Source: Octopus vulgaris (lineage: Eukaryota). Taken from it: a DNA stretch of 64,000 nt. The stretch's first letter is position 1, and each line of letters begins with the position of its first letter. The notes under the pieces were generated by a model, which did not search any database, was not told the origin of the DNA, and saw nothing but the letters and a program-made list of their open reading frames with translations. This document shows positions 1-64,000 of this stretch, piece by piece. The position numbers and the translations under genes are program-made. The DNA is taken from the NCBI GenBank assembly GCA_951406725.2, contig OX597817.1:132308001-132372000 (forward strand), given 5' to 3'.

Positions 1-1214
1 GCATTGCATCGTTGCAAGGGCATTGAAAAGTATTAATGAAAGTCAGACGTGATAGTTAAGAAAAAGTTACGAAGCACTACCCTAGGAAATGGAATGCTTT
101 GGAATGCAACTCCTTTGATCAAAGATTTGCATGACAACACAAATAATTCAAAGCATTGGTAGATAAGACTCTAATCAAAAATATTTGATTTGGGGAAACG
201 TTTGTCGAATCACTTGTTATCGGTAATTACGAAATTGTTCACTAATTTCGGAAATATTTTGGGGTAAAATTATAACGTGAGTCAAACTATTGAAAAGGTT
301 ACAAGACGCAACGAAAATTTTAGAAAAATAAAGAAGGAAATGACTGGAAATTTTACCGGAGAGTGTGTTAAATTATAAGGCACTAAAAGGCACTCTCCCC
401 AGACACAACAGAATATGCTTCAACACACGAACTCATATAAAGAACCTTGCAAACCAAATCCAAAGCGAAATATAACGAAGAGTTTCTTGGTTTAAAAGCA
501 TTAACTTGAATGGAAATCCCTAAAGCGTATTGACGATTTAATAATCGACAGGATTAAAATGAACATTTATCATTTCTTTTAATCGTTATACTTGATTGTA
601 TTCTAAATAGATTTCTAATGACAATGTCAAGTAGTGTACTAAAAACGAATGGAAACTGAGATCCGGGTTCGTTTCTTGATTATAACCGTTTATAAAACTC
701 AAGAAGCACGTAAATGCGACACATGCATTTTCTATACTGAAATTAGTAAAGCTAATAGAATCAACCTTACAATTACGATATGATAAAATGAATGACAATT
801 TTTCTCTTCTGTATAATATAATACATTATAATATAATATCATATAATATTATATCATATAATATAATATAATATAATATAATATAATATAATATGATATA
901 ATATATAAATGTTAATCACACTTCAGAAGACTTTGGTTATCTAATACTTAGCTCGTTTTCAAAACATTGTGGTTAAGTGATAAGATCTAGATTTTAAAAA
1001 ACCGACTATAACAGGGAAGACTTTCTGAGGAGTCACATGGAATTACGCTTACAGACTAAATATACAAAAAGAGCCAATGACGCAGTCACCATTCTCAAAC
1101 AACTTTGTAAGATTAGGATAAGGTCTTTTACTCTTTTTTAATATCGTACTGTATTTCTCTCTCTATTTGTTTCCCTTTCCGTCTCTCTTTCTCTCTCTCT
1201 ATCTCACTCATGCA

Positions 1215-1279
<65 letters not shown>

Positions 1280-1344
1280 TGTTCATATACATTCCACTGG
1301 CCAGTATTTCATACCACATACACACATGCACAAACATATATATA

Positions 1345-1402
<58 letters not shown>

Positions 1403-1851
1403 TGAATGCTTGCAAGCACCCACATATTATACATATACATGCCTGTGTATATCTGTGTGTGTATGCATGTGTGGATTTAATTCACAGAGTATGAACTGCA
1501 ATACAGGATATAATATATCTTTATTCCATGATCCAGTGCGATAATCTGTTAGTGGAATAGGTCTTTGGTCAGTATGATAACCGTTAATACAAACACACAA
1601 CCATCTTTATAGACTTTAAAAGCTCTTCGAACCCAAACTGTTCATAAAATCATGAAATATCTCATACCTATAATAATACTAGGGTCTCAGATTCAATTCT
1701 ACTGGAGGTTTCTTTATCAGGGAAAATGAAAAGGAAATATTTAATGCCTTACGCAGTAAGCGCGTACAATGTATTTCAACGTTATATTTTCTTTTATTAA
1801 CGACCTGTTGATAACATCTAATCGCTTTTTCGTTTCACTTCTGTTTCATAG

Positions 1852-1968
1852 GTACGAGCCGTATTCAAAAATGAAAGGAAGAAGAAAAATCTCGCCATGC
1901 ATGGCTATGATTATTCTGACGAACAATCTCTGGACTCTCTTGAATCATACAGCGCCATTTTAGAAAAG
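1852..1968 (+). CDS. Host gene internal exon (117 nt, phase 0/0): VRAVFKNERKKKNLAMHGYDYSDEQSLDSLESYSAILEK; possibly the start of a GPCR cytoplasmic tail
   Basis: Polypyrimidine tract plus acceptor (ttcacttctgtttcatag|), donor AG|gtaaaa, stop-free 39 codons of non-repetitive sequence. VR..FK..RKK resembles helix 8 after TM7 of secretin/adhesion GPCRs (inference). Confidence 0.65.
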
Positions 1969-2400
1969 GTAAAAGGCTTATCTTTTGAATCCATTCTATT
2001 ACAGTTCATTCAGACCTAGAAAATATTTACTTCGGTGACTTTCTGTTTTTCATTTTTCATCCTTATCGGTGTTTCGTCGATAAGGTAACAGGATAACCAT
2101 CAACAGCCTTGTTAACTCACAAATGAAGAATATTTATCCACCAATGCGTACTCATTCTTACTATTCGATATTAGCGTGTCTGTATATATATATATATATA
2201 TATATATGTAGGTCCCGGGTTGATTCGGGGTTAACCACAGTAAGTAAGGTACTAATATAGCAGAGTAAAATTAATTTATTATATAGAAGGAGTTTAAGGA
2301 CTAGTACTGTTTCATTCCTGAAGATTTCTCTTGAATGAAACAGTACTAGTCCTGTATCCTTCTATATATAAATTAATATATATATATATATATATATATA

Positions 2401-2447
<47 letters not shown>

Positions 2448-3096
2448 ATATATTATAATATATGATATATATTACATTCACTCGATTTCGAACCCTTTTA
2501 CATATTGCATACATATGCCTGCAACAGGTTTCTTAGTCTTTCTATGAGAGGCCCTCAAACGACTGCTAAACCTGATTTCGATTTCCAAGTTTTTTTTTCT
2601 TTTTTTTCTGATAAGATATGCAGCACATAATTTGATCAAGAATCGGGCTATTAGCAACTGCGCAGTGGCATATTTGTCCCAAACAGAATTTCACACCAGC
2701 AGCAGATGGACACAGACAGCTTCGGACATAAAAACAGAAGTTCCGTTGGAGCTTCATGTATTTAAGCATCTCGAATTAATCTCTTCATATGCTATCTTTC
2801 CTTGTAAACGTCTTATAAAATAGCGCGATTCTCATGAATGCCTTGTGGTCCCAAACTTTTCAATATTTACATTGTGTCGCACACTCCATCGTCCTTTTTT
2901 TGTCTCAAGCATACTGCACTTAGTTCGTAATCTTTACACGTTTCTAATAACGTATCTAAATTCTTCGATTTTCTACATCTGTTTCTGATTTGATGTTCGT
3001 GCCTATAAAACTGCGGTTGTCAACCGCAGTTCCAGGGCTGCATGCGGCCCTCAAGCAGCCTTCCGGCAACCCCCGACCGTCTTTCTTCCATAAGTA

Positions 3097-4296
3097 CAGG
3101 TGTTGGACTAAATAATAGAAACACCATAAAATTTCAAACAAATTTATTTCAATACAGAGTAGAACCGCCTTTGGCAGTAATTACAGCTGGAATTCTACGT
3201 GGTATGAACTCGTACAAAGTTTTAATTGTTTCCAAAGGGATTTTTGTCCATTCTTCACCTAAACAGTCTCCAGTTCTTGTAGTGATGATAGTGGAGGATG
3301 TCGACTCTTTACTTGTTTTTCTGTTCCTCGTGCCATTCAGTAACAACTTTAGCTGCATGGAATAGTGAATTATCATCCTGAAAGATTGTGCTTCCCCCCG
3401 GAAACAGTCCTGCAAACATAGGATGAATTTGATCAGATAAAATGCTTAAATAGTCTTCACTATTAATTCTGCCATTAAGAGAAACCATTGGACCAGCGGA
3501 TTCCCATGATATAGCCCCCCAGATCATCACAGATCCTCGTCCATGTTTAACAGAGGGAAGAAGACAGTCTAGGATAAATGCTTCTTTTGGATCTCTCCAC
3601 ACGTATACTCGGCCGGTGGTCGGAAATAAGGTAAAGGATGGCTCGTCCGAGAAAATAACATTCTTCCACTGTTCTAATGAGCAATTCTGTAGGCTTTTAC
3701 TCCACTCTAAACGCTTTGCAACGTTTGTTTTTGAAAGTAGTGGTTTTCTGATTGCAGCTCTCTCGTAAAATCCGGCTTTGTGCAGCTTCCGGCGAACAGT
3801 TTTTGTGGAAACTAGGTTCTCGAGGTGGTCATTAAGCTCTGCAGTAATTTTGGAAACTGTACTTTTATGATCCTTTCTAAAAAGTCGAATAAAGAGTCCG
3901 GTGGTCCCTATCTGAAAGTTTTAATTTTCTTCCGGAGTGTTATTTCGATGAAGAGGTTTTTCCCTCTTTCTCAAAGGCTGTCATTACTTTCGAGGCCGTA
4001 CTTCTTGATACATCAAACATTTCAGCTGTTTTCGTTACGCTAGCGCCTGCCATACGAGCACCAATAATTTGACCACTTTGGAAGCCTGATAGATCTGTCA
4101 TTTTAATGAATTTAAATTACCTTTTTCTGATGATATCTGAAAAGAAACAGCAATTTTAGCGAAACATATTAAGCAAGTCTAATAATAAATAAAAAAAAAA
4201 CAACATAAAAATAAACAAGCTTTTGACGGTTTTATAGATATTTCAAAAATATGATGCTATGATGCTAAGTGTTTCCATTATTTTGTCTAACCTCTG
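3097..4296 (-). mobile_element. Full-length decayed Tc1-family DNA transposon
   Basis: Imperfect TIRs caggtgttggactaaataatagaaacac / cagaggttagacaaaataatggaaacac with TA on both sides (3095-96, 4297-98); internal transposase remnants. Confidence 0.92.
3149..4101 (-). pseudogene. Tc1-like DDE transposase pseudogene (frameshifted)
   Basis: MTDLSGFQSGQIIGARMAGASVTKTAEMF (HTH), VKHGRGSVMIWGAI, IFQDDN and IPRRIPAVITAKGG motifs in different frames. Confidence 0.9.
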
Positions 4297-5801
4297 TACA
4301 ACAAAGTTTTCTTTAACTAACTTGTACTTTACCTTTTTGGTGCTGCCCCACTAAAAAAATCCAGATTTTGGATCTGGCCTAAATACAAAAAAAGATTAAG
4401 AAACACTGGTATAAACCTTGTGGTTTTGTTTTATTTCTCTCTTTCAGAAAACCCTTCTCAATCGACTAAGATTCAATTCCTGTACGTTTTTATGACTGAA
4501 ACATTCAAATGATAATTCATTAAATTTTTGAGTTGGTGTTTATTTTATGTGCAATTCGTTAGATTCTGAAAAATATTCTAGATTTATTATTATTTTTTTT
4601 TTAAATATGAAGGGAAATTTCGAAAGAAAAAGTAGAGAGAGATCAATAACTCATTTTGATTCGAACAGCACAACCAATCAACACAGTGTTCGGATATCTT
4701 TATCACTCATTGTCTTTAGTTAAAATACAGCAAAACATAACGGATTCATGCAAATTTATTTTAGTTAACGAAAAAAGAAAAGAAAAAGAAAAGCTACCTT
4801 GTATAATTTCTAAAACCACAGATCAGAGAAATAAATAAATAACAGAAAAGAAAGACGTATAACTAAAAATGAAATAAATAAATGAAAATAAAATATAAAT
4901 GATTAATAAATAAATAAATATTTTCAATGCTTGAAACCACAATGGAGGCCGCTCAAATTTTGGAAGAATCGTTGCAGAAGTCTTGTTTCAATACAAACAC
5001 AAAGCCGTAATATGTGGAGTGCTTGTATGAAATATGTAATAGACGCATTTTAAATGTAAAAGCACGATTCGGCATCCCAGCATGCCATTCACCAACAATA
5101 TTTGCTACAAACAAATTTTTGATTTTTTTTTTGCCATAATTCTGTATATCCTTAATAACTAATAACTTATCGATTTCTCTATTTCTTGACAATAACTGCT
5201 GCCAACAGGATTTCAATAAGCAAAGAAGGGAATCTGAATGGAGATTTTTATTTGACTTCATTGTTCTTGTTGCTGCTGCTTCTCTGGATGTTTTTTTTTA
5301 GAAAACGTCCCGTATTAGGAGACTAGGGCGAAGACGTTGAAATTATTGTTTAGGCTGGCGGTGATGATGGGGGCGATACTGGTGGTGGCAATTGGGATGG
5401 CGACCACGACCACACGATGACTATGATGATGATGATGATGATGGCTGTGGCGGTAGTGGTAGTGTTGGTTGTAGTAGTGGATATGGTGATGGTGGGTGTG
5501 ATAATAACTAGATGATGATGCTGAAGATAATGGTGATGATGATAATGGTGGTGGTGGTGGTGGTTGAAACAATTACAGTGGTGGTGACGATGGGTGCGGT
5601 GGCTACGGTAATGATGATGATGATGATGGTGGTAGTAGTGGTAGTGGTGGTGGTGGTAGTGGTGGTGGTGGCGATATTAAACTTCATTCCGTGAATGATT
5701 CAAACGTTACAATATTTCATTTATTTAGAAATATTTTCGAGAAACAAAAACAAAACGAAACACAAAAAAGAAAATGAAAGAAAAAGTAATCGCAAAATAA
5801 A

Positions 5802-5895
<94 letters not shown>

Positions 5896-6889
5896 CAACA
5901 ACAACAACAATAAATAAAGCCAAGCATTTTCGATATAGTGGTGATAACAACAATAAAAATGATAAAGCAAAACAATAAAAGAAAATAATGAACAAACTAA
6001 AAAGAATCAACATTAACGACACATGCGCGCATGCACGTACTCGCACAAACACACACACAAACACACGAACACACACACAAACGCACGGACACACACACAC
6101 AGACACAAACACAAACACATATACACACACACACACTGAGTCTTTCTTTTTATATTTTTCTGAGTGACTTCATCGTGTCAATAAGACGTTGATGGTTGGT
6201 TCCGTGAGGAGGCAAAAAGACAGCGAAATTATATCGTTTTGGAGACAATAAACCTTGCAAAGAGCATCAAAGAGCACCAACCGCCATTTCTCTGTCCCTG
6301 TCTGTCTTTTTCTCTGTCCCTTCCCCCCTCTCACTCTGATTATCTATTCCTTGCACTCCCTTCGTTTCTCTCTCTTTCTTTGGCTTTCTCATCTTCTCTT
6401 AATCTCTCTTTCTCTCTCTCCCCCTCTCTCTCCCGCCCTCTCTTTCTATCTCTTCTCAACGATATGTTTGTTATTAGTAAATACTTTGTTTCTTAACCAC
6501 AAACTATATCGACCCCCCACCCTGTTTTATATTACACCACACCAATGGCGATGAGCTGGCGGAGTCGCTATCGCGCCGGAGAAAATGTTTAACGGCATTA
6601 CTCGCAGTTCTTTACGTTCATGCCTTTGTATTTCATTCTTTCTGGGGTCAATAAAATAAGTACCAATCGAATATTTGAGGTCTATGTAATCGACTGCTCA
6701 CACACAAACGCACACACAAAAAAACACACACACACGGACACGAACACACACATAGGTATACACTAATGAAATTGATGGATATCTGCGAAATTCGCGAAAC
6801 TAGAGGTCCCCAAACCTCACATCATACAAAGAGTGCTTTTGAAATTACTCGAACTGTTAGAAAGCCCAGCTAAATCTCCCCCATCCACC

Positions 6890-7083
<194 letters not shown>

Positions 7084-7194
7084 GTATTTATCCATCTCTT
7101 TCTCTCTCTCTCTCTGTATGTATATATAAATATATACTACCACGCTTTTTGATGGAATCCTTTTCTGTAGAGAAAGGACTGCATCCTATATTAT

Positions 7195-7272
<78 letters not shown>

Positions 7273-7273
7273 A

Positions 7274-7402
<129 letters not shown>

Positions 7403-7409
7403 ATATATA

Positions 7410-8200
7410 TAAATCCGGATTCCCGTTTGCGCCGTGAACGAATTAATCTTCTCTCTCGCTCTTATACGCCATTTGGTCTCATCTCCCCCTCCTCATCTAA
7501 CCCCCTCTCCCCTCCTCATATCCTTTCTCCCCCGACCCCTACTTCTTCAGTCCTTCATCCTTTCACCCCTACTCCCCTTCCCTTCTTCCCTTTCCTCCCT
7601 CTCCTTCCCTCTGCTCCCTCACTCCTCTCCCCTTCTCTCCCCCTCTTTCCTCCTTCATCCCCCATCCCCTTCCTTCTCCCCATCCTCTCCTCTCCCCTTC
7701 TTCCCTCCTCCTCTCCCCCTCTTCTCCCCTCCCCTCTTCTCCTCACTATGACTATCACATCATATGATGTGCCATATATATATATATATATATATACTAG
7801 TATATATATACACCAACCCTATATATATATATATATACATATATATACATACTAATATATATATACACCAACCCATATATATATATATATCTCTCATACA
7901 CACACACACACACACACACCTATATATATATATATATACACACATCCAGACCCCTCACGCACTTTTAGCTGGTCCCTCAACCCATTATCAACCCTATTAT
8001 CTCCTATATATATATATATTCGTTAGCTACTACGCATTTTTTCTCTCCTTCTTTCTGTGTTTTCTCTCTGTGTATCTTTCTGTTGAAGAGCGTATAAACG
8101 TTAAAGACTTGTTTATTTATATAGCGCCATACTAATACAATTGTTCGTTTGTTTTCCACCTGCCTTCGTCTTTTGTTTATTTTCATAAAGCTTCCCGTTA
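7410..8200 (+). mobile_element. 3' end of a Penelope-like element (endonuclease C-terminal tip, pyrimidine-rich UTR, family A pLTR)
   Basis: [23 protein letters not shown] resembles the RLRRE..LI..L....P.GLN end of PLE GIY-YIG domains; followed by a pLTR with a partially deleted HHR motif (about 8074-8108); flanked by (TA)n. Confidence 0.6.
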
Positions 8201-8219
8201 TATATACATACATATATAT

Positions 8220-8388
8220 AAGGGGGTGCAAAAGTAGGTATACAGTGAGTATCACATCAATGTTATAGTATTTAGTTCATTAAAATTATTAGCACATTAA
8301 ATTAGTCAGCCTCATTTTTGTTATTTTTGGTGTCATTAATGGTAATAATACATTTATCATAACTGCAAACCCACCTTTGCACCAGCCT
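8220..8388. mobile_element. Tc1/mariner-type MITE
   Basis: Imperfect TIRs agggggtgcaaaagtaggtatacag / ctgcaaacccacctttgcaccagcctg. Confidence 0.5.
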
Positions 8389-8607
8389 GTGTGGGGATTT
8401 TTCCTTGTGTTATTTGTCCTGTACTCTATTTTTTCGTTGTTTAAGAAAAATGTCCAGTTCCTTGGTTTTGTGTTTATGTTTTCGTTTCTCATTGTGTTTC
8501 GACGTTTTTTTTGTGTCCTGTACCCATATATGCATGTATATATACATGTAGATGTAGGTACGTACATATATGTATGTATATATGCATATGTTTTATTTAT
8601 TAATTTG

Positions 8608-8646
<39 letters not shown>

Positions 8647-8650
<4 letters not shown>

Positions 8651-8830
8651 AGATCGCTAGCCACTATACCTTTTTCTATTTTCTCTCCCTGTTTCTTTCT
8701 GTTTCCTTTCTGTTGAAGAGCGTAGGCTCGAAACGTAAAACACTTTCTCACTTCCCGTGCGTTAAACTAATACATCTGTGTGTTGTTTACACACCCGTCT
8801 TCGTTTTGTTTTTTGTAAATTCTCACTACA
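8647..8830 (+). mobile_element. Solo PLE pseudo-LTR, family A, with HHR-like motif (core at 8710)
   Basis: ctttCTGTTGAAgagcgtaggctcGAAACGTAaaa; same family as 10020-10405, 41390-41550 and 60052-60238; TA-flanked. Confidence 0.75.
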
Positions 8831-9033
8831 TATATATGTGTATGTGTGTGTGTGTACATATGCCGGAGTATGCACATAAATGTGAAACTAGGTGGAGAAA
8901 AGTGTACTCGAATACCAGAAGTAGAGTAATATGCCTTACTTAAAAGCAGTTTTGTTAACAAAACTGTTCGACGAGCGGAAACGTGAAACTCTGAGTGACA
9001 GCTTTTGTTATATTTCTGCTGCTTTTAAATAAA

Positions 9034-9082
<49 letters not shown>

Positions 9083-9363
9083 TCAACACCACTACTCCCA
9101 CCACCACCTCCGACAAAACACCACCACCAATCATCAGCATCACAAAAAGCACACAACAACAGCAAAAAACAATAACATCAGAGCGAGGAAAAAAATAATT
9201 GCTTTCTAATAAATAGCGTTCTAATTCTAAGCGAAACAGAATATATGGCGTTTATGCATTTCCTAAAGCTATTACACACAAACCTGGATACATACATTCA
9301 TTAGCACATACATATATCTACATCTGTATGTATGTGTGTGTATTTGTGCGTGTGTGTGTGTGT

Positions 9364-9533
9364 GAGCGCAAGCATGACTGTGTGGTAAGAAGTCTGTTTC
9401 CCAGCCACATGGTTCCAAGTTCAGTTCCACTATGTGGCGCCTTGGGCAAGTGTCTTTTGCTATAGCCTCTGTCCGACCAAAGCCTTGTGAATGGATTTGG
9501 TAGGTTGAAGCTGAAAGAAACCTGTACTATATA

Positions 9534-9581
<48 letters not shown>

Positions 9582-9860
9582 TACATATACATATATATAT
9601 AGACGCACACTCACACATACATACACGCACACATGTCTATATGTATGTGGAAGTGTATCCCTGTGTCTGTGTTTGTCCCCTACCAGCAATTGACAACCGG
9701 TGTTGATGTGTTTACGTCCTCATACTTTAGTGTTTCGGCTAAACGGGACCGATGAAATAAGTACGAGGCTTTAAATAAAATAAATACTAGGGCCGATTCG
9801 TTCGACTAAAATTCTTCAAGGCAGTGCCCCAGGATGGCCGCAGTCTAATCACCGGAGCAT
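9364..9860 (+). mobile_element. tRNA-derived CORE-type SINE, family 1 (octopus OR-like), with internal microsatellite
   Basis: tRNA-like head, ggcgccttgggcaagtgtctt CORE-like segment; same as the other family 1 copies. Confidence 0.85.
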
Positions 9861-10019
9861 GATTTATATATCTCTCTATATATATATATATGTGTATGTG
9901 TCTTAACAAACAATTAAAGATGGAGAAGAAAATGTGTTAAAAATTTAACAAGAATTTAATCTTTTAACACTTTTTCTTCCCTATCTTTAAAAAGAATTTA
10001 ACACACCTTATATTTATTG

Positions 10020-10405
10020 AGAGTTTACAAGAAAGAAAAAGAAAAGAAAAAGACGAAGACGGGTGTGTAAACAACAAAGAGATGTGTTAGTTTAACGTTC
10101 GGGAAGTGAGAAAGTCTTTTCCGTTTCGCGCCTACGCTCTTCAACAGAAGGGAAAGCAGAAAGAAACAGGGAGAGAATATAGAAAAAGGTATAGTGGCTA
10201 GCGATCGATCATTGCGACTCCTTTTTCTCTCTCCTTCTTTTCTCTCCTTGTTTCTCTCCTTATTTTTTTCTGTGTCCCTTTCTGTAGAAGAGCGTAGGCT
10301 CGAAACATAAAAGACTTTTTCTATTCCTGAGCGTTATACTAATACATCTGTTTGTTTTGTACACCACCTGTCTTCGTCTTTTGTTTTTTTCGTAAACTCT
10401 CCCTA
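10020..10405. mobile_element. Head-to-head inverted pair of family A PLE pLTRs
   Basis: 10020-10215 is the reverse complement of the family A pLTR and 10220-10405 is a + strand copy; HHR-like motifs at about 10113-10152 (-) and 10277-10315 (+). Confidence 0.75.
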
Positions 10406-10415
10406 TATATATATA

Positions 10416-11277
10416 TACTCTTTTACTTGTTTCAGTCATTTGACTGCGTCCATGCTGGAGCACCGCCTTTAGTCAAGCAAATCGACCCCGGGACTTATTC
10501 TTTGTAAGCCCAGTACTTATTCTATCGGTCTCTTTTGCCGAACCGCTAGATTACGGGGACGTAAACACACCATCATCGGTTGTCAAGCAATGCTAGGGGG
10601 ACAAACACAGACAAACAAACACATACACACATACATACACACATACATACACACGCACATACGCACATACACATATACATACACACATGTACACACACAC
10701 ATACATACACACATACATACATACATACACACCCACATACACACATACACGTATGCACACATACATACATACATACACACACACATATACGCATGCACAC
10801 ATACATACATACACACACACATACATATATACACACACACACGTACACACACACATACTACAAACAAAACACACACACGATACATATACATATACATACA
10901 CACACATACCTCTTTGTTTTTGACCTGCGATTGGACCCACAACACCACTCCTTAATTCTTACTACTAGCCTGCTACCCAGTTGTTCGCCATACACACACA
11001 CACACGCACACACACACTTGTCATCATCGCATACTTTCTTTACCATACTGTCTTTGATATAGCTCTCCTGTCTCTTGAAAAACTTTATTCTTCTACTTTT
11101 ACCACTTCCGTCTTTTAGTATGTGACCTCGTCTGTATCACTAGCGATTTTTTCCCCTGTCTTCCCTTCTCGGGATCTTTCCTTCTCCTATGTTTCCGACG
11201 AAGAGCGTCCTGAGCGTCCAACAATACTTTATTTGTTCCACGTCCTTGCGTTGTTGTTTTTGTTTTCTTGTTTGGAT

Positions 11278-11343
<66 letters not shown>

Positions 11344-11498
11344 TACGACAGGCTTCCTTCAGTTTCCGTCTACCAAATCCACTCAAGGCATTGGTCGGCC
11401 CGGGGCTATAGCAGAAGACACTTGGCCAAGATGCCACGCAGTGGGACTGAACCATGTGGTTGGTTAGCAAGCTACTTACCACACAGCCACTCCTGCGC
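10416..11498 (-). mobile_element. SINE family 1 split by a PLE 3' fragment (about 10900-11281, +) inserted in its internal microsatellite
   Basis: SINE 3' half at 10416-10620 and 5' half at 11342-11498, with a family B pLTR plus (TA)n between them. Confidence 0.8.
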
Positions 11499-11522
11499 TA
11501 ACCAACCAATATATATATTACT

Positions 11523-11929
11523 ACTCTTTTACTCTTTTACTTGTTTCAGCCATTTGACTGCGGCCATGCTGGAGCACCGCCTTTAGTCGAGCAAATAGAC
11601 CCCGGGACTTATTCTTTGTAAGCCCAGTACTTATTCTATCGGTCTCTTTTGCCGAACCGCTACGTGACAGGGATGTAAACACACCAGCATCGGTTGTCAA
11701 GCAATGCTAGGGGGACAAACACACACACACACACACACACAAATATATATATATATATATATATACATATATACGACAGGCTTCTTTCAGATGCCGTCTA
11801 CCAAATCCACTCACAAGGCATTGGTCGGCCCGGGGCTATAGCAGAAGACACTTACCTAAGATGCCACGCAGTGGGACTGAACCCGGAACCATATGGCTGG
11901 TTGGTAAGCTACTTACCACACAACCACTT
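11523..11929 (-). mobile_element. SINE family 1
   Basis: Near-complete match to 41976-42377. Confidence 0.9.
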
Positions 11930-12226
11930 CTACCGACACATACAAACACACACACACACCTAACTCATGCGCATACTACGGACAATTAATTCTGCTGGAA
12001 GACACTTTTTGAAGCTTTAAAAATAACAATTACGTTTTCTGCGCTACTTATTACCGAAACTTCGAAGTTACTGTCAACCTTGTAAGATTTAAGAGATACG
12101 CAATCTACCAACAAGTATTGAGTACTTCTTAGTTTATTGCTAACACGATTTAATCAAATATACGCACGTATAAATCATGAAGCGTATGATCAATAGCAAG
12201 ACTTTTAAGGTTGGTTTCGATGACGT

Positions 12227-12544
12227 TAGTGATTCCCAACCATTTTCAGGCTGCCGCTGCCCCCTATCGCCGAGGCCACATTTGTGGCGCCCCCACCCCA
12301 ACTAACCATCATAAACATAGACCTATTTCTGAAGCAAAACCAAAGGAACTATATTTCATAAATAAGACTTAACTTCACGAACCCATTATTTTGTTGTTTT
12401 TACATGAATCGGTACTCCATTATTGCCCCACTTTTTACATAAATCACTACCCCGTTATCACCTCCACTTTTCTTCAACCGCCCTTGGAACTTTCCATCAC
12501 CTCCAGTGGGGCGGGGGCACTACTGCACACTTTGGGAACCAGTG
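12227..12544. mobile_element. hAT (Charlie-like) MITE
   Basis: TIRs tagtgattcccaa / ttgggaaccagtg; flanking 8-mers gatgacgt / gtttacgt look like a decayed TSD. Confidence 0.65.
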
Positions 12545-13030
12545 GTTTACGTGATCGAGATCACAATATTCTCCTTGAACGGGACACCAGACCGTTGCAG
12601 GGTTCCTCGTTCACAGCTGAGTTCTACTGAAGTCGTGCAAAGTGAATTGTTTTGTTCAAGGGCCAAACTCACCGCTATGTCCGGGAATAGAAATTGCAAT
12701 TTCGCGATCGTGAATGCAATACCCTAAGCGCTAAATCATGCTTTTCACCTTCCATACGTCAATGTTTGAGTTAAGTATGCAGCAGTATAACGTACCTGAA
12801 TGCGCAATAGAAACTAGGAAAGTTCTGTTTTCTAACATTCGATCATTATTTAGCAAATTTAAAGGAGGCGAACACCCAGAATCGGTAGCGGTATTTCGTC
12901 CGTCTTTAATGGCATTTCGTCCGAGGTTGACTTTACCTTTCATCCTTTTGGGGGTCGATAAATAAGTACCAGTCAAGTATCGTCCCGTTCCCAAAAAGGT
13001 TTCAGACCTTGTGCCTATAATAGAAAGGCT

Positions 13031-13233
13031 TACTCTTTTACTTGTTTCAGTCATTTGACAGTGGCCATGCTGGGGCACCGCCTTTAGTCGTGTAAATCAA
13101 CCCTAGGACTTATTCTTTGTAAGCTTAGTACTTAGTCTATTGGTCTCATTTGCCGAACCGCTAAGTTATGGGGACGTAAACACACCAGCATCGGTTGTCA
13201 AGCGATGTTTGGGGGACAAACATATACACACAC

Positions 13234-13294
<61 letters not shown>

Positions 13295-13316
13295 CATACA
13301 TACATACATACATACA

Positions 13317-13347
<31 letters not shown>

Positions 13348-13508
13348 GACGGGCTTCTTTCAGTTTCCGTCTACTAAGTCCACTCACAAGGCTTTGGTCG
13401 GTCCGAGGCTATAGCAGATGACACTTTCCCAAGGTGCCACGCAGTGGGACTGAACCCGGAACCCTGTGGTTCGTAAGCAAGCTACTTACCACACAGCCAC
13501 TCCTACGG
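13031..13508 (-). mobile_element. SINE family 1
   Basis: Full head-to-tail match including the gagtaaaagag tail. Confidence 0.9.
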
Positions 13509-16500
13509 CTTATTTATCAAAGGAAGAATGAACTCAAACACGATCTTAGTCATATTTAACAAACCTTTATCTAATGGGAAATCTATTAATGCGATCCCCG
13601 ATTCAGGACCCTCTTGTTTAGAATGTAACCTTTTTGAAGTGAATTTTGTCAATGTATAACTAGCTTTCTCGGATTTTAATGTTTTAACACTTTATCGAAT
13701 TATGGAACATTTATACCAGCCCCTATTTTATGATTGGCCCACTGATATTTTGTTCTCTTTGAAAATTGGAAATAAACAAAGAAATATGCATATTTTAAGC
13801 ATAAAACGTGTATTTTGTATCTCTGGTTTACCGCACCATATGCTTTTGACAGCCGCAGTGTATATCAATGTTTCTCTCATCAAAAAAAGTAGAAGGGCGT
13901 ACCCTTTTTAAACATTTGATTCATCAGTTAAGGAGGAACGAAGCAGATATTACCATCATGACAAAAGATGCTCTACAATCACGACTATATATTTATACAT
14001 ATTCAACGAAAAACTCAAATAACTAAGTAATTTATATGCGACAGCACGACTGCTCAGCCAACCATAAACAATCTGATAACATTCTCCTATTGTTGGTGCT
14101 GCCGACGACAAACTATAGAATATGTAATCCTCTGCAGCAGTGGCTTAGAAATATGTTATCGTCAATAGTTTGATCATTTACTCTTATCTTATTCCCATTC
14201 CACGTGTCTTTCTCTATACAGGAGCTTTATATATGCTGGCTCCGCCTTCAACTGCTTTGTTCGACTCACAGATGGATAACTAAGATGGTGGTACAAAACT
14301 CATTTTATCGCCGTTATCGTACAACCTGCTCTACTAAATTCTTTCATTCGTTTGTGTTTTTGTTATATCTAATCTAAAATTGATTTCTTATTTAACTACA
14401 AAACGACAAATTTATAAAGGAAGTCAAAATAAGGCATTTTTACGTGATTTTTCGTGGTGTTTCTAAATAATCTTTCTGCGTAATTACAATAAGTTTCGAC
14501 TAGGAATCAAAACTGGATCAGATGGCCCATTTCCTTGTACAGTTCATTAACTGATATAGCATAGGGTTGATAAATGTAATGCGTTTCATATTTGTATTTC
14601 GTCACATAAAGAATATAAAATGTCTACATTCTTATAATGCAGCAATACAGAACATTGTTCTATTTAATAAATGCAGAATTGTTTTATTTAATCTCTGAAT
14701 TCGTCACATGAACAGAATAAATATGTTTTTAATCTATTAAGGTCTGACCGGTCTTTGTTTTACTCCTTGACGAACTGGCAGGGTTGTTAGCGCAACGGAA
14801 AGATTGTCTAGCATAGCTGTTCAGGCTCTTTATGTTCCCAGTTAAAATTTCGTCGAGGTAAATTTAGCCGTTCATTCCTTCGGAGTTGATACAATAAAGT
14901 CCCAGCAAATTATTGGGGATCTGTGCAATCAACTGCCCTCCTCCCTTAAAATTTTGCGGCAAAATTCGAAACATTTATGCCTATATTTTTATTCTGTTGC
15001 GGTCAATCGAATTATAAGATGAAAAAAAAAATATATATATATTTGAGCCGTATTGCTTGTTGATTAAGATATCATTCCAAGGTTTGAACCAGAGATACAG
15101 AGATTTCAAAAGGTCTCGGAAACGATTCAACCCACGAAATCTTTTTTAGTTGTTTTAGTAGAAGGGAAAAAATGGTAAGGAGGGGAAAATGAATTACAAA
15201 ATTGTTATTTAGTAATTCTGTAAGTCTCACATCAATAATGGATATATCGTAGCGATATGTGTGTCGACCAGGAAATACAAATGTCATTTTTCTTCATCTT
15301 ATTATAAATTCAAATTTTAGAAATACAACAACTTTGCAAAGATGGCTGTCAGGGACATTAAACTTCATGAAAAGAATCGAGAAAAAGGAACAACGTTACA
15401 GCAATCTAAACTAGAGTCCACCATTTAAAGATAGAAATAAATAATACAACAATAAATCTATCGCTAGAAGATATTATTTTTTATTGATCTTATACACGCT
15501 GTGTTGTTTCATTTTATATTTTGTTATATTTTTATTTATATCTTTGCTGAATTTCCATTTCTGTTAGCTCCGAGCAATGTTTGAAGCTTCGAGCTATGAC
15601 ACTCAAGGTAAACATTTTTCGCCGTTTTCTTTGTGTTCTTTTATGGAAACGGCATTTACACATCTATTTCTTGTGCAGAGATTCAGCCAGTCAAAGGACA
15701 TTAGGTTCTATCAAACCAGATTTCATATTTTTGATCGAAACTCTTACAGTTATGCATTTTCTCGTATTTATATTTCGTTTGTTGACAATGGCCGCACGTG
15801 CTTTGAATGCTGTTTACACAATCAACCAGTTTTTGTACAAAGACTGTAAATTCATTTCATGCGTGAGTCGTATAAAGGCAGAAAATGCGGTTAACTGAAG
15901 CAAACACTTAAAAAACAAAATCAACCGCAACAAAAGAGGCTAAAGTGATTTCGAACTTAAAGGACGAACAAATTAGCTACGGTCTGTTAAGTAAAAATGT
16001 TTAGTTTCTCGGCTCAACAGGCGTCAGTTCATATCTTCTAACAATTTCTGTCTTCTCCTTTCGGGGAAATTTCCTAACTTTATTTGTTTTAGTTTCAAAA
16101 TCATTTCAAATGAAGAGGTAAGTGGATGGCGGCAGTTTTTATATTTGTGATTTCAAATCTCAATTCCATAACTGAATGGGCTCTTCCCCCTTTTGAAATA
16201 AATCTCATCCTGTCACGACCAGCTTTCATGATTATTAAGCAGAATCGGTAGAGTAGTAAGCAAACACGTTATGTTTATTGGCTTGCATAAATCTTAATGT
16301 TCTGAGATCAAATTCATCCCATGCAGACTTCACATCTTTTAAGTCTCTGAGATCGATAAAATAAAGTACCACCAGTTCATTGCTGGCATTGATCCAATCG
16401 ACTAGATTCAACATCCAAATTTCAATTTGTTAGAATTTGATATCCTTACAAAATGAAGAGAAACATGCGGTTCAATAAGAGGAAAATTCCTGGATTGTTC

Positions 16501-18044
16501 TGTTAAGAATACGGTTTCGATTCCTATTAAAGTTTTCTTTTACATTTACAATGTAATATCTTTGGGAAATGGGAAATGCATAAATGCGTTAATATATCTC
16601 ATCCAAACGTATTGAACATTGATGCCTAATTTGATAGATTCGCTTCAATTAATATATTTTCTTGTTAACATCGAGAATTAAAATTTAGTTTCGGCTTATT
16701 TCTTGAGGTGCAAAAATGATCGATTCTTTGATACTATCTCATTCTAATTCTTAGTTAACCTCTAAAATATCTTTAAAAAATTAAGAATTTAGAGATACTT
16801 ATTATCAATATATGATATCCATTCTATTAGATATACTTTATTGAATGAACTCTAATACAAGAGGCATGGCAGAAGAAATATATAAGTTTAAAGTTTATGC
16901 AAAGAGACAGACGACCTTGCTAGTCTTAAATCTGATATATATTTCTATACAGGGAAATATTATTTCTTACAAATTAATATATTACACATATTTTATATGG
17001 GCAGTAAATACATACCCTGTATATTATACAGATATATATTATATGGACAATAAATACACACACTACGAATTATACAATATATATATATATTTATATATGT
17101 ATATATGCACACACATACATACATACATGTACGCGTACGCACACACACAACCACACAGACGAACACTATTTGTATTACTAGAATCAGGTGGCAGCTGTGT
17201 GACTGTTAGATACGAATAAGTTTTAAAGAAAATCGGTAGTGAATAGAAGACGATATAATTAGCGTCATATTACATGCGAAGTGCTACTGATGTTTAAGAT
17301 GGACGATAGGAAAGTAGAAAGTAGACATGTCACCCTGCCTTCCCTCCCCGACTGCCATCTGGTGGACAAAACCACAACAAAGACAGAGTCGGAAGGAATC
17401 AAAACTGCAAACGTGTGGTTACTTTTCTTTAAAAGCCTTTTTTCTGTCTTAATGAGTTTTCACATTTGCTGTGACATTTGAACGATGGTAAAGAGAATAA
17501 AGCTAAAACTGACATTGTGATATTTCTTCAGATACAATGAGGTGGTTCGTTCTTGACGTCTAGTCACCTTCCGTTTCCCTTCTCTCGCCGTTCTGTTTGT
17601 CAACACTTAATGTTTTTCTTCTCTTCATTTAACTCTCTATTTTCCATTCATATCCCGTCCACTATTTACGAAATAAGTAGCCATCAGGAAACACTAATGA
17701 ATAGATTACGAAATTATACTCCAATTAATTATCTCGTTAGTAATTCTAAAATAACAACATCCTCAACATGACTGTCAACGGAAACTAGAATTTTACGCTC
17801 TGTTTCTGGCTAAATATCGACATAAAAGCATGTCCTAGTTTTGTAAAAAGGTACCGCACTATACAGAATATATTTCCCAATTCTTTCTTGTAGAGATGAT
17901 TAGGTGCGTATTAAAAAGCGGTTCCAATGAATTAATATGGCAATGATAAATATTTTATCAAGTTCAGATTGATGGATAAGAAAGGAAAATCCGAAAAATA
18001 GTATTCAGCTGAAAAATGTGCATTAAATATTAAATATGTAATGA

Positions 18045-18128
<84 letters not shown>

Positions 18129-18310
18129 TGTATGTATTTATGCATGCATGCATGTATGTATGTATGTATGCATGTATGTACATGTGTATGCATGTGTGTA
18201 TACCAATATACTAATGTCAAAAAATCACATAAACTTAGTCACATACAAATGTATCCATGTGCATGTGCGTGTCTGTTTATACATACATATATACATACAC
18301 ACACACATAC

Positions 18311-18430
<120 letters not shown>

Positions 18431-18676
18431 GAGTGAGTGGACAAACGAAAGTAGGGTACTCAACACATTTATTGGGAGTTACATGTATGGATCAAAACAG
18501 TTTGTTCAAATTTGTAGGTACTCCGAGTTTCAAGCGTGGTGCTAATCATCTTCAGCCATTTTGAATTTGACAGGTATTACGAGTAGCAGCTGGGCGGAAT
18601 ACAAATCGTCCAGGCGTGTGCCTGGCAGTAAATTCAAAATTGCTATATATATATATATATATATAGGTTGTTTTAT

Positions 18677-18914
18677 TGAAGACCAGCAGTTGCCCATGCA
18701 TACCAGCCTCCCTTCCTCACCCCGATGTTATCCAAGGGAAAAGCAAAAGCCGATATACAACTTGGCACCAGTGACATGTCGCAACTTATTTCTGGAGCAA
18801 CATGGAATAGAGTGTCTTGCTCAAGAACACAACACACATCCCGGTTCAGACGTTGAACTCACTTCCTCATGATTGTGCGCCCTACGATCTAACTACGACG
18901 CCATGCGCCTTCAC
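18677..18914 (-). mobile_element. tRNA-derived SINE, family 4 (V/Meta-like central domain)
   Basis: Minus strand gtgaaggcgcatggc...gagttcaa...gtgttgtgttcttgagcaagacac. Confidence 0.6.
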
Positions 18915-19882
18915 TTGCATAGGTTACGTATATAATATATCATACCTTCATACTGAGAGGACTGAAATCCCTGAGGACACTCCCTGATATTGAATAAAGT
19001 GTGAAACATTTACGGTATGCAAATTAGCAGCTCCGGTATTCCTTATATACTTGTTGAGTATATAAAACCTATTGGCTGTTTGTTTCTCTAAGAAATGTTA
19101 ACTCGAAAACCGGTCAAGATTGTTCGTCACTCTCCCAGTCAATGGAGAAATAACTAATTTTTCCCTGCTTATATATCTACTATACAGGTTACACATACAC
19201 GCACACAGACGCACATACACACTCACACACACATATATACGTGTGTGTATGTTACTACACCATTATTGTGTTTTAGCACAATGTGTGCCCTTGCGTGGAT
19301 GAACACGTACAGAAAGAGAAAACAGCAATGTATTTGAGTCATACTTCAAAATATATTGTATCGTGATATTTCTGATTAAAAGAGACGGACAATCTTTTTT
19401 TTTTTTCTCATATTTTCTTTATATTTTTGCTTCGTTTCAACTCCAACCAGTAAATGTAACAGTTTCAATATAAAGACGAGGCGCTAGATTACCGATCGTT
19501 GTTTTTCAAATCTGTCAGTTTGTGCATTAGAAAAGGTTGTCATGTTGTCAAACGTTCACAGATAAATAGCAGTGTGTGGATTTGAGTTTTGTATGTATCA
19601 AGTGTTACCTTTCTCGCTTTTTTTCTTTCTCGGAACACACGAATATACATACACATACGCGCACATACATGCATACACACACTTATACCAAACATATAGT
19701 TACACTTATCTATTCGGCCTACTTTCTTTTCTTTCTCTCTCTCTCTCTCTCTCTCTCTGTATCCATCCATCCATCAATGATATGTGTGGGTGCGTATTTC
19801 TGTAGATATGTATGCATGTATGCTGATATATCTGCATATATATATGTATATATAACTATATCTAACTCTGTCTCTCTTTTTT

Positions 19883-19927
<45 letters not shown>

Positions 19928-19930
19928 GTA

Positions 19931-19982
<52 letters not shown>

Positions 19983-20063
19983 TAATTAGAAAATAATATA
20001 TACCGATAGTATATACGGATATTTTGTCTCTTAGTAGGTTACTATAACCGCTAACACTGTTTA

Positions 20064-20110
<47 letters not shown>

Positions 20111-20112
20111 CA

Positions 20113-20171
<59 letters not shown>

Positions 20172-21877
20172 CGCGCGTACCCGCAGACACACGCACATAC
20201 ACCATGTATGCACACACACGCACACACACATACACACACAAAAGACATTTAGCAGATTGTGTGTCTGTATATGTATGTGTGCGTTTCTGTGCACATATTT
20301 AAGATGGAGTTAGTGAAGGCGAAAACGGGTAAAACCTTTCGAAGGAACTAGAGACAGTGTAAATATTTCACGTGAATATGAAATGTCAACTTCTTAAAGA
20401 ATACGATGGTAATGGTAATCAGCTCAATACAAGAATCATAGAAAAGTGTTGTCTTTTTTCTCTAAGACACTGCAAAAATAAAAGAAAATTAAATAAAAAT
20501 AAAAATCACAATAAATTAAATAAAATCGTCAATAGCGTAGCAGTGTGAAATAAAAAGTACAACAGTTAACAGCGACTCAGACATTCATTTGAATTTGTTT
20601 TCGTTGTCTTTTATTTAAATCTTTTTATTTCAATAAATTTGTCAGATTAAGAAATCACTGATAAACCGTTAAAGCGATTAAACGCCTGTTTATTGAAGTG
20701 AAGGGCTAAAAAAATGTCTTCTTGACGTCACTTGGTTTGAGACGACGCAGAAGTATATTTGCGTCTCTCCGTTAGACATTACACCAGTTACTCTGCGTGA
20801 GAATAACGACGACATTTTGGTTCTTAATCTTTTATCACTCGCAATACAGATGGTTATATGACGTCCCACTTCCAACCCCAGATTATTTTAACTAAACTCT
20901 AAACGAAGTTTCATAGCTTTGCCATGTAACTATACAGAGAGTGATTGAGGCGTGGTAGAGAAAGGGGCTGCGGCACACTATAAAGATGGATTGGGGGAAA
21001 ATTTAGAAAGCAAGCCCGTGAAACAAGGTACAAAGACGGAGTTAGGCAGAGAAATCAATTTTTTTTTTTTTTTTTTTTACATTTGAATTTTCCGTCCACA
21101 AAAATGTCAAAGATATGACATAATTATAAATAATCTTTAACAAGATGTTGGAACGTACATTCGTTGACTTAAGTGAAGGTTGCACATTAACATATTCGGT
21201 GTAGAACGAAACAAAAATTACTATGCAGCATTTAGTTATATTTCTTTAAGTTCTGAGTTCAAATTCTTACAATGGACTCAACCAATGATCCAAATTTGTC
21301 CAACATGTGACAACCGCTGGTCGACATAACTACACAACCCGGTAAAGCTGCAGTACGGTTTCGCCGCTCTCCGTATCTTGGGAACTCGCGCCTTGCATCA
21401 TTTCTGGGTCATTAGAGTTTCTCAGGCACCTGTAGTGTACCTTGATGGCCCTATTAGGCGAAAAATACAAAAGTACATAATTTATAACCGAATAACTCGG
21501 CTCATTGAATCGATTGTTCAGTTTCTTTCTGGTACTTATTATATTAAGTCAGAGCACTGAAAGAGAAGTCGTCTCCAGTATTTCTTTATAGATTCCTTCA
21601 GCCTAATACCTCGATTTAAAGGATTTTTAACAATGACAACAAGCTAATCATATGTGAGAAATTGCGGAATTGGTAACACCAAAACCTACAACAATACAAC
21701 AATGCAAGGAAGCCCGTTGTGAGCAGCGGTGTGTAACAACATCTGATTGGCAGGTCGACAGTGAGATGCAGCGATTTGCATTTGTAATATTTGGTACATG
21801 TTTTGATTTTCTGCTATGAATTTATTTTTTTACATCCGGCCATCGTCGATGTTCTGATTTATATATATATTATAATA

Positions 21878-21928
<51 letters not shown>

Positions 21929-22044
21929 CTTGGAAATGGATGCATGGCGTTCAATTAAATAATAATATAAATAATATATATGCATATTATGTAAATATAT
22001 ATATATATATACATATATATACATATATATACATATACATATAT

Positions 22045-22110
<66 letters not shown>

Positions 22111-22129
22111 ATATATATATGTATTTATT

Positions 22130-22180
<51 letters not shown>

Positions 22181-22197
22181 TTATTTATATACACTAG

Positions 22198-22438
22198 CAT
22201 TATTAAAGCTGCAAAAACATAACAAAAAATCACAAAAAACTGCTACTCGGAGTTTCACATGCCCGCCTGTCGAACAATTTAGATTGAGAATGGAAAGTTC
22301 TCCGAAGAACGGGAACGTGAAACTCTGATTGCAGTTTTTGTGATATTTATGTGAATGTTTTTGCAGCTTTAATAATAATACTAATTCGACTACTATTTTT
22401 ACCTACCCTGTTTCACATTTATGTTCTTACGTTTGGTA

Positions 22439-22440
<2 letters not shown>
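22198..22440. mobile_element. Fold-back PLE pLTR pair, family C
   Basis: ttattaaagctgcaaaaacat...ggagtttcac is inverted to gtgaaactctga...atgtttttgcagctttaataa; TA-flanked; homologous to 8865-9035 and 30680-30810. Confidence 0.7.
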
Positions 22441-22481
<41 letters not shown>

Positions 22482-22753
22482 CCACGTGAATCAATGGCGA
22501 TTTTCTTCCTCCGTCCTCCCATCTATTGGATTTCCATCTGTTTCCGAAGAAGAGCGTCTACTTGAAACATTAAACCATCTTTCTTTCATTTCCTTAGCGT
22601 CTACTAATACATTACTTGTACCAAGTCCTCACGTTGTTGTATTTTTTTGTTTGTTCTTCTTAGGATTTACTTATATATATATACATTAAAATTTTATGTC
22701 AAGTATGATAAAGTTTCCAATTTCATATATTTTCGTCTTTTTCTTCTTCACAG

Positions 22754-22834
22754 AGCAACGGAGATACTCTGCCTTTGGGCAAAGATTCGAAAGCTTTAGA
22801 ATCACTCAAACACAGACAACGATCACAGATAGAA
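22754..22834 (+). CDS. Host gene exon (81 nt, phase 0/0): SNGDTLPLGKDSKALESLKHRQRSQIE
   Basis: Strong acceptor tttcgtctttttcttcttcacag| and donor |gtgagt; open frame, phase-compatible with exon 1852-1968. Confidence 0.55.
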
Positions 22835-23545
22835 GTGAGTAGTGACGATGCTTCCGATTGCGAAATGATAACATCTGTGTGACATGTACTGTCCTAATAT
22901 ACAGTCCTTTATATAATATTCTACATTTTAGAGGGAACTATGAAAGCCGTGAGATTATATGTATGTTTTCTTGTTACTTTTTCTGTTATGTTTTTATTTT
23001 TAAATTTGATTATGATTATCATTACCATTATTAAAATTATTAATATTATTATTATTACTATTTTTATTGTTTGTAAAAATTCCAAGACGTATGAAGAGAA
23101 GATTGGTTGTGTAAGTTTGTAATTGTTAACTGCTTCTTAAGTATTATTTTATTTCATAAACACGTGTATTGTGGCTAAATAAAGGATGAAGATGATTAAA
23201 ACACATTACAGTTTTGTTTGGTGTTATTTCTTGGGTTTTGTCAGTTGATGTTATATTGGATGTGAGGAGTGAATATATAGTCGCGGGCTTGGCTGTGTGG
23301 TAAAGAGTTTGAGTCCCAACCGCTTGGCTCCGTGTTCAGTCTCACGTGGCTCTTTGGAAAAATTTCCTCTACTACAGCCTCGGCTCGAGGCTAAGGTAGA
23401 TTCGTTAGAGGGAAATGAAGGAAGCCAGTTGTATGTATACATACAAGCATACATACACATATGTAATTGTTAAAGAGGACAACAAACTTTAAAGGCAAAG
23501 CAAGCATCTCAAGTTAAATACATTATCATTATTGGAAAATTTCAA

Positions 23546-23604
23546 TGTCTTACAGCTGTTTCAAAGAATATCCCAGAGTATGGTATATTCCGTCATCGAA
23601 GACA
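23546..23604 (-). ncRNA. Degenerate minimal type I hammerhead motif, family D
   Basis: Minus strand tgtct TCGATGA cggaatat...atattct tt GAAAC AGCT GTA agaca. The sister copy at 41792-41830 has an intact CTGATGA core. Confidence 0.65.
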
Positions 23605-23941
23605 AATAGGGAAAATGAGAAAGTTATAGATTAATGAAATGATGACATAGAGGACAGAAATAAAGGAATAGGGAGATGAAGAGAAAGGGAAGAAAAAAGA
23701 AGCATAAAAGCTCACGGTTCATTTTTCCTATTTTGTACATAGGTATATCGAGGTTAATTAGGTAAGTTTACGTCGATTCCTCTGTGATGTTGTTTTGCAT
23801 TTATGACAAAATAAATATATACAAATTATAAAAAATTAAAAAAATATAGACAGTACAGTGCTGTTTCTACTTCGCAGATTTTCACCTATCACGGCTGTAG
23901 GGGGTTGGAACGTAATACCCGCGATAGTTGGGGGATAAGAC

Positions 23942-24849
23942 AAGGTAGAAAATGCTAAAATAATTTTATCATAAAGAACATTTTACCACCTGTTTCAGTC
24001 TTTGCGACTTTTTCAACTTAGAGTAAAGCATGAAAAACAATTAAATTGTTGAAAAATTAAATGAAATGTTTTTAAAAGTATTTCCATAGTTTTCAAATAC
24101 AAGGGACATTTTCCTTTTTTCTGTCTGTCTGTCTCTCTCTCTCTCTCTTTACTATTGTGAAGGCTTGATATTAGCAGTAGGTAGCAACAGTCCTAAAAGA
24201 ATATATGATAGGAGTTCTTGGTTTTCATTGTTTAAGCAGCGGAAGAAGAAGAAGAAGAAGAAGAAGAAGAAGAAGAAGAAGAAGAAGAAGAAGAAGAAGA
24301 AGAAGAAGAGGTAGTAGGAAAAGAAGAGAAAGAATAATAAAAATACGGGTGGGGTATGGCAGTAGTAGGATGTTGGTGAAATTCTTAAACGGTCATGTGA
24401 CCCAAACGTGACTAAAAAAGGTCACATGACCGTTTAAGAGGATTCCACCAACATCCTACTACTGCCATACCACACCCGTATTTTTTATTATTCTTTCTTT
24501 TCTTTTCCTACTCCCTCTCCTCCTCCTCCTCCTTCTTCTTCTTCGGTTACTGCTGCGTGAACAATCAAAACCAAGAATTCATATCAAATATCCCTTTAGG
24601 ATTGCTACTACCTACCACCTACTACCAAGCCTTCACAAGAGTAAAAAAAAGAAAGAAAGAAAGAGAGAGAGAGAAAAGAATAATGTCCCTTGTATTTGAA
24701 AACTATGGAAATATTTTAAAAAGACATTTCATTTAATTTTCCCACAATTTAATTGTTTTTCATGCTTTACTCTAAGTTGAAAAGTCTCAAAGGCTGAAAC
24801 CAGTACTAAAATGGTCTTTATGATATAATTATTTTAGCAATTTCTACCT
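23942..24849. repeat. About 450-bp-arm fold-back inverted repeat (PLE pLTR pair, family F)
   Basis: 23942-24402 is the imperfect reverse complement of 24421-24849 around an 18-bp spacer; a third copy lies at about 56500-57095. Confidence 0.9.
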
Positions 24850-25695
24850 AGAATTACCAAATATCCGGTAGTATTGCGATATACTTCCAAAACTAGATTT
24901 GGGATTTCTTCGTGTGTGAAAATAATATCACAGGATTTAAGGCCAATATCAAAAATAAACAAAAGATAGACCACAAAATCTCAGATAACGGAGAAGACGG
25001 TGGCAATAGAATTTAAATGAATCTTCAGAAAAGATCCAACAAAAAAGATTGCCGATTCCTGAGGCTTCAGACACTAACAATCAAACGGAACACCAGGAAA
25101 ACAAAAAAGTCACCAGATAAACATAAGAACAATGATGACACAAATAACTATACATGCCATAGAAAATCCACTTGTCCGCTCATGAAACAATGTTCCTCCC
25201 ACCAATATATATATATATATACAAATAACATAGCGGTTCGGCAAAAGACACCGATAGAATAATTACTAGGCTTACGAAGGATAAGTCCTGGGGGTCGATT
25301 TTTTCGACTAAAGGCGGTGCTCCAGCATGACCGAAATCAAACGGCTAAAATAAGTAAAAAAAAAATGCACAATCTCCACATCCCAACATACATAGGTGTC
25401 TCGGAAAACCTATTGAAAGTCTGTTATCGCAACCTCGTCTCTTCATTCTGAAAAATAAACAGACGACCTCATATGGGGGACTGACAGAATCAAAACTTAA
25501 ATACGAAATGGAATGGTCAATAATAAAAAAATGCACTCCCATGTAATTCGCTATCCGACAAATGTGACCTTTGCTTTGAGGAAGCATTGCATATACTGTT
25601 GGATAATGAGAACCTGGTAAACAAGCATGATGAGAAAATTCCAAGATGTAACCACCGCGCCAGATATGCATTTTCAAGATGGGTCAGCGAATAAG
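24850..25695 (+). pseudogene. Penelope-like element GIY-YIG endonuclease remnant, interrupted by a SINE fragment (about 25225-25360)
   Basis: TCHRKSTCPLMKQC; TYIGVSENLLKVCYRNLVSSF; MEWSIIKKC; DKCDLCFEEALHILLDNENLVNKHDEKIPRCNHRARY, typical of PLE C-termini. Confidence 0.85.
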
Positions 25696-25882
25696 AAACA
25701 ATAATTATAATTCTGATTCTCCCCCTCCCATCCTTCCCATCCCACATGCATATGTATATATACTGAAGTGCCCCCAAATATACCTAGTACATATATATAT
25801 GCACATAAATGTATGTGCGTGTATGTATGAGTATGGATGTATTTGTTGATCGGTGTATGTATATAAGTATGCATATGTACAC

Positions 25883-25920
<38 letters not shown>

Positions 25921-26067
25921 GCATATATATATATATATATATATACATGGGGATGCTCAGAAATGTATATATATTTGTTTACATATATATATATATATGT
26001 AAGGGATTGTATTTGTATGAAGGTATATGTGAGTGTATCTGCTAGTGTGTATATGTGCATGTATGCA

Positions 26068-26108
<41 letters not shown>

Positions 26109-26111
<3 letters not shown>

Positions 26112-26314
26112 TAATCCAAACGGGAAAACAGAAAAAACAACAACACGTGTAACAATTAAAGTATTATTATTAGGCGCTCAGGAAAGAGGGAAGAAGGAGG
26201 GTATGACGTTTCGAGCGGAGCTCTTCGTCGGAAACATACGAGAAGGAAGAAAGAAAAATCCCGAGGTTGGCGAACAGAGGGAAAAAAAACGCGACTGGTT
26301 TTTACGAAGTAAAC
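26109..26314 (-). mobile_element. Solo PLE pLTR, family B, with HHR-like motif at 26201-26235
   Basis: Minus strand gtttCCGACGAAgagctccgctcGAAACGTCatac; closely matches 43857-44070; (TA)n on both sides. Confidence 0.8.
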
Positions 26315-26332
26315 ATATATATATATATATAT

Positions 26333-26661
26333 GAGAATTACTTGCATAGCAAGTGATTTGATCTGAGATCGTGTGCTGGAACGAAAACAATTGCAGCGTG
26401 GTAGGTGTTTGTAAGCCATTTAAGAAACACACAAAAGCCGTTCGATTCACTTCAACATTTAAGTTTAATTTGTCAAAATATTTTCGTCGCTATAAGACCG
26501 CGACCTGTTCACTGACAAAAATCGTGCTGCATCAGTGGACATGTCGCGGTCTTATAGCGACGAAAATATTTTGACAAATTAAACTTAAATGTTGAAGTGA
26601 ATCGAACGGCTTTTGTGTGTTTCTTAAATGGCTTACAAACACCTTCCATGCTGCATTTGTG
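26333..26661. mobile_element. Palindromic (fold-back) element, family E, in (TA)n
   Basis: About 125-bp near-perfect inverted arms; second copy at 58684-59023. Confidence 0.9.
26469..26519 (-). ncRNA. Minimal type I hammerhead with G3-C8 swapped core
   Basis: uuuguca GUGAACA g gucgc ggucuuaua gcgac GAAA AUAU UU ugacaaa: 7-bp stem I, 5-bp stem II, palindromic helix III. Confidence 0.7.
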
Positions 26662-26759
<98 letters not shown>

Positions 26760-27017
26760 GGGGGCAGGGTATGTGTGTCTCTGAACCAAAGAATATTGAT
26801 GATCGAATAATAAACTTTCACAAATGCCGCCTGGCAGGAGGAACAGTCAATGCATACGATGCCACTCAAAGCAGGCACGTAGAAGCATGTTAACTTCAAA
26901 AGGAGTGAAACTGCCGACGTCTACTAAATTCAAACCAGTTAGCATCAAAGTCGAAGCTATTGTAACTAACGGGGACAGCAGTTGAATATCACCAGAAGAA
27001 ATACAACTGGATCCCAG

Positions 27018-27125
<108 letters not shown>

Positions 27126-28076
27126 CTGTATTTGTTTCCCACCGCCGCTTTACAGCCTGACTTGGTGTGTTTACGTTTTCGTAACGTAGCGGTTCCGGAA
27201 AGAGACTGTTGGATTAAGGTCCTCGTTTAAATAAATAAGAACTGGGTTCGATTCGTTCGACTAAAAATTATCAAGGCGGTGCTCCAGCATGGCCGCAGTT
27301 TAATGGCTGAAGCAACCAGCAAGAGGTATCATATTATAAAGAAGTGGTTGCTATTTGGTATGGAGCTAGATATGTTGTGTTGAAGGAACTAGATGATATC
27401 GTATGGAAATAGATACGATATTACATTTTGAGGACGTAGGTATTATAATATGTTGTATCGATATATGACATTCGTGGGGAAGTGAAAATTTGCGACAGAT
27501 TACAAATCGACATAAGGCGGTGATCCGGGCAAAAAGCTTAACGGCATTTTGCTTTTCTTTGCGATACAAGTTCAAATGCCGCTGATGTCGACTGTGCCTT
27601 TTACCATTTAAGGGTTGATAAAATAAGAACCAGCTGAGTACTGGAGGTCGATAGGGAGGGAAGAGACAACATGATTGTATCGACTCCAGAACTTGACTGC
27701 TACTCTATATAATCGAGTGTAAAGGGATGAAAGGCAAAAACTGATCTGGGCGGGATTTGAACTCAGAACGTGCAATATTTGAATATTCCTGAAGCATATT
27801 TGAACCGGTAACAAGTTTGTATTCATACACACCACTACTTAGTCACCCCGTATATTATTACTGTTAGCCGTATATTATTACGGGAATATCATATGAGGGA
27901 CTTGTGTGTCAGTTCGCAGCGTCTGGCTTTCCGGTTTCTACTGTTGAAGAAGAGATAATCACTCCGAAATGCATTCATGCCGCAGTCTGGTCAGGAATCG
28001 CTGAGAGCTAACTTGGTGTATTTACACCAATTTGTCTACAGTGAATAGCTTTCTTATGAGTTCGAATACATCTTAA

Positions 28077-28589
28077 CCCATTAACTGCCAGTTTTCTTTA
28101 TTCATATTGTTTGGCTATGCCAGGGTCTTAGGAGTTCAAATAATATATAATATTAAAATTTTTTTTCCTATGTGAATTATTTTGAAAATTATGATAATTT
28201 TTCGAAAAGTCTCAGATGAGGATCGCTGAAAAAAATGCATATTTATTCATTTCTATTAAACTGCAATAATAAATCTAGTTTTTTTAAACTATAGTATCAA
28301 ATGCGAATGTGTATGAAATATCAATGAATGATATAGATGGGAAATCAGAAAAAAGAAAAAAACCTTTTCAAAACAGTCAATATTTCTGTAGTTCAAAAAT
28401 TGCGATTTATGGCATCAAATGTCCCAGAATTAGCCAGAGCTAATAATGACAATCTTTAACAACTAAATTTTGTTAAACACACCTCTACAAATGCAACGAT
28501 GTACATAAGCAATTCACTTTAAATCCAACGAACAACCAGCAGTGAGACTGTTTTCAGTAGATCCCCAAATGATCATGGCAGGCAATGGG
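28077..28589. mobile_element. piggyBac-like MITE
   Basis: ttaa|cccattaactgcca ... tggcaggcaatggg|ttca (TTAA TSD, one copy decayed). Confidence 0.6.
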
Positions 28590-28789
28590 TTCAGCATATT
28601 TGAACTGGTAAGAAAGTGCCTAATGATTCCGAGCAAATGCCGTTAAGCATTTTGCCCGACATGCGAATGATTCTGTCACCCAGCCGCCATGTTAGTGTTA
28701 TTAAGTAAGCTTAATAGAAATTTGTCCCGAAGACTAATTTTTTTCTTTAATTTATTTGTCCCCATCCAGCTTTCTCTTTCTAAATCATT

Positions 28790-29138
28790 CTTATGGCTGT
28801 ATAGCTGGGGAACTCGTGCTGCATCGGCGAGGTTTCAAGTTCAGCCGCACTGCGCGGCACCCAACGTAATGTGTGTGAACTTGGTAGACCGAATCTGAAT
28901 GGAAGCCCGTCGCTGTATATCTGTATGTGTGTGTGTGTGCGTGTGCATGCGTCCACCACTTCAGACACGGTGTTGGTTTGTTTATATCCTCATAATTGTC
29001 ATTTCGGCGAATGATACCGATCGAACGAGCACCAGAGTTAAAAAGTAAGTACTGGGGATGATTTATTCGGCGAAGGCCTTCAAGGTAGTGCTCCAGCATG
29101 GTTACAGTCAAGTGACTCGAACAAAAGAGTAAAAAGAT
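28790..29138 (+). mobile_element. Diverged SINE family 1
   Basis: Recognisable head and gtgctccagcatgg...agagtaaaaag tail. Confidence 0.7.
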
Positions 29139-30679
29139 AGATACGCACTCTACCTCTTCATGCTCAATTCGTTTATTTCGATGTTTCGAATGAATACGGA
29201 ATTCTATTTCCATTTTATCAAACTAAATAGACCATTAAATTTTATTTCTAGAGCCGTATTTCATATTACACCACCACCACCACCACCACCTCTCGCCTCC
29301 CTCTCTCTCTCTCCCTCTCTCTCTCTCCCTCTCTCTCTCTCCCTCTCTCTCTCTCCCTCTCTCTCTCTCTGACCCTCATTCTTATTTGTTTCCTTTCTTT
29401 TCATTTTTCTTTCAATTTATACAACTCTTTCTAAGTAGAGAAGAACCAAATAACTATAAATCAGTGCCACTAATTAACTGTTAAATTATTTCGTTTTTTC
29501 CTTTCTCTCTCCTCTCTCTCACTCTCTCTCTCATTAATTCCCAACCCCATTCATGCACCAAATTTTAACAAAGTACTTATTAATATTGACTGCTACAGAT
29601 TCGCTTAAATAACTACCCCCAGCCAAAAATTTTAGAATAAATAAGTAAATAAACGTAATAAGATTAATCGAACCATCGATTAGTTGATTGGTGAAATAGT
29701 TAAGCAATTGATAAATAAACAATAAAGAAGTGAAACTGAAACGGTGCGTGTGTTTTATTATTTGCATAATGCCCCTCCCGATATATAACAAAATGTAATA
29801 AAAAAACAAAACAAAAGTAAATTAAGTGGCTACAACTTAAATATTGTTAGGAATTTATGATATAACCAAGTTCAACTTCAGTCTTTGCAATCTCCGGATT
29901 GTTTCTATTCAGTCCTTTACAATATAGACCGATTGAGACAGCGTATTGCAAAATATTTAAAAGCTTAAATATGTATTCTGAACGTTTTGACGCTTATATG
30001 TAATTTTGATGTTGACATTTTAATATTTTCTTCTCGGCCAAGCAAGTGCTTCCGAAAATTCAATCTTAACTTCTTGAAAATAGTTTGTTTGTTTTTCTTG
30101 AGTGTCGCAAAAATTTTCGTCGAGATTGTGTTGCCTATCTCTACCACAGTCGGAAGTTAAGAATTATGCTACGGCGTTCAACCGCTGTAACTTCATCGAC
30201 TAAATTTATGACAGAGACTGCTTTGAGTTATCTCCCTTAGATCTACTTAAATTAAGTTGTGTATATTAATCGGATCAAAAATAAAGCTGAGTAATTTTTC
30301 AAACTATACAAAAGTAACCAAGCAGTGGATAGACAAATAAGACTTCACTGTTCTGCCCTAATTACAACCGAAACCGTTGGCTAGTTTAATACGGAACCGA
30401 AGCAAATGACTATCGTTGTCTTCCATCACATCAAAATTTTTTGTGTATTTTTGTATTTTGTAACTTCTTTGTTTTCCTTCGAAAAATACTTTTTAGATCG
30501 CTACTTCATTTTCTTCCTTCGAAAACCAATATATCGTGCCTACACTCACTCCAGCTTCCGTCGTTAACGTCCCAACATCCAACACACACTCGCACGCGCG
30601 TGCAGGTGTGCGAAGAACAATATGTATTAGTCTCTCACACACACACAAACACACACGCACACACACACACACACACAGC

Positions 30680-30715
30680 TGTCTGATGATCGGTTACGTG
30701 AAACTCCGAGTAACA
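30680..30715 (+). ncRNA. Minimal hammerhead motif with canonical core, family C
   Basis: ugu CUGAUGA ucgguuacgu GAAACUC C GAGUA aca; homologue at 8964-9001 has stem I cugu/acag and stem II gcg-gaaa-cgu. Confidence 0.65.
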
Positions 30716-30845
30716 CTATGTGTAGCCTTTTGCTGAGTTTTAATAAAGTACTAAGTTTTAGTATTCGAGTACAATTTTTTTTATCCTCATTTTGCACTTA
30801 CGTACTCACATGTGTGTGTGTACGAACGCACGTACATACGTACAT

Positions 30846-31225
30846 GTGGAAGCGTAACGGCCCAGTGGTTAGGGAGGCGGACTCGCGGTCTTGGGCTCGC
30901 GGTTTCGATTCCCAGACCGGGCGTTGTGAGTGTTTATTGACCGAAACCACCTAAAGCTCCACAAGGCTCCGGCAGGTGATTGTGGCGAACCTATTGTACT
31001 TTTTCACCACAATTTTCAATCTTTCTTCCTGTTTCTGTTGTACCTGTATTTCAAAGGGCCATACATGTCATACTCCATGTCACGCTGAATCTCCTCGAGA
31101 AGTACGTTAAGGGTACGTGGTGTGTCTGTGGAGTGCTCAGCCACTTGCACGTTAATTTCACGAGCAGGCTGTTCCGTTGATCGGATCAACTGGAACCCTC
31201 GCCGTCATAAACGACGGCGTGCCAC
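30846..31225 (+). mobile_element. tRNA-derived SINE, family 3
   Basis: A-box-like ggcccagtggtta and B-box-like ggtttcgattccc; flanked by an acgtacatac direct repeat. Confidence 0.8.
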
Positions 31226-31399
31226 GACGTACGTACATACATACATTTATGTATGTGTGTGTGTACGTATGTATGTATGTATGTATGTATGTATGTATGT
31301 ATGTATGTATGTATGTATGTATGTATGTATGTATGTATGTGTAGATTTGTATGTTTTATGCATGTATTCTCATGCATAAAGTTACAGGCTCATATATAT

Positions 31400-31625
31400 C
31401 TAAATGATAAACTGGAAAGTTTTACAGATTTTTACAGTCCCAGTGATGGAGTGGATCTGCAGTCTTCGAATTTGCCTTCTTTTTTCTGGTTTTGAGAGAC
31501 CTAATTTCTCAAGATTGGTCTTTAGGCAGGGTGTTACGTATCCCAGGGCCCCGATAATTACAGGTATAAACCTGAACTTTTAAGCTGAATAGAGTAACAG
31601 CAGATTTACCAATATTTCCTATATT
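31400..31625 (-). pseudogene. C-terminal tip of an R4/Dong-like (restriction-endonuclease-like) non-LTR retrotransposon
   Basis: Minus strand reads KFRFIPVIIGALGYVTPCLKTNLEKLGLSKPEKRRQIRRLQIHSITGTVKICKTFQFII*. Confidence 0.75.
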
Positions 31626-31994
31626 TCTCTCTCTCTCTCTCTCCCTCTCTCTCACACATACACACACACACACTATAGAAAGGTATCAATATGTGTATGT
31701 ACGCAAGTATGCGTGTATGCGTATGTATGTATGTGTGTATGTATATATGTATGTATGCATTGTACATTATTGACAGCATTACACACCAACAAACTTAGAA
31801 ATCGATGTCGATCAAGTGAACTTAATATTTAATTAAACAAATATTTTCAACCTATAATAATTTTGAAAGAATATCATTTATCGAACTTTCACTGTAAACG
31901 CATGCATTCATATATACATACGCACGATAAAACACGCATGCTTATACTTACATTCACTAAAATTGTAAGAGCAATTTGCGTATCTCTGTCTCTG

Positions 31995-32029
<35 letters not shown>

Positions 32030-32379
32030 TTGTGTATGTGTGTGTGCGTGCGTGCGTGTCAGAAAAATAGGAATACGCTTATACACTCCAATTCTTTAAA
32101 ATGAGATTGTGAATGTCCGGAAACTTCAAATATAAATTAGGAACTTTATTGTTCCGAGTGAGCTGTAAAAACCTTATAAGAAAATCTGAAAAATCTGAAA
32201 TAGGAAAAGAACTTGAACGTAGTGGTATATTGAAGGAAAGATACAGACAGACTCACACACACACTATACATATAAACATAATACATATATACATATAAAT
32301 ATAAATACATATATACATACACACACACACATACATATACATATCTTTCAAAATGTATGTTTCCATCTCTATGTGTGTG

Positions 32380-32471
<92 letters not shown>

Positions 32472-32675
32472 TTAGGAAATAAATCCAAACTTACAGGGAA
32501 AAATCAGATTTAGGATTGAATCCAATTTTATAGTAAAATATTATATTATATTAAATTAGAGACAAAACCACTATTAGGCAAATCATACAATGAAAAACTT
32601 AAGCCAATACATAAGATTATTTAAGTTATATTATTTAAATATATTACAAAATTATTAAAAAAATATAATTAATAT

Positions 32676-32743
32676 ATCACTACGATCGTTTCATGGCTGT
32701 TAATTTCTTTAAATTTTCAAGTCACAGTCATTCATCAGGTGGT
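32676..32743 (-). ncRNA. Canonical-core minimal type I hammerhead ribozyme
   Basis: cac CUGAUGA augacugu-loop-acagccau GAAAC GAUC GUA gug. Confidence 0.8.
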
Positions 32744-32872
32744 TTACATATTTATCTTGGCGATGAATATGGTACTTAAGTTGAGGCACCAGAATTTAGT
32801 ACGGTATTATCCATACAATGTCAAAGTAAGGTGATTAACATCAAAAGAAGCAACAAGGATATCCAGAGGTAA

Positions 32873-32959
32873 TGCAGTACGATCGTTTCATGCAATTCCG
32901 TTTAATTGAACAATGCAATCATTACTTCAATTTAAAATGTAGAGCAATCTTCAGCTGCA
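32873..32959 (-). ncRNA. Canonical-core type I hammerhead with extended stem/loop II
   Basis: ugcag CUGAAGA uugc-(about 50 nt)-gcau GAAAC GAUC GUA cugca; decayed inverted copy at 34706-34792 (+). Confidence 0.75.
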
Positions 32960-33550
32960 CAAAGACATAGAATCATAATTAAATCAGAACAGATAGACAC
33001 ATTAGAATAATTATACCTAAAATCTCCAAGAATTTTATAGACTAGTTTATCAAATCCCTTGTATATCTAAGGCTGAAAAAACAGAGGGCAGTATCAGTTA
33101 TGGGTAGAGCTGAGTGAGTAGACATACATTCTAATTGGTATAGTCATAAAAAATCAAGATTTATTATAATCAATTTCATGAGGTTTAGTTAGGGAAAACG
33201 TAAAACAAGATGGTAGCTGATAATTAAGGGGGTCGCCCACTAGCAGACTGTTGATAATGAAACAGGGGAAGTCTTATCATATGGTACTATAGTTAAAAAT
33301 ATTAAACAATATTGCTATGTATACAGTTAAAGTTTAGGGCAATCAAGAAGATTATTAAGAAGAATATTATAACAAAAGATGCAAATTTATGAATACTTTT
33401 GAGTATATACTAAATGTCTTACCAGAATAGAGGGAAGAAAAGAAATTATCCAGAAATAGTTTAATATTTATACATATTGCATACTTAAATAATAGCTCAT
33501 CAGATGGTATCTGTGAATATTGATTAATTGGTATATACTGTTATTATATA

Positions 33551-33781
33551 AGGCAGCGAGCTGGCAGAAACGTTAGCACGCCGGATGAAATGCTTAGCGG
33601 TATTTCGTCTGTCGTTACGTTGTGAGTTCAAATTCCGCCGAGGTTGACTTTGCCTTTCATCCTTTCGGGGTCGATAAATTAAGTACCAGTTCCGCACTGG
33701 GGTCGATGTAATCGACTTAATACCTATGTCTATCCTGTTTGTCCCCTCTATCTTTAGCCCCTTGTGGGTAATAAAGAAATA
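33551..33781 (+). mobile_element. tRNA-derived Nin/Deu-domain SINE, family 2, with 17-bp TSD
   Basis: gcctttcatcctttcggggtcgataaattaagtaccag domain; ggtatatactgttatta duplicated at 33530-33546 and 33782-33798. Confidence 0.9.
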
Positions 33782-34822
33782 GGTATATACTGTTATTAAT
33801 AAAAGAGTATTGAGGTAAAGGAACATGCTAAATATATATTAATAAAATTATAATCTAAGCAGTTTTTTTTTATAATTAGTGAATATACCAGTATAGTTTT
33901 ATATAAGCTAAGTATGAATTTATAGAGATACAAAAATTCGACTAATTTCATAAATAAATAAAGGCTGATTATAAAATAATAAAGAAATAAAATAAAATGA
34001 TCAAGTAGGGCAGAACACCAAAGAAAAGGAAATAAAATGGCTTAATTACTACTACTATGATAAAGTATATGTAGCTTGTTAACACCAATAGAGAAGATTT
34101 TTAGAAAAAGTATAACAATTCAAAATATATTAGACTAAAAATTATTTATTTACTTATTGGCTAATATGAATAAAAGAATGATGTTTGATATTGGCTAAAG
34201 GAATATTTAAGTTATGGAACAATCATATTTTACAGTAATCATTTAAAAAATTAAGGGTTATATTATAAGTTTAAGAAGTTATTATTGTTACTCCCTACAT
34301 GATATTTATAGTTTCTTAATGGTACTTGTTTAGAAGGGTTATTTATATGAAGGGCCCTTATAAATACTAAGATCAGGAGGGTAGAGCCATTTAAGAAAGA
34401 GATAAATCAAGTAATTTTAATGACTTTACCAACTAGAATGTCCGTCTACTCCACTCAGCTCCACCCATAACAGATACTGCCCTCTGTTCTCTCAGCCTTA
34501 GATATACAAAGGATTTGATAAACTAGTCTATAAAATAAAAATTAAAAATCAGTGGCAGGCAGAGTCTTCTTGATAATTTTAGTAACTTCTATGCTGAAGT
34601 AGAGACAACATATTCTTTATCTATCTCCTTAACTTCTTGGAGATATTAGGTATAATTATACTAATGTGTCCATCTGTTCTGATTTAATTAAATTTTATGT
34701 CTTTGTGCAGCTGAAGATTGCTCTACATTTTAAATTGAAGTAATGATTGCATTGTTCAATTAAATGGAGTTACATGAAACGATCTTACTGCATTACCTCT
34801 GGATATCCTTGTTGCTTATTTT

Positions 34823-34887
<65 letters not shown>

Positions 34888-34972
34888 TGTATGTATGTAT
34901 GTATCATATACACACATATATATATATACAAACACACACAGATATATAAGCGTATATATATGCATATATATG

Positions 34973-35041
<69 letters not shown>

Positions 35042-36139
35042 GTATGTGTATATATGTGTGTGTGTATGCATATGTATATGTAATATAAATAGTTGTTTAT
35101 GTATCTCTGAAGTTCGTCTTTCGTTTCCTTTATGACAGACAATATCTTTTGTTTTCATTCTCCGAAACCGGAACAAATCTGCAGACAAGAAGCATTTCCT
35201 ATTCTATGATTGCAGACAATATTTGTTACTTTAAATAATCCGAACTTATTTGTGCACCCACCATCATCTTTATCACCTTACTAGATTTCTCACCTGCTCT
35301 CTTCCATCACCACTTCATCATCATCATCACCACATCATCGTTTGCGTCATAGTTTTTCATCATCATCATCATCATCGTATTCTCCTCCTCTTTCTCATCA
35401 TCATCCCTACCACCATTATGACCGACAATAGCCAGAACAGCCGCAGTATCCTCCTCCCCATCCTACTTGCCCCTTTCCCCCTCTCTCCTCCCCATTGTCG
35501 TAGTCGTCGTCATCATCATCATCATCGTCGTCGTCGTCATCATCATCACCATCATCTTCTTCTTCTTCTCTTTGCTTTCGATATATATGCCGTTGCTAGA
35601 CCTGCTAGAAATAGCGGTTAAATATCCTTCTAACATCGATAGACTCGTCAGTAAAATACGAAAAGACTCGACGAAACAGATGTAGCTTAAAAGCTTTGTA
35701 TTGATAAGTGGAATTATTAGGTGAATTTACAAAGAGTTTTTAGTACTTTTGAGCATAGGTCTGTTGAGTCGGAACTAGCCAAGGGCTAAAAACTAACACA
35801 ACAACAACAACAACACCGATAGACATCACCCTCATCATCAAGACTATGCTTAAATACTATATTAATTTTCTTCGGCTTTTCAGCGGATAATATCGACCAA
35901 TATTTGTCTAGCAGTCATTTTATTTTTCGCGTAAATTACAAGATGCGAAGTTGAAGAAAGAGGAAATAACTCGTTGGAAAGCTTTACAATATACATTTGA
36001 GCGAAAGCACCGGTTCTCAAATCCCCCTGACACGATTAATTACTTGGAGATTCCGCACAGTTTTCGTCTAGCAAATTTTATTCACACTGTATTCCAAACA
36101 TTCAGGCTAGTATGGTAGTGAGCTGATGGCAATGGTCAG

Positions 36140-36363
36140 GGCGGCGACCTGGCAGAATCGTTAGCACGCCGGGTGAAAATACTTAGCTGTATTTCGTCTG
36201 TCGTTACGTTCTGAGTTCAAATTCCGCCGAGGTCGACTTTGCCTTTCATCCTTTCGGGGTCGATTAAATAAGTACCAGTCATGCACTGGGGATCGATGTA
36301 ATCGACTTAAACCCCTTGTTTCTCCTCTCTATGTTTAGACCCCTGTGGCCAATAAAGAAATAA
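36140..36363 (+). mobile_element. SINE family 2 (decayed copies also near 6546, 12865, 14770, 16240, 27500-27790, 37105, 38620 and 39200-39400)
   Basis: Close match to 33551-33781. Confidence 0.88.
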
Positions 36364-37257
36364 ATGGTACTGAGCTGTGGAATCGAATCCGCTACAACGT
36401 GGTTCAGGGACTAGTTTCTTACCTCCACAAACATGCCCACCTCCAAAACTTTGCACTGTTTTATTTACTTATTTATTAGTTATTATTTTTTTTTATTTTA
36501 CAGAAGACATACTTATACACGAATAGACACAGCGTTTTCCGTTTCATTTCCTGCAGGTGAACTAGGACAAGCGTGAAAAGGAAAAAAACAAACAAACAAA
36601 ACACCATTAAATTGTGTGTGGTTCTGTGAGTGTGTGTGTGTGTGAGTAGGTGTTTTTATGAATGTGTGTCTGAGTGCGTCTGTCTAGTATCTACGTGTGT
36701 GTGTGTGTGTGTGTCCTGTTAGTCCATCACGCATCGTAGTTTTGTGAAAATTCACTGTTTTAACACAGCCCTCCGGCCTCCGCACATGACGTGAGGAGAA
36801 TATGAAACGGTTTTTGCTTTGCTGTTTTTCTCTTAGTCTCCTCGTACTCATCATCATCATCATCAACGCCGCCGCCGCCGTCGTCGTCGACGTTATCACC
36901 TTCACCATCATTACTACCAGCTATCATCTAGTAGTTACTGATATCGTTGTTGACCTGCTCCTCCTCCTCCCCATTGTCCCTTTCTCTCCCTCCCTCCAAC
37001 ACTCTCTCCTCTCTCCCTCCCCCCTATCTCTCTCCCTCCCCCGCTCTCTCTCCCTCTCGACACACATCCATACCATAGTTCTACACAATGAATCTTACAA
37101 TTCCGATGGCCGTCGTAGAATCGTTTGAAAGCTTAGCAACATTTCTTCTGGCTCTTTACGTTCTGAGTTCAAATCCCGCCGAAATCAGCTTTGTCTTTCA
37201 TTCTTCCACGATTAATAAAATAAGGCACCTTGTTTTCCTATTGTATGCATTCGTTTC

Positions 37258-37715
37258 GGATCTTTTCGGTTTGAACGACAGTTTTTTCTAGCGGTGTCAT
37301 ATGAAATTGTCACCCATAATTAAAACTCTAGTATCGATCTATTGCATTTCAATCTGTTTTAGGGTTAGGGTTAGTTAGGGTTAGTTAGGATTAGGGTTAG
37401 GGTTTGGGTTAGGGTTAGGGTTAGGGGTGGGGGGAAGGGTATATTTTTTTCTTCACAAATGTAAATAAACGCATTCTGAAACGAGGGACATATTCATACG
37501 GCACAGAATGTTTTTTTTTACCTCAATAGACGTCAGTGATTGGTTGAAATTCCAGAAATTGAAGAAAAAAAAATATCTTACAAACTATAGAATTTTCCCA
37601 ATAAAGCCAAGAGAAAAAGATGTTTTATAAACACATTCTACCAGTATACGAAGTTTAAAATTTGTTAGTTACCTAGAAATTATGTTAAAAACTGCCGTTC
37701 AAACCGAAAAGATCC
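37258..37715. mobile_element. MITE with 29-bp TIRs, 8-bp TSD and internal telomeric repeats (Merlin/MULE-like)
   Basis: TIR ggatcttttcggtttgaacg(a/g)cagttttt; TSD ttcgtttc at 37250-57 and 37716-23; (TTAGGG)-like array at about 37359-37425. Confidence 0.92.
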
Positions 37716-39523
37716 TTCGTTTCTTTTCCCAGTGGCTTAATTCTTTTAGCTGAAGTCCAAAATTCCCTCTCCTCAAATTGCTGATCTTATCTCGAATCGA
37801 CAACAATGAATGTGCTTTTTTTTTTTTTTGGAAGCTCTTGATAAAATTGGATTTACTATATTTTACTTAATTATAATTTGTAGAGGGGTCCTCTTTCTAA
37901 ATTATATGTTGGGGTCCACTTTCTAGTTTATATAAAAGTGATTTCTTTGTGCATGGAACTCAGGACCACGTGATCTAACGTGTTACATTTAGCTGCGCTT
38001 TCTAACAGATCGCATGACCACACCCCTCACTCACAGGAGTAATGTTAGCATTTATTGCTACCATTAAATTTGTTAATTACAGCTTTCTAATTATGAACGA
38101 GATTGGTCATCGTGGTTGTCACCTAAATGTCCGAACCAGGTCAGTCTAACGAAAAATGTCGACAGCTGTCGGACTCTTTATCAAAGTGTTTTCTTGTAAC
38201 ATTGTTTCATCTGTGGATATTTCCTGTTTCGAACAAATTCTTCATTTACCGCAGCAGCAAGTTGTTCTTTATACTTTGGCTGAAGTATATGAATGTAGCA
38301 TTTCCGATGGGTGGTCACTGTTGACACTATTGCTAACTTTTCCTGGAATGGGTCTGATTAGGAGAAACTTGTTCTTGTGCAGAATACTTTATTTCACGTT
38401 TCTCTGCATCCACTTGGTCGCCCGGTGCGTGGCACACTGAGTACCATTGCACACAATATCAATTTGGTGGAAGGAATGAGTTCAGTATTTTCATTTAATC
38501 ACAATAAGCAGGGTTTTTTTAGCAAGAAGTTCCGGAACTCTCATCGGTCGTTTTCGACTGGAGAAAGACCACGATTTTATTGTCTGAAGAAGTGGTGAAA
38601 ATGAAATTACAACATTTGGTAGCATTTACTCACGAGATCTTTTTACTTTCCGTGTTCAAATCCAGCCGAAGTTGAAACTTGTCTTTCATCGCTCTGAGAT
38701 CGATAATATAAGAATTAGTTATGTATCGGATGAGTTAAATAGACCACAGAAAATCTCATAAATGTCTTTACTACTGGAGCATTGTTTAAAAAAAATCGAT
38801 AGTTTAATACATTTACAGACTGTAGTTCTGATATATTTATCGTCCGGTATTTCCAGACATACATAATCGATCGACCGTCTCTTCCATTGTAAAAATTCGG
38901 AGTTCTTACACCCTGACGGCTTATTTCATATTAGTTATCCATGTTGATTCTAGACACTGGTTAATTCTAAAAGCAAGGTAGATAACTCCCATAAAACTAC
39001 AGTTACAACATTGATTTTCAAGAAACCTTTGGTTCCAAAACTTTTCCGGATAACTAGTTTTTCACCTCGCTCAGTACACTTTCAATTAAACGAATGTTAA
39101 ATTTACTTAAATAATTAAATGAATTACAGAAATTTTTCTATCTATGATACACGTTTATTAATGCTATGTTGTGCAAAGTATTAGACTAAGCAAGGCTAAG
39201 TCGATTTCGGCCGTGTTCGAACTCAGAACGTAAAATCGGAAAGAAATGCTGCTAAATTGGCTTCAAATTTTGGCACTTGGCCAGTAACCTCGGGGAGGGA
39301 GGAATTCGATTACGGCCCACAGTTTATCTGGTACTCATTTTATTGACCCCGAAAGGATGAAAGCTAAGGTCGACCTCGGTAGAATTTCAGCTCAGAACGT
39401 GCATATATACACATACATTCAACACATACATTCATGCATGCACACACATACACACACTAGTATATATATATGCGTGTGTAAGCTGTATACACGCACACGC
39501 ACACACACGCACACACACGCGCA

Positions 39524-39575
<52 letters not shown>

Positions 39576-39594
39576 TACACATATATATATTCTT

Positions 39595-39816
39595 TTATCA
39601 TTTTACTTGTTTCAGTGATTTGACTGCGGCCATGCTAGAACACCACCTTTAGTCGCAGAAATCGATCCAGGACTTGTTCTTTGTAAGCTTAGTGTTTATT
39701 TTATTGGTCTTCTTGCTGAACCGCTAAGTTACGGGGGACGTAAACACACAGACATGGGTAGTCAAGCGATGGTGGGAGGACAAACAGACACACAAATACA
39801 TACATACATACATACT

Positions 39817-39901
<85 letters not shown>

Positions 39902-40055
39902 GACAGGCTTCTTACAGTTTCTGTCTACCAAATCCACTCGCAAGGCTTCAGTCGGCCCGAGGCTTTAAGTAGAAGACACGTGCCCAAGGTGCCACGCAGT
40001 GGGACTGAACCGGAACCATGTGGTTGGGAAGCAAGCTTCTTACCACACAGGCACA
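39595..40055 (-). mobile_element. SINE family 1
   Basis: Full-length match on the minus strand. Confidence 0.88.
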
Positions 40056-40071
40056 CATGCGTCTCTCTCTT

Positions 40072-40137
<66 letters not shown>

Positions 40138-41389
40138 CACATATATATATATGTACATATATATATAATTAAATAAGGGTAGAAATCGATATTAATCAAT
40201 TAAAACGAGTGGCCTAGCATATTTAAAAAAAAATCCGAAGATTAAAATTTTTTTACATACAAAATTCAGAGGATTAACCACTAAAAGTGGACAGCCTGTA
40301 TGCTAGATATAGACGTCAAAATCGCTATTTCCCACGGTTAAGGTGTCCTCATGAAAAAATTCGGCAAAAAACCAAAGCGTAAAAATAAGCAAGTCAAATG
40401 AAAATATACGAAATAAAAAACGATTACCTATGTACTAATTAGTTTCACTTGTTAATAATTTACGTATATGAATACGTAAACATCTGCATGTATGTATTCA
40501 TAAACATATAGAAGTAGCGGTGGTAGTTGTAACAGCAGCAGATGATTTTAGTTTTTTGACCAAGATGTCACCGTCTTGTCACATTCTGGTATGGACTATG
40601 ATTATATTCTAGCAGTCGATGTGTGAAATTGATATTATTACGTGTAGAAAAACAAACATTATGAACTCTCCGCTCCTAATACAACTAACACCATCCACTA
40701 CAAAACATCTGTTGGGTTTTGCTATTAAAAGACTCCCTTTTTTTATTTAATTTTCTTATATGAAGCGAGACATATTGTAATGGTGTTCAAACGGTCCTTT
40801 CCTCGACAACATAATGTATTACTTGATTCGATAAGCAATAATATGATCTACGACTATGAGATCAAGAGGACTGCGTAGATCCATTACCAAATATAACAGG
40901 GAATACAAAACACATCAAAGACAAGCCGCAGCTCTACAATAATTTTCTTTCTTTGCATTGAAATTTATAGAAATATTTTTCACGCATGGAAAGAACTTCA
41001 AGTACATTTTTTCTATTTAGTTTCGATAAATTCTAATCAGACTTGGAATAGCGATTTTGGTGTAAAATGGGTTTGCAAATATAGACACTCACAGACAGAC
41101 ATACACACACACACATACGCATACACACACATATACATCTATATATATATGGATGTATCTGTTTGTCTGTCTGTCTCTCTTTCTCTCTCTCTCTCTCTCT
41201 CCTATATATGTATATATATATATACACATCTACACACCACCATTCCACCCGGATTACTGCTGGATATACATATGGATTTCACTGGACCCTTCCGTTGATG
41301 AAAAATCGCTCCAATACACCCCGATGTTTGAACCATTATGAACTTTTTTGAACTTTCTGTTTTTTCTACTCTGTTTTCTCTCCGAAAGT

Positions 41390-42438
<1,049 letters not shown>

Positions 42439-42565
42439 TATATATGTATGGTATGTATGTATATATATATATATATATATACATATGTATGTATATATGT
42501 ATGATATGTATGCATGTATATATATATATATGTATGCATGCATGTATGAATGTATGTATGGTACA

Positions 42566-42796
42566 GTGTCTTTTCGTCCGATGTCCTTTTGTCCAATGAT
42601 TTTTTTTGTCCAACGAGAAAATCCTTTTAATAACATTCTCAATGATTATTTGATTTTGATGTTCACCTTCAACTCTAAAGAGTTTATTTAAAATGGTCAA
42701 AAAATCGTTGGACAAAAATATCATCGGACAAAAACACGCCGGACCAAAAGACTTCGACGAAATGATGTTGGACAAAGTGATGAAAAGTTGGGTCAC
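42566..42796. mobile_element. Foldback-type MITE with about 15-bp ggacaaaa subterminal repeats
   Basis: ttttgtcc repeats on the left mirror ggacaaaa repeats on the right. Confidence 0.55.
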
Positions 42797-43306
42797 GTGT
42801 ATGTACACGCACATACAAACGCTTGTGCACACAGACACGCAGACACACACAGACACACACACACACACACACATACACACACATATTGTTGTATTTCGGG
42901 ATTGGCATTTTCTTTTTCCAAATAAACACATGCACTATATATTGTTTTTTTTTTGTAATAAGCAGAGCAAGAACACACACGAAGACGGAAAGTGTCGGTG
43001 AAGAGGTCACAGATGTGTGACGAAAGAATTTCGGATAATAGACATGAACTAGAATAAGAACAGTAATAAACGAGTGAAGAACGAACATATAATGCGTGTG
43101 TTTATTTGGGAAATGTGCATGACCATCCCGAAATACAACAATATCTGTTTCAATACACGGCTTCACATCAGGAATCTTGCAACACAAATTCATAAACGTA
43201 TATATATAAACGTACAAAAAACAAAAGACGGGTGCGTAAACAACAAACAGATGTATTAGTTTTAACGCTCGGGAAGTGAGAAAGTCTTTTACATTTAGAG
43301 CCTATA

Positions 43307-43354
<48 letters not shown>

Positions 43355-43737
43355 CACACACACACATATATATATATGTATACACACAAACGCACATATA
43401 TATATATATATATATGCGTCTATTTGTGGTGTCCTGTACTCACGTATATATATTTATATATGCATGTATATATACATGTAGATGTAGGTACGTACATATA
43501 TGTATGTATGTATGCATATATTTTATTTATTAAACTAATATATATATATATATATATATAAAAAAAGGAAATGAAGAAAATGCTGACAAATAATTGAAGT
43601 AATTTAAGTAATTTAATTAGGTGAAAGTTCTTTTTACCGGTTGCGCATTTGTTATGCTTATTATTTCAATTATTTGTCAGCATTTTCTTCATTTCCTTTT
43701 TTATATATCACCACTCGTGTTCGACATCTCCTTTTTT

Positions 43738-43797
<60 letters not shown>

Positions 43798-43856
43798 TAA
43801 TAATAAACAATAATATATAAGTGTATATATACATATATATGTATATATATATAATT

Positions 43857-44845
43857 TTAATCCAAACGGGAAAACAAAAAAACAACAACAGTGGAACAAT
43901 TACAGTATTATTATTAATAGGCGCTCAGGAAATATGGAAGCAGGAAGGTATGACGTTTCGAGCGGAGCTCTTCGTCGGAAACATAAAGAAGGAAGAGAGA
44001 GGAAAGAAAGATCCCAAAGTGGGCAACAGGAGATGGAGAAAAAAACGACTGGTGTTTACGAAGTACACATGGTGAAAGGCGGAAGTTTACGATAACAAGA
44101 GCAAAGTAGGTTTTTAAAGCCAAAAGAGTGGAGACAGGGTTGGTAACGCAACAGATGTGTGTGTATGTGTGAGTGTGTGCGTGTGCGTGTGTGTATGTGT
44201 GTGTGAGGCGAGATAAAAAAACAAAAAATATATGTATGTGTTAGTGTGTGCGTCTGTGTGTAGGCGTGTCAGGTAGGGCGAACAGTAGTAGGCAACAGAC
44301 AAGTGGTCAGTAGTAAGAAAATGAAGGAAGGAGGAAGGGAGGGAGGGGAAGGGGTGGGGGCGTATGTAACGTGCCAGCGTGTGTTGAGTAGTAGTGTGTG
44401 TGTGTCCAGTGTCGTGGTAGTATTAATGGCGAGTAGATTTGAATGTGTGTAAGAGTAATGTATATATTTAAGCAATGTGTATATGTGAGTGGGTGTATGT
44501 ATGTGTGCGTGTGTGTGTAACAAAAAAGGGGGGTTAAGGAAAAAGGACTCCAGCTGAGGGGAAGATGGAAGAGTGGTCCCGCGGAGACGGGCGTGGGAGA
44601 ACCCAACGACAGGCGACGGTCCCAGGAACGAGGGGGAGGTCTCGTCGGGTCCAAGAGCGAGGTGCATGCAGCGCGTATGCGTGCGCGAACCGGCGCAAGC
44701 GCGTGTGAGCGCGCCTGCGAGTGTGCGCGTAAGTATGTATGTGTGTGGATGTGTGAGTGTGTCTGTGTGTATGTCTGGGTGTCAGTGTGTCCGATGAATG
44801 TATGTGAGTATGTGTGTATATATGTGTGTGCATAGATGTATGTCC

Positions 44846-44876
<31 letters not shown>

Positions 44877-47274
44877 AGTGTGTATGTATGTACGTGTGGG
44901 TGTGTGGAAGTGTGTGTATGTGCATGTGTGTGCGCGTACATACAGGTGTGTGAGTGAGTGTGTGTGTGTGTATGTATGTGTGAGTGTGTATGTATGTGTG
45001 TGTAGGATGCATGTATGTGTATGGGTGTATGTATGTGTGTGTGTATGTATGTATGTGTACGTGCGTGTGTGTGTGTGTATGCGTGTAGGTGTGCGCGTGT
45101 GCATGCATGCATGCATGTGCGTATGTGTGTGTGTGTGCATGTGTGTGGGTATAAATGTGTGTGCGTATATGTGTGTGTATGTGCGTACATGTGTGTGTGT
45201 GTATACATGTGTGTGTATGTAGGTGTGTAGGCGTGTGTGTATAGGTGTATGTATGTAAGTATGTATGGGTGTGTCCGTGTATGTGTGTGTATGTATGTGT
45301 GTGTAGGTGTGTGGGCGTGTGTATATAGGTGTATGTATGTCTGGGTGTGTCCGTGCATGTTTGTGTGTGTGTGTGTGTATGCATGTGTATGTAGGTGTGT
45401 GTGTACGTGTGTAATGTATGTGTGTATGCGTGTGTGTGCGTGTGTATGCGTGCGTGTGTGTATGTAGGTGCGTATGTATGTGTGTGGGAGTGTAGGTGTG
45501 TGTGTGCGTGTGCGTGTTTATGTTGGTGTGTGCGTATGTGAGTGTGAGTGTATGGGTGTTTGTCATGCATGTGTGTGCGCGTGCAGGCGAGTGTGTGTGT
45601 AAGTATGTGTGTGTGTATGTTTGTGTGAGTGTGTATGTGTGTATGTCTGTGTGTGTGTATGTGCGTATAGGAGTATGTAGGTATGTGTGTGTGTATGTGT
45701 ATGGGTGTATGTATGTATGTGTGTGTGTATGTGTGCATGTGTATAAGTATATGTGTGTGTGCGTATGTGTGTGTATGTGTATGTGTGTGTGTTTATGTAT
45801 GTGTGTATGTATGTGTGTAGGCGTGTGTGTGTAGATGTGTGTGCGTATGTGTGTGTCTGTATGTGTATGTGTGTGTGTGTAGGTAGGTAGGTGTGTGTGT
45901 CTGAGTGAGGGTATGGCTGTGTAGGTGTGTGTGTGTATGAATGTAAGTGTGTGTGTACAAGTGTAATGTATGTATGTAGGTGTGTGTGTGTGTGTATGTG
46001 TACGTGTGCGTGTGTATGTGTGTGTGTGTATGCGTGTGAGTGTGAGTGTATGGGTGTATGTCTGTGTGTGTGTATGTCTGAAGTAGGTATGTGTGTGTAT
46101 GTATGTATGTGTGTGTGTGCGGGTATGTGTGTGTGTGTGTATGTGTGTGTGTGAGTAGGTGTGCGTGTATGTATGTGGGTAGGGATGCATGCGAGTGTGT
46201 GGGTATGTATGCATACATACGCACGCGCACATCCGAAGCAAGCCCACACACACGAAGCGCGCTCACGCACACAACACACAAGCAATACAACGCAAGCCCA
46301 TGGGGCCGACCAAGCCCCAGCGCGCGCCAAGGCGCGCGAGCGCAAAGGCCCTCGAACGACCCGCTACGCGGGAACCGAGGATCCATCAGCCAAAACCGGA
46401 AAGCAGAAAAGAGGGGGGGCTGCCTGGATGCAAAAAGGTGTATGTGTGTGTGCATTCAGTGTAAGGGTGTGCATGTGTGGGTATGTATGTATGTGTGCAC
46501 GTGTGGTGTGTGTGTGTACGTGCGGTGTGTGTGTGTGAGTGTGTGTGTATGTATGTGCGTATGTATGTGTGTATGTATGTGTGTATGTATGTCTGTGTGT
46601 GTATGTGTGTGTGTGTAAGTATGTATGTGTGTGTTTGTAGGGTGAAGATGTAGCGTTGCTCCAAGTGGAGCCTGGAAAGTGGGCGACCATTGTGGGGAGC
46701 GAGACCAAACACTGAGATGTCATCTAGGGAATGGCCGGCCGAGCGGAAGTGGCGTGCGACGGGAGAAAAAGAGTGTAGGCGAACGTCCCTCAAATGTTCT
46801 GTGAATCGGTCGGACAACCGGCGTCCCGTCTGTCCTACATACAGCATCCCGCATAGGTTGCATTTAATGCAGTAAATAAGGCCAGACGAGGTGCACGTAA
46901 AAGAGTGCCTAATGCGTACAGTATGCTGGTTGGAGCCGGTGACAGCGGTGGTGTTGGTGATGAAGGGGCAAGTGTTGCAGCGGGATCTAGAGCAAGGGAA
47001 TGATCCGTGTGGGGCTGAGGGGGAAGGAGAGAGGGTGCTGTGGACCAGGAGGTCACGCAGATTGCGGGCTCGTTTGAAGGAGGACAGGGGTGGGTTTGGG
47101 AAAATGGGGCGGGTGGTGGGATCAAGCTGGAGGCGACGGAAGGCACGTAGTATCTTGCGACGAAGGGGTAGGGTAGAGGGGTGGAAAAGGAGGGGGAAGG
47201 GGGTGCGGTTGGGGGGTGGGCGGGGGAAGGAGACAGGGCGGTGGTGCGGTCGATGCGACGGCGCGGGTGAGGGC
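43857..47274 (-). mobile_element. 5'-truncated Penelope-like retroelement (Neptune-type): GIY-YIG, long (CA)-rich 3' region, family B pLTR with HHR (43948-43982)
   Basis: Co-oriented endonuclease, UTR and pLTR ending at (TA)n. Confidence 0.8.
46633..47274 (-). CDS. PLE GIY-YIG endonuclease domain with upstream Cys linker (partial ORF)
   Basis: SFKRARNLRDLLVHS, FPCSRSRCNTCPFI, FTCTSSGLIYCIKCNLCGMLYVGQTGRRLSDRFTEHL, SPVARHF...H, EQRYIFTL. Confidence 0.93.
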
Positions 47275-48165
<891 letters not shown>

Positions 48166-48930
48166 GGTCTTTGCTTTATGTGGACAATTGCGCATTTTTT
48201 GTCTCTCATCTTCTGGGTTCAGTCGGAGGCTGAGACTATGCTGGAACATCGCCTTTTAGTGTGGTTGGGCGTTTTTTTCTTCTGTAGTGTTCCTGGTGAA
48301 GTAGTGTGTTGGGTTGAGCTGCTTCTCTTTGTGCCTCCTGTCACAATGTGGAAAAATCTAGGATTCCAGATAAAAACGTGTTCTGACGCAAATTTCGGCG
48401 GTTGTTCGGTAGGATATTGAATTATTCTTGAATATTGAAGTGCAAGCTCTTACTGTACGAGGTCCTTATTCTGGGTGGAGATGATGGGATACTTGCTACT
48501 ATGGATTGCTGTTGTGTTTGGTAGTTGATATAGCTTTCAATTCCAAAGTTGGGAACTAGACCTTCCAAGATCTTCAATATGGAGTACGCTTACAATTTCA
48601 CATTGAGATGCATTTTGGTTGCGAGACTACGGTTTTTAGTTTTCACTGATCAGACTTCGTTAACGATTTAATAAAATCGCGAGAAAAAAATTTAATTAAA
48701 CAATATTCCCTATATACTGAGAGTTCTGTTCCATTTTAGTTTGCAAACTGCAACTTCGAAATCACAGTCATTAACATTTTTAAACCGAGAAGATGAGCAG
48801 ACGACTAAAGAATTTGGATTCATATGGAAAGAAAGAAGGCAAGCAAGTAAAGGATGGAAGCGCACTGTGAGCAGCGATATGTAAGAACACTTGTAATTTA
48901 CATATTGTCTACTTGTATCTCTCCCTATCG

Positions 48931-48999
<69 letters not shown>

Positions 49000-49115
49000 T
49001 GTATATATATATACATACTCCTTCTTCTCTTTTTCCTGAGTGCCTAATAATAATACTTTAATTGTTCCACCTCCTTGTGTTGTTGTTTTTTCTGTTTTCT
49101 CGTTTGGATTAACCT

Positions 49116-49212
<97 letters not shown>

Positions 49213-49232
49213 GGATATAAATATAAGGATAA

Positions 49233-49591
49233 GGGTCTGGATCAACTTTCAGCTGTTCTTTTAGTTGAGAAGACACATTCAGTCTGACTGCTTTTGATCT
49301 TCCGTGAACAAGCGATTTTTCTGTAAGTCGATCCATTCACGACTCCTCACTCAAAATTCATTGTCAGGAGCTCCAGGACACACCAGTTATATCAAAAACT
49401 TCGTCAATTGTTCGGTGACGGTCTTCCAAGATCAGTTCGTGAATTTTCATTATCTTTTCATTCGCTCAAGAGTTTGACGGACGCCCCCAACGAGGCTGGT
49501 TTTCCTAAAGCATGAAAACCACTCGTAAAACTCGTGTTTTGCTCACAGAAGCGTCCTTGTAAGCTGTTTGTAGCATGACAACTGTTTCGGC
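49233..49591 (-). pseudogene. mariner transposase N-terminal fragment
   Basis: AETVVMLQTAYKDASVSKTRV..EWF...GRPS...IHELILEDRHRTIDE; TEDQKQSRL. Confidence 0.8.
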
Positions 49592-49609
49592 ATATACATA
49601 TATATATGA

Positions 49610-49642
<33 letters not shown>

Positions 49643-49644
<2 letters not shown>

Positions 49645-50852
49645 GGGTTGGTAACTAATTTCCCGCCGCTTTTTAAAATTAAACATTTTTGAAAGGTTTA
49701 ATGAAAAAAATAACAACTAATTAATCAATAATGTATTCACCCTTGTTTACAACTTCTTCCCAATGTTCAACAAGATTTTCAATACCTCATTGGTAGAAAT
49801 CACCCGATTTCGTCTCGAAAAATTAATCTAACCAAGCTCTCAATTCTGCATCAGTATTAAACGAAACTCCGCGCATAGCATTTGAAAGAGATCGAAAGAG
49901 GTAGAAATCCGTTGGTGCCAAATCAGGAGAGTATAGCGAGTGTGGCAGCACTTCCTAGCCATGCGTTTGAATGGCTTTCTTGGTCATATTGGCGATATGA
50001 GGGCGGGCGTTGTCGTGCAGCAGGACTCCATGCTGACGATTAGGTCTTTTCTCTTTAATAGCCGTGTTGAGTCGTTCCATCTGTTGAACATTGAGTTCCG
50101 CGTTGACCGTTTGGTTCCGTTAAAGCAATTCGTAATGGATAATCCCTTCCCAGTCCCACCACAACATCGTTTTACTGGGAAGATCTTGCTTCACGCGCGG
50201 TGTCGCTTGTTTACCGGGGCTAAGCCATTCCTTACGCTGCTTCATATTGATGTACAGGCACCATTTTTCGTCGGCAGTAACGATTCGGGAAAGAAATCGT
50301 TGCTTGTGTCCACGAGTTGAGCAGTGACTAGCAAGCAAACCAGCGGAGATTGTGATTCGTTGATTTTTGTTGTTGAAACTTAAAGTAAGCGGAACCCATG
50401 CTCCATACTTCTGAACCTTTCCCATCGAGTGAAGATGCTTCTCTATAGCAGTTTGGGAGCATTAAATTTTCCCTGCCAGTTCTCTTGCCGTTTGACGAGA
50501 ATTTTCGTGCAAAAGTTGGTTTAATCGCTCTTTATCGAACTCAACTGGACAGCCAGAGCGAGGTGCGTCTTTGAGGTAAAAAATTTCTATTTTTGAACTT
50601 GGCATACCAATCACGAGCGATTCTTTCAGCTTTGGCACCCTCTCCGTACACAGCACAAATGTCACGAGGAGCTTTTGCGGTCTTAGAACCTTGATTAAAA
50701 GCAAAAAGGTGTCAAAAATTCTTGTTTTTCTTAACTTGACATTACATTTTAGTGATCTGAAAATTAAGAAAAATTAACTAAAATTAACTAGAAAAAAAGC
50801 AAAATAGATTTCAAAATTTAAAAAACCGCGAGAACTTAGTTGCCAAACCCTA
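49643..50852 (-). mobile_element. Full-length decayed mariner (DD34D) transposon
   Basis: WVP, IVTADEKW and YSPDLAPTDFYLF motifs; TIRs gggttggtaactaatttcccgccg / gggtttggcaactaagttctcgcgg. Confidence 0.92.
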
Positions 50853-50919
50853 TATATATATACATACATACATACATTCATACATACATACATACGTATA
50901 TACATACATATATATATAT

Positions 50920-51960
50920 AGTAGAAATATGTTACGAAAAGAAAGTATAAAATACACGTGGAAATGTAAGGGTAAAATATGAAAGATTCAACGAAAATGC
51001 ATATTGCAAATAGAAAAAGGCTCTTTATGACAGGTAGTGACAAATATATACATTTAGATTGACTGAGGTAGTAATACGAGTCATAAAGGTCATTATTATG
51101 AGATGATTATACGATGATAATAAAGTAAGAGAACAAAACGTTAGGTCGACAAGGTCTTTCCATTCATTTAAATTAAGGTTGGATTATCACAATATTAAAA
51201 ATCAATTAAACCCAGACTACATTAGCCACAGACGATATAACAACCCTCAGTTCAACCATAATCCAGTACACTACACAACCACTCCACCACAAACATACTA
51301 CCATAGACACACTTTACACCCACCTTTTCCTCAGCAAACCAAACAAAATACAGACCTTCCACTTCAATCCACCTACTACAACCATTTTTGAGACGTAAAC
51401 CAGAGAAACAGAGATGTGAAATGGAACAAAATAAACAAGTCCAACCGAAAATAATCAACCTGTCAAAGAAAATGCTGAGTTCTATACAATTCAAAATCCT
51501 AGGAAGAGGTCTAAAATTTACCCCTACCCCCGCAGATCGAACTCAAATGAAATCAAGGATAATACTTTGGACTTCTGCCGAAAATTACGCCTCATAGAAA
51601 CTTTTTACAACTACACCAGTGAAGATGACTCAATAGTGAAAAACAAAAGTGAGTACCATCCTACAAAAGGTAGAAATAAAGCACTTGATGTTTTCTGTGA
51701 TCACATAACTTGTTTTCCTTACAATACCATTCCAAAACAACATATCAAATCCAACCTTAATTTAAATGAATGGAAAGACCTTGTCGAGCTAACGTTTTGT
51801 TCTCTTACTTTATTTTCATCTTATAATCATCTCATGATAATGACCTTTATGACTCGTATTACTACCTCAGTCAGTCTAAATGTATATATTTGTCACTACC
51901 TGTCATAAAGAGCCTTTTTCTATTTGCAATATGCATTTTCGTTGATTTATCATATTTTAC

Positions 51961-51965
<5 letters not shown>
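50920..51965 (+). mobile_element. PLE 5' fragment bracketed by about 140-bp inverted repeats
   Basis: KIINLSKKMLSSIQFKILGRGLKFTPTP and DFCRKLRLIETF (PLE N-terminus); 50969-51110 is inverted to 51822-51962. Confidence 0.8.
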
Positions 51966-52008
<43 letters not shown>

Positions 52009-52167
52009 TTGTGTGGTACATATACCAGCTACACAACATGGGGTTCATCCACTGCGTGGCACCTTGGGCAAGTATCTTCTTCTATAGCTTCGGGCCGACC
52101 AAAGACGATGGATTTAATAGCCGGAAACTGAAAGAAGACCGTCGTATATATATATATATATAATTAT

Positions 52168-52309
<142 letters not shown>

Positions 52310-52760
52310 ATATATATATATATAATTAATCTCCCTCTAATTAATGCTTCGGATTTTACCGAAATAAGCATAGTGTTTGATGATTTTAACCCACGCTGGT
52401 GGAAAGGGGAGAACAGAAATTCTTCGCTTGCTTATTTGAGTTTGTTGGCACTGTTAGTTACGAGCAGATCTTCGAAAGGGTATGTTCTTACTTTCAGTGT
52501 TTCCAAATCCAAACCAAGGAGTTTCTGAGCTGATGATAGAAGTGTTGTTTTGACTAATCTTGAAACGTACGTTCTCAAATAACCTTAGCATTTGATTTTT
52601 TGATGTCCTTACCCCCAAACTTTTGTGAGTTGAATTAAGCAAACACTATATATGAGAGAGATTTTCTTTAAGTATTAGAAATAGCTTTAAAAAAGTTTTT
52701 TAGCTGCTATTTCTAATGAGTTCAGTATGCGGCAAAGTAATTTATTTTACTAAGCCCTTT

Positions 52761-52837
<77 letters not shown>

Positions 52838-53111
52838 AGTATGTATGTATGTATGTATGTATGTACCTACGTATATATATGTACATATATTTATTATGTC
52901 TGAAATAAAGTAACAAAAGTAGTTTTTAAAATGAACAAACGAAAATATTTAATGAAATAATGAAAACAAAATGAAAAGAAAACACGAAAGAAATTCGAAA
53001 CGCAAAGTGTAAGATCTTTGCATCATTTCCAGTTTAAAATGAAAATCTTTGATATAAATAAAATTGACTGATATGAAGGGAAAAAAATACATAGATGAAT
53101 GTATGTGTGTG

Positions 53112-53157
<46 letters not shown>

Positions 53158-53283
53158 GCGCGCGAGTGTGTGTGCTTGTTCTTTTTCCTTTTTGCAGTGA
53201 TATTGTCGCCATAGAAGAATTAAAATCTAAAGAACTTTTGTTCAAGAATGGATAGGAAAGGCAAGAACGGACAAAGGAAACTG

Positions 53284-53373
<90 letters not shown>

Positions 53374-53402
53374 GCAATAATAATAATGATAACAACAACA
53401 AC

Positions 53403-53443
<41 letters not shown>

Positions 53444-53795
53444 TGATGATGATGATGATGATGATAAATTAAAAAAAGAAATCTTGTTCGTACAATTTTA
53501 TATCGCCTGACAGAGTAAAAAAGGATCAAAGATCAGGGGATTTTTTTAATCAATACGGGAGACCAAACATAATCGATCTGTTTTTAAAGGGAAACCTTCA
53601 GAGGAAACGAATTAATAATAATGATAACACATCTCCTTAATAATACCAATAATAACAATAACAATAATGATTATGATGAGGATGATGATGATGATGATGG
53701 CGTTGGTGGTGGTGGTGGTGGTGGTGGTGATGGTGGTGCGTGTGCAAAGAGTAAAAGGAAAGAAAAATAACCTATAGCAGTTGCAGCAGCAGCAA

Positions 53796-53875
<80 letters not shown>

Positions 53876-55033
53876 AGGAGAAAAAGAGATGGAGCAAGAA
53901 GAAAATGAAAAACTTTCCATAAACGCGGATTTTTCGTTCGTTTTCTTTCCTTTTCTTCTTCGTGTTCTTTTTATATATTTTACTCTTAATTTTCATCTTC
54001 GGTTACCAACTCCTAACATTTAGAAATTAATTTTGGGACGACTGCTCTTCATATATATAAATGTAAATATAAATATATATACATATACATATATATATAT
54101 ATACCTATATATATATACCTATATATATATACATACATATATATATTCATACTTGTATATGTACGTGTGCATGTGTACATGTGTGTGTGTGCATGTGTGT
54201 GTATATATATATGTGTGTGTGTGGTTGTGTGTGTCAGTGTGTATGCGTTTGTGTACTGGATTCTATATTTCTTCCTTTTTTTTAACACCATGATTTTATC
54301 ATTCGTTTTACTCTGATCTCGCAGATGATCCATCTAACTTTCCCAAAATACTAAACACCCATCCACATTCATGCACCTCCACGTACACCCTTGCCTAACC
54401 AAAGATCCCGTACACACACGCACACACATACACTCGCATATGTATTTGTATTACAAATGCACTCACGGTACACACAATATATATCCAGCCACATCCTATA
54501 CATTTATAATAAATTATTCCCTAACAGCTTCAACCACCATCATTGACAACAACAAACAATAAATAAATTCCATTAAAAAATCTCAAAAACTCAAATAAAT
54601 GACAAAATCACATCATAAAAACGCCAAAATTTTTTCTCACAAGTTTGTAAATTTGGGATCCTGATAAAACACATTATATCTCTTTCGTATATTTTCGAAA
54701 AAAAAAAGAATATTTTTCCATCTATTATAGCAATAGATTTTTTTATGATTTCTTTCTTTTTTTTTCCATATCGATTTCACTTGATATTTTAGTTCTTAAC
54801 CTCTAACCGGTGATATATTGTCTGATCTTGTATTGTACTTTAAATACCTTTTAGAAGTGTGTAGATTTTTGGTAAAAGATATTGCGTTCTATAGAAGTAT
54901 GTGTTTCCTGTTTCAAGAATTCAATAAGGGAACTCTACTAAGGCTATTGTATATTTAAGAAATGTATATATATGTATATACATACATACATACATACATA
55001 CATACATACATACAAACACACACACACACACTC

Positions 55034-55072
<39 letters not shown>

Positions 55073-55563
55073 CATATATATACGTACATACACTCATACA
55101 CACACGCACACACACACACATACACACACACATTTATGTATATATACACTCCTTGAATATACAATAGCCTTAGTAGAGAAGTTTTCTTTTAGTAACTTAT
55201 ATATATATATATATCTATATAAATAAATATGTATACACATATAATACATACGTACATACATATGTATGTTTGTGTGTGTGTAAGTATATATTTATGTATA
55301 TAGATATGTGTGTGTATGTGTGTGTGTGTTTGTATGTATGTTTATATCCCATAACCTTACCCAATAAATATAAACGGACACATTCCTCCTAATTTCATAT
55401 AGTCACACACCATCAAATTATCCAAATCGCTTGTGAACCTGTATGTGTGTCTGTAAGTGTATATATTTTTTTATGTATATTTGTATCTCTCTTTCTCTCT
55501 CTCTATCAATCTATCTGTCTGTCTGTCTGTCTATCTATCTTTCTATCTATCTATCTATCCATA

Positions 55564-55632
<69 letters not shown>

Positions 55633-55734
55633 GTCTATCAGTCTGTCTGTCCAGTTATCTGTCTCCCTGTGCATGTATACGTATACATATACACATATAT
55701 ACTTGTACTCAAAACCACACATATAAATGTATGT

Positions 55735-55770
<36 letters not shown>

Positions 55771-55780
55771 CATGTGTGTG

Positions 55781-55812
<32 letters not shown>

Positions 55813-55817
55813 TAGAT

Positions 55818-55898
<81 letters not shown>

Positions 55899-56405
55899 TC
55901 AACAGACACAAACACACACGCACACGCTTACAATTTTATTGCAATCATTTCTTAGCATATCTCCACCGTCTCGATATCCGGACTCGGAGCGTAATCTCAT
56001 CGTTATGCTGAGAAGAACTTCGTCGCCATTGATAAAATGATGTGAATATAATCACATTGTTGTTAACTACCCTGTAGAACGGTGGATACACAAGTAGTAA
56101 ATGGCACGAGCGATGCGGTTTCGCTTTCAGTTTCTGAAAACTTCATTTAATGTTTGTTTATCTTTTACATGTTTCAATCATTAGACTGCGGCCATACTGG
56201 GGCACCGACATGACGAATTTTTAGGCGAACGAATCAACTCCAGTACTTGCTTTTCAGTATTTTTGTATCGTTTTATTTGCCGAACCGCTAACTTATCGGG
56301 ACGTGCGCAAACCAACAGTGCTTGTCAAGAAGTGGTGGGGGACAAACATACACAAACATACACAAACACACACATATATGTATATATATACATACACACA
56401 CGCAC

Positions 56406-56447
<42 letters not shown>

Positions 56448-57104
56448 ATTCAAAAGAGATACCCAAGAATTCATTAAAAACAGTACCAATCACTACTTTA
56501 ATCTACAACGAGCTCCTTTTAAGTCACTTGACCATTTAACATCCTACTACTAACATGCCACTCCTTCATTCTTTTTTTATTCTTCTTTCTTTTCGTCTCC
56601 TTCTTCTTCGTCGTCGTCTTCTTCCTCTCCGCCACCTTCTTTCTTACTTTACTACTACTACTATTTAGAATAACACCTACGCAAATATTATAACCAATAC
56701 ATTCAAAAAAGATATCTCAAAAATACAATCACTACTATCATCCACAACAAGTCACTTTCTGGACATTTGACCATTTAACATCCTACTACTATCATAGCAC
56801 TCTTCTTGTTCGTCTTGTTGTTGTTGTTGTTGTTGTTGTTGTTCTTCTTCTTCTTCTTCTTCTTCTTCTTCTTCTCCTCTGCCAAGAATTCACACCGACC
56901 TCGAACCCATAAGAGTAAACAAGAGAGACAGAGACAGGCAGAAACAAGGAAAATGCCCCTTGTATTTGAATAACATGCAAATGTTCTTTAAAAAAAAATT
57001 TAATTGTTTTCCATACTCAGGGTTAAAAAAGTCTCAATGACTGAAACCTGCACTGAAATGATTTTTATAAAATTATTTTAGCATTTCTTACCTTGACTTT
57101 TTCC

Positions 57105-57143
<39 letters not shown>

Positions 57144-58672
57144 TTAGCATAAAAGCCGCATCGGTGCGGGTTTGTTGGCCAATTGGGCCAGCAGCCCAAA
57201 ACTAAAGAGAGGAAATGATTATAAAGCATTTATTGGTACCCTACCATCTCACATTTATACAGAGTATCACATTTGGAGAATTTTGTATAACTGACTTTGG
57301 CGACCACTGTAAAACAGCACGATAAACAATATTCTTGATTTTACTATTTGATGTGACTACGAAGAGATTGTTGCCATTTCAAGTTCTGGAATAACCAACA
57401 TAGAGCTGACCATGGGAAAAGCATTGCTGCATGAGGTGAAGTCCAACAACCTTCAGTGATAGTCCTTGACCCTTGTTAATTGATATTGCAAAATTAACTT
57501 TCACTGGAAATTGAGGTCTCTTGAATTCAAAAGGTATGTCTGCTGGAATCAGTGGAATTCCTGGAATAAACTCATTTTCTCCCTTTTCATCTGCAGTGAG
57601 GATTGTTGCTTTCAAAATATGTGGATGCATTTAGCTGACAATCAGTCTTGTTCCACCGCACAGTTTTGTGGGGTCCAGATTTCTCAAGAGCATGATTGAA
57701 ACTCCTTTCATCAATGTCATATCATGAGAAAGCTTTCCAGGAGAATCTGAAGAGTGATTGTGTAATTTTCTATTTGACAACCTGAACTTTGGTGCAAGCA
57801 TGTCTCGTTCGCAAAGCCAAACATGATCTTGAAGATTATGTCCAATGTTTGGGTAAGCATTGGTAATCAATTCCTCTACCGTACTGACCAAAATGCCACA
57901 GCCATTTTAAAAAGTGACGTCCCTGTTACTGTCGTGCTCAATGTTCACATTTCCCAGATACAGTATCTGAGCTGCAAACATTCCGGCATCCAAATCTCTG
58001 AAAGTCCGATCCGGCCGGAAGTCTGACTTGGTCCGAAAGTTCGAGGTTTTCCATATTACCTTCCGAGTGCTTCAATTCACAAACTCTGCGGAACTTCAAA
58101 ACCGAATGAACAGGAAACCTTTCATTCTAACTAAATCTGATTGGCCGGAAATTCGATTTTGGCGTAAGTCCGACTTGGGCTGAAAGACTGATTTGGTCCG
58201 AATGTTCCTTCCGTATGCTTCAATTCACATACTATACGGAACTTCAAAACCTCACGAATACGGAACCTCTTATTCTAAGTTGGATCTAGTTTTAATTAAT
58301 TAATAATTTATAATTTTAGCAAGTACTCCGGTACGATAAAATAACTCTTTAAGGTAACATTATACAAATTCTATAATTATAAACAGAATGTGTTTAACCT
58401 AAGTCGTGTGGATTCCGTATTTTTTCTCTTTGCCTACGTAAAAAAAGTGTGTTACGGTGTGGGAGATATTTATGGTAGTGGAAAAAGTATTTTAACTGCT
58501 ATTTCTAAATTCTGTGCTTTGTGAGGCAATTAGCTGACCCCTGATTATAATTATATTTACAATTATAGAATATTTGTATAATGTTGCCCTAAAGGGTTAT
58601 TTTAACGTATCGAACTACTTGGTAAAATTATTAATTATTAATTAATTAATATCACCCTTTTATTTTTAGTGA
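57144..58672 (-). mobile_element. Internally deleted Helitron
   Basis: PIF1-helicase remnants (LLRNLDPTKLCGGTRL; FKRPQFPVKVNFAISINKGQGLSL...FSHGQLYV); 3' hairpin ccgca-ccga-tgcgg 8 nt before CTAA|T; a probable A|TC 5' end near 58672 (less certain). Confidence 0.85.
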
Positions 58673-58683
58673 TATATATATAT

Positions 58684-59019
58684 GGAGATGTACTCGCATA
58701 GCAAGTGATTTGATCTGAGATCGTGTGCTGAAACGAAAACAATTGCAGCGTGGAAGGTGTTTGTAAGCCATTTAAGAAACACACAAAAGTCGTTCGATTC
58801 ACTTCAACATTTAAGTTTAATTTGTCAAAATATTTTCGTCGCTAAAATCCTCGACCTGTTCACTGATAAAAATCCGTGCAGCACGGATTTTTGTCAGTGA
58901 ACAGGTCGCGGTCTTATAGCGACGAAAATATTTTGACAAATTAAACTTAAATGTTGAAGTGAATCGAACGCTTTTGTGTGTTTCTTAAATGGCTTACAAA
59001 CACCTTCCACGCTGCAATT

Positions 59020-59023
<4 letters not shown>
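58684..59023. mobile_element. Palindromic element, family E, second copy; intact G3-C8 HHR-like motif at 58890-58940 (+)
   Basis: Near-perfect palindrome centred on aaaaatccgtgc-a-gcacggattttt. Confidence 0.9.
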
Positions 59024-59077
<54 letters not shown>

Positions 59078-59764
59078 ATGTTGAATAAGGTACTTCATTT
59101 GGGGCACCTAGTTAAGTTGGAATAATATACACACACAACAATTATTTACAAATATCAGCCTTGGTATATAAATACTGCAGAATGAAATTCCTGTAGTGCT
59201 CGCATAAAATTAGACTCAGCAGAGCATACAATCAGCTCTTGAGCTATTCAGACACATTCACTTCCTTAAATGTACAGTCCGTAGTAATCTTCAGAGTAAG
59301 GGTACGTTCTAAGACAGGTCAATAACATAGATAAATGTAGGACAAATGTCAATCCATTAAGGCCGTTTCTAACAACTCCTTTAGAGATATCACAGACAAA
59401 CAGAGCCACAGCTTCCTCTATTGTTAGTAGTGGGGATAATCGGGTCCCCGATGGTCGCTTATTTCTTCTCATCGTAAAAATATATATGTTTATTTACATT
59501 TAATTAATGATGGTAAATAATATTTTTTGAAATATTGTATAATACTTGTAATAGTATTTTATGTAAATGCATTGTGTTATTATCTGTCATGTTTCAGTCA
59601 TTTGACTGCGACCCCAGGACTTATTCTTTGTAAACTTAGTACTTATTCTGTCGGTCTCATTTGCCTGAACGCTAAGTGACGGGGAGGTAACATCGGTTGC
59701 CAAGCGATGGTGGGGGACAAACACAAACACAAATAACAAACACACACATACATATATATATATG

Positions 59765-59809
<45 letters not shown>

Positions 59810-59876
59810 GACGGAACTATGTGGTTGGTAAGCAAGCTTCTTACCACACAGCCACGTCTGTATATGCATATGTGTT

Positions 59877-59955
<79 letters not shown>

Positions 59956-59990
59956 ATATATATATATTCATACATACATACATACATACA

Positions 59991-60024
<34 letters not shown>

Positions 60025-60051
60025 CATACATACATACATACATACATACAC

Positions 60052-60234
60052 CATGATAGATCGTTAGATACTACACGCATTTTTTCTCTCCTTGTTTTTT
60101 TCTGTGTATCTTTCTGTCGAAGAGCGTAGGCTCGAAACGTAAAAGACTTTTTCTATTCCTGAGCGCTATACTAATACATTTGTTTGTTTGTACTCCACCT
60201 GCGTTCGTCTATTGTTTATTTTCACAAACTTTAC

Positions 60235-60238
<4 letters not shown>
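60052..60238 (+). mobile_element. Solo PLE pLTR, family A, with the best-preserved HHR-like motif (60109-60146)
   Basis: ucuuu CUGUCGA A gagc guag gcuc GAAACGUA aaaga. Confidence 0.8.
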
Positions 60239-60289
<51 letters not shown>

Positions 60290-60927
60290 TATACAGACAC
60301 AAACACACACACACAATATATATGTTCTGGCAGTTGTGCTTTATTATTATTACTGTTGCTGCTCACGGTAATAATGGCGATGAAGAAGAAAGCTAAGTGA
60401 TGGATGTATACTGCTCCAATCGTTTGCCGGTCTGTTCGATGTTAGATTATCCGACCAGCTTTATAGAACTATAGCGACCTACCCAAGAATGCAACGAAAC
60501 GTCTGCAATCAAATCCCAAAACAGGAGTAGAGAGTATACTACTTCTTGTACTAAACCAAGGTGTATTTAAAATAATATAATTAGGGCGCTTTCTTGAGTC
60601 CCAGAATCTGAAAAAAATTACAGATTTTTAAGTTAGCAGACATTTTGAAAATAGCAGATTTTGCGGAGTTCATGCCTTTCCCTTGGGTATCAGATGACGT
60701 ATGTGAAAATGGTTCTTAAACGAAATTAAAAACAAGGAACTCATTTGGTTGAATGGCACTTTGGCACCGTCCCCCCTACACCCCGCTGTGTCATGGTCTA
60801 CGGCATCTGATGTACTGTCATTGAAGGAAACTCTGTGTTACAGCACTCAGCCGCCGCCAATAAATATCGTTTTACTGATAGGTTTTGTGTGTAAAACTCT
60901 CCTGGGAAACACCGGCTCCAAACTGCA

Positions 60928-60928
<1 letters not shown>

Positions 60929-61008
<80 letters not shown>

Positions 61009-61010
61009 TG

Positions 61011-61059
<49 letters not shown>

Positions 61060-61064
61060 TGATG

Positions 61065-61131
<67 letters not shown>

Positions 61132-61211
61132 TGATGATAATAATAATGATGATGATAATAATAATAATAATAATAATGATAATAATAATAATAATAATAA
61201 TGATGATGATG

Positions 61212-61254
<43 letters not shown>

Positions 61255-61304
61255 TGATGATGATGATAATAATAATGATGATGATGATAATAATAATAAT
61301 AATG

Positions 61305-61338
<34 letters not shown>

Positions 61339-61381
61339 TAATAATAATAATAATGATGATGATGATGATGATGATAATAAC

Positions 61382-61416
<35 letters not shown>

Positions 61417-61484
61417 TAATAATAATGATAATAATAATAATGATAATAATAATGATAATAATAATAATAATAATAATAATATTG

Positions 61485-61527
<43 letters not shown>

Positions 61528-61537
61528 TAATAATAAC

Positions 61538-61590
<53 letters not shown>

Positions 61591-61645
61591 TGATAATAAT
61601 AACTGCAGCAACATCAACAGCAAGAATAATTGGAAGACCGGTAGT

Positions 61646-61730
<85 letters not shown>
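60929..61730. repeat. Compound (AAT)n/(GAT)n then (CAG)/(TAG)n microsatellite
   Basis: About 670 bp of AAT/GAT triplets directly visible. Confidence 0.97.
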
Positions 61731-61731
<1 letters not shown>

Positions 61732-61884
61732 GAATGATAATGGTTATAGTTGTTGTGCTTGTGGTTTTCGACGGTGGTGTTTGTGATTGAGGAAGAGGTA
61801 AAAGAAGAAAACGAAGATGACGCTGAAGATGATGATGAGGAGGAGGAGGAGGATGATAATGACGGTGTTAGTTATACTACTGAA

Positions 61885-61930
<46 letters not shown>

Positions 61931-63459
61931 CTGGTGTCTGTACTATTGCTGCTATTGGGAGAGATAATAGTGATGAAGATGAAAGGAAAGAGAATATGAA
62001 ATGAAATAAAACGGAAAAAGAGAGAAGACGAAGAGACAAAATGTCGGCGAAGCAGGTGGCGGGAGAAATCTCGCGCCATTTGACGTTTAAAACCCAATTA
62101 CAGACAGAATACATTCTGGGAATAAAAGAAGCTGTAAAACAGAAACGCGAATAAAGATGGCAGCAGGAACACAACAACGACAGCGGCGGCGGCGGCAGCA
62201 GCAGCAGCAGCAGCAGCAGTAACAAAAGCAAGAAAAAAAACAACCCAAAATTCATTGGAAAGACGAGCGTTTTTGGTGAGAGAAGACGGTATGCCTTAAC
62301 CATGATGAACATACGGTGGTCCATAGTTGACGGAGACAAGAGGTAACCAAGCGTGAAATGTTGGCGTTCTTTCCATCAGATGATCTTTAGAAGCTAATAT
62401 TTCCTCGCGACCGTTTTTCATTATCTATTTTTATCCTTTATCAAATCTTTTAAGACATTATACGTTTCCTTTTCTTTTTCCTTTTTCCTTCTTTTTCCTT
62501 TTTCCTTCAGTTTTTCCCGTTCATCTCTCATCCGTTGAATTCATTTGCCTTCATCCGTTTCGCTTCTTCTTCATTTTCACTTTTGCCTTTTTTCCATTCC
62601 GCTCCCTTTTCTTCATCCTTTCATCTCTCTCTCTGTCTCTCTCATTCTTTCTCTCTCTCTTTCTATCCATCTATCTATAAATCTCTCTCTCCTCCTTTCT
62701 CTCTCTCTCTCTCTCTCTCCTTCCTTCTCTCTCTCTCTCTCCTTCTTTCTCTCTCTCTCCCTCTCTCTCTGCCTATGAATCTATCTATAAATCTCTCTCT
62801 CCTTCTTTCCCTGTCTCCTTCTTCCTCTCTATCTACCTATCTAACTATCTATCTGTAAATCTCTCTCTCTTTCTCTCTCTCTCTCCTCGCCCTCTCTATC
62901 TAATTATCTATCTATCTATCTAAATCTCTCTCTCTTTCTGTCTCCCTCCCTCCCCCTCTCTATCTACCTATCTATCTATAAATCTTTCTCTCTCGTTCTC
63001 TTCCTCGCCTTCTCCCTCTCTCTATCTATCTATAAACCTCTCTCACTTTCTCTCTCTCGCTCTCCCTCTCTATCTATCTATTCGTATTGCCGTCAAGGTT
63101 TTTGTAAACGCTGGAGTCAATTCGAAATTGACGCCTTCACGTGCCAGATGGTAAAACCAAAATCCTTATCTACTGCTCCGTTGACTACTTCTTGGAACTG
63201 CTTTGTTTTGTCTTATTTTTAATATCATCATTATTATGATTGTTATATTTCTTGGCAGTCGTTGTTGTTGTTGTTGGTGGTGGTGATATTTTTCATTGTC
63301 TTTGAGTCTTAACATACATCAAACTGTTTGTGAAGATTGTTCGACGATGGAATTTTAAGATGGAATCACCGCTTCTGCTACAAAGGCTAATATGAATGCT
63401 TTGCAGTGATTTATGAGAAATACGGTGAAAATCAAGATGATTTTATATTTATCTTTTTC

Positions 63460-63852
63460 TACTCTCGGCACAAGACCCGAAATTTTGAGAGAGGGGTGGC
63501 CAGTCGATTAGATCGACACCAGTAGGCAGCTGGTACTTAATTTATCGACCTCGAAGCGATGATAGGCAAAGACGACCTCGGTAGACTTTGAACTCAGAAC
63601 ATAAAGACAGACGAAATGCCTATTTCTTTACTACGCACAAGGAGCTAAACACAGAGAGGACAAACAAGGACAGACAAACGAATTAAGTCGATTATATCGA
63701 CCCCAGTGCGTAACTGGTACTTATTTAATCGACTCCGAAAGGATGAAAGGCAAAGTCGACCTCGGTGGAATTTGAACTCAGAACGTAGTGGCAAACGAAA
63801 TACCGCTAAGCATTTTGCCCGGCGTGCTAACGTTTCTGCCAGCTCGCCGCCT
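63460..63852 (-). mobile_element. SINE family 2: full copy (63619-63852) abutting an older partial copy
   Basis: Reverse complement of 33551-33781 plus a second Nin-domain segment. Confidence 0.88.
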
Positions 63853-64000
63853 TTTATAGCTTATATTTATTAAATTTACAATGTTAACAGGAAGCACGAT
63901 TTTATAATTCTGTGTATGTGTGTGTGTGTGTGTGTTTTATTTTGTATGCGTGCAGTTTTTTTCACTGTTTCGTTGTGGAGGAAAAGCATTGCACATGAAC

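What the first reader, a model, noticed from the sequence alone, without database searches (positions are those of the whole stretch)
26333..26661. Palindromic (TA)n-embedded element carrying a hammerhead ribozyme with a swapped G3-C8 catalytic core
Seen: the minus strand of 26469-26519, and identically the + strand of 58890-58940, reads UUUGUCA-GUGAACA-G-GUCGC-ggucuuaua-GCGAC-GAAA-AUAU-UU-UGACAAA. This gives a 7-bp stem I, a 5-bp stem II opened by G-C, GAAA, and a 1-bp helix III capped by the palindrome AUAU. Established: this is the architecture of minimal type I hammerheads in Penelope-like elements, and C3 and G8 form a tertiary Watson-Crick pair whose reciprocal swap can rescue cleavage. 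Here CUGANGA has become GUGAACA, so both C3 and G8 changed compensatorily while U4, G5, A6 and A9 are kept. Inference: a naturally selected variant ribozyme family that CUGANGA-based searches would miss, carried by a non-coding fold-back element. The predicted cleavage triplet (UUU) is a weak one.
Basis: partly seen in the sequence, partly recalled or inferred. Interest (0 to 1): 0.9.

Follow-up and report, generated by a model that had tools for sequence, protein, structure and literature searches.

The report
Swapped-core hammerhead in active animal retrotransposon
This fold-back repeat is the end piece of a recently active Penelope-like jumping gene, and thousands of its copies carry a hammerhead-type RNA with two paired core letters swapped (G3-C8 instead of C3-G8); it likely still cuts itself weakly, but cutting has not been tested.

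Summary
The motif is real and family-wide. The 329-bp palindrome is not a separate non-coding element: it is the pseudo-LTR plus tail of an endonuclease-bearing, Neptune/Nematis-type Penelope-like element (PLE), joined to an inverted copy. Longer copies lead into an RT + GIY-YIG frame. The motif sits at the usual PLE hammerhead site, 57 nt before the ATG. G3-C8 is found in 5,747 of 6,272 pattern-matched arms. Sister families have C3-G8 or U3-A8 at the same site, with compensatory stem changes, so G3-C8 is a derived double change. Published mutagenesis shows this swap partly rescues cleavage, also in a PLE hammerhead. Against tight selection: relatives carry G3·G8, U3·G8, C3·A8 and A9C cores, and the swap is a single event. 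Inside the palindrome the ribozyme fold is predicted to be masked, and most copies begin upstream of the uncut motif. I found no natural G3-C8 hammerhead in the papers searched; one key paper was unavailable. This scan noted G3-C8 before on other DNA (microbial-eukaryote PLEs, phages; unchecked). Verdict: new variant of a known kind; activity unshown.

The parts
26333..26661 (.). Whole insertion: pseudo-LTR + tail (minus strand) joined head-to-head to an inverted shorter pseudo-LTR (plus strand) of a Neptune/Nematis-type PLE ('family A')
   Evidence: same arms end the RT/GIY-YIG elements in L031, L051-L060
26333..26533 (-). Long arm: pseudo-LTR with hammerhead, ORF start and tail
   Evidence: matches L053:5716-5925 positions 6-205, which runs on into the ORF in L053
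26469..26519 (-). Minimal type I hammerhead homologue: stem I 26519-26513/26475-26469; G3=26512, C8=26507, A9=26506, extra G=26505, G10.1=26504, GAAA 26485-26482; predicted cut between 26476 (U17) and 26475
   Evidence: numbering inferred from the published min-HHR layout
26333..26419 (-). ATG (26419-26417) and about 29 first codons of the PLE ORF; ATG lies 57 nt after the predicted cut
   Evidence: homologous to L053 ATG at 5834, MAYKHLPR...
26333..26386 (-). One-sided PLE 'tail' (54 bp here, about 58 in other copies) between the two preferred 3' ends
   Evidence: arm ends cluster at reference 145-159 (48) and 200-210 (60) of 112 arms; tail explained by two RT start sites in PMC11167929
26516..26531 (.). 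Fold-back junction just upstream of the hammerhead, at the common 5' boundary of short copies
   Evidence: 54 of 59 arms begin within 32 nt upstream of G3
26532..26661 (+). Short inverted arm without tail; its hammerhead copy (26532-26578) is damaged (A6G, extra base U, stem I 3 bp)
26313..26332 (.). (TA)n target, left flank
   Evidence: 21 of 30 elements lie in simple-repeat or TA-rich sites
26662..26683 (.). (TA)n target, right flank
58685..59020 (.). Second family A insertion in the window, 92% identical; long arm on minus, short arm on plus
58890..58940 (+). Intact G3-C8 motif of the second copy (G3=58897, C8=58902, U17=58933)

Best explanation
The insertion is a head-to-head pseudo-LTR pair of a recently active Penelope-like retrotransposon, and the motif is that element's pseudo-LTR hammerhead with a lineage-wide G3-C8 core that likely still cleaves slowly, as a dimer or with help from the element's protein. 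Shown: PLE anatomy, position of the motif, family-wide G3-C8, homology to C3-G8 and U3-A8 hammerheads in sister elements. Inferred: the RT/GIY-YIG protein nicks AT-rich DNA, starts reverse transcription at one of two sites inside the ORF start, and runs off the RNA 5' end about 20-25 nt upstream of the hammerhead; a fold-back or template switch there makes the inverted arm. The templates of these short copies were therefore uncut. Inferred: any cleavage happens in head-to-tail transcripts of the full element, through an intermolecular AAUAUU helix III, and is not required for copying; in the palindromic copies the complementary arm masks the fold.
For: [quoted passage not shown] Family state: 5,747 G3-C8, 349 G3/non-C8, 176 non-G3; all other core positions at least 113 of 118 held arms. 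Homology: sister family B (RT/EN tree, SH-aLRT 100, quick tree) has C3 in 19 of 23 aligned arms and G8 in 100 of 100 listed; family C has C3 in 31 and G8 in 36 of 39 arms, G3-C8 in 0; metagenome relatives L131 (C3-G8) and L132 (U3-A8) carry the motif at the same place. On 10 hand-picked representatives 9 of 12 pairs change on both sides, stem II 100% paired, 0 of 500 shuffles as high, slid controls at most 4 such cells against 17. Literature: extra base, G10.1-C11.1 and palindromic loop III are min-HHR marks; C3G/G8C partly restores cleavage of a PLE hammerhead, which is protein-assisted and dispensable for insertion in vitro; it is the only rescuing double mutant in the CUGA turn.
Against: No cleavage or RNA-end data: only contigs were available. 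The swap is one event on one branch; 5,747 copies are descent, not independent support. The 3/8 pair is not always Watson-Crick in this lineage: about 140 family A arms are G3·G8 (41 of the first 100 listed of 349), some 7 times the reciprocal G3-to-C change and scattered over the tree; old family F shows U3·G8 in 9, C3·A8 in 6 and C3-G8 in only 2 of 20; 89 of the first 100 family B matches have C9 for A9, including two copies with intact 1,312-aa frames. Helix III is only A-U pairs and lies in a 10-nt palindrome (AAAAUAUUUU) that could pair U17 away; the predicted best dimer is not the active arrangement. No intermediate C3-G8 copy of family A was seen (0 of the first 100 of 176). The 10 rows were chosen by me and are related; L131 is misaligned in its 3' part.
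Confidence: 0.6

Rival explanations
1. The motif is a catalytically dead descendant of the PLE hammerhead. Stems I and II, UGA and GAAA are kept as a structure for protein binding, RNA 5' end handling or promoter function, and positions 3, 8 and 9 drift; G3-C8 is complementary by chance.
For: G3·G8 in family A, U3·G8 and C3·A8 in family F (U3 goes with G8 and C3 with A8, Fisher p 0.005 on 16 copies), A9C in the most intact sister family and C9 again in L132. Short copies start upstream of the uncut motif. Hammerhead mutants do not affect insertion in vitro.
Against: Every amplified, young or outgroup core examined except old family F has a Watson-Crick 3-8 pair of three different kinds (C-G, U-A, G-C). 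The catalytic-box letters U4, G5, A6, G12, A13, A14, A15.1 are invariant over 10 representatives whose RTs are about 45-55% identical where known. The lab-made swap is active.
Confidence: 0.32
2. The 329-bp palindrome is a self-standing non-coding mobile element (MITE- or retrozyme-like) whose ribozyme acts within the palindromic RNA.
For: Most copies are short fold-backs of nearly fixed size; non-autonomous PLE derivatives exist. Short copies may be remobilised in trans.
Against: Arms continue into a 3' UTR and RT/EN frame in longer copies; ends are asymmetric with a PLE tail and variable 11-16 bp duplications, not a transposase signature; the 140-bp hairpin (-214 to -235 kcal/mol) gives the hammerhead pairs probability 0.0 on both strands of both window copies; no head-to-tail monomer arrays were seen in the loci fetched.
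Confidence: 0.06
3. The hammerhead likeness is a chance fold in a repeat.
For: Rfam gives no hammerhead match even at E 10; a loose descriptor finds 3-10 hits in shuffled sequence of the same size.
Against: Same position before the ATG as canonical hammerheads in related PLEs, shared stem sequences, compensatory changes.
Confidence: 0.02

Closest known systems
Minimal type I hammerheads (min-HHR) in pseudo-LTRs of metazoan PLEs (Cervera and de la Pena 2014, PMC4209133)
   Same: Type I layout, extra base between 9 and 10.1, G10.1-C11.1, palindromic short helix III, U17, location in the pseudo-LTR, opposite-strand pairs, thousands of solo copies.
   Different: Core is GUGAACA. Of their 56 representatives 53 are C3-G8, 2 U3-A8, 1 U3·G8, none G3-C8; their descriptor could not have found it. 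The extra base is G (consensus H; G in 1 of 56).
Hammerhead of the Poseidon element PAc of Anolis (Frangieh et al. 2024, PMC11167929)
   Same: Hammerhead next to the ORF start; two RT start sites inside the ORF start that define the tail; AT-rich targets; the engineered C3G/G8C mutant is the state fixed here.
   Different: PAc is Penelope/Poseidon clade and wild-type C3-G8; its ATG lies in stem II, whereas here it is 57 nt after the cut site; tail about 58 nt rather than 30-40.
Neptune/Nematis-type EN+ PLEs (Craig et al. 2021, PMC8557442; Arkhipova et al. 2013, PMC3846280)
   Same: Single ORF, RT then CX2-5CxxC linker then GIY-YIG; inverted 5'-truncated copies, one-sided tail, palindromic junction, short target duplications, microsatellite targets.
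   Different: Clade not fixed by a tree with named references; about 1 kb microsatellite-rich 3' UTR; variant hammerhead core.
Natural U3-A8 hammerheads (Perreault et al. 2011, PMC3088659; Cercyon elements of Schistosoma)
   Same: Natural covariation of the 3-8 tertiary pair.
   Different: U3-A8 needs two transitions and keeps pyrimidine-purine order; G3-C8 needs two transversions and reverses it.

Membership tests
EN+ Penelope-like element | One ORF with RT and C-terminal GIY-YIG endonuclease | tested here: met
   L051: 999 stop-free codons with DKSG, YVDD and YIGET motifs; PF01541 above cut-off; RVT_1 only weak in relatives. Met for the family, not inside the window copy; no fully intact family A copy was seen.
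EN+ Penelope-like element | Pseudo-LTR that includes the ORF start, in direct or inverted arrangement, with one-sided tail | tested here: met
   L053 head-to-tail junction; 28 of 30 elements have one long and one short arm, 2 have two long arms
EN+ Penelope-like element | Short variable target-site duplication | tested here: met
   11-16 bp in 9 of 9 elements outside simple repeats; not readable in the other 21 of 30, including both window copies
Neptune/Nematis clades | CX2-5CxxC linker before GIY-YIG | tested here: met
   C-QSN-C-AV-C in L031 and L051; definition
Neptune/Nematis clades | Placement in an RT tree with named Neptune, Nematis and Poseidon references | not tested
   The tree holds only unnamed relatives
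Minimal type I PLE hammerhead | Stems I and II round the core, G10.1-C11.1, GAAA, A15.1-U16.1, H17 | tested here: met
Minimal type I PLE hammerhead | Extra base between 9 and 10.1 and palindromic helix III | tested here: met
   G in 117 of 118 arms; AAUAUU palindrome; features
Minimal type I PLE hammerhead | Literal CUGANGA box | tested here: not met
   GUGAACA; C3+G8 in 0 of the first 100 of 176 non-G3 arms
Minimal type I PLE hammerhead | Watson-Crick pair between positions 3 and 8 | tested here: met
   G-C in 5,747 of 6,272 arms; pairing itself is inferred from complementarity and covariation
Minimal type I PLE hammerhead | Self-cleavage after position 17 | not testable with these tools
   No assay; no raw RNA reads were offered
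Rfam hammerhead families | Match at gathering score | tested here: not met
   no hammerhead row among the 150 shown of 242 for L053, L122, L131, L100 either, although three of those hold C3-G8 cores, so the test has little power for minimal forms
Non-LTR retrozyme | Head-to-tail tandem monomers each with a hammerhead | tested here: not met
   Window copies and fetched short copies are head-to-head or solo; definition

The most novel reading that the evidence does not exclude
A working natural G3-C8 hammerhead has been fixed in an active animal retrotransposon with thousands of copies. In this PLE lineage the catalytic 3-8 pair flips between C-G, U-A and G-C, so a whole class of G3-C8 minimal hammerheads in eukaryotic PLEs is invisible to current descriptors, and the lineage is a ready-made allelic series for asking whether PLE hammerhead cleavage matters.
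Probability: 0.45. Interest if true: 0.62.

Novelty: new variant of a known kind. Interest (0 to 1): 0.5.

Why it matters
The 3-8 pair positions the general acid of the hammerhead; its G-C swap is a standard laboratory rescue experiment, and I found no report of it in nature. A natural, high-copy case would widen the descriptors used to count ribozymes in genomes. The role of PLE hammerheads is an open question. One genome here offers recently amplified sister elements with G3-C8, C3-G8 and A9C cores, plus G3·G8, U3·G8 and C3·A8 copies. Assaying them side by side would tell whether cleavage is conserved or only the fold.

Tried and rejected
Rfam: nothing at gathering score in the window, no hammerhead at E 10 on the motif; the wide search was swamped by microsatellite-like miRNA models. 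RNA evidence: no RNA holder listed on record; 20 of 24 runs from 8 studies and 4 coded organisms hold part of the stretch, all as contigs; four were laid and show presence only, no starts or ends, and no listed difference at positions 3 or 8, but 46 rows were not shown. 'Family C is a G3·G8 family' (from window 42998) was rejected: G3 in 4 of 39 arms. 'G3·G8 is the ancestral intermediate clade' was not supported: such arms fall in five loop types and all over a weakly resolved tree of 82 arms, and 0 of the first 100 of 1,620 older-loop matches have G8; the most diverged copy L067 is G3·G8, so it is not excluded. 'An A3-U8 sub-lineage' was rejected: four such arms have four different loop types. 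Palindromes centred on helix III: 0 in the held, hammerhead-biased loci. Of 11 metagenome loci 2 gave a clear motif by script (L131, L132), 1 by eye with a 2-bp stem I (L133), 1 degenerate (L135, G5 missing), 7 none, several for lack of flank. The protein tree is the quick one; the careful search did not finish. Lünse et al. 2017 (PMC5785218) is not held and was not read; its alignments and supplements could already hold G3-C8 variants. Przybilski and Hammann 2007 was not read (recalled only).

Full report
OBSERVATION. The motif UUUGUCA GUGAACA G GUCGC ggucuuaua GCGAC GAAA AUAU UU UGACAAA lies at 26469-26519 (-) and 58890-58940 (+). A third, damaged copy lies on the + arm at 26532-26578. The 23-mer core occurs 3 times in the window and 0 times in 100 shuffles. 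Stems I and II are the predicted fold. The insertion has 129-bp arms, a 16-nt centre and a 54-bp extension on one side, between (TA)n tracts. Rfam has no match.

WHAT THE ELEMENT IS. The window lies in a 2.8-Gb genome; the closest protein to the element's frame is labelled Octopus vulgaris by its source, which suggests an octopus host. The repeat gave 2,071 first-look candidates; the best full-length match of each of the 40 scored places was 95-100% identical. In 30 elements (28 fetched, 2 in the window) 28 have one long and one short arm and 2 have two long arms; 9 of 9 outside simple repeats have 11-16 bp target duplications. Longer copies show that the arm is the 3' end of an autonomous element: L031 and L051-L060 have a frame ending in a GIY-YIG domain, about 1 kb of microsatellite-rich 3' UTR, then the arm. 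L051 has 999 stop-free codons with RT motifs, a C-x3-C-x2-C linker and GIY-YIG. L053 has a head-to-tail junction in which the arm runs into the ORF start, the ATG lying 57 nt after U17. Many endonuclease copies score identically, which points to recent activity; I saw no fully intact copy. These are the marks of an EN+ PLE of the Neptune/Nematis type: pseudo-LTR holding the ORF start, inverted 5' copy, one-sided tail, palindromic junction (PMC8557442, passages; PMC3846280, passages).

THE CORE IS THE FAMILY STATE. With the same flanks, exact patterns give 5,747 G3-C8 arms, 349 G3/non-C8 and 176 non-G3; reversed-pattern controls 0: 91.6% of 6,272. Each insertion usually has two arms, so this is a few thousand insertions, and a lower bound. 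None of the first 100 listed non-G3 arms is C3-G8. An older-looking loop class (1,620 matches) is also G3-C8 in nearly all of the first 100. In 118 held arms every core position has its commonest letter in at least 112.

IT IS A HAMMERHEAD HOMOLOGUE AND THE SWAP IS DERIVED. Family B, sister to family A in the RT/EN tree (SH-aLRT 100, quick tree of 33 rows), has at the same place before its ATG the motif CCA CUGAUGA G GUCACA gaag UGUGAC GAAA GAAC UC UGG in older copies (L108). Family C has C3 in 31 and G8 in 36 of 39 arms and never G3-C8 (counted by hand). Two metagenome relatives at 45-46% RT identity carry it behind the stop codon: L131 with C3-G8 and L132 with U3-A8; L133 (32%) has a U3-A8 form with a 2-bp stem I, read by eye. 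Over 10 representatives that I chose, 9 of 12 pairs change on both sides, stem II is fully paired, and U4, G5, A6, the extra G, G10.1, C11.1 and GAAA are invariant; the rows are related, so the shuffle control is not a probability. Parsimony puts C3-G8 in the ancestor of A and B, with both changes on the A branch (inference).

WHAT IS KNOWN. Cervera and de la Pena 2014 (PMC4209133; I read parts 1-2 of 4 and parts 1-2 of 3 of the supplementary PDF) define these minimal hammerheads, with the extra base, G10.1-C11.1 and palindromic helix III, low activity and a need for dimers; of 56 representatives none is G3-C8, two are U3-A8, one U3·G8. Perreault 2011 (PMC3088659, passages) reports natural U3-A8. 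Frangieh 2024 (PMC11167929, parts 1-2 of 4) shows in a PLE hammerhead that C3G or G8C abolishes and C3G/G8C partly restores cleavage, that cleavage needs the element's protein, that it is not needed for insertion in vitro, and that the tail lies between two RT start sites. Roberts 2023 (PMC9901934, passages) finds the G:C swap to be the only rescuing double mutant in that turn. PMC3884650 (passages) mentions an engineered G3-C8 variant only. I also saw passages of PMC6765202 and PMC7151607 and part 1 of 5 of bioRxiv 10.64898/2026.07.22.740005. Searches for a natural G3-C8 case found none; Lünse 2017 was not available, and its data may bear on novelty. Earlier notes of this scan describe G3-C8 cores with an extra base in PLEs of microbial eukaryotes and G3-C8 cores in phages (not checked here); none for this genome.

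RESULTS AGAINST TIGHT SELECTION. Of the first 100 listed non-C8 arms 41 have G8, 41 U8 and 18 A8; of the first 100 non-G3 arms 62 have A3, 27 U3 and 11 C3 (hand counts). C8-to-G is thus about 7 times commoner than G3-to-C. These G3·G8 arms are scattered over loop types and the tree; both arms carry it in L061, L120 and L154, one arm only in L006, L008, L141 and L151. Copying of G3·G8 templates or a mutation hot spot could explain this; I could not separate them. In family B 89 of the first 100 matches have C9, and the two intact 1,312-aa copies I opened have it; L132 has C9 too. An old family F with the same stems as A shows, in 20 matches not selected for 3 or 8, 9 U3·G8, 6 C3·A8, 2 C3-G8, 3 others and no C8. 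So the lineage keeps the fold more strictly than the textbook core.

HOW IT MOST LIKELY WORKS. Shown: arms end at two positions about 58 nt apart inside the ORF start (108 of 112 arms), and 54 of 59 arms picked only by the hammerhead pattern begin within 32 nt upstream of G3, many at -18 to -27 directly against unique flank (copies starting at the cut site are excluded by this selection). Inferred: reverse transcription starts at the two internal sites and runs off an RNA 5' end just upstream of the hammerhead, so these templates were uncut; fold-back or template switching at the TGCAGCA quasi-palindrome makes the inverted arm. A transcript through a palindromic copy makes the antisense arm first and is predicted to form a hairpin of -214 to -235 kcal/mol with hammerhead pair probability 0.0. 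Cleavage, if any, would occur in head-to-tail transcripts of the full element through an intermolecular AAUAUU helix III, probably aided by the protein. I put residual cleavage at about 0.6 and a dead but structurally kept motif at about 0.3.

VERDICT. Observation confirmed; interpretation partly supported. A PLE pseudo-LTR fragment is ordinary. A lineage-wide natural G3-C8 core is a variant I did not find in print, noted elsewhere by this scan, and easy to test. New variant of a known kind; interest 0.5.

Noticed in passing
window 26189-26243 (-) and 43936-43990 (-): A different PLE-type minimal hammerhead (GUUU CCGACGA A GAGC ucc GCUC GAAA CGUC) with C4 in both window copies; other held copies have U4 (6 against 3).
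   Followed up: partly
window 42998 (+): Family C hammerhead with G3·G8; most family C copies have C3-G8.
   Followed up: yes
L121, L122 (G000 C5, C17): Sister family B: 4,084 pattern matches, 89 of the first 100 with A9C; 10 listed copies have stop-free frames of 1,310-1,312 aa. An actively amplified PLE with a changed conserved core base; C9 recurs in L132.
   Followed up: partly
L181-L200: Old family F with the same stems I and II as family A, but U3·G8 or C3·A8 cores; the two wobble-type states go with weakly supported subgroups.
   Followed up: partly
window 58685-59020; L002, L006, L008, L015-L017, L024, L025, L027, L028: In 11 of 30 elements the two arms carry different loop II types, so they cannot be copies of one cDNA; two templates were used or one arm was converted. 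The query had this arrangement, which biases the share.
   Followed up: partly
L034 719-911: Three tandem repeats of a 64-bp piece of the fold-back junction, suggesting repeated template jumps at the RNA 5' end.
   Followed up: no
L037 3809-3872 (-): A further canonical minimal hammerhead family (CUGAUGA A GGCUGG ... UCAGCC GAAA CGUU), 3 hits in held loci.
   Followed up: no
window 23943-24849 and 10009-10411: Other long self-inverted repeats (79% over 947 bp; 72% over 423 bp), possibly older PLE fold-backs.
   Followed up: no
window 46791-47072 (-): Weak protein match to the PLE linker/endonuclease region (31%, E 2e-4).
   Followed up: no
window 37359-37426: Interstitial TTAGGG-like array of about 12 units.
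   Followed up: no

Follow-up and report, generated by a model that had tools for sequence, protein, structure and literature searches.

A young Penelope-like element family of Octopus vulgaris with a CCGA (C4) hammerhead core

Introduction

Hammerhead motifs are nearly universal in Penelope-like elements (PLEs), where they are poor cutters and their role is debated. PLEs average ~3 kb (PMC6765202), and the minimal hammerheads found in metazoan PLEs are already known to include a core variant, U3-A8 (Cervera and de la Pena 2014, PMC4209133). No CCGA core appears among the PLE hammerheads in supplement file 2 of that study, the descriptor of which would miss such cores. In a lizard PLE, the hammerhead is reported to cut only in the presence of protein, uncut RNA is given as the main substrate, and hammerhead (HHR) mutants were unimpaired for insertion in vitro (PMC11167929); furthermore, Naiads are described as having spread without canonical HHRs (PMC8557442). 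The CUGA U-turn of the hammerhead core is treated in 10.1101/2022.01.19.477025. Replacement of U4 by C within this turn is reported from viroids, with activity that is considerably decreased, and cleavage much slower, in vitro but sufficient in vivo (PMC3088659) and, in another study, with no effect on cleavage (PMC9608096). As for O. vulgaris, a repeat annotation names Penelope families with recent activity, and ribozymes go unmentioned in its account of them (PMC13282606). Our literature search returned no report of U4C fixed in a retrotransposon; Lunse et al. (2017) or Ambros and Flores (1998) may already list C4 or U6 PLE cores, and priority is uncertain.

Here, we analyze a PLE copy that lies in a 64,000-nucleotide stretch of O. 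vulgaris contig OX597817.1 (hereafter the window), together with its relatives in the genome (2.80 Gb searched, 227 contigs).

Results

The 3' part of a PLE occupies the minus strand of the window from ~47279 to 43857, in the order given by the initial annotation: a GIY-YIG domain, ~2.5 kb of CA-rich sequence, and a pLTR with a hammerhead motif that matches the annotated sequence (C3 at 43978). The coding piece (46633..47279), delimited by translation, Pfam, and comparison with other copies, comprises the end of the RT thumb, a linker, and the GIY-YIG endonuclease (EN), and the latter lies in a stop-free frame (47315-46386). The domain matches Pfam PF01541 with an E value of 0.0029, under the curated cut-off, and the window EN is 98% identical over 186 aa to the C terminus of a 1,061-residue RT and EN frame found elsewhere (L065). 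The GIY-YIG core reads LIY...YVG (46833..46880), and in translation the cysteines of the CCHH motif are present between GIY and YIG. Upstream of it lies a Zn-finger-like CX4CxxC linker (46968..46994) of the Neptune/Nematis type, and the published linker definition (PMC8557442) would place the family with these elements. The CA-rich 3' untranslated region (UTR; 44076..46632) is common to other copies and contains two GC-rich islands, at ~46200-46440 and ~44510-44730. It is followed by the pLTR unit (43857..44075), equivalent to the solo copies, which has a fixed 3' end and abuts a (TA)n-rich target tract (43740..43856).

The window copy is 5' truncated and has no RT. Two single nucleotides (1-nt deletions) are missing within the first 25 nt, and the loss of ~230 bp at 46633 took away the last 12 codons of the ORF and the stop; therefore, it drives nothing, and it is a dead, non-coding, 5'-truncated member of a young PLE family. 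Next to it, a 318-bp duplication (99% identical; window 47270-47587 and 47849-48165) has its second copy adjoining the 5' end of the element, after a (TATC)n tract, possibly as flanking DNA copied into the 5' junction. The window also contains a 198-bp inverted repeat (50988-51945, 97%) around a fragment that resembles a PLE N-terminal region (RGLKFTPTP) and a remnant of a mariner-like transposase (50120-50773, minus strand; PF01359, E 1.8e-7).

The tie between EN and pLTR is not peculiar to this copy. Taking the 39 best other genome matches to the EN DNA with 10 kb around each, we found the pLTR 2.2-2.9 kb downstream of EN at 37 of the 39 loci, L033 and L066 being the two that lack it, so that copies of this GIY-YIG elsewhere are, as a rule, followed by this pLTR. 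All 44 complete subfamily cores in these EN-selected loci read CCGACGA, and, as had been proposed, a GIY-YIG PLE physically includes the C4 hammerhead. At 10 of the 39 loci, a pLTR of the same subfamily also lies upstream, ~6.2 kb before the position of the downstream one, and the close pLTR pairs of the young subfamily are spaced 5.6-8.4 kb apart. L065 has a stop-free frame with RT and C-terminal GIY-YIG (weak Pfam matches to RVT_1 and GIY-YIG, below cut-off) and an adjoining inverted pLTR copy. The single ORF with RT and C-terminal GIY-YIG that characterizes EN+ PLEs is therefore present in the family, at L065, and absent from the window copy, and the partially tandem or inverted pLTRs of these elements are likewise found (the 10 loci and L065). 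RT-bearing homologs were 43-58% identical among the 120 listed, the nearest proteins elsewhere (53-58% among those listed) being mostly without a name.

The 30 pLTR copies nearest to that of the window are 99-100% identical and share one 3' end, with a variable 5' extent, which points to a young family with ordinary 5' truncation; 29 of them run at the 3' end into a TA-rich repeat and one into the next ORF. Non-LTR retrozymes, which are non-coding short tandem hammerhead repeats, do not describe these copies, which occur dispersed, either as solos or within coding elements. One locus (L070, G000:C1:119856500-119866400) has three young pLTR and UTR ends spaced 2.9-3.0 kb apart and no long ORF. 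The CA- or CT-rich 3' UTR ranges from ~0.65 kb in L209 (family A) through 1.6 kb in L198 to 2.5-2.9 kb in the C4 subfamilies, and these large differences suggest growth through simple-repeat accretion.

The pLTR holds a minimal type I hammerhead (43948..43982, minus strand), for which the model of PMC4209133 predicts cleavage between 43952 and 43951. Set against the canonical core (C3 U4 G5 A6 N7 G8 A9, G12 A13 A14 A15.1, U16.1 H17), every position is matched except U4, which is here C. Stem II is GAGC/GCUC (G10.1-C11.1), and a palindromic ACGU is the candidate dimer helix III, as in minimal type I motifs. Stem I, defined as 4-5 bp, is 4 bp long in family A and at 13 loci of older C4 copies, and it has 3 bp plus a U-U mismatch at 28 loci of the youngest subfamilies. 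The covariation of stem I between the two families, CUUU/AAAG versus GUUU/AAAC, is real, but it amounts to one covarying pair and GUUU/AAAC belongs to the older subfamilies, the window copy itself having GUUU/AUAC.

Exact searches of the genome returned 10,419 motifs with the CCGA core and none with the reversed pattern, indicating that the motif does not occur by chance. The canonical CUGA core gave 6,689 exact matches, and the CUGU core (A6U) of family A 24,206, with 0 in both reversed controls. A looser survey yielded 42,264 matches, of which the first 100 listed, from one end of contig C1 and hence not random, comprised 61 A6U, 21 U4C, 14 canonical, 3 A6C, and 1 double variant; searches that require CUGA thus miss most motifs here, 86 of those 100. 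In the youngest group (1,569 matches), C4 was present in 96 of the 100 listed and U4 in 4. Judging from these sequences, the CCGA core is fixed in this lineage and A6U in the sister family A, which bears out the proposal of a second non-canonical core lineage distinct from family A. Family A hammerheads with the A6U core also occur in the window, at 8710, 10282, and 60114 (plus strand). Rfam listed no hammerhead among 150 of 212 matches (microsatellite and miRNA noise), and a scan of metagenomes for the C4 motif gave 0 matches.

Subfamily comparison revealed a conserved CYGAGCG motif (43921..43929, minus strand) on the 3' side of the cleavage site; it is shared with family A and sits ~20 nt past the predicted site in both families and in all subfamilies. 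It repeats the 5' strand of stem II and could compete for the 3' strand. A distal helix I formed through CYGAGCG found no support, as the pairing partners differ among the subfamily folds.

We built a tree of 94 pLTRs (~200-nt alignments) with position 4 masked. It is ladder-like, with family A and canonical A-like copies followed by U4 subfamilies and then by C4 subfamilies, and it places the window element among the youngest tips; support is mixed, several nodes being weak, and the split between U4 and C4 is violated by L074, L089, and L130. The EN sequences rank in this order by identity to L065 as well, with L256 at 92%, L195 at 81%, L198 (U4) at 67%, and L209 (family A) at 64%. As read from these comparisons, the C4 lineage derives from canonical CUGA ancestors. 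C4 is also present in a few distant copies (L072, L076, L088, and window 22544), implying that the change arose more than once. Decay of CpG as the source of the U4 copies was rejected for the bulk of them because they form older branches, and it could still account for the 4 U4 motifs among 100 of the young subfamily. Of note, L065 (C4) and L202 (U4) are 99.6% identical over 731 aa. L202 (G000:C1:93.33 Mb; 2.0-6.5 kb of the locus) is a young full-length copy with U4 in both pLTRs, and L201 (G000:C1:69.90 Mb) is another with U4 in the 3' pLTR only. At L233, an old U4-type pLTR lies directly 5' of an EN piece of the young family, an arrangement that suggests either an insertion into a second copy or a template switch between the two.

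The solos annotated in the window, which pLTR comparison and the tree assign to older subfamilies, are 73-85% similar to the pLTR of the element. At 26109..26316 (minus strand), a solo pLTR has an intact motif, as annotated, and belongs to the preceding C4 subfamily, with 85% identity to the element's pLTR. The copy at 11050..11281 (plus strand), annotated as a solo at ~11100-11281, is an older C4 copy; a deletion at 11195, running from one GAGC word (stem II) to the other (CYGAGCG), cost it the stem II 3' strand and GAAA, and it runs 5' into UTR-like sequence, so that its hammerhead is not intact and the copy does not qualify as a strict solo. The copy at 22480..22672 (plus strand) does read CCGAAGA, but it is old, its stem II is decayed, and it clusters with an old subfamily that is otherwise mostly U4. 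Finally, the remnant announced at 49020-49095 proved to be a 3' pLTR remnant (49014..49118, plus strand) that starts at the predicted cleavage site, a junction made ambiguous by TA microhomology.

EN was found upstream in 2 of 20 long relatives of the 26109 solo's subfamily. One pLTR (L256), 95% similar to this solo and 85% to the window pLTR, carries its own EN, and own EN copies also occur in an older C4 subfamily, in a U4 subfamily, and in family A (RT-EN, L209). The window copy was initially taken for the autonomous driver of the solos; it has no RT, and the solos belong to older subfamilies with EN copies of their own, so that the element is a late descendant of a solo-making lineage and not the driver of the solos. 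Based on these sequences, "driver" would hold only for the lineage, in which three older solo-type subfamilies have their own EN. About two-thirds of 100 older copies begin within ~45 nt (judged by eye) around a conserved ATG of the pLTR, ~95 nt before the core. Such starts would fit transcription beginning inside the pLTR combined with RT initiation at the pLTR end, as in Poseidon_Ac (PMC11167929). The most plausible view of the solos is that successive subfamilies in one coding lineage left them as short products of insertion.

The motif changed little once C4 was in place. Between the oldest C4 subfamily and the youngest, 25 of 26 motif sites are identical compared with 109 of 158 flank sites (Fisher p 0.003), the sole motif change being U to C at position 17, versus differences at 49 flank sites; this contrast argues that the motif is still constrained. 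Likewise, among 37 young copies, none of 27 motif sites is polymorphic versus 25 of 208 in the flanks. The dimer palindrome is kept, as are C3, G5, G8, A9, G12-A15.1, and U16.1, and position 17 has remained an H (successively A, U, and C). The U-U mismatch of stem I was gained later, after fixation of C4, and imperfect stem I pairs already existed in older U4 subfamilies. Protein binding or a promoter function can also cause such conservation.

Traces of cleavage were sought at the 5' junctions of copies. TA-anchored searches placed 27 of 29 and 19 of 21 distinct 5' junctions at or after the predicted site, with a design that favors junctions near the anchor; the same design on an upstream pyrimidine tract gave 184 reverse-strand matches versus 275, which are numbers of similar magnitude (denominators estimated). 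In an unbiased sample of 100 copies (11 fetched, 4 from the TA-anchored set, and 85 judged on their first 80 nt), 5 junctions fell in the 21 nt that follow the site and 4 in the 27 nt of the core (p 0.74), limiting any excess just after the predicted site to 2-3-fold at most. In this sample, 95 of the 100 copies start upstream of the predicted cleavage site, which fits uncut templates and also re-ligated circles. The predicted minimum-energy folds, of monomers and of dimers, are inactive for C4 and U4 alike, as expected if the motif depends on dimers or cofactors, as described in PMC4209133.

Discussion

On balance, and with moderate confidence, we favor the reading that the window holds a truncated copy of a young PLE family in which U4C became fixed, and that its hammerhead is a likely slowed ribozyme under selection, predicted to cut in a dimer- or protein-dependent manner. 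By analogy with PLE biochemistry, the GIY-YIG domain would nick TA repeats, and the RT would always start at one position, at the 3' end of the pLTR, and copy the RNA toward the 5' end; early stops would leave 5'-truncated copies such as that of the window, and a transcript starting inside an upstream pLTR, with RT initiation at that pLTR, would yield solos of ~210 nt. The C4 base is proposed to weaken the CUGA turn, so that most of the RNA would remain uncut long enough to be translated and copied. The EN-pLTR linkage (37/39), the L065 frame, the (TA)n after 29 of 30 3' ends, the tree, the EN identities, and the conservation of the motif speak for this reading. So do the protein-dependent cutting of the lizard PLE (PMC11167929), the 95 upstream starts in 100, and the reports that viroid ribozymes with U4C have lowered activity but keep it (PMC3088659, PMC9608096), by analogy with which U4C likely slows self-cutting rather than stopping it. 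The statement in PMC9608096 that U4C had no effect on cleavage argues against "slowed," and the U-U mismatch in the 4-bp stem I of the youngest copies, the inactive monomer and dimer folds, and the lack of a significant junction excess weigh against the reading as a whole.

A rival reading, which we regard as unlikely, is a catalytically dead C4 motif that is kept as a binding site for RT-EN, as a structural element for this protein, or as part of a pLTR promoter. Two sister lineages each fixed a change in the CUGA turn (61 A6U and 21 U4C versus 14 canonical among the 100 listed), stem I decayed further in the youngest subfamily, HHR mutants of the lizard PLE showed no insertion defect in vitro (PMC11167929), and Naiads, lacking canonical HHRs, spread all the same (PMC8557442). 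However, the bases conserved in the C4 lineage, together with the dimer palindrome, are precisely the catalytic set, only 1 of the 100 listed motifs combines both changes, and viroid ribozymes with U4C retain activity (PMC3088659, PMC9608096).

We give still less credit to a neutral C4, according to which the dimeric or protein-bound ribozyme cuts as well as with U4 and the change rode along with one master lineage. The unaffected cleavage of PMC9608096 agrees with neutrality, as does the recurrence of U4, without sweeping, in 4 of 100 listed young motifs, among which are the two pLTRs of a single full-length copy; the considerable decrease reported in vitro in PMC3088659 does not, nor does the absence of CCGA from the PLE hammerheads of PMC4209133 (supplement file 2), a comparison tempered by a descriptor that would have missed such cores. 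Finally, the earlier suggestion that the solos represent a separate, non-autonomous cassette of SINE- or retrozyme-like type, mobilized in trans by the subfamily of the window element, is very improbable: the starts clustered around the conserved ATG make them look like discrete units, but every subfamily tested includes longer copies that extend into UTR and has an EN of its own, the solos are 73-85% similar to the window pLTR and branch earlier, and no tandem short arrays were seen among the matches listed.

Returning to a slowed ribozyme under selection, we advance a broader and frankly doubtful hypothesis: two sister PLE lineages each gave up one "invariant" base of the CUGA turn (U4C and A6U), kept the other catalytic bases, and came to outnumber their canonical relatives ~5:1 among the motifs surveyed here because slower, protein-gated cleavage favors transposition. 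The C4 lineage produced several subfamilies after its core change with the rest of the motif conserved, and its ~10,000 copies are a natural test of whether PLEs need their ribozyme. The U4 ancestor, the C4 motifs before and after stem I became mismatched, and the A6U sister form a natural series in which to ask whether cleavage rate is selected, and the near-identical full-length C4 and U4 elements provide a ready-made test pair. PLE hammerheads and sporadic viroid U4C were already known; the fixed high-copy U4C, the A6U sister, and the C4/U4 twins are new here, with the uncertainty on priority stated above.

The octopus family resembles the EN+ PLEs Neptune and Nematis (Craig et al. 2021, PMC8557442) in its single ORF with RT followed by a C-terminal GIY-YIG, in the CCHH motif and the CX2-5CxxC linker (here CX4CxxC, 46994-46968), and in its partially tandem pLTRs, (TA)n targets, and hammerhead near the 3' end; it differs in its unit of ~6.2 kb, its CA-rich 3' UTR of 2.5-2.9 kb, and its non-canonical core. 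The green anole element Poseidon_Ac (Frangieh et al. 2024, PMC11167929) shares AT-rich targets, a pLTR hammerhead, and an internal RT start that gives fixed 3' ends. It belongs to a different clade, and its hammerhead, which overlaps with the start of the ORF, has been demonstrated to cut in the presence of protein, whereas that of the octopus lies ~95 nt inside the pLTR end and its cleavage is predicted from sequence. As for the ribozyme itself, the minimal type I hammerheads that Cervera and de la Pena (2014, PMC4209133) described from metazoan PLEs likewise lack helix III and have a palindromic 15.2-16.2, an extra nucleotide between 9 and 10.1, G10.1-C11.1, and a short stem I, and they occur mostly as solos; the octopus motif departs from them in its fixed U4C without visible compensating change, its stem II of only 4 bp, and its A6U sister lineage. 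The same substitution (CCGA) is known from peach latent mosaic viroid and citrus CtaHVd-LR1 (PMC3088659, PMC9608096), in which it is sporadic and sits in a ribozyme stabilized by tertiary contacts, whereas in the octopus it is fixed, in ~10,000 genomic copies of a minimal motif.

What the first reader, a model, noticed from the sequence alone, without database searches (positions are those of the whole stretch)
60109..60146. Family A: abundant loop-less hammerhead variant with an A6U core (CUGUNGA)
Seen: ucuuu-CUGUNGA-A-GAGC-guag-GCUC-GAAACGUA-aaaga recurs at about 8074 (deleted), 8706, 10113 (-), 10277, 41425, 43280 (partial) and 60109. Position 7 varies freely (U, A, C) as in real hammerheads, but position 6 is always U instead of the conserved A. 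Helix III is the bare palindrome ACGU with no loop. Established: such small PLE hammerheads can only cleave as dimers. Inference: a fixed non-canonical core in a high-copy family, linked to a PLE endonuclease tip at 7410-7490.
Basis: partly seen in the sequence, partly recalled or inferred. Interest (0 to 1): 0.75.

Follow-up and report, generated by a model that had tools for sequence, protein, structure and literature searches.

The report
Mutant-core hammerhead in abundant jumping-gene repeat
A very common short repeat in this animal genome carries a tiny self-cutting-RNA motif of a kind known from Penelope-type jumping genes, but one normally fixed catalytic letter is changed in every copy seen here, so it is probably a slowed-down version of that ribozyme.

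Summary
The motif is real. It is a minimal type-I hammerhead inside a ~190-nt dispersed repeat with 7 copies in the window. Position 6 is U in 6 of 6 copies that keep it; 130 of 131 look-alike motifs in metagenome contigs have A6. The loop-less ACGU helix III is not new: it defines the minimal PLE hammerheads described in 2014. The closest published motif is the Acropora Neptune-element hammerhead. A homologous sister family in the window keeps A6 but has U4C, so two lineages each changed one U-turn base and kept the other core positions. The motif is unchanged between subfamilies whose flanks differ (0/27 vs 17/69 sites, p=0.002), and stem I covaries between families, which points to selection. 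The repeat is very abundant in four organisms. The proposed link to the 7410 'endonuclease tip' is unproven, and a link to a Hydra-type ORF was rejected. Best reading (0.5): a slow, dimer-dependent ribozyme at the 3' end of a Neptune-type Penelope-like element. Main rival (0.3): a non-cleaving but still selected RNA signal. Cleavage is untested. A6U was not found in the papers searched, but one key paper (Lunse 2017) could not be read.

The parts
60109..60146 (+). Minimal type-I hammerhead motif with U6: stem I 60109-13/60142-46; core 60114-20; extra A 60121; stem II 60122-25/60130-33; G12-A14 60134-36; ACGU palindrome 60137-40; predicted cleavage after A17 at 60141
60053..60232 (+). Family A repeat unit (subfamily A2) that carries the motif; ends in (TA)n
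8020..8200 (+). Family A copy (A2), C3 at 8080, U6, 5-nt deletion in stem II
8646..8830 (+). Family A copy (A1), C3 at 8710, U6, stem I cut to 3 bp
10010..10212 (-). Family A copy (A1), C3 at 10147, U6, U16.1 lost; head-to-head with the next copy
10225..10405 (+). Family A copy (A2), C3 at 10282, U6, A7, palindrome broken (ACAU)
41227..41550 (+). Longest family A copy (A3), C3 at 41431, U6. Its 5' extension 41227-41345 is joined to the motif region in other contigs too; coding status unresolved
43210..43304 (-). Family A 3' fragment (A1) without core positions 3-9
43860..44075 (-). Sister family B copy, C3 at 43978, core CCGACGA (U4C, A6 kept)
26110..26330 (-). Sister family B copy, C3 at 26231, U4C
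22480..22680 (+). Sister family B copy, C3 at 22544, U4C, stem II and palindrome damaged
11130..11285 (+). Sister family B copy, C3 at 11195, U4C, 3' half of the motif deleted
46630..47275 (-). 5'-truncated Neptune-type PLE endonuclease (CxxxxCxxC finger, GIY-YIG), 2.6 kb upstream of the family B copy at 43978 on the same strand; candidate for the kind of element that mobilises families A and B (link inferred)
7410..7495 (+).

Best explanation
Family A is the 3' terminal repeat (pLTR) of a Neptune-type Penelope-like retroelement, now present mostly as short 5'-truncated or non-autonomous copies ending at (TA)n. It carries a minimal hammerhead descended from the canonical Neptune motif. An early master copy fixed A6U; a sister lineage fixed U4C. 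Both changes hit the CUGA U-turn, while C3-G8, G5, A9, G12, A13, A14, 10.1-11.1 and 15.1-16.1 are kept. Mechanism: one copy cannot form helix III and folds into an off-state hairpin that hides ACGU. Two head-to-tail copies in one transcript pair their ACGU palindromes and swap stem I strands, giving a double hammerhead that cuts after GUA, slowly because U6 weakens the U-turn. The cut would release unit-length element RNA for reverse transcription by the PLE protein, while slow cutting would spare lone copies and the host transcripts that contain them. Shown: anatomy, U6 in window copies, conservation of the motif, abundance, tandem joints. From literature: dimer mode, and reduced but detectable activity of a position-6 variant. 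Inferred: the Neptune partner, residual cleavage, and any benefit of slowness.
For: Architecture equals the published minimal PLE hammerhead (extra base after A9, G10.1-C11.1, palindromic 15.2-16.2). Its closest row there is the Acropora digitifera Neptune motif, and the same motif makes up most of the 131 metagenome matches. 12 of 129 fetched loci have an endonuclease C-terminus 8-151 nt upstream on the same strand; the longest such endonuclease matches are 43-48% identical to the window's own at 46620-47300. Selection: 0 of 27 diagnostic differences in the motif vs 17 of 69 in the 3' flank between subfamilies A1 and A2, p=0.002; pairwise identity 0.90-0.93 in the motif vs 0.60-0.79 in flanks; summed contig depth peaks on the motif at roughly 3-12 times the adjacent 3' flank in four runs. 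Stem I: 3 of 4 pairs change on both sides across families A, B and the canonical motifs; 90.9% of cells pair; 0 of 500 shuffles reach that value; slid controls give 23-39%. Head-to-tail joints (41549 back to 41385; 41550 back to 41274; 41552 back to 41266) and a depth fall toward the 5' end fit PLE copying. Positions 4 and 6 are where natural low-activity variants are in print: A6C in phage Bcep176 (kobs under 0.1/min) and U4C in a viroid (PMC3088659).
Against: No cleavage data. In a saturation study of another hammerhead, single and double mutants in the CUGA region were low in activity apart from the C3-G8 swap (PMC9901934). Canonical minimal hammerheads are already weak in vitro, so A6U on top may leave nothing. 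No covariation within family A (stem II nearly invariant); the between-family covariation counts related sequences many times and may predate A6U. A vs B: 6 of 28 motif differences vs 19 of 55 in the flank, not significant (p=0.16). The selection test rests on 3 + 3 copies and a low-complexity flank. No window copy of family A is in head-to-tail tandem or joined to a recognisable ORF; only 3 of 7 are intact. Energy calculations place the active dimer above two monomers for all 7 motifs tested, the canonical control included, so they do not discriminate.
Confidence: 0.5

Rival explanations
1. The motif no longer cleaves but is kept as a structured RNA signal, for example for recognition or priming by the PLE reverse transcriptase. 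Loss of cutting may even have helped the family spread.
For: Two sister lineages each changed a U-turn base needed for catalysis while fold and purine-rich core stayed. Craig et al. note that hammerhead function in EN+ PLEs is unclear and that lacking one does not hinder, and may help, amplification (PMC8557442). With U7, U6 creates a new helix U4-G5-U6-U7 with A14-A15.1-C15.2-G16.2 that makes the off-state monomer 2.1 and 4.0 kcal/mol more stable in two copies. In the same runs the U6 motif has 13- to 80-fold more summed depth than the canonical-core hammerhead at 41797 (one comparison).
Against: G8, G12, the C3-G8 pair and the NUH site are all kept in intact copies of both families, and positions 7 and 17, the two free positions of a working hammerhead, are among those that differ. 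For the C7 copy at 60114, U6 makes the monomer less stable, not more.
Confidence: 0.3
2. A dead relic. A6U was fixed by chance in a master copy that no longer needed the ribozyme, and the motif only looks conserved because it is the one GC-rich island in mutation-prone pyrimidine tracts, or because subfamilies exchanged it.
For: 4 of 7 window copies have broken motifs. Flanks are low-complexity and hard to align. The A-vs-B contrast is not significant. The depth peak may partly reflect alignability.
Against: 0 of 27 vs 17 of 69 diagnostic sites; the 3' flank holds complex sequence that aligns between A2 and B (0-1 of 500 shuffles); stem I pairing holds in both families.
Confidence: 0.15
3. The likeness to a hammerhead is chance, or the motif is another kind of RNA element.
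For: Rfam gives no hammerhead match; folding z-scores of single copies are unremarkable, from +0.47 to -1.34.
Against: Rfam also misses the canonical control; 12 of 13 conserved positions, the extra base, the palindrome and both stems match; near-identical canonical motifs lie behind PLE endonucleases.
Confidence: 0.03

Closest known systems
Minimal type-I hammerhead of the Acropora digitifera Neptune PLE (Cervera and De la Pena 2014, PMC4209133, Fig. S3 and Table S1)
   Same: Extra A after A9, 4-bp stem II (GRGC/GCUC) with a 4-nt loop, GAAACGU with no loop III, short stem I, high copy number
   Different: A6 there, U6 here; C17 vs A17; stem I GCU/AGC vs CUUU/AAAG. All 56 motifs in Fig. S3 have A6, but the authors' descriptor required the core
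A6C natural core variant of phage Bcep176 (Perreault 2011, PMC3088659; Naghdi 2020, PMC7151607)
   Same: Pyrimidine at position 6 in a natural hammerhead; low activity in Mg2+, much better in Mn2+
   Different: A single phage sequence, C rather than U; here U6 is shared by diverged subfamilies of an abundant animal repeat and sits in a minimal dimer-type motif
U4C viroid variant (as cited in PMC3088659)
   Same: Matches the core of sister family B
   Different: There a viroid sequence variant; here present in 4 of 4 family B copies that keep the site
Non-LTR retrozymes (bioRxiv 10.64898/2026.07.22.740005; passages read)
   Same: Short non-coding PLE-derived units with a type-I hammerhead
   Different: Defined as tandem arrays with complete motifs; family A is mostly solitary in the window, with single head-to-tail joints in contigs
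Hydra-clade PLE hammerheads (Craig 2021, PMC8557442, File S2)
   Same: PLE 3' end, (TA)n insertion sites; a Hydra-like piece abuts copy 41431
   Different: Canonical CUGA core in 34 of 34 File S2 rows (Hydra and Chlamys) and mostly 3-4-bp helix III; the abutting piece has its own canonical-core motif and is a separate repeat

Membership tests
Minimal type-I hammerhead (min-HHR) | C3, U4, G5, G8, A9, G12, A13, A14 | tested here: met
   All present at 60114-60136 and in the other copies that keep these sites
Minimal type-I hammerhead (min-HHR) | A6 | tested here: not met
   U in 6 of 6 copies; A in 130 of 131 metagenome matches and in 56 of 56 published rows. Filed as a variant, not a regular member
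Minimal type-I hammerhead (min-HHR) | A15.1-U16.1, palindromic 15.2-16.2, H17 | tested here: met
   ACGU-A in 60114, 8710, 41431; broken in 10282 and 10147
Minimal type-I hammerhead (min-HHR) | Extra base after A9 and G10.1-C11.1 closing stem II | tested here: met
Minimal type-I hammerhead (min-HHR) | Stem I closing the motif, with compensatory changes | tested here: met
   3 of 4 pairs change on both sides between families; none within family A
Minimal type-I hammerhead (min-HHR) | Self-cleavage as a dimer | not testable with these tools
   No assay; folding energies do not discriminate
pLTR of a Penelope-like element (Neptune type) | Lies downstream of an RT-endonuclease ORF | tested here: inconclusive
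   Shown for canonical relatives; plausible for family B (endonuclease 2.6 kb upstream); not shown for family A
pLTR of a Penelope-like element (Neptune type) | 5' truncation, partial tandems and inverted pairs | tested here: met
   Depth falls toward the 5' end and three go-back joints are listed; inverted pair 10147/10282
pLTR of a Penelope-like element (Neptune type) | Insertion at microsatellites | tested here: met
   Commonest loose end behind 41550 is (TA)n in all four runs; most window copies end at (TA)n
Hydra-clade PLE | Family A joined to an RWK-type ORF | tested here: not met
   None of the 32 listed contig pieces bridges 41550/41555; the ORF piece has its own hammerhead at 41797
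Non-LTR retrozyme | Tandem units each with a complete hammerhead | tested here: inconclusive
   No tandem in the window; single head-to-tail joints in contigs
Non-LTR retrozyme | Circular RNA forms | not testable with these tools
   No raw RNA reads were laid

The most novel reading that the evidence does not exclude
In this lineage the most abundant Penelope-derived repeats carry ribozymes that were damped on purpose: two sister families independently fixed different U-turn changes (A6U, U4C) and kept them under selection, giving hammerheads that cut only under special conditions (a tandem partner, a protein helper, or Mn2+ as with A6C) or serve as non-cutting signals. Such families would be invisible to CUGA-based searches and could be a large uncounted class of animal genomic ribozymes.
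Probability: 0.25. Interest if true: 0.75.

Novelty: new variant of a known kind. Interest (0 to 1): 0.5.

Why it matters
What the hammerhead does for endonuclease-bearing Penelope-like elements is open (PMC8557442). This genome offers a natural series: a canonical-core motif (41797), an A6U family and a U4C family, side by side and abundant. Comparing their cleavage rates with age and copy number would test directly whether self-cleavage is needed, tuned or dispensable for spread. It also shows that searches requiring CUGA can miss very large hammerhead-derived families. The class itself (minimal dimer-type PLE hammerheads) is known, which limits the surprise.

Tried and rejected
No whole genome is held, so no genome-wide count or subfamily consensus was possible. 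Rfam on the whole window gave only microsatellite-driven matches in the 150 of 310 rows shown; targeted scans found no hammerhead for family A or for a canonical control, so Rfam is blind to this class. The exact family A pattern had 0 matches in metagenome contigs. The relaxed pattern had 0 matches in viral contigs and 8 in prokaryote genomes, none with U6, three of them canonical motifs that look like animal DNA in assemblies. A looser U6 pattern in prokaryote genomes was swamped by matches and was not analysed. Phage DNA search: one 26-nt match at E 0.5. Link of family A to the Hydra-like ORF at 41591: considered because of adjacency, rejected. The 5' extension 41227-41345 as an endonuclease end: no significant alignment in any of three frames, no clear synonymous bias (2-4 of 11 variants per frame), no protein relative for one frame (weak search). 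The 7410 tip: not significant. Dimer energies: uninformative. Lunse, Weinberg and Breaker 2017 (RNA Biol 14:1499) is not held; only its title and a review's summary were seen, and it could already list this variant. PMC5785220 was a wrong id. Passages of PMC6962438, PMC11014351 and PMC6466107 added nothing on position 6. Supplements of the 2026 retrozyme preprint are closed and might hold related consensus motifs.

Full report
Observation. It lies in a dispersed repeat of about 190 nt with seven copies in the window. Six copies keep position 6 and all six have U (C3 at 8080, 8710, 10147 minus, 10282, 41431, 60114); the piece at 43304-43242 lacks that part. Position 7 is U four times, A once and C once. 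Three copies are intact or nearly so (60114, 41431, 8710); four are broken. A relaxed descriptor gave 4 sites against 0 in each of 200 local shuffles. A covariance model built from 8 window copies and 4 canonical motifs recovered those 8, the deleted copy at 8074, and two weak matches at 11189 and 41791, and no new family A copy.

Host. No genome is held. The window looks like an octopod genome: an ORF start at 41591 resembles, by eye, the N-terminus of Hydra-1_Obim printed in the supplement of PMC8557442, and the dispersed SINE-like repeats look like octopus ones (recalled, from no call). This is inference.

What it is. Cervera and De la Pena (PMC4209133; parts 1-2 of 4 of the text and parts 1-2 of 3 of the supplement read) define the minimal PLE hammerhead by exactly these traits: no loop III, palindromic 15.2-16.2, an extra base after A9, and G10.1-C11.1. 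So the 'loop-less' trait is known. All 56 motifs in their Fig. S3 have A6, though their descriptor required the core; so do 34 of 34 rows in File S2 of PMC8557442. The closest row is the Acropora digitifera Neptune motif. The single U6 match is a stray change in an otherwise canonical copy. Of 129 fetched loci (8 from prokaryote assemblies, 121 from metagenomes; flanks were fetched for only 80 of the latter), 12 have a PLE endonuclease C-terminus 8-151 nt upstream on the same strand. The window holds a 5'-truncated endonuclease of the same kind at 47275-46630 minus, with a CxxxxCxxC finger and GIY-YIG (Pfam E 0.0025, below the curated cut-off). It is 43-48% identical to the longest of those endonuclease matches, and its protein relatives carry RVT_1. 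By the clade features in PMC8557442 (passages read) this is Neptune-type; no tree was built.

A sister family. Four copies of a second repeat (C3 at 26231 minus, 43978 minus, 11195, 22544) have the core CCGA(C/A)GA: U4C with A6 kept. It aligns with family A over the whole unit. Outside the ribozyme, the 3' flanks of subfamily A2 match family B with 0-1 of 500 shuffles as good in all 8 comparisons; for A1 and A3 the match is weak (12-76 of 500). The B copy at 43978 lies 2.6 kb downstream of the endonuclease on the same strand, across a CA-rich stretch, so it may be that element's end; this is inferred. The simplest history is a canonical Neptune motif that gave rise to one lineage with A6U and one with U4C.

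Abundance and layout. Four DNA runs labelled as four organisms from four studies were laid on 41225-41865; X1 may be the window's own source, which leaves three independent ones. Summed depth on the motif is 1.5-4.9 million in X1, X3 and X8 (0.5-0.8 million in X5), against 21-64 (4-9 in X5) for single listed contigs. The tool warns that this is no copy number; it suggests tens of thousands of copies or more. Depth falls from the motif to about 10,000 at 41291-41334 and about 1,000 further 5' (X1, X3, X8), as expected for 5'-truncated retrocopies. The commonest loose end behind 41550 is (TA)n. Three go-back joints show head-to-tail arrangements, each in one contig per run. Position 6 (41434) is not among the 40 of 227 variant rows shown; every shown row reaches at least 39% in one run, so U6 is probably the majority letter in all four organisms, but fixation is not proven.

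Links tested. The Hydra-like ORF piece beside copy 41431 is a separate repeat: contig pieces start at 41552-41555, none of the 32 listed pieces bridges the junction, and it has its own canonical-core hammerhead at 41797 whose usual continuation gives a 4-bp palindromic helix III. The segment 41227-41345 is joined to the motif region in several contigs, but no frame could be shown to code. The 7410-7490 piece looks like an endonuclease end by eye, scores no better than 39 of 200 shuffles, has no second copy in the window and is separated from the 8080 copy by about 530 nt with microsatellites.

Is the motif under selection? Between subfamilies A1 and A2 there are 0 diagnostic differences in 27 motif sites and 17 in 69 flank sites (p=0.002); pairwise identity is 0.90-0.93 in the motif and 0.60-0.79 in flanks. 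This uses only three copies per side and a partly low-complexity flank. Between A and B the contrast is 6 of 28 vs 19 of 55 (p=0.16); the six are positions 4, 6, 7, 17 and two loop II bases. On 12 aligned motifs, 90.9% of cells pair, no shuffle of 500 reaches that, slid controls give 23-39%, and three stem I pairs change on both sides. These changes are between families, and related sequences are counted many times; within family A there is no covariation.

How it probably works. A Schistosoma minimal hammerhead was inactive alone and weakly active as dimer or trimer. For position 6, the natural A6C variant cleaves at under 0.1 per minute (PMC3088659, section 8 and passages read) and does much better with Mn2+ than with Mg2+ (PMC7151607, parts 1-2 of 4 read). 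U4C lowers activity in vitro yet supports viroid infectivity. A saturation study found low activity for changes in the CUGA region other than the C3-G8 swap (PMC9901934, passages). That both U4 and a purine at 6 build the U-turn is recalled structural knowledge, in line. Folding predicts an off-state monomer for every version; in U7 copies U6 adds a helix that hides ACGU, but not in the C7 copy, and the active dimer lies above two monomers in all 7 cases including the canonical control. I commit to slow dimer-dependent cleavage after GUA (0.5), ahead of a non-cleaving selected signal (0.3) and a relic (0.15).

Novelty. Nine literature searches found no report of a natural A6U hammerhead or of octopod PLE minimal hammerheads; the whole-word search for A6U returned only a twister paper (listing only). 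Lunse et al. 2017 could not be read and may cover it. Earlier notes of this scan show other odd-core PLE hammerheads in other genomes and none like this sequence. Verdict: a new core variant of a known kind, interest 0.5. The value lies in the side-by-side A6U, U4C and canonical families, which make the role of PLE hammerheads testable.

Noticed in passing
window 41555-41865 (+): Internally deleted Hydra-type PLE piece: frameshifted ORF start at 41591 and a canonical-core hammerhead at 41797 whose 3' end is damaged in this copy; in four runs the usual continuation gives a palindromic ACAGCUGU helix III. The hammerhead part is itself abundant.
   Followed up: partly
window 43860-47275 (-): Possible single 5'-truncated Neptune-type insertion: endonuclease, about 2.6 kb of CA-rich sequence with two GC-rich islands (46420-46230, 44720-44540), then the U4C repeat.
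   Followed up: partly
window 51451-51794 (+): N-terminal fragment of another PLE ORF with a GLKF motif (tblastn E 0.02-0.09), flanked by what appear by eye to be inverted copies of one stretch at about 51010-51140 and 51800-51960.
   Followed up: no
window 47280-47590 and 47850-48165: Direct repeat of about 300 nt at the 5' junction of the endonuclease fragment, with a (TATC)n tract between.
   Followed up: no
window 49720-50500 (-) and 49250-49600 (-): Two decayed stretches that read like mariner-type transposase (recognised by eye from translations).
   Followed up: no
window 26330-26660: Long near-perfect inverted repeat next to the family B copy at 26231; related sequence seems to recur near 58700-58980.
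   Followed up: no
window 49018-49100 (+): 3' flank of family B without the hammerhead.
   Followed up: no
window 47720-47770 (-): A lone CUGACGAAGGG stretch that looks like the 5' half of a canonical minimal hammerhead; no matching 3' half was seen.
   Followed up: no
L003, L007, L008: Prokaryote assemblies hold canonical PLE minimal hammerheads, L007 behind a Neptune-type endonuclease; probably animal DNA in those assemblies.
   Followed up: partly
L021:1494-1533 (-) and related loci: In the canonical motif family, core CUGACG pairs perfectly with CGUCAG across the cleavage site, so the monomer is predicted to sit in an inactive hairpin of -12.3 kcal/mol.
   Followed up: partly
window 8500-8610 and 43420-43540 (+): Another short repeat lies next to two family A copies, once in the same and once in the opposite orientation.
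   Followed up: no
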